Below are positions 1 to 7,690 of a stretch of 7,690 nt of DNA, piece by piece (the stretch's first letter is position 1; the number at the start of each line of letters is the position of its first letter). Location of the stretch: the NCBI GenBank assembly GCA_038858525.1, contig JAWCFL010000052.1, positions 3,342 to 11,031 on the forward strand, read 5' to 3'. Under the pieces are notes generated by a model. The model was given only the letters and a program-made list of their open reading frames with translations, was not told where the DNA came from and ran no database searches. Source of the DNA: Candidatus Jordarchaeales archaeon (lineage in GTDB: Archaea; Asgardarchaeota; Jordiarchaeia; Jordiarchaeales; Freyrarchaeaceae). Both the position numbers and the translations under genes were made by a program.

Positions 1-1
1 G

Positions 2-397
2 GAGATAGACATTAAAGGTTTACAGAGCCAGTTTGGGTATCCAGGCGGGAGAGTCATAAGGCTTAACGTTATGAGCGACGACATGGAGCGGGTGGTTGTC
101 CAAGCAGACTTCAAAATTCAGGACGGCAAACTTTTAGTTGTTGAAAACCCAAGCAGAGTTGACACGGTAATAGAGATTTCAACCAAAGCCTTCGCTTGGG
201 CGGTTTTAGGCGACAGGGTTCTCGCGGACGGAAGCATATACGACCTTGAAACAGCATGGTATCTCGGCGAGGCAAGAGTTTTCGGAACAGGAGACAGTAT
301 AAGGGCTGTACACTTCTTTAAGAATGTATGGACGCAGCTGAGGAATAACCAAAAGGCTATTGAAAAGCTGCGTCCACTCCTTGAGAGGTTGGCTTAA
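2..397 (+). CDS. 5'-truncated SCP2 (sterol carrier protein 2)-like lipid-binding domain protein
   Basis: The frame of ORF 71..397 is open back to base 2 (EIDIKGLQSQFGYPGGRVIRLNV-MSDD...), so the true start lies outside the window. The order VIRLNV...FKIQDGKLLVVE...VDTVIEISTKAFAWAVLG...ETAWYLGEARVFGTGD follows the SCP2 pattern (IQFDI...LxxxxGxxxV...ADxTxxxSxxxLxxLxxG...AFxxGKLKIxGD). Recognised by eye only. Confidence 0.6.
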   Translation, partial: EIDIKGLQSQFGYPGGRVIRLNVMSDDMERVVVQADFKIQDGKLLVVENPSRVDTVIEISTKAFAWAVLGDRVLADGSIYDLETAWYLGEARVFGTGDSIRAVHFFKNVWTQLRNNQKAIEKLRPLLERLA

Positions 398-678
398 TGG
401 CTGGAATTTTAGAGAAGCTTGCCACTGGACCAATAAGGGAAGAGATGAAGCGTAGGGTTGACGAGATTATAAGGGCTGGGGCTGAATGGAGCAAAACAGC
501 AAAGGAGCTTGAAGCAACGTTAAACCGGCTTATAGAAGCCATCCAGAAGGGAAACCCTATAGATTTGAAGCCTGTTAACGCGGGGCTGTTAAAGCTTGCA
601 AAGCAGACAAGTAGGCTTTCAAAGGCCTTCGACGACCACAGGAAGACATTAACCGAAGTGCTAGCAAAGCTCGGCTAA
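397..678 (+). CDS. 93-aa alpha-helical/coiled-coil hypothetical protein
   Basis: Translationally coupled to the upstream gene (TAATG overlap at 395-399). Amphipathic helical composition (KTAKELEATLNRLIEAIQ; LLKLAKQTSRLSKAF). Confidence 0.8.
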   Translation: MAGILEKLATGPIREEMKRRVDEIIRAGAEWSKTAKELEATLNRLIEAIQKGNPIDLKPVNAGLLKLAKQTSRLSKAFDDHRKTLTEVLAKLG

Positions 679-1664
679 ACCTTTGGGAAAGGCGCACTCC
701 ATATCCAACGGTTTACTCCGAAAAAGTAGACTACGCCTATGATCTCCAGAACTATAACAGTTAACGGGTCAAGCATAAGCCATGGAACCAAGTAAATGCT
801 CAATATCTCCATAATGGACATTAATAGAAGCTCCCTATTTCGGAGGTAGCGTCTAGGTTTGGTGAGCTGGTGAAGGAAGGAGATGATGAGTGTAGAGAAT
901 ATTACCGTTATTACCAGCCTCACTAAGGTGTAGTTTCGCCACAGTAAAAGGTAGGCAAATAGAAGGTTTAAGCCCTTGACAAGCCACGCGAAAAGCCAAG
1001 CTTTTCCTGGAGAGAAGTAGGCTGCCCCGTTTTTCTCCTTAATTTCGGCTCCTAGCCTAATCAGAAAGTTGCTGCGCTCCCTTAAGCTTAGATCTTTAAG
1101 GTGGCCACTCCATCCAATCTGGAAGAGTATCACACAGAAAGAGTACGCTAAGTACAGTGCCCCAATATAGTCTAGGCTGTTATGTGAAAGAAACCAGCCG
1201 AAAGAGCCTGCAGCTGTGAAACACACGGATATTGGAACAAAGCCTAGGATACACTCTTTACTAAGACCTGAATTGTAGGCTAGACCGAAGACAAACCATA
1301 TAAATATTGAAATTAAAGCGTTAAGCGGATTTGGGGAAAAATGCAGGCAAATCAGTATAGCTGCTAAAGCTAAGGCTGAAAGGCTCCAATGAATGACGTT
1401 GTGGGCTGCCTGTAAAGTTATTCTGCCTGCAACAAGTGGATGATGCCTTTTTGATGGATCCTTAAGGTCGTATCCCATGGCTGTGTCAAGGAGTGAGTTG
1501 TGTCCAAAGCTTATCCAGTGGACGAGTAGGGCGAAGAGGGATACGTATAAGGTTTTGAAGGAGTAAAGGCTGGCAGCTGTCAGGTAAGGTGTCAATATTA
1601 ATAGAATTGTAGCAGGTGCTGTTTGAGCTCGAAAGAGGCGAAGCCAGTCCTTAACTTTCTCCAC
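675..1664 (-). CDS. UbiA-superfamily intramembrane prenyltransferase with MenA/UBIAD1-type first motif
   Basis: 329 aa with multiple hydrophobic TM segments. N-terminal R...T..ATILLILTPY helix. Motif NSLLDTAMGYD (NxxxDxxxGxD, nt 1467-1499) followed by DPSKRHHPLVAGRIT (the RPLxxGxI equivalent). YNSGLSK matches YxxxxK. Second acidic motif is reduced to GHLKDLSLRE. GTG start with GAGGAG SD 5 nt upstream. Confidence 0.85.
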   Translation of the reverse strand: MEKVKDWLRLFRAQTAPATILLILTPYLTAASLYSFKTLYVSLFALLVHWISFGHNSLLDTAMGYDLKDPSKRHHPLVAGRITLQAAHNVIHWSLSALALAAILICLHFSPNPLNALISIFIWFVFGLAYNSGLSKECILGFVPISVCFTAAGSFGWFLSHNSLDYIGALYLAYSFCVILFQIGWSGHLKDLSLRERSNFLIRLGAEIKEKNGAAYFSPGKAWLFAWLVKGLNLLFAYLLLWRNYTLVRLVITVIFSTLIISFLHQLTKPRRYLRNRELLLMSIMEILSIYLVPWLMLDPLTVIVLEIIGVVYFFGVNRWIWSAPFPKV

Positions 1665-1824
1665 TTTTCTCCTCTTCTCTTGGAGGTTTAGCCTTCTTTA
1701 TTTTTATTTCTACATAGTCGCCTTCGTTTATTCCCATTACGATCCGCAAAGGATCCGGGATTTGTATGCGATATTCCTTTTGAACTCGAGCTACGAAGCT
1801 TTTTTCTTCACCTTCCTGGGACAT
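1651..1824 (-). CDS. 57-aa AbrB/SpoVT/MazE-like swapped-hairpin DNA-binding protein (not in ORF track)
   Basis: Hand translation: MSQEGEEKSFVARVQKEYRIQIPDPLRIVMGINEGDYVEIKIKKAKPPREEEKSGES. RIQIP..LR..MGI.EGD.VEI is the AbrB signature. It overlaps the prenyltransferase start by 14 nt, and a TATA element lies 36 nt upstream. Confidence 0.88.
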   Translation of the reverse strand: MSQEGEEKSFVARVQKEYRIQIPDPLRIVMGINEGDYVEIKIKKAKPPREEEKSGES

Positions 1825-1860
1825 TAAACTCCCTATAGTGTAGTTTGACGTCGCCTTTTT

Positions 1861-1881
1861 CTTAAACCTTTTTAAAGGCTT
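1861..1881. promoter_or_regulatory. Back-to-back divergent archaeal promoters (AbrB/UbiA operon and 36-aa peptide) within an imperfect palindrome
   Basis: Minus strand AAGGTTTAAG at 1861-1870 and plus strand TTTAAA at 1871-1876, each about 31-36 nt from an ATG. AAACCTTTTTAAAGGCTT (1864-1881) matches its reverse complement at 14 of 18 positions. Confidence 0.55.
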
Positions 1882-1907
1882 CTACAATTTTCCAATTGGG
1901 GTTGGGT

Positions 1908-2018
1908 ATGAACTGGGACTGGGTTGTTCCAGTGGTAGGCCTTATACTTTCAGGGATACTGTTCGGTGCAGGGCTAAGCTTCGCTTGGCACCTTGTGAAG
2001 TCTAGGTTCGAGAAGTAA
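1908..2018 (+). CDS. 36-aa single-pass membrane peptide (not in ORF track)
   Basis: Hand translation: MNWDWVVPVVGLILSGILFGAGLSFAWHLVKSRFEK. One clean TM helix with a basic C-terminal tail. TATA 31 nt upstream and a G-rich stretch before the ATG. It fills the gap between two minus-strand operons. Confidence 0.65.
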   Translation: MNWDWVVPVVGLILSGILFGAGLSFAWHLVKSRFEK

Positions 2019-2040
2019 AAGCGGTAAGCCTTCTAATCCC

Positions 2041-2907
2041 CTATTTTTTTAGTGTAACAAATATTTGATAGTAGGCTAAAAGGAAGCTTACGATGGCTAA
2101 TATAAATCCTATGTAGAAACCATGTAGGCTTAATATTTCACTGTATCCGCCGTACAGCCAGCATTCATGGCAGAAGTCATGCAACATAACTCCCATTGAG
2201 AGGAAGAATAGTGCCAATGATAATGGGAACATTCTGGTTAGTTTCCACCCTATTCTGGGTCCAAAAAGCTTTATGCTGATCCGCCGTATGAGGCAGTCGC
2301 TTGTAGGCGGATGTTCCTCATCATAGAGGACTAAGATTTCAGCGTCTCTGTGTAGGCAGGCTGCGGCGAAAGCTTTACCTTTATCTAGGAGCTCCTTTAC
2401 AAGTTCCTCTGCAAGCTTTTTAGTCTTCTTCAAGGCTTCACTCCATTCTTCTCCATCTATCCTTAGTTTAATGCCGTAGTTGTTGAATTTCTTAAAGTAC
2501 TCTTTCTCATCTATAGTGAATACGTAGACGTCTGTGTATCCCCAATATGTCGCCTTAAGCTTCCATGCTTCAACACCGAGTTTTTTGGCGCTACTGCAGT
2601 TTTGAGCGTAACATTCCCTGTTTGCCAGTACTTCAACGTTGTTTATGTTTACGCATTTACGGCTGTCGCTTCCCCACCAAGCGTCCTCGGCGCCATGGTT
2701 ATAGTGGCAGACGAGGACTTTTGGATGCTCCTTTAGCGTTTGCTCAACCTTTTCTCTAACAGCATCATCCTTAGCTATGTCTATGACTTTCCATCCCTTA
2801 CTTTGGGCGTAGTCAACAACTTCCTGAGCTTCATCGTAGCATATAGGGGTGACTTCATCATCCTTAATTACTGGTCTTATGACTATGATTTCGTTCAGCC
2901 TATTCAC
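2041..2907 (-). CDS. Putative caspase/gingipain-like (clan CD, caspase-hemoglobinase fold) cysteine protease with two C-terminal TM helices
   Basis: Hydrophobic strand ending in His-Gly (VLVCHYNHG, H71), then a hydrophobic strand ending in Cys (CYAQNCSS, C104), then an ATYWGY strand. This is the H-G...C dyad arrangement of clan CD. C-terminal MFPLSLALFFLSMGVML and FYIGFILAIVSFLLAYY are TM-like. GTG start overlaps the upstream stop. Confidence 0.6.
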   Translation of the reverse strand: MNRLNEIIVIRPVIKDDEVTPICYDEAQEVVDYAQSKGWKVIDIAKDDAVREKVEQTLKEHPKVLVCHYNHGAEDAWWGSDSRKCVNINNVEVLANRECYAQNCSSAKKLGVEAWKLKATYWGYTDVYVFTIDEKEYFKKFNNYGIKLRIDGEEWSEALKKTKKLAEELVKELLDKGKAFAAACLHRDAEILVLYDEEHPPTSDCLIRRISIKLFGPRIGWKLTRMFPLSLALFFLSMGVMLHDFCHECWLYGGYSEILSLHGFYIGFILAIVSFLLAYYQIFVTLKK

Positions 2908-3100
2908 CCTTCCTGGTTAGAATATCAACGCTTAACGATACTACCATTTGCACTATGGTTTTACGGAACTCCTTATCCTTGCTAAGCTTTTTGAGGAAGG
3001 ATTTCTTGTCTAGGATTTCCCTTCCCATCACGAATTTCCAGTTATTTCCTTGACGGTTTATATGGTCTATTATTGCTTTAACTATATCTTTCTCTGACAT
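2900..3100 (-). CDS. 66-aa basic hypothetical protein
   Basis: Overlaps both neighbours in a coupled operon and has protein-like composition. Confidence 0.75.
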   Translation of the reverse strand: MSEKDIVKAIIDHINRQGNNWKFVMGREILDKKSFLKKLSKDKEFRKTIVQMVVSLSVDILTRKGE

Positions 3101-3329
3101 CAGCCTTCCCCATTAAGGATTTAACTGCTTTTTCTGCAGCTTGAACAGCTTCGCGGCGGGCCTCATAATCAATTAGGAAAGCCCAAACTACGATTAGGGC
3201 TATTCCTACAATTAGGCATACAAGCCCAGAATTGAAGTCTGACTGGATGATCTGTGAACCTGTAGTGATAAGCCCAATTGCCACAGCGAAAAGGGTTCCC
3301 TTACCTGCAACCTCAGCTTTAGATACCAT
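3078..3329 (-). CDS. 83-aa two-TM small membrane protein (start revised to ATG at 3329)
   Basis: A strong SD (AGGAGGGGGTGA) directly precedes ATG 3329 (MVSKAEVAGKG...), 1 nt after the upstream TGA. Two hydrophobic segments (TLFAVAIGLITTG; GLVCLIVGIALIVVWAFLI) are followed by a charged helix. Confidence 0.8.
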   Translation of the reverse strand: MVSKAEVAGKGTLFAVAIGLITTGSQIIQSDFNSGLVCLIVGIALIVVWAFLIDYEARREAVQAAEKAVKSLMGKADVRERYS

Positions 3330-3330
3330 T

Positions 3331-3708
3331 TCACCCCCTCCTAAATGGTGTTCCAATTAACATTAACACGGCGTCAGTGATATAAAACTTCCACCATCCA
3401 ATCCTTGCGAATACTGTGTTCTTGTTCCTTATTGGGGAGCCGAAAACGCGCATGTTCATTGTTACAGGATAGTCTGGGTTGCGGTTGACTATGACGTTAT
3501 CCCAGTTGAAAACGCGTTCAGGGATTAGATAGTAAACTTTGCCTCCGTAGGGGGTGTTTCTGCTCATGTATTCGCATGCTTTGTAGATTTCTCCGATGGG
3601 TGCATGAAGCGAGGTGAAAGACATGACGCGGTAGAAAGTTGTTATGATCATCCGTTCTATAAGTGAACCCCACTTGAGATATTCTGGGGGTGGTGTAACT
3701 TCCGCCAT
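3331..3708 (-). CDS. 125-aa hypothetical protein, first gene of the protease operon
   Basis: ATG start with a TATA-like element about 32 nt upstream. Its stop is coupled to the next gene. Rich in aromatic residues, no family recognised. Confidence 0.75.
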   Translation of the reverse strand: MAEVTPPPEYLKWGSLIERMIITTFYRVMSFTSLHAPIGEIYKACEYMSRNTPYGGKVYYLIPERVFNWDNVIVNRNPDYPVTMNMRVFGSPIRNKNTVFARIGWWKFYITDAVLMLIGTPFRRG

Positions 3709-3739
3709 GAAATCACTAAAATGATATATGGGTTATTAC

Positions 3740-3795
3740 CCTAAAAAGTTTAGCTCCAATCATAAGGTTTAAGTGATTTTCCGAGATAACAAGTT
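3740..3795. promoter_or_regulatory. Divergent promoter region: minus-strand TAAACTTTTTAGG and plus-strand AAGGTTTAAG...TTTTCCGAGATAA
   Basis: BRE/TATA-like elements about 32-33 nt from the ATGs at 3708 (-) and 3807 (+). The plus-strand element is repeated at 5988-6014. Confidence 0.6.
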
Positions 3796-3806
3796 TAGGG
3801 ATAGGA

Positions 3807-4151
3807 ATGGCTGAAGTGTTAAAGAAGAAGCCCATTATAACTTTTCTAAAGGAAAGGGAAACATACTTACCACGTCCCAAACTGGTAGACTTCATCAGCG
3901 GCGAACTTGCAGGTCAGGTTGAATTGCCGCCGGGTGTAGCTCCTGAACAGGCTGTTGAAATTGTCGCTCGCTCTGAATGGGCAAGACGTTTGGCTGAGGG
4001 GGTGTGTGGGCCAGGATATGCCGGTTTCGCTCCTGGTACCCCTGAGTTTGAACGCTGCGTCTATAACGTGAGCCATCGTGTGGCTGCGCGTGTGCTTGGG
4101 TTAACTTGGGCTCCGCCTCCCACGCCTCTTCCACCAAGAAGGAGGAGATAG
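3807..4151 (+). CDS. 114-aa hypothetical protein (paralog of 6021..6449) with Pro/Arg-rich tail
   Basis: Promoter and purine-rich SD upstream. N-terminal 33 aa align without gaps to 6081 onward. Ends in APPPTPLPPRRRR. Confidence 0.85.
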   Translation: MAEVLKKKPIITFLKERETYLPRPKLVDFISGELAGQVELPPGVAPEQAVEIVARSEWARRLAEGVCGPGYAGFAPGTPEFERCVYNVSHRVAARVLGLTWAPPPTPLPPRRRR

Positions 4152-4152
4152 T

Positions 4153-4353
4153 TTGGGGATATTGTTAGACTATGCTAAGATGAGGGTTGAGGATATTGGG
4201 CGTGAGATTGAAGTTTTCGTGAGAAACCCTGTGGATTATATCCTGAGTAAGCAGACTCTACGGAAGGCTTTACTTCTGGAGTGGCTTGACAACGTGAGGC
4301 CTGTGGTTGGCACGAAATATGAGCATTGGGTGCAAGAGTTGAAGAGGAGATAA
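4153..4353 (+). CDS. 66-aa hypothetical protein
   Basis: TTG start 1 nt after the upstream stop, with AGGAGGAG SD. Helical amphipathic composition. Confidence 0.7.
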   Translation: MGILLDYAKMRVEDIGREIEVFVRNPVDYILSKQTLRKALLLEWLDNVRPVVGTKYEHWVQELKRR

Positions 4354-4411
4354 TATGAGCTTACCCTGGATAAGCTTGAGGTCTTCCGGAATGGACTAGG
4401 AGTTATTCTGT

Positions 4412-5713
4412 TTATTTAACTTTCTGGAGTTTTTCACTAGAAGATTTTCTATTCCCCAGTTTCTTTTTGAGTTCTGAGCCGTAGGCTGTTAGGCGGTATC
4501 GTGTAGCCCCGTTTGGATCTCTACTTTTCTCCACTAGCCCCATTGACTGGAAGGTTTTGAGGTGTGACGATATTGTTGCTTTGCTGAATTTGAGTTCTGA
4601 TGTGAGCTCACCCCATGTTTTGGGGGTTTCAAGTGATGTAAGCGTTGCCTTCCATTTATTACTCCATAATGGCTTCGGCTGGGATGGAACTATGCTCATA
4701 AAAAGCATTTCCGGATAGGTAGTTGTGGTGCGTGTTGGGATGGCTGTAGCTCGTCTCGTCATTCTGGGAGCCCAAGCCTCTCGATATTCCATCTGCTTCT
4801 CCACCCTAGCGACTGTCAAGTGGATAGTTTTGCCATTTAAGAGTGTATATTCCCCTGCATAGCCTTCAAACTTGATTAATACTGTTTTGGATCCGCCTCT
4901 ATTGAACACCTCTTCCTCTAGGGCTTTCTTTAATTCGTCTAGAAAGTTTCTTATAATGTCCGGTATTTTGTTGATGTCCGGTTGGAATATGCCAGTCTTG
5001 TCCTCCTTTGTTAGGGCATCTGCATAGCTTTTAATTATGGATTCCTCAAAAGCTTTCCACGAGTCTGGATGATCATACATTTCAAGCCCCAATATACCCT
5101 CATTATCAATTACTATAACTCCTACTTGGTTAACGTAGCTTGGAATGTTTTTAAGGAGCTCTTTTAAGTCTTCTCTGAATTTTTGGGTTTGCTCCACAAC
5201 GGATACGAGATCATCACGGGGGATGGGAAGAGTTGGAGTGTGGGACAAAGCTTGGGAGGCGTAGTTTGAAACGGCAGCCCATGTATAGCTCTGGTTTCTG
5301 TAAGCCAGCATGAAAGCGTAGACTTTGACAGGCGTCCTCCCAGATGGGGTGAATTTGGCTCCTGGACGTATGGCTCGTGAGGCATGGACGCAGTGGACTG
5401 GGATTTTCTCCGTTCCTCCAGCTATAACTATTCCGAACTGTGTGGCTCTAGCTTGTGTTGAGCCCTTAAGCATTGTTCCACCTGGGATGAAGACGGGTTT
5501 ATCTGTGTCAGCCTTCACCTTTGCCTCTCTAATGCTTCCAGTATCCTCAATTTTAACCTTGTCTTTAACCTCTTCTAGGACAACGTAGTTTCTTGTCCCC
5601 GGTTTCATAGCTAGAATTGGAATTATCAATGTTAGGGACTTGGAGGTGGCTCTCCAAGGCTCTGCTGGGATGTTATATCTTCCATCTTCAAGTTGACTAA
5701 TTAGGTCCCTCAT
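4412..5713 (-). CDS. ARPP-1 (DUF6569)-like domain protein fused to a C-terminal winged helix-turn-helix
   Basis: VFIPGGTMLKGSTQAR...IPVHCVHASR and NQVGVIVID...GLEMY...W...IIKSYADAL match the family pattern (GEELxGAKQNR...IPVSCVExGRW; QVGxxxxxxG...xxSYAxDA) as I recall it. A Thr-rich linker is followed by KTWGELTSELKFSKATISSHLKTFQSMGLVEK...RYRLTAYG, an ArsR/TrmB-like wHTH. Confidence 0.7.
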   Translation of the reverse strand: MRDLISQLEDGRYNIPAEPWRATSKSLTLIIPILAMKPGTRNYVVLEEVKDKVKIEDTGSIREAKVKADTDKPVFIPGGTMLKGSTQARATQFGIVIAGGTEKIPVHCVHASRAIRPGAKFTPSGRTPVKVYAFMLAYRNQSYTWAAVSNYASQALSHTPTLPIPRDDLVSVVEQTQKFREDLKELLKNIPSYVNQVGVIVIDNEGILGLEMYDHPDSWKAFEESIIKSYADALTKEDKTGIFQPDINKIPDIIRNFLDELKKALEEEVFNRGGSKTVLIKFEGYAGEYTLLNGKTIHLTVARVEKQMEYREAWAPRMTRRATAIPTRTTTTYPEMLFMSIVPSQPKPLWSNKWKATLTSLETPKTWGELTSELKFSKATISSHLKTFQSMGLVEKSRDPNGATRYRLTAYGSELKKKLGNRKSSSEKLQKVK

Positions 5714-5722
5714 ACAATCACA

Positions 5723-5745
5723 AGGTTCAGTTTAATACTGAACCT
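5723..5745. promoter_or_regulatory. Perfect 9-bp inverted repeat AGGTTCAGT-N5-ACTGAACCT, candidate operator
   Basis: Read directly from the sequence. It lies between the minus-strand TATA box TTTAAATA (5747-5754) and the ATG at 5713. Confidence 0.75.
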
Positions 5746-5987
5746 CTATTTAAAGTTTAGGTTTTAACTAAACTATTCCGAAGCTTCTGAGAAGTGTTAA
5801 AAAGCCTAAGGCCACAGGAAATAATGTCCCGGCGAGCTCACTAGTTGACGATAGTAAAGTTGAAGCCCTAATAGAACAAAAATCAGAGAGAAGTTGGCGG
5901 TTCCAATGCGAGGACTCCTTTATAGGCTAAAGGAGAAGTTGGCAGAGTTCAGCACTCTCTCTGAAATAGAAGGGTATAACTCACAAG

Positions 5988-6014
5988 AAGGTTTATGTGC
6001 CTTTTCGGAGATAA
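5988..6014 (+). promoter_or_regulatory. Extended promoter motif AAGGTTTATGTGCCTTTTCGGAGATA(A), a copy of 3764-3790
   Basis: 23 of 28 aligned columns are identical to the element upstream of gene 3807. Confidence 0.65.
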
Positions 6015-6020
6015 GAGTTA

Positions 6021-6449
6021 TTGATGGGTATTGAGATTGAGCCTCCGGTTAGGCGGGGCTCATTTAAGGGGATATTTGGTATGGCTGAATTTTTAGAGGA
6101 GGGCCCAATCCGCAAATTTATCCGTGAATGGAAGCCTATTCTTCCAAGGGAGAAGCTTCTAAAGGAGTTTTTGGGTGAGCCTAGCCCACCTGTCCTTATT
6201 GGCGGCGAGTGGGTTGACGCTGAAATAGACCGTATGATAGAGGAGAAACAGAAGGAGTGGCGGACTCGCGGATACACTGAGAATCAGATTCGCATGGCTA
6301 CAGACCTTGCAAAGGGATGGATAAGTAAGATGTCTGAGGCTTTTGCACCGGAAGAATTGAAGTCTGCAGTTGCTAAACACATAACCCCAAAGGCTTTAGA
6401 AGTTGCTGATTCCTGGCTGAAAAAGATTGCAGGTTCAAGGGTAATTTAG
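6021..6449 (+). CDS. Helical hypothetical protein (paralog of 3807..4151); start may be 6021, 6024 or 6081
   Basis: MAEFLEEGPIRKFIREWKPILPREKLLKEFLGE (from 6081) aligns with the N-terminus of the 114-aa protein. Its stop overlaps the convergent ATPase stop. Confidence 0.85.
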   Translation: MMGIEIEPPVRRGSFKGIFGMAEFLEEGPIRKFIREWKPILPREKLLKEFLGEPSPPVLIGGEWVDAEIDRMIEEKQKEWRTRGYTENQIRMATDLAKGWISKMSEAFAPEELKSAVAKHITPKALEVADSWLKKIAGSRVI

Positions 6450-7423
6450 GTTTGCTTAGCAAGAAGCTCTATTACCCTGTCCACGTCTTCCCTTGACTTC
6501 TCCTTTAATAGGCGTGCAACTTTAATTGAGTCCCGTACGTCTCTTGTTTTAAGCCTTCTTAAAACTTGGTCTGCTATGTAAACTGCTAATCCCATTGGAA
6601 CCCCCTCCCTTTGCTGCAACACTTTCGCGGATACGTCTATAAACTCGTCGTCGCTGTAGTCCCTGAACCTTAACTTTATGAAGCGACTTAAAAGTTCAGG
6701 TGGAAGCCTATCAATCCTGTTACATGCACCTATAACTTTCGTGTTTAAAGTTTTAGATCTTCTCCGCCCATATTTAACTTCACTAATAAATCCACGTTCC
6801 ATTAGACTTAGGAGAATGCTCAAATCTTCCATTGATTGTATCTTGTCAATCTCGTCCAAGATGAGGAAGCTTGGCTCTTCGTTGTATAGTAATTCGAAGA
6901 GTCCCGCTTTGGAGGTACTTGAACCCAAAATGTATTTGGATCCGGGAAGCCTTGAAAGACATTCAAGAATCAAAGATTTCGCTGAGCTTGGCGAGCCGTA
7001 AAGTAGAAGGTGGCATCTTTCCTTGGATCTTAAGGCCCTCAGTATTATCTCCTTTTTCTCTTCATGTCCTATTACTAAATCCAATATGTCGGAGGGAACC
7101 TCAACTGTCACTTCTTCAGGCTTAACGGTTAGTTTTTCAGCGTCTTTAAGGGCTTTCTCAACAGTTTCAAGGTTTACAAGCCTATATGCTGTTCCACTAT
7201 TGGTTCGCAGTACAACCTTCAAAACCTGCATGACTACAAGCTTGTTTAAGACGCGGGGGTCTCCGCTCACCATGTGCCAGTAGAAGCCGTCATACTCGTT
7301 TTTAGGAGGGTTGTTCTTCTCCCATTCTAGGATACGTTTAAACAAGCCTTTCAACTCGCCGGACTCATCGTTGGACAAGAGTGAAAGCACGGTTTGGTAA
7401 AGCTTTTCCAGACTTACAGCCAT
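6446..7423 (-). CDS. N-terminal wHTH-like domain plus AAA+ ATPase (RuvB/MCM-like, pre-sensor-1 beta-hairpin type)
   Basis: Walker A GSPSSAKS (MCM-like GxPxxAKS), Walker B FLILDEID, ERGFISEVKYG hairpin, sensor 1 IGACN, arginine finger LLSRF. N-terminal DPRVLNKLVVMQVLKVV...TAYRL is wHTH-like. Confidence 0.85.
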   Translation of the reverse strand: MAVSLEKLYQTVLSLLSNDESGELKGLFKRILEWEKNNPPKNEYDGFYWHMVSGDPRVLNKLVVMQVLKVVLRTNSGTAYRLVNLETVEKALKDAEKLTVKPEEVTVEVPSDILDLVIGHEEKKEIILRALRSKERCHLLLYGSPSSAKSLILECLSRLPGSKYILGSSTSKAGLFELLYNEEPSFLILDEIDKIQSMEDLSILLSLMERGFISEVKYGRRRSKTLNTKVIGACNRIDRLPPELLSRFIKLRFRDYSDDEFIDVSAKVLQQREGVPMGLAVYIADQVLRRLKTRDVRDSIKVARLLKEKSREDVDRVIELLAKQT

Positions 7424-7490
7424 AGCAAAGCCTTCTAAACGAATATTGGTAGAGGGAGACCCTTAATCAAATATCAAATTCAGCAACATA

Positions 7491-7500
7491 AACTTATAAG
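7491..7500 (+). promoter_or_regulatory. BRE/TATA promoter (AAACTTATAAG) of the final gene
   Basis: TTATAAG preceded by AAAC, 33 nt before ATG 7534. A GAGGGA SD lies just before the ATG. Confidence 0.55.
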
Positions 7501-7533
7501 TGTTCACAACAAAGCCCATCATGAGGGACCTTA

Positions 7534-7690
7534 ATGGCAACCCTAGAAGAAATGGCAAGTAAAGGATACACCAAGGCAACAGCGAAAGATGCAAACATAA
7601 AGCGTAGTTGGGAAGCAGCCAAAGAACGCTGCATCGCCAACTACGGCAAACTACCCTTCGGACCAACCAGGAAAGCAAACCACGCCGCAG
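7534..7690 (+). CDS. 3'-truncated basic, Ala-rich helical protein (not in ORF track); possible virion nucleoprotein/capsid protein
   Basis: Hand translation: MATLEEMASKGYTKATAKDANIKRSWEAAKERCIANYGKLPFGPTRKANHAA..., open to the window end, with promoter and SD. The CDS is well supported; the structural role is speculative. Confidence 0.7.
   Translation, partial: MATLEEMASKGYTKATAKDANIKRSWEAAKERCIANYGKLPFGPTRKANHAA

Follow-up and report, generated by a model that had tools for sequence, protein, structure and literature searches.

Metabolic genes are well known on mobile elements and viruses, and parts of the archaeal locus examined here resemble systems that have been described elsewhere. As in Escherichia coli UbiJ/UbiK, an SCP2-fold domain is encoded beside a small helical protein and a UbiA-superfamily prenyltransferase, while the SCP2 unit of our locus is the C-terminal domain of an ATPase and its setting is an archaeal mobile element. 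The N-terminal 240 residues of that ATPase resemble the Mrp/NBP35/ApbC proteins, with Walker A, switch and Walker B elements kept, but the CxxC cluster-bridging motif of those proteins is missing, and the SCP2 domain is not part of the known Mrp/NBP35/ApbC family. The prenyltransferase homologue has its best structural and profile match in the DGGGP synthase (DGGGPS) of M. jannaschii (6m31/7bpu), and a gene of the archaeal geranylgeranyl reductase family (GGR) is adjacent. In its general make-up the element is similar to the ORFan-rich elements with replication genes and some metabolic cargo that have been tied to Asgard metagenome-assembled genomes (10.1101/2021.07.29.453957; PMC11529989; PMC13700489). 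UbiA, prenyltransferase, geranylgeranyl and SCP2 are not mentioned in PMC11529989, PMC13700489 or the preprint, which was checked for prenyl, lipid and reductase. Full-text searches and the Asgard virus and mobile-element papers yielded no report of an archaeal element in which an SCP2 carrier accompanies UbiA prenyltransferases and a geranylgeranyl reductase, and the literature searched did not mention any archaeal mobile element or virus with a self-contained system to synthesise and transfer membrane lipid.

We analysed a window of 7,690 nt, positions 3342–11031 of contig C52 in a Candidatus Jordarchaeales genome (G000). The window begins directly after a 97-N scaffold gap (C52:3245–3341), and the 130 bp on the other side of the gap (C52:3115–3244) are 100% identical to window positions 1–130, so the contig ends overlap and were left unmerged in the assembly. 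The ATPase-SCP2 gene consequently appears truncated at the window start. Merging the overlap gave a 401-aa protein whose gene starts upstream of the window (C52:2306) and which is letter for letter the product of an uninterrupted ORF (positions 11271–12473) on L021, a 29,985-bp metagenome contig of 99% identity that served as the source of the intact gene. The merged protein aligned end to end with homologues of 403 and 409 aa, and the window start was also spanned by contigs of independent sequencing runs. An ORF check found all three genes of the preliminary description in place (Table 1), the window covering only the C-terminal domain of the first and the ATPase part lying outside.

Table 1 Features of the window, in window coordinates
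Feature	Position	Strand	Basis
SCP2-fold C-terminal domain, last 131 aa of the 401-aa ParA/Mrp-type ATPase	2–397	+	merged gene, PF10609, predicted structure
small93, 93-aa helical-hairpin protein	397–678	+	start overlaps ATPase-SCP2 stop by 1 nt
UbiA1, 329-aa divergent UbiA-superfamily membrane prenyltransferase homologue	675–1664	−	PF01040, AF2
AbrB/SpoVT/MazE-like small DNA-binding protein, 57 aa	1651–1824	−	MazE_antitoxin 1.3e-3, AbrB-like 0.012 (weak)
Four overlapping element-core genes upstream of UbiA1 (next four rows)	2041–3708	−	ORFs
Membrane-anchored 288-aa protein	2041–2907	−	ORF; H71, G72 and C104 invariant in family
66-aa protein	2900–3100	−	ORF
Two-TM 92-aa protein	3078–3356	−	ORF
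p125	3331–3708	−	ORF; adjoins UbiA1 in most relatives
Variable cargo cassette	4362–5914	−	replaced in relatives
ARPP-1 + winged-HTH gene, in cassette	4412–5713	−	PF20208 1.1e-29 + HTH_5
AAA+/MCM-like ATPase, 325 aa	6446–7423	−	PF00004 2e-8, PF00493 2.2e-7, phrog_168 8.7e-11

The merged gene encodes a fusion of a ParA/Mrp-type P-loop ATPase (residues 1–240; PF10609, 164 bits, E = 4e-48) with a C-terminal SCP2 domain in a single protein. Its deviant Walker A P-loop reads SGKGGVGKS, in agreement with the KGGxGK[ST] pattern and its signature lysine, the switch and Walker B aspartates are present, and K12, G13, G14, G16, K17, D39, D41 and D114 were invariant in an alignment of 39 sequences, which places the protein among the deviant-Walker-A ATPases. 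The MrpORP model scored 144 bits against an equivalog cut-off of 450. We rejected a Mrp-type Fe-S-carrier function because the CxxC motif is missing; ATPase-SCP2 reads ENMSYLKVGKGQ at this site, with no Cys, and relatives have at most one. Precomputed Pfam matches of nine full-length ATPase-SCP2 homologues did not list SCP2, and one distant homologue had a faint SCP2 match.

The first ORF had initially been read as an SCP2-like protein and compared with the UbiJ/UbiT carriers. The fold was borne out: an AF2 model from a 42-sequence alignment (pLDDT 92.5) has a predicted alpha/beta SCP2 architecture with a five-stranded sheet against helices, nearly all of the top 50 Foldseek matches in the PDB were SCP2-fold proteins or domains (E 1e-4, TM 0.45–0.58), and VIA-align agreed (Z 8.2, rmsd 3.0–3.3 Å over 99–102 aligned residues). 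The SCP2 fold is therefore confirmed by the predicted structure and not by the domain's own sequence, which gave no Pfam SCP2 match at E ≤ 0.1 and found nothing significant in the PDB, whether searched singly or as a profile. Across the family, PF02036 was matched by 12 of the 42 members (best E 1.3e-6), SCP2_2 by four and Alkyl_sulf_C by three. The structural matches were moderate in both TM score and Z (about 8). UbiJ-SCP2 (6h6o/6h6p) was among the top ones (Z 7.7–7.9), but sterol carrier proteins and alkylsulfatase C-domains fitted the element domain at least as well. What did not survive was the free-standing carrier, since the SCP2 unit forms the C-terminal part of a ParA/Mrp-type ATPase.

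The 93-aa helical gene is translationally coupled to the ATPase-SCP2 gene, as had been noted, and the arrangement is conserved in the element family, the gap between the two genes being at most 30 nt in 26 of 33 loci; in distant homologues, an ORF of 95–101 aa follows the ATPase-SCP2 gene. Alignment of 24 sequences showed M17, G28, W31, A35, L38, L45, L67 and F78 to be invariant. small93 and its 23 homologues produced generic helical-hairpin or coiled-coil matches only among the best 25 of 137 weak families, with no UbiK family among those 25, so the proposed comparison with UbiK gained no support as homology. No Ubi hydroxylases or methyltransferases were found in any annotated locus, and quinone-pathway genes were absent. 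A complex prediction for ATPase-SCP2 with small93 scored 0.00 in a run without controls and speaks neither for nor against the putative partnership.

The third gene, UbiA1, overlaps small93 by 4 nt at its 3′ end and was correctly assigned to the UbiA family. It scored 38.3 bits with PF01040 (curated cut-off 34.2), and every clear PDB match of its AF2 model (pLDDT 94.8) belonged to the UbiA superfamily (DGGGPS, AfUbiA, ApUbiA, DPPR synthase and UBIAD1; TM 0.53–0.75). Profile searches of the PDB returned DGGGPS 6m31 (8.5e-5) and AfUbiA 4tq3 (8e-4), while a single-sequence search returned nothing. These results, the fold being a predicted one, indicate that UbiA1 is a genuine membrane protein of the UbiA fold, in a subfamily that has diverged strongly. 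Its comparison with DGGGPS, MenA, UbiA and CyoE was made by NCBIfam and PDB profile scores, and UbiA1 fell far under every NCBIfam equivalog cut-off (DGGGPS, 36.1 bits against 269). The putative catalytic motifs are non-canonical. The first reads N56-S-L-L-D60...D66..D69 instead of NDxxDxxxD, with non-canonical spacing; N56, D60 and D66 were invariant in the family alignment and D69 was present in at least 90% of sequences, and AfUbiA (4tq3) aligns there with a similar NxxxD. DxxxD is absent from the second, K190-D-L-S-L-R-E196-R-S-N199, in which K190 and N199 never varied and no fewer than 90% of sequences kept E196 and R197. With these conserved, non-canonical metal-binding motifs, the subfamily may offer new chemistry of prenyl or phosphoribosyl transfer.

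Further genes accompany these three and strengthen the isoprenoid theme beyond what the window shows. The GGR-family gene lies upstream on the same contig (C52:1–1092) and carries the motif YAWSFP(x8)GLG; a homologue matched PF22578 and scored 113 bits with TIGR02032 (cut-off 158.8). The same element on L021 further encodes an S8 protease together with a second UbiA, of canonical type (UbiA2; PF01040, 108–110 bits), both just outside the C52 contig. UbiA2 was closest to DGGGPS and ChlG models, with 85–88 bits against the DGGGPS equivalog cut-off of 269. Neither GGGP synthase nor CDP-archaeol synthase (CarS) was found in any locus, and a complete ether-lipid pathway is thus not encoded.

We assessed linkage in 20 well-flanked loci, in which the sequence extends for at least 4 kb to either side of UbiA1. 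The preliminary description had made its lipid module depend on SCP2 and UbiA homologues co-occurring in relatives, and 17 of the 20 had ATPase-SCP2 no more than 5 kb from UbiA1. GGR and S8 were each present in 15, GGR as a divergent neighbour, and UbiA2 in 14. The usual order in relatives was GGR-like reductase, Zn-finger/coiled-coil protein, ATPase-SCP2, small protein, UbiA1, S8 protease and UbiA2, and the cluster remained together across several rearrangements. Distant ATPase-SCP2 homologues (26–28% identity in the SCP2 part) adjoined GGR (L110) or UbiA (L113, L114). All of these loci come from a single element family, whose synteny is conserved overall, and are not independent, so the co-occurrence may reflect common descent rather than a shared function. 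The SCP2 and UbiA genes had also been called convergent and not co-transcribed, which holds in the present lineage but not elsewhere, small93 and UbiA1 being co-directional in 34 of 37 loci and abutting or overlapping (gap ≤3 nt) in nine. The convergence of UbiA1 with the ATPase operon in the present element counts against reading the genes as a lipid cluster. Together, the linkage and fold results support the proposed isoprenoid-lipid module and extend it by GGR, S8 and UbiA2, while a viral setting (see below) and any UbiK homology gain no support. We place the probability that the window is part of a conserved isoprenoid-lipid gene cluster on an archaeal mobile-element family at roughly 0.55.

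The same neighbourhood can be read as a partition system formed by the Zn-finger/coiled-coil protein, ATPase-SCP2 and small93, with the SCP2 domain as a membrane tether and UbiA, GGR and S8 as unrelated cargo. The C-terminal helix of MinD, a membrane tether, provides the model for such a role, and the gene trio recalls three-part archaeal plasmid partition systems such as AspA-ParB-ParA of pNOB8: the mobile element carries an ATPase with a deviant Walker A motif, matched by the PHROG 'ParA-like partition protein' at 1.4e-10, whose upstream partner combines a long coiled coil with a C2H2-like Zn finger and whose downstream partner is small and helical. The element also encodes a ParB_N protein, and synteny within one family is no proof of shared function. 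However, the ATPase is of Mrp/NBP35 type by its PF10609 and MrpORP scores, partition-type models align with about its first 40 residues only, and the ParB_N genes are 7–10 kb distant. The frequent abutment of small93 and UbiA1, the divergent GGR neighbour and the retention of GGR or UbiA beside distant ATPase-SCP2 homologues also weigh against unrelated cargo, and SCP2 domains of solved structures form lipid-binding pockets, not membrane anchors. We regard partition as a doubtful explanation, though one of some weight.

Upstream of UbiA1 in the window, the 57-aa AbrB-like gene overlaps its start by 14 nt, matches phrog_4681 at 7e-4 and is directly upstream of UbiA1 in five related loci (L021, L022, L025, L034 and L101). 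In 17 of the 20 well-flanked loci, p125 lay no further than 5 kb from UbiA1, and an Atlas search with p125 was uninformative. The operon that encodes the small membrane proteins and the 288-aa protein ends with UbiA1. The nearest named Atlas clusters to the 288-aa protein were CHAT (caspase-like), at a low score of 0.83–0.85 only. This operon bears on a further reading, in which the cluster would serve to lipidate proteins and not to produce free membrane lipid: S8, and possibly the 288-aa protein with its invariant His and Cys (Table 1), would process an element protein, UbiA or transpeptidation would add an isoprenoid anchor, and ATPase-SCP2 would supply the lipid. S8 overlaps UbiA2 in L014 and is near UbiA1 in three-quarters of the well-flanked loci, and lipid-modified capsid proteins have been reported in spindle-shaped archaeal viruses. 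Against this, the family profile of the 288-aa protein matched nothing in the PDB, leaving a protease fold without structural or sequence support, UbiA enzymes are not known to act on proteins as prenyl acceptors, and there is no named candidate for the substrate. Protein lipidation is accordingly an improbable account of the cluster.

All 11 kb of the contig belong to a mobile-element family and not to the core chromosome, as seen in its patchy distribution, mobility and replication genes and variable cargo. Annotation of the window and its flanks agreed with the earlier remark that the region has no housekeeping genes, and almost no flanking ORF resembled the host chromosome. UbiA1 was not found in the three same-genus genomes and one same-family genome searched and, counting G000, turned up in only 4 of the 201 genomes of its phylum. 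When 185,579 species genomes were scanned by pattern, only two matches emerged, one of them in a bin of a different phylum (Thermoproteota) at 99% identity. Relatives of the element, found in hot springs and sediments, carry integrase, PriS-like primase, ParB_N, IS605 OrfB and dense ORFans. Several of their contigs measure about 44 kb, and the element is present in hot-spring samples of runs X1–X12. The AAA+/MCM-like ATPase, a core gene with homologues in L012, L014 and many other loci, is probably replication-related. The cargo cassette, replaced by 245 nt in L021, L101 and contigs of runs X1, X3 and X7 and polymorphic inside one sample, lies outside the lipid cluster and shows the element to be a mosaic. 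The element probably resides in an Asgard archaeon, a link made by binning only, and the UbiA genes of this presumed host, one DGGGPS-like (C25, 186 bits) and two others, had no detectable similarity to UbiA1. An ordinary chromosomal segment with vertically inherited lipid genes, or a plain bin contaminant, would fit the 30–32% identical UbiA1-like gene located in ordinary chromosomal surroundings, by SOD, ferritin, ArsB and DinB, in two complete genomes from another family of the phylum, as well as the one relative on a 242-kb contig, but the distribution, the dissimilar host UbiA genes, the mobility genes of relatives and the Thermoproteota bin make it a very remote explanation.

The description of the element as virus-like found no support. 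PHROGs gave no capsid or packaging match among 19 proteins scanned, the matches being ParA-like, clamp-loader-like, antitoxin-like and a weak integrase-family one (0.0037, to the coiled-coil protein), and IMG/VR gave no UbiA1 relative by single sequence or profile, while the ATPase profile matched there by its ATPase domain only. No capsid gene links the family to verdandi-, skuld- or wyrdviruses, although the small two-TM proteins could be unrecognised capsid proteins. The 14 spacers from the CRISPR arrays of G000 (C33, C34 and C49) matched neither C52 nor related loci, no direct repeats were found around tRNA-Leu and the integrase in L035, and no tRNA was found in 15 other loci.

If the genes do form an isoprenoid-lipid cluster, the two membrane prenyltransferases would join polyprenyl chains to a lipid backbone or to a protein as acceptor, and the GGR-family reductase would saturate the chains. 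The soluble ATPase-SCP2, with small93 as its presumed partner, would hold the hydrophobic polyprenyl substrate or product as its ligand and hand it over under nucleotide control. By this means the element may alter the membrane of its host, or produce lipids or lipid-anchored parts that serve its own maintenance or transfer; envelope or membrane remodelling is likewise an inference. That ATP-driven lipid transfer by ATPase-SCP2, two prenyltransferases and a reductase jointly make or redistribute a dedicated isoprenoid lipid or anchor in an Asgard host is possible, and we offer it tentatively. A self-contained lipid synthesis and transfer system, if real, might supply a transfer vehicle with its membrane. 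An active cluster would let a mobile element alter or supplement archaeal membrane lipids, and an SCP2 domain controlled by nucleotide would represent a novel design in the evolution of lipid-transfer proteins. Such activity would also bear on how enveloped archaeal viruses and plasmid vesicles obtain lipid mixtures unlike those of their hosts, and on Asgard membrane dynamics, a central issue for models of eukaryote origin.

We found the three ORFs of the preliminary description, which had proposed a lipid module of SCP2 carrier, small coiled-coil protein and UbiA prenyltransferase, to be present as described, with the first open at its 5′ end. A 97-N scaffold gap directly precedes the window start, and positions 1–130 repeat the last 130 bases ahead of this gap at 100% identity; the two scaffold pieces thus share an overlap that was left unmerged, an assembly artefact that cut one gene in two. 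Merging them gives a 401-aa protein that aligns over its full length with homologues of 403 and 409 aa on other contigs and is residue for residue the product of an uninterrupted ORF on L021, a 29,985-bp metagenome contig (99% identical). These alignments, the identical ORF and contigs from independent sequencing runs that bridge the window start confirm the join. What had been taken for an SCP2 protein is therefore just one part, the C-terminal third, of a longer protein, ATPase-SCP2. A second N gap interrupts the neighboring coiled-coil gene.

Coordinates of the features discussed (unprefixed positions refer to the window, C52:3342-11031; C33, C34 and C52 are contigs of the source assembly, L-prefixed entries related loci)
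Feature	Coordinates	Strand	Remarks
ORF, C-terminal third of ATPase-SCP2	2-397	+	open at 5′ end
small93, 93 aa	397-678	+	start is last base of preceding stop codon
UbiA1, 329 aa	675-1664	opposite	4-nt overlap with 3′ end of small93 gene
288-aa protein	2041-2907	-	soluble N-terminal domain, C-terminal TM helices
92-aa protein	3078-3356	-	two hydrophobic helices
p125, element-core gene	3331-3708	-	
Cassette, 1.55 kb	4362-5914		ARPP-1 and winged-HTH gene
GGR, geranylgeranyl-reductase family	C52:1-1092		YAWSFP-x8-GLG motif
Zn-finger/coiled-coil gene	C52:1114-2293		
Second N gap	C52:1329-1426		
Start of merged ATPase-SCP2	C52:2306		
Repeat span including gap	C52:3115-3341		
Scaffold gap	C52:3245-3341		97 N
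Uninterrupted ATPase-SCP2 ORF	L021:11271-12473		
S8 protease gene with inteins	L015:12019-16584	-	1,521 aa
UbiA1-like gene	L019:10242-11255		
UbiA1-like gene	L005:1501-2499		
tRNA-Leu(GAG)	L035:17271-17360		242-kb contig
CRISPR array	C34:300-530		repeat identical to that on C33
ATPase-like gene	C34:1086-1991		

Residues 1–240 of ATPase-SCP2 are a ParA/Mrp/NBP35-type P-loop ATPase (PF10609, 164 bits; MrpORP, 144 bits, under its cut-off), and the deviant Walker A motif SGKGGVGKS, D39/D41 and D114 were invariant in 39 homologues. The protein lacks the CxxC motif on which true Mrp/NBP35 proteins carry their Fe-S cluster, making an Fe-S-carrier role unlikely. The last 131 residues had no Pfam match on their own sequence, while an exhaustive HMMER search with this domain recovered 52 relatives, nearly all C-terminal in ~400-aa proteins; 12 of the 42 domains aligned matched Pfam SCP2, with E 1.3e-6 at best, and further ones matched SCP2_2 or the alkylsulfatase C-domain. 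The AF2 model of the domain was confident (pLDDT 92.5), and its PDB matches (Foldseek E 1e-4, TM 0.45–0.58; VIA Z 8.2, rmsd ~3 Å across ~100 residues) were overwhelmingly SCP2-fold: SCP2, MFE-2 SCP2L, UbiJ-SCP2, insect and yeast SCP2, and alkylsulfatase C-domains. Despite the middling Z, we accept the predicted SCP2 fold, as the preliminary description had expected, because the structural list is homogeneous and consistent with the profile matches. The domain was no more like UbiJ than like other SCP2 proteins.

The downstream protein, small93, is kept across 24 distinct homologues (34–53% identity; M17, G28, W31, A35, L38, L45, L67 and F78 invariant), looks like a two-helix hairpin, and its gene follows the ATPase gene by ≤30 nt in 26 of 33 loci. 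Profile and Pfam searches returned generic coiled-coil or WXG-like matches and nothing else, so the suggested parallel with UbiK is limited to an analogy of layout.

Relatives usually share the order GGR (−), Zn-finger/coiled-coil gene (~450–535 aa, +), ATPase-SCP2 (+), small93 (+) and often p125 (−), continuing with UbiA1 (+), an S8 protease gene (+) and a second, canonical UbiA gene, UbiA2 (+). All usual members occur in this element; L021 places S8 and UbiA2 just past the end of C52. The motif in GGR is typical of geranylgeranyl reductases, and UbiA2 scored 108–110 bits against Pfam UbiA, with DGGGPS and chlorophyll synthase as nearest models. In the 20 loci that have ≥4 kb on each side of UbiA1, ATPase-SCP2 lay within 5 kb of it in 17, which bears out the proposed SCP2–UbiA co-occurrence, as did p125 (17), GGR (15), S8 (15) and UbiA2 (14). 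The counts are not independent observations, since all of the loci are related and keep their synteny. The convergent orientation earlier held against the link is real here but confined to this lineage, in which the ATPase block is inverted relative to UbiA1; 34 of 37 loci have small93 and UbiA1 on the same strand, and in nine the two overlap or lie ≤3 nt apart, an operon-like junction. Some relatives have the S8–UbiA2 pair on the opposite side without the cluster breaking up. Distant ATPase-SCP2 homologues (26–28% identity in the SCP2 part) adjoin GGR (L110) or have a UbiA gene 3.5 kb away (L113, L114), each followed by a 95–101-aa ORF. The S8 gene of one relative contains two inteins with LAGLIDADG homing-endonuclease domains.

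UbiA1 only narrowly passed the Pfam UbiA cut-off (38.3 vs 34.2 bits), and every NCBIfam match was far under cut-off (best 36 vs 269 bits). With a 33-sequence profile, matches to M. jannaschii DGGGP synthase (6m31, 8.5e-5) and the A. fulgidus UbiA homologue (4tq3, 8e-4) were confined to the first third; the AF2 model (pLDDT 94.8) matched DGGGPS, AfUbiA, ApUbiA, mycobacterial DPPR synthase and UBIAD1 (TM 0.53–0.75). The family conserves N56-S-L-x-D60...D66..D69, K72-x-H-H-P-L, Y130-N..K136 and K190-[DE]-x4-E196-R-x-N199; the first metal site keeps three acidic residues at unusual spacing, and an equally well conserved, different motif replaces the second DxxxD. This conservation argues for a functional protein, perhaps with altered chemistry. 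UbiA1 fits none of the named UbiA subfamilies, and BLASTP detected no similarity to it in the host's three further UbiA genes, of which one is DGGGPS-like (186 bits). Two complete genomes from another family of the phylum carry UbiA1-like genes (30–32% identical) in ordinary chromosomal context beside SOD, ferritin and ArsB; neither matched Pfam or NCBIfam. They may be a cellular branch of the same unclassified subfamily, and their lineage is a possible source of the element's gene.

We consider a functional lipid module the most likely reading of the cluster (probability roughly 0.55). Membrane prenyltransferases and the reductase would make a saturated polyprenyl product, and an ATP-switched SCP2 carrier with its small helical partner would handle the hydrophobic substrate or product; the element might benefit through membrane remodelling, vesicle or envelope formation, or exclusion. 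The coiled-coil protein, ParA-type ATPase and small protein could instead form a segregation system with SCP2 as membrane tether, but the Mrp-type affiliation of the ATPase, the small93/UbiA1 operon junction and the persistence of GGR/UbiA neighbours make this main rival rather unlikely.

Beside the lipid cluster, the 288-aa protein has H71, G72 and C104 invariant in nine homologues, and its H71/C104 pattern would fit a caspase-like (clan CD) His-Cys dyad; its nearest named Atlas clusters were CHAT, at just 0.83–0.85, and a PDB profile search gave no match. Two protease candidates suggest a variant in which the cluster serves protein lipidation, which we regard as quite improbable. The 92-aa protein is alike in size and shape to the major capsid proteins, ~80 aa with two membrane-spanning segments, known from spindle-shaped archaeal viruses; its sequence gave no evidence for a capsid role, and homologues were detected in near-identical copies only.

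Homologues of almost all genes on the 11-kb contig occur across a large set of metagenome contigs, where relatives encode a tyrosine integrase, a 752-aa PriS-like primase, ParB_N proteins, IS605 OrfB, an MCM-like AAA+ ATPase and numerous small ORFans. Hardly any of the ORFs flanking related loci resemble the chromosome of the source assembly, and we can all but exclude that the contig is ordinary chromosome. Searches of three same-genus genomes and one same-family genome did not find UbiA1; its family occurs in 4 of 201 sampled genomes of the phylum, the source assembly included, two being the chromosomal genes, and the SCP2-ATPase domain was strong in just two others of this sample, each time on a small contig. 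Scanning 185,579 species genomes with a pattern gave two loci, one being the same element (99% identity) in a Thermoproteota MAG bin. The element was present in hot-spring metagenomes from about six studies (2017–2024). PHROGs scans of 19 proteins gave no virus structural hallmark, and no relative was found in IMG/VR, leaving nothing in support of the label "virus-like".

In the 99%-identical copies L021 and L101, 245 nt with a 100-aa ORF stand in place of the ARPP-1 cassette; both variants occurred in sequencing run X1, a single sample, and a second joint (4614 to 5776) in runs X2 and X7, and the site looks like a cargo-exchange hotspot. The 242-kb relative has a possible integration site at its tRNA-Leu(GAG), which lies ~0.6 kb upstream of a tyrosine-integrase-like gene and 6 kb away from the lipid cluster; a search of 21 kb of this contig showed no direct repeats on its flanks. 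Host assignment is by binning alone, because no CRISPR spacer matched the element. The short CRISPR array on C34 lies ~0.6 kb from a gene 33–39% identical to the element-family AAA+/MCM-like ATPases; this gene could be left over from a related element or be the cellular gene from which the ATPase gene came. Contig GC in the assembly ranged from 0.415 to 0.536 (most 0.47–0.52), with C1, C10, C15, C21, C32, C36, C46 and C52 near 0.42–0.45; more elements, or a mixture of populations, may be present in the bin.

Neither full-text searches nor a targeted reading of papers on Asgard viruses and mobile elements turned up UbiA, prenyltransferase, geranylgeranyl or SCP2 in connection with such elements; the nearest published finding is of stand-alone SCP-2 homologues encoded in Asgard genomes (PMC12139934). 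Metabolic cargo on mobile elements is already known, and what we rate as new here are the predicted ATPase-SCP2 architecture and the UbiA subfamily.
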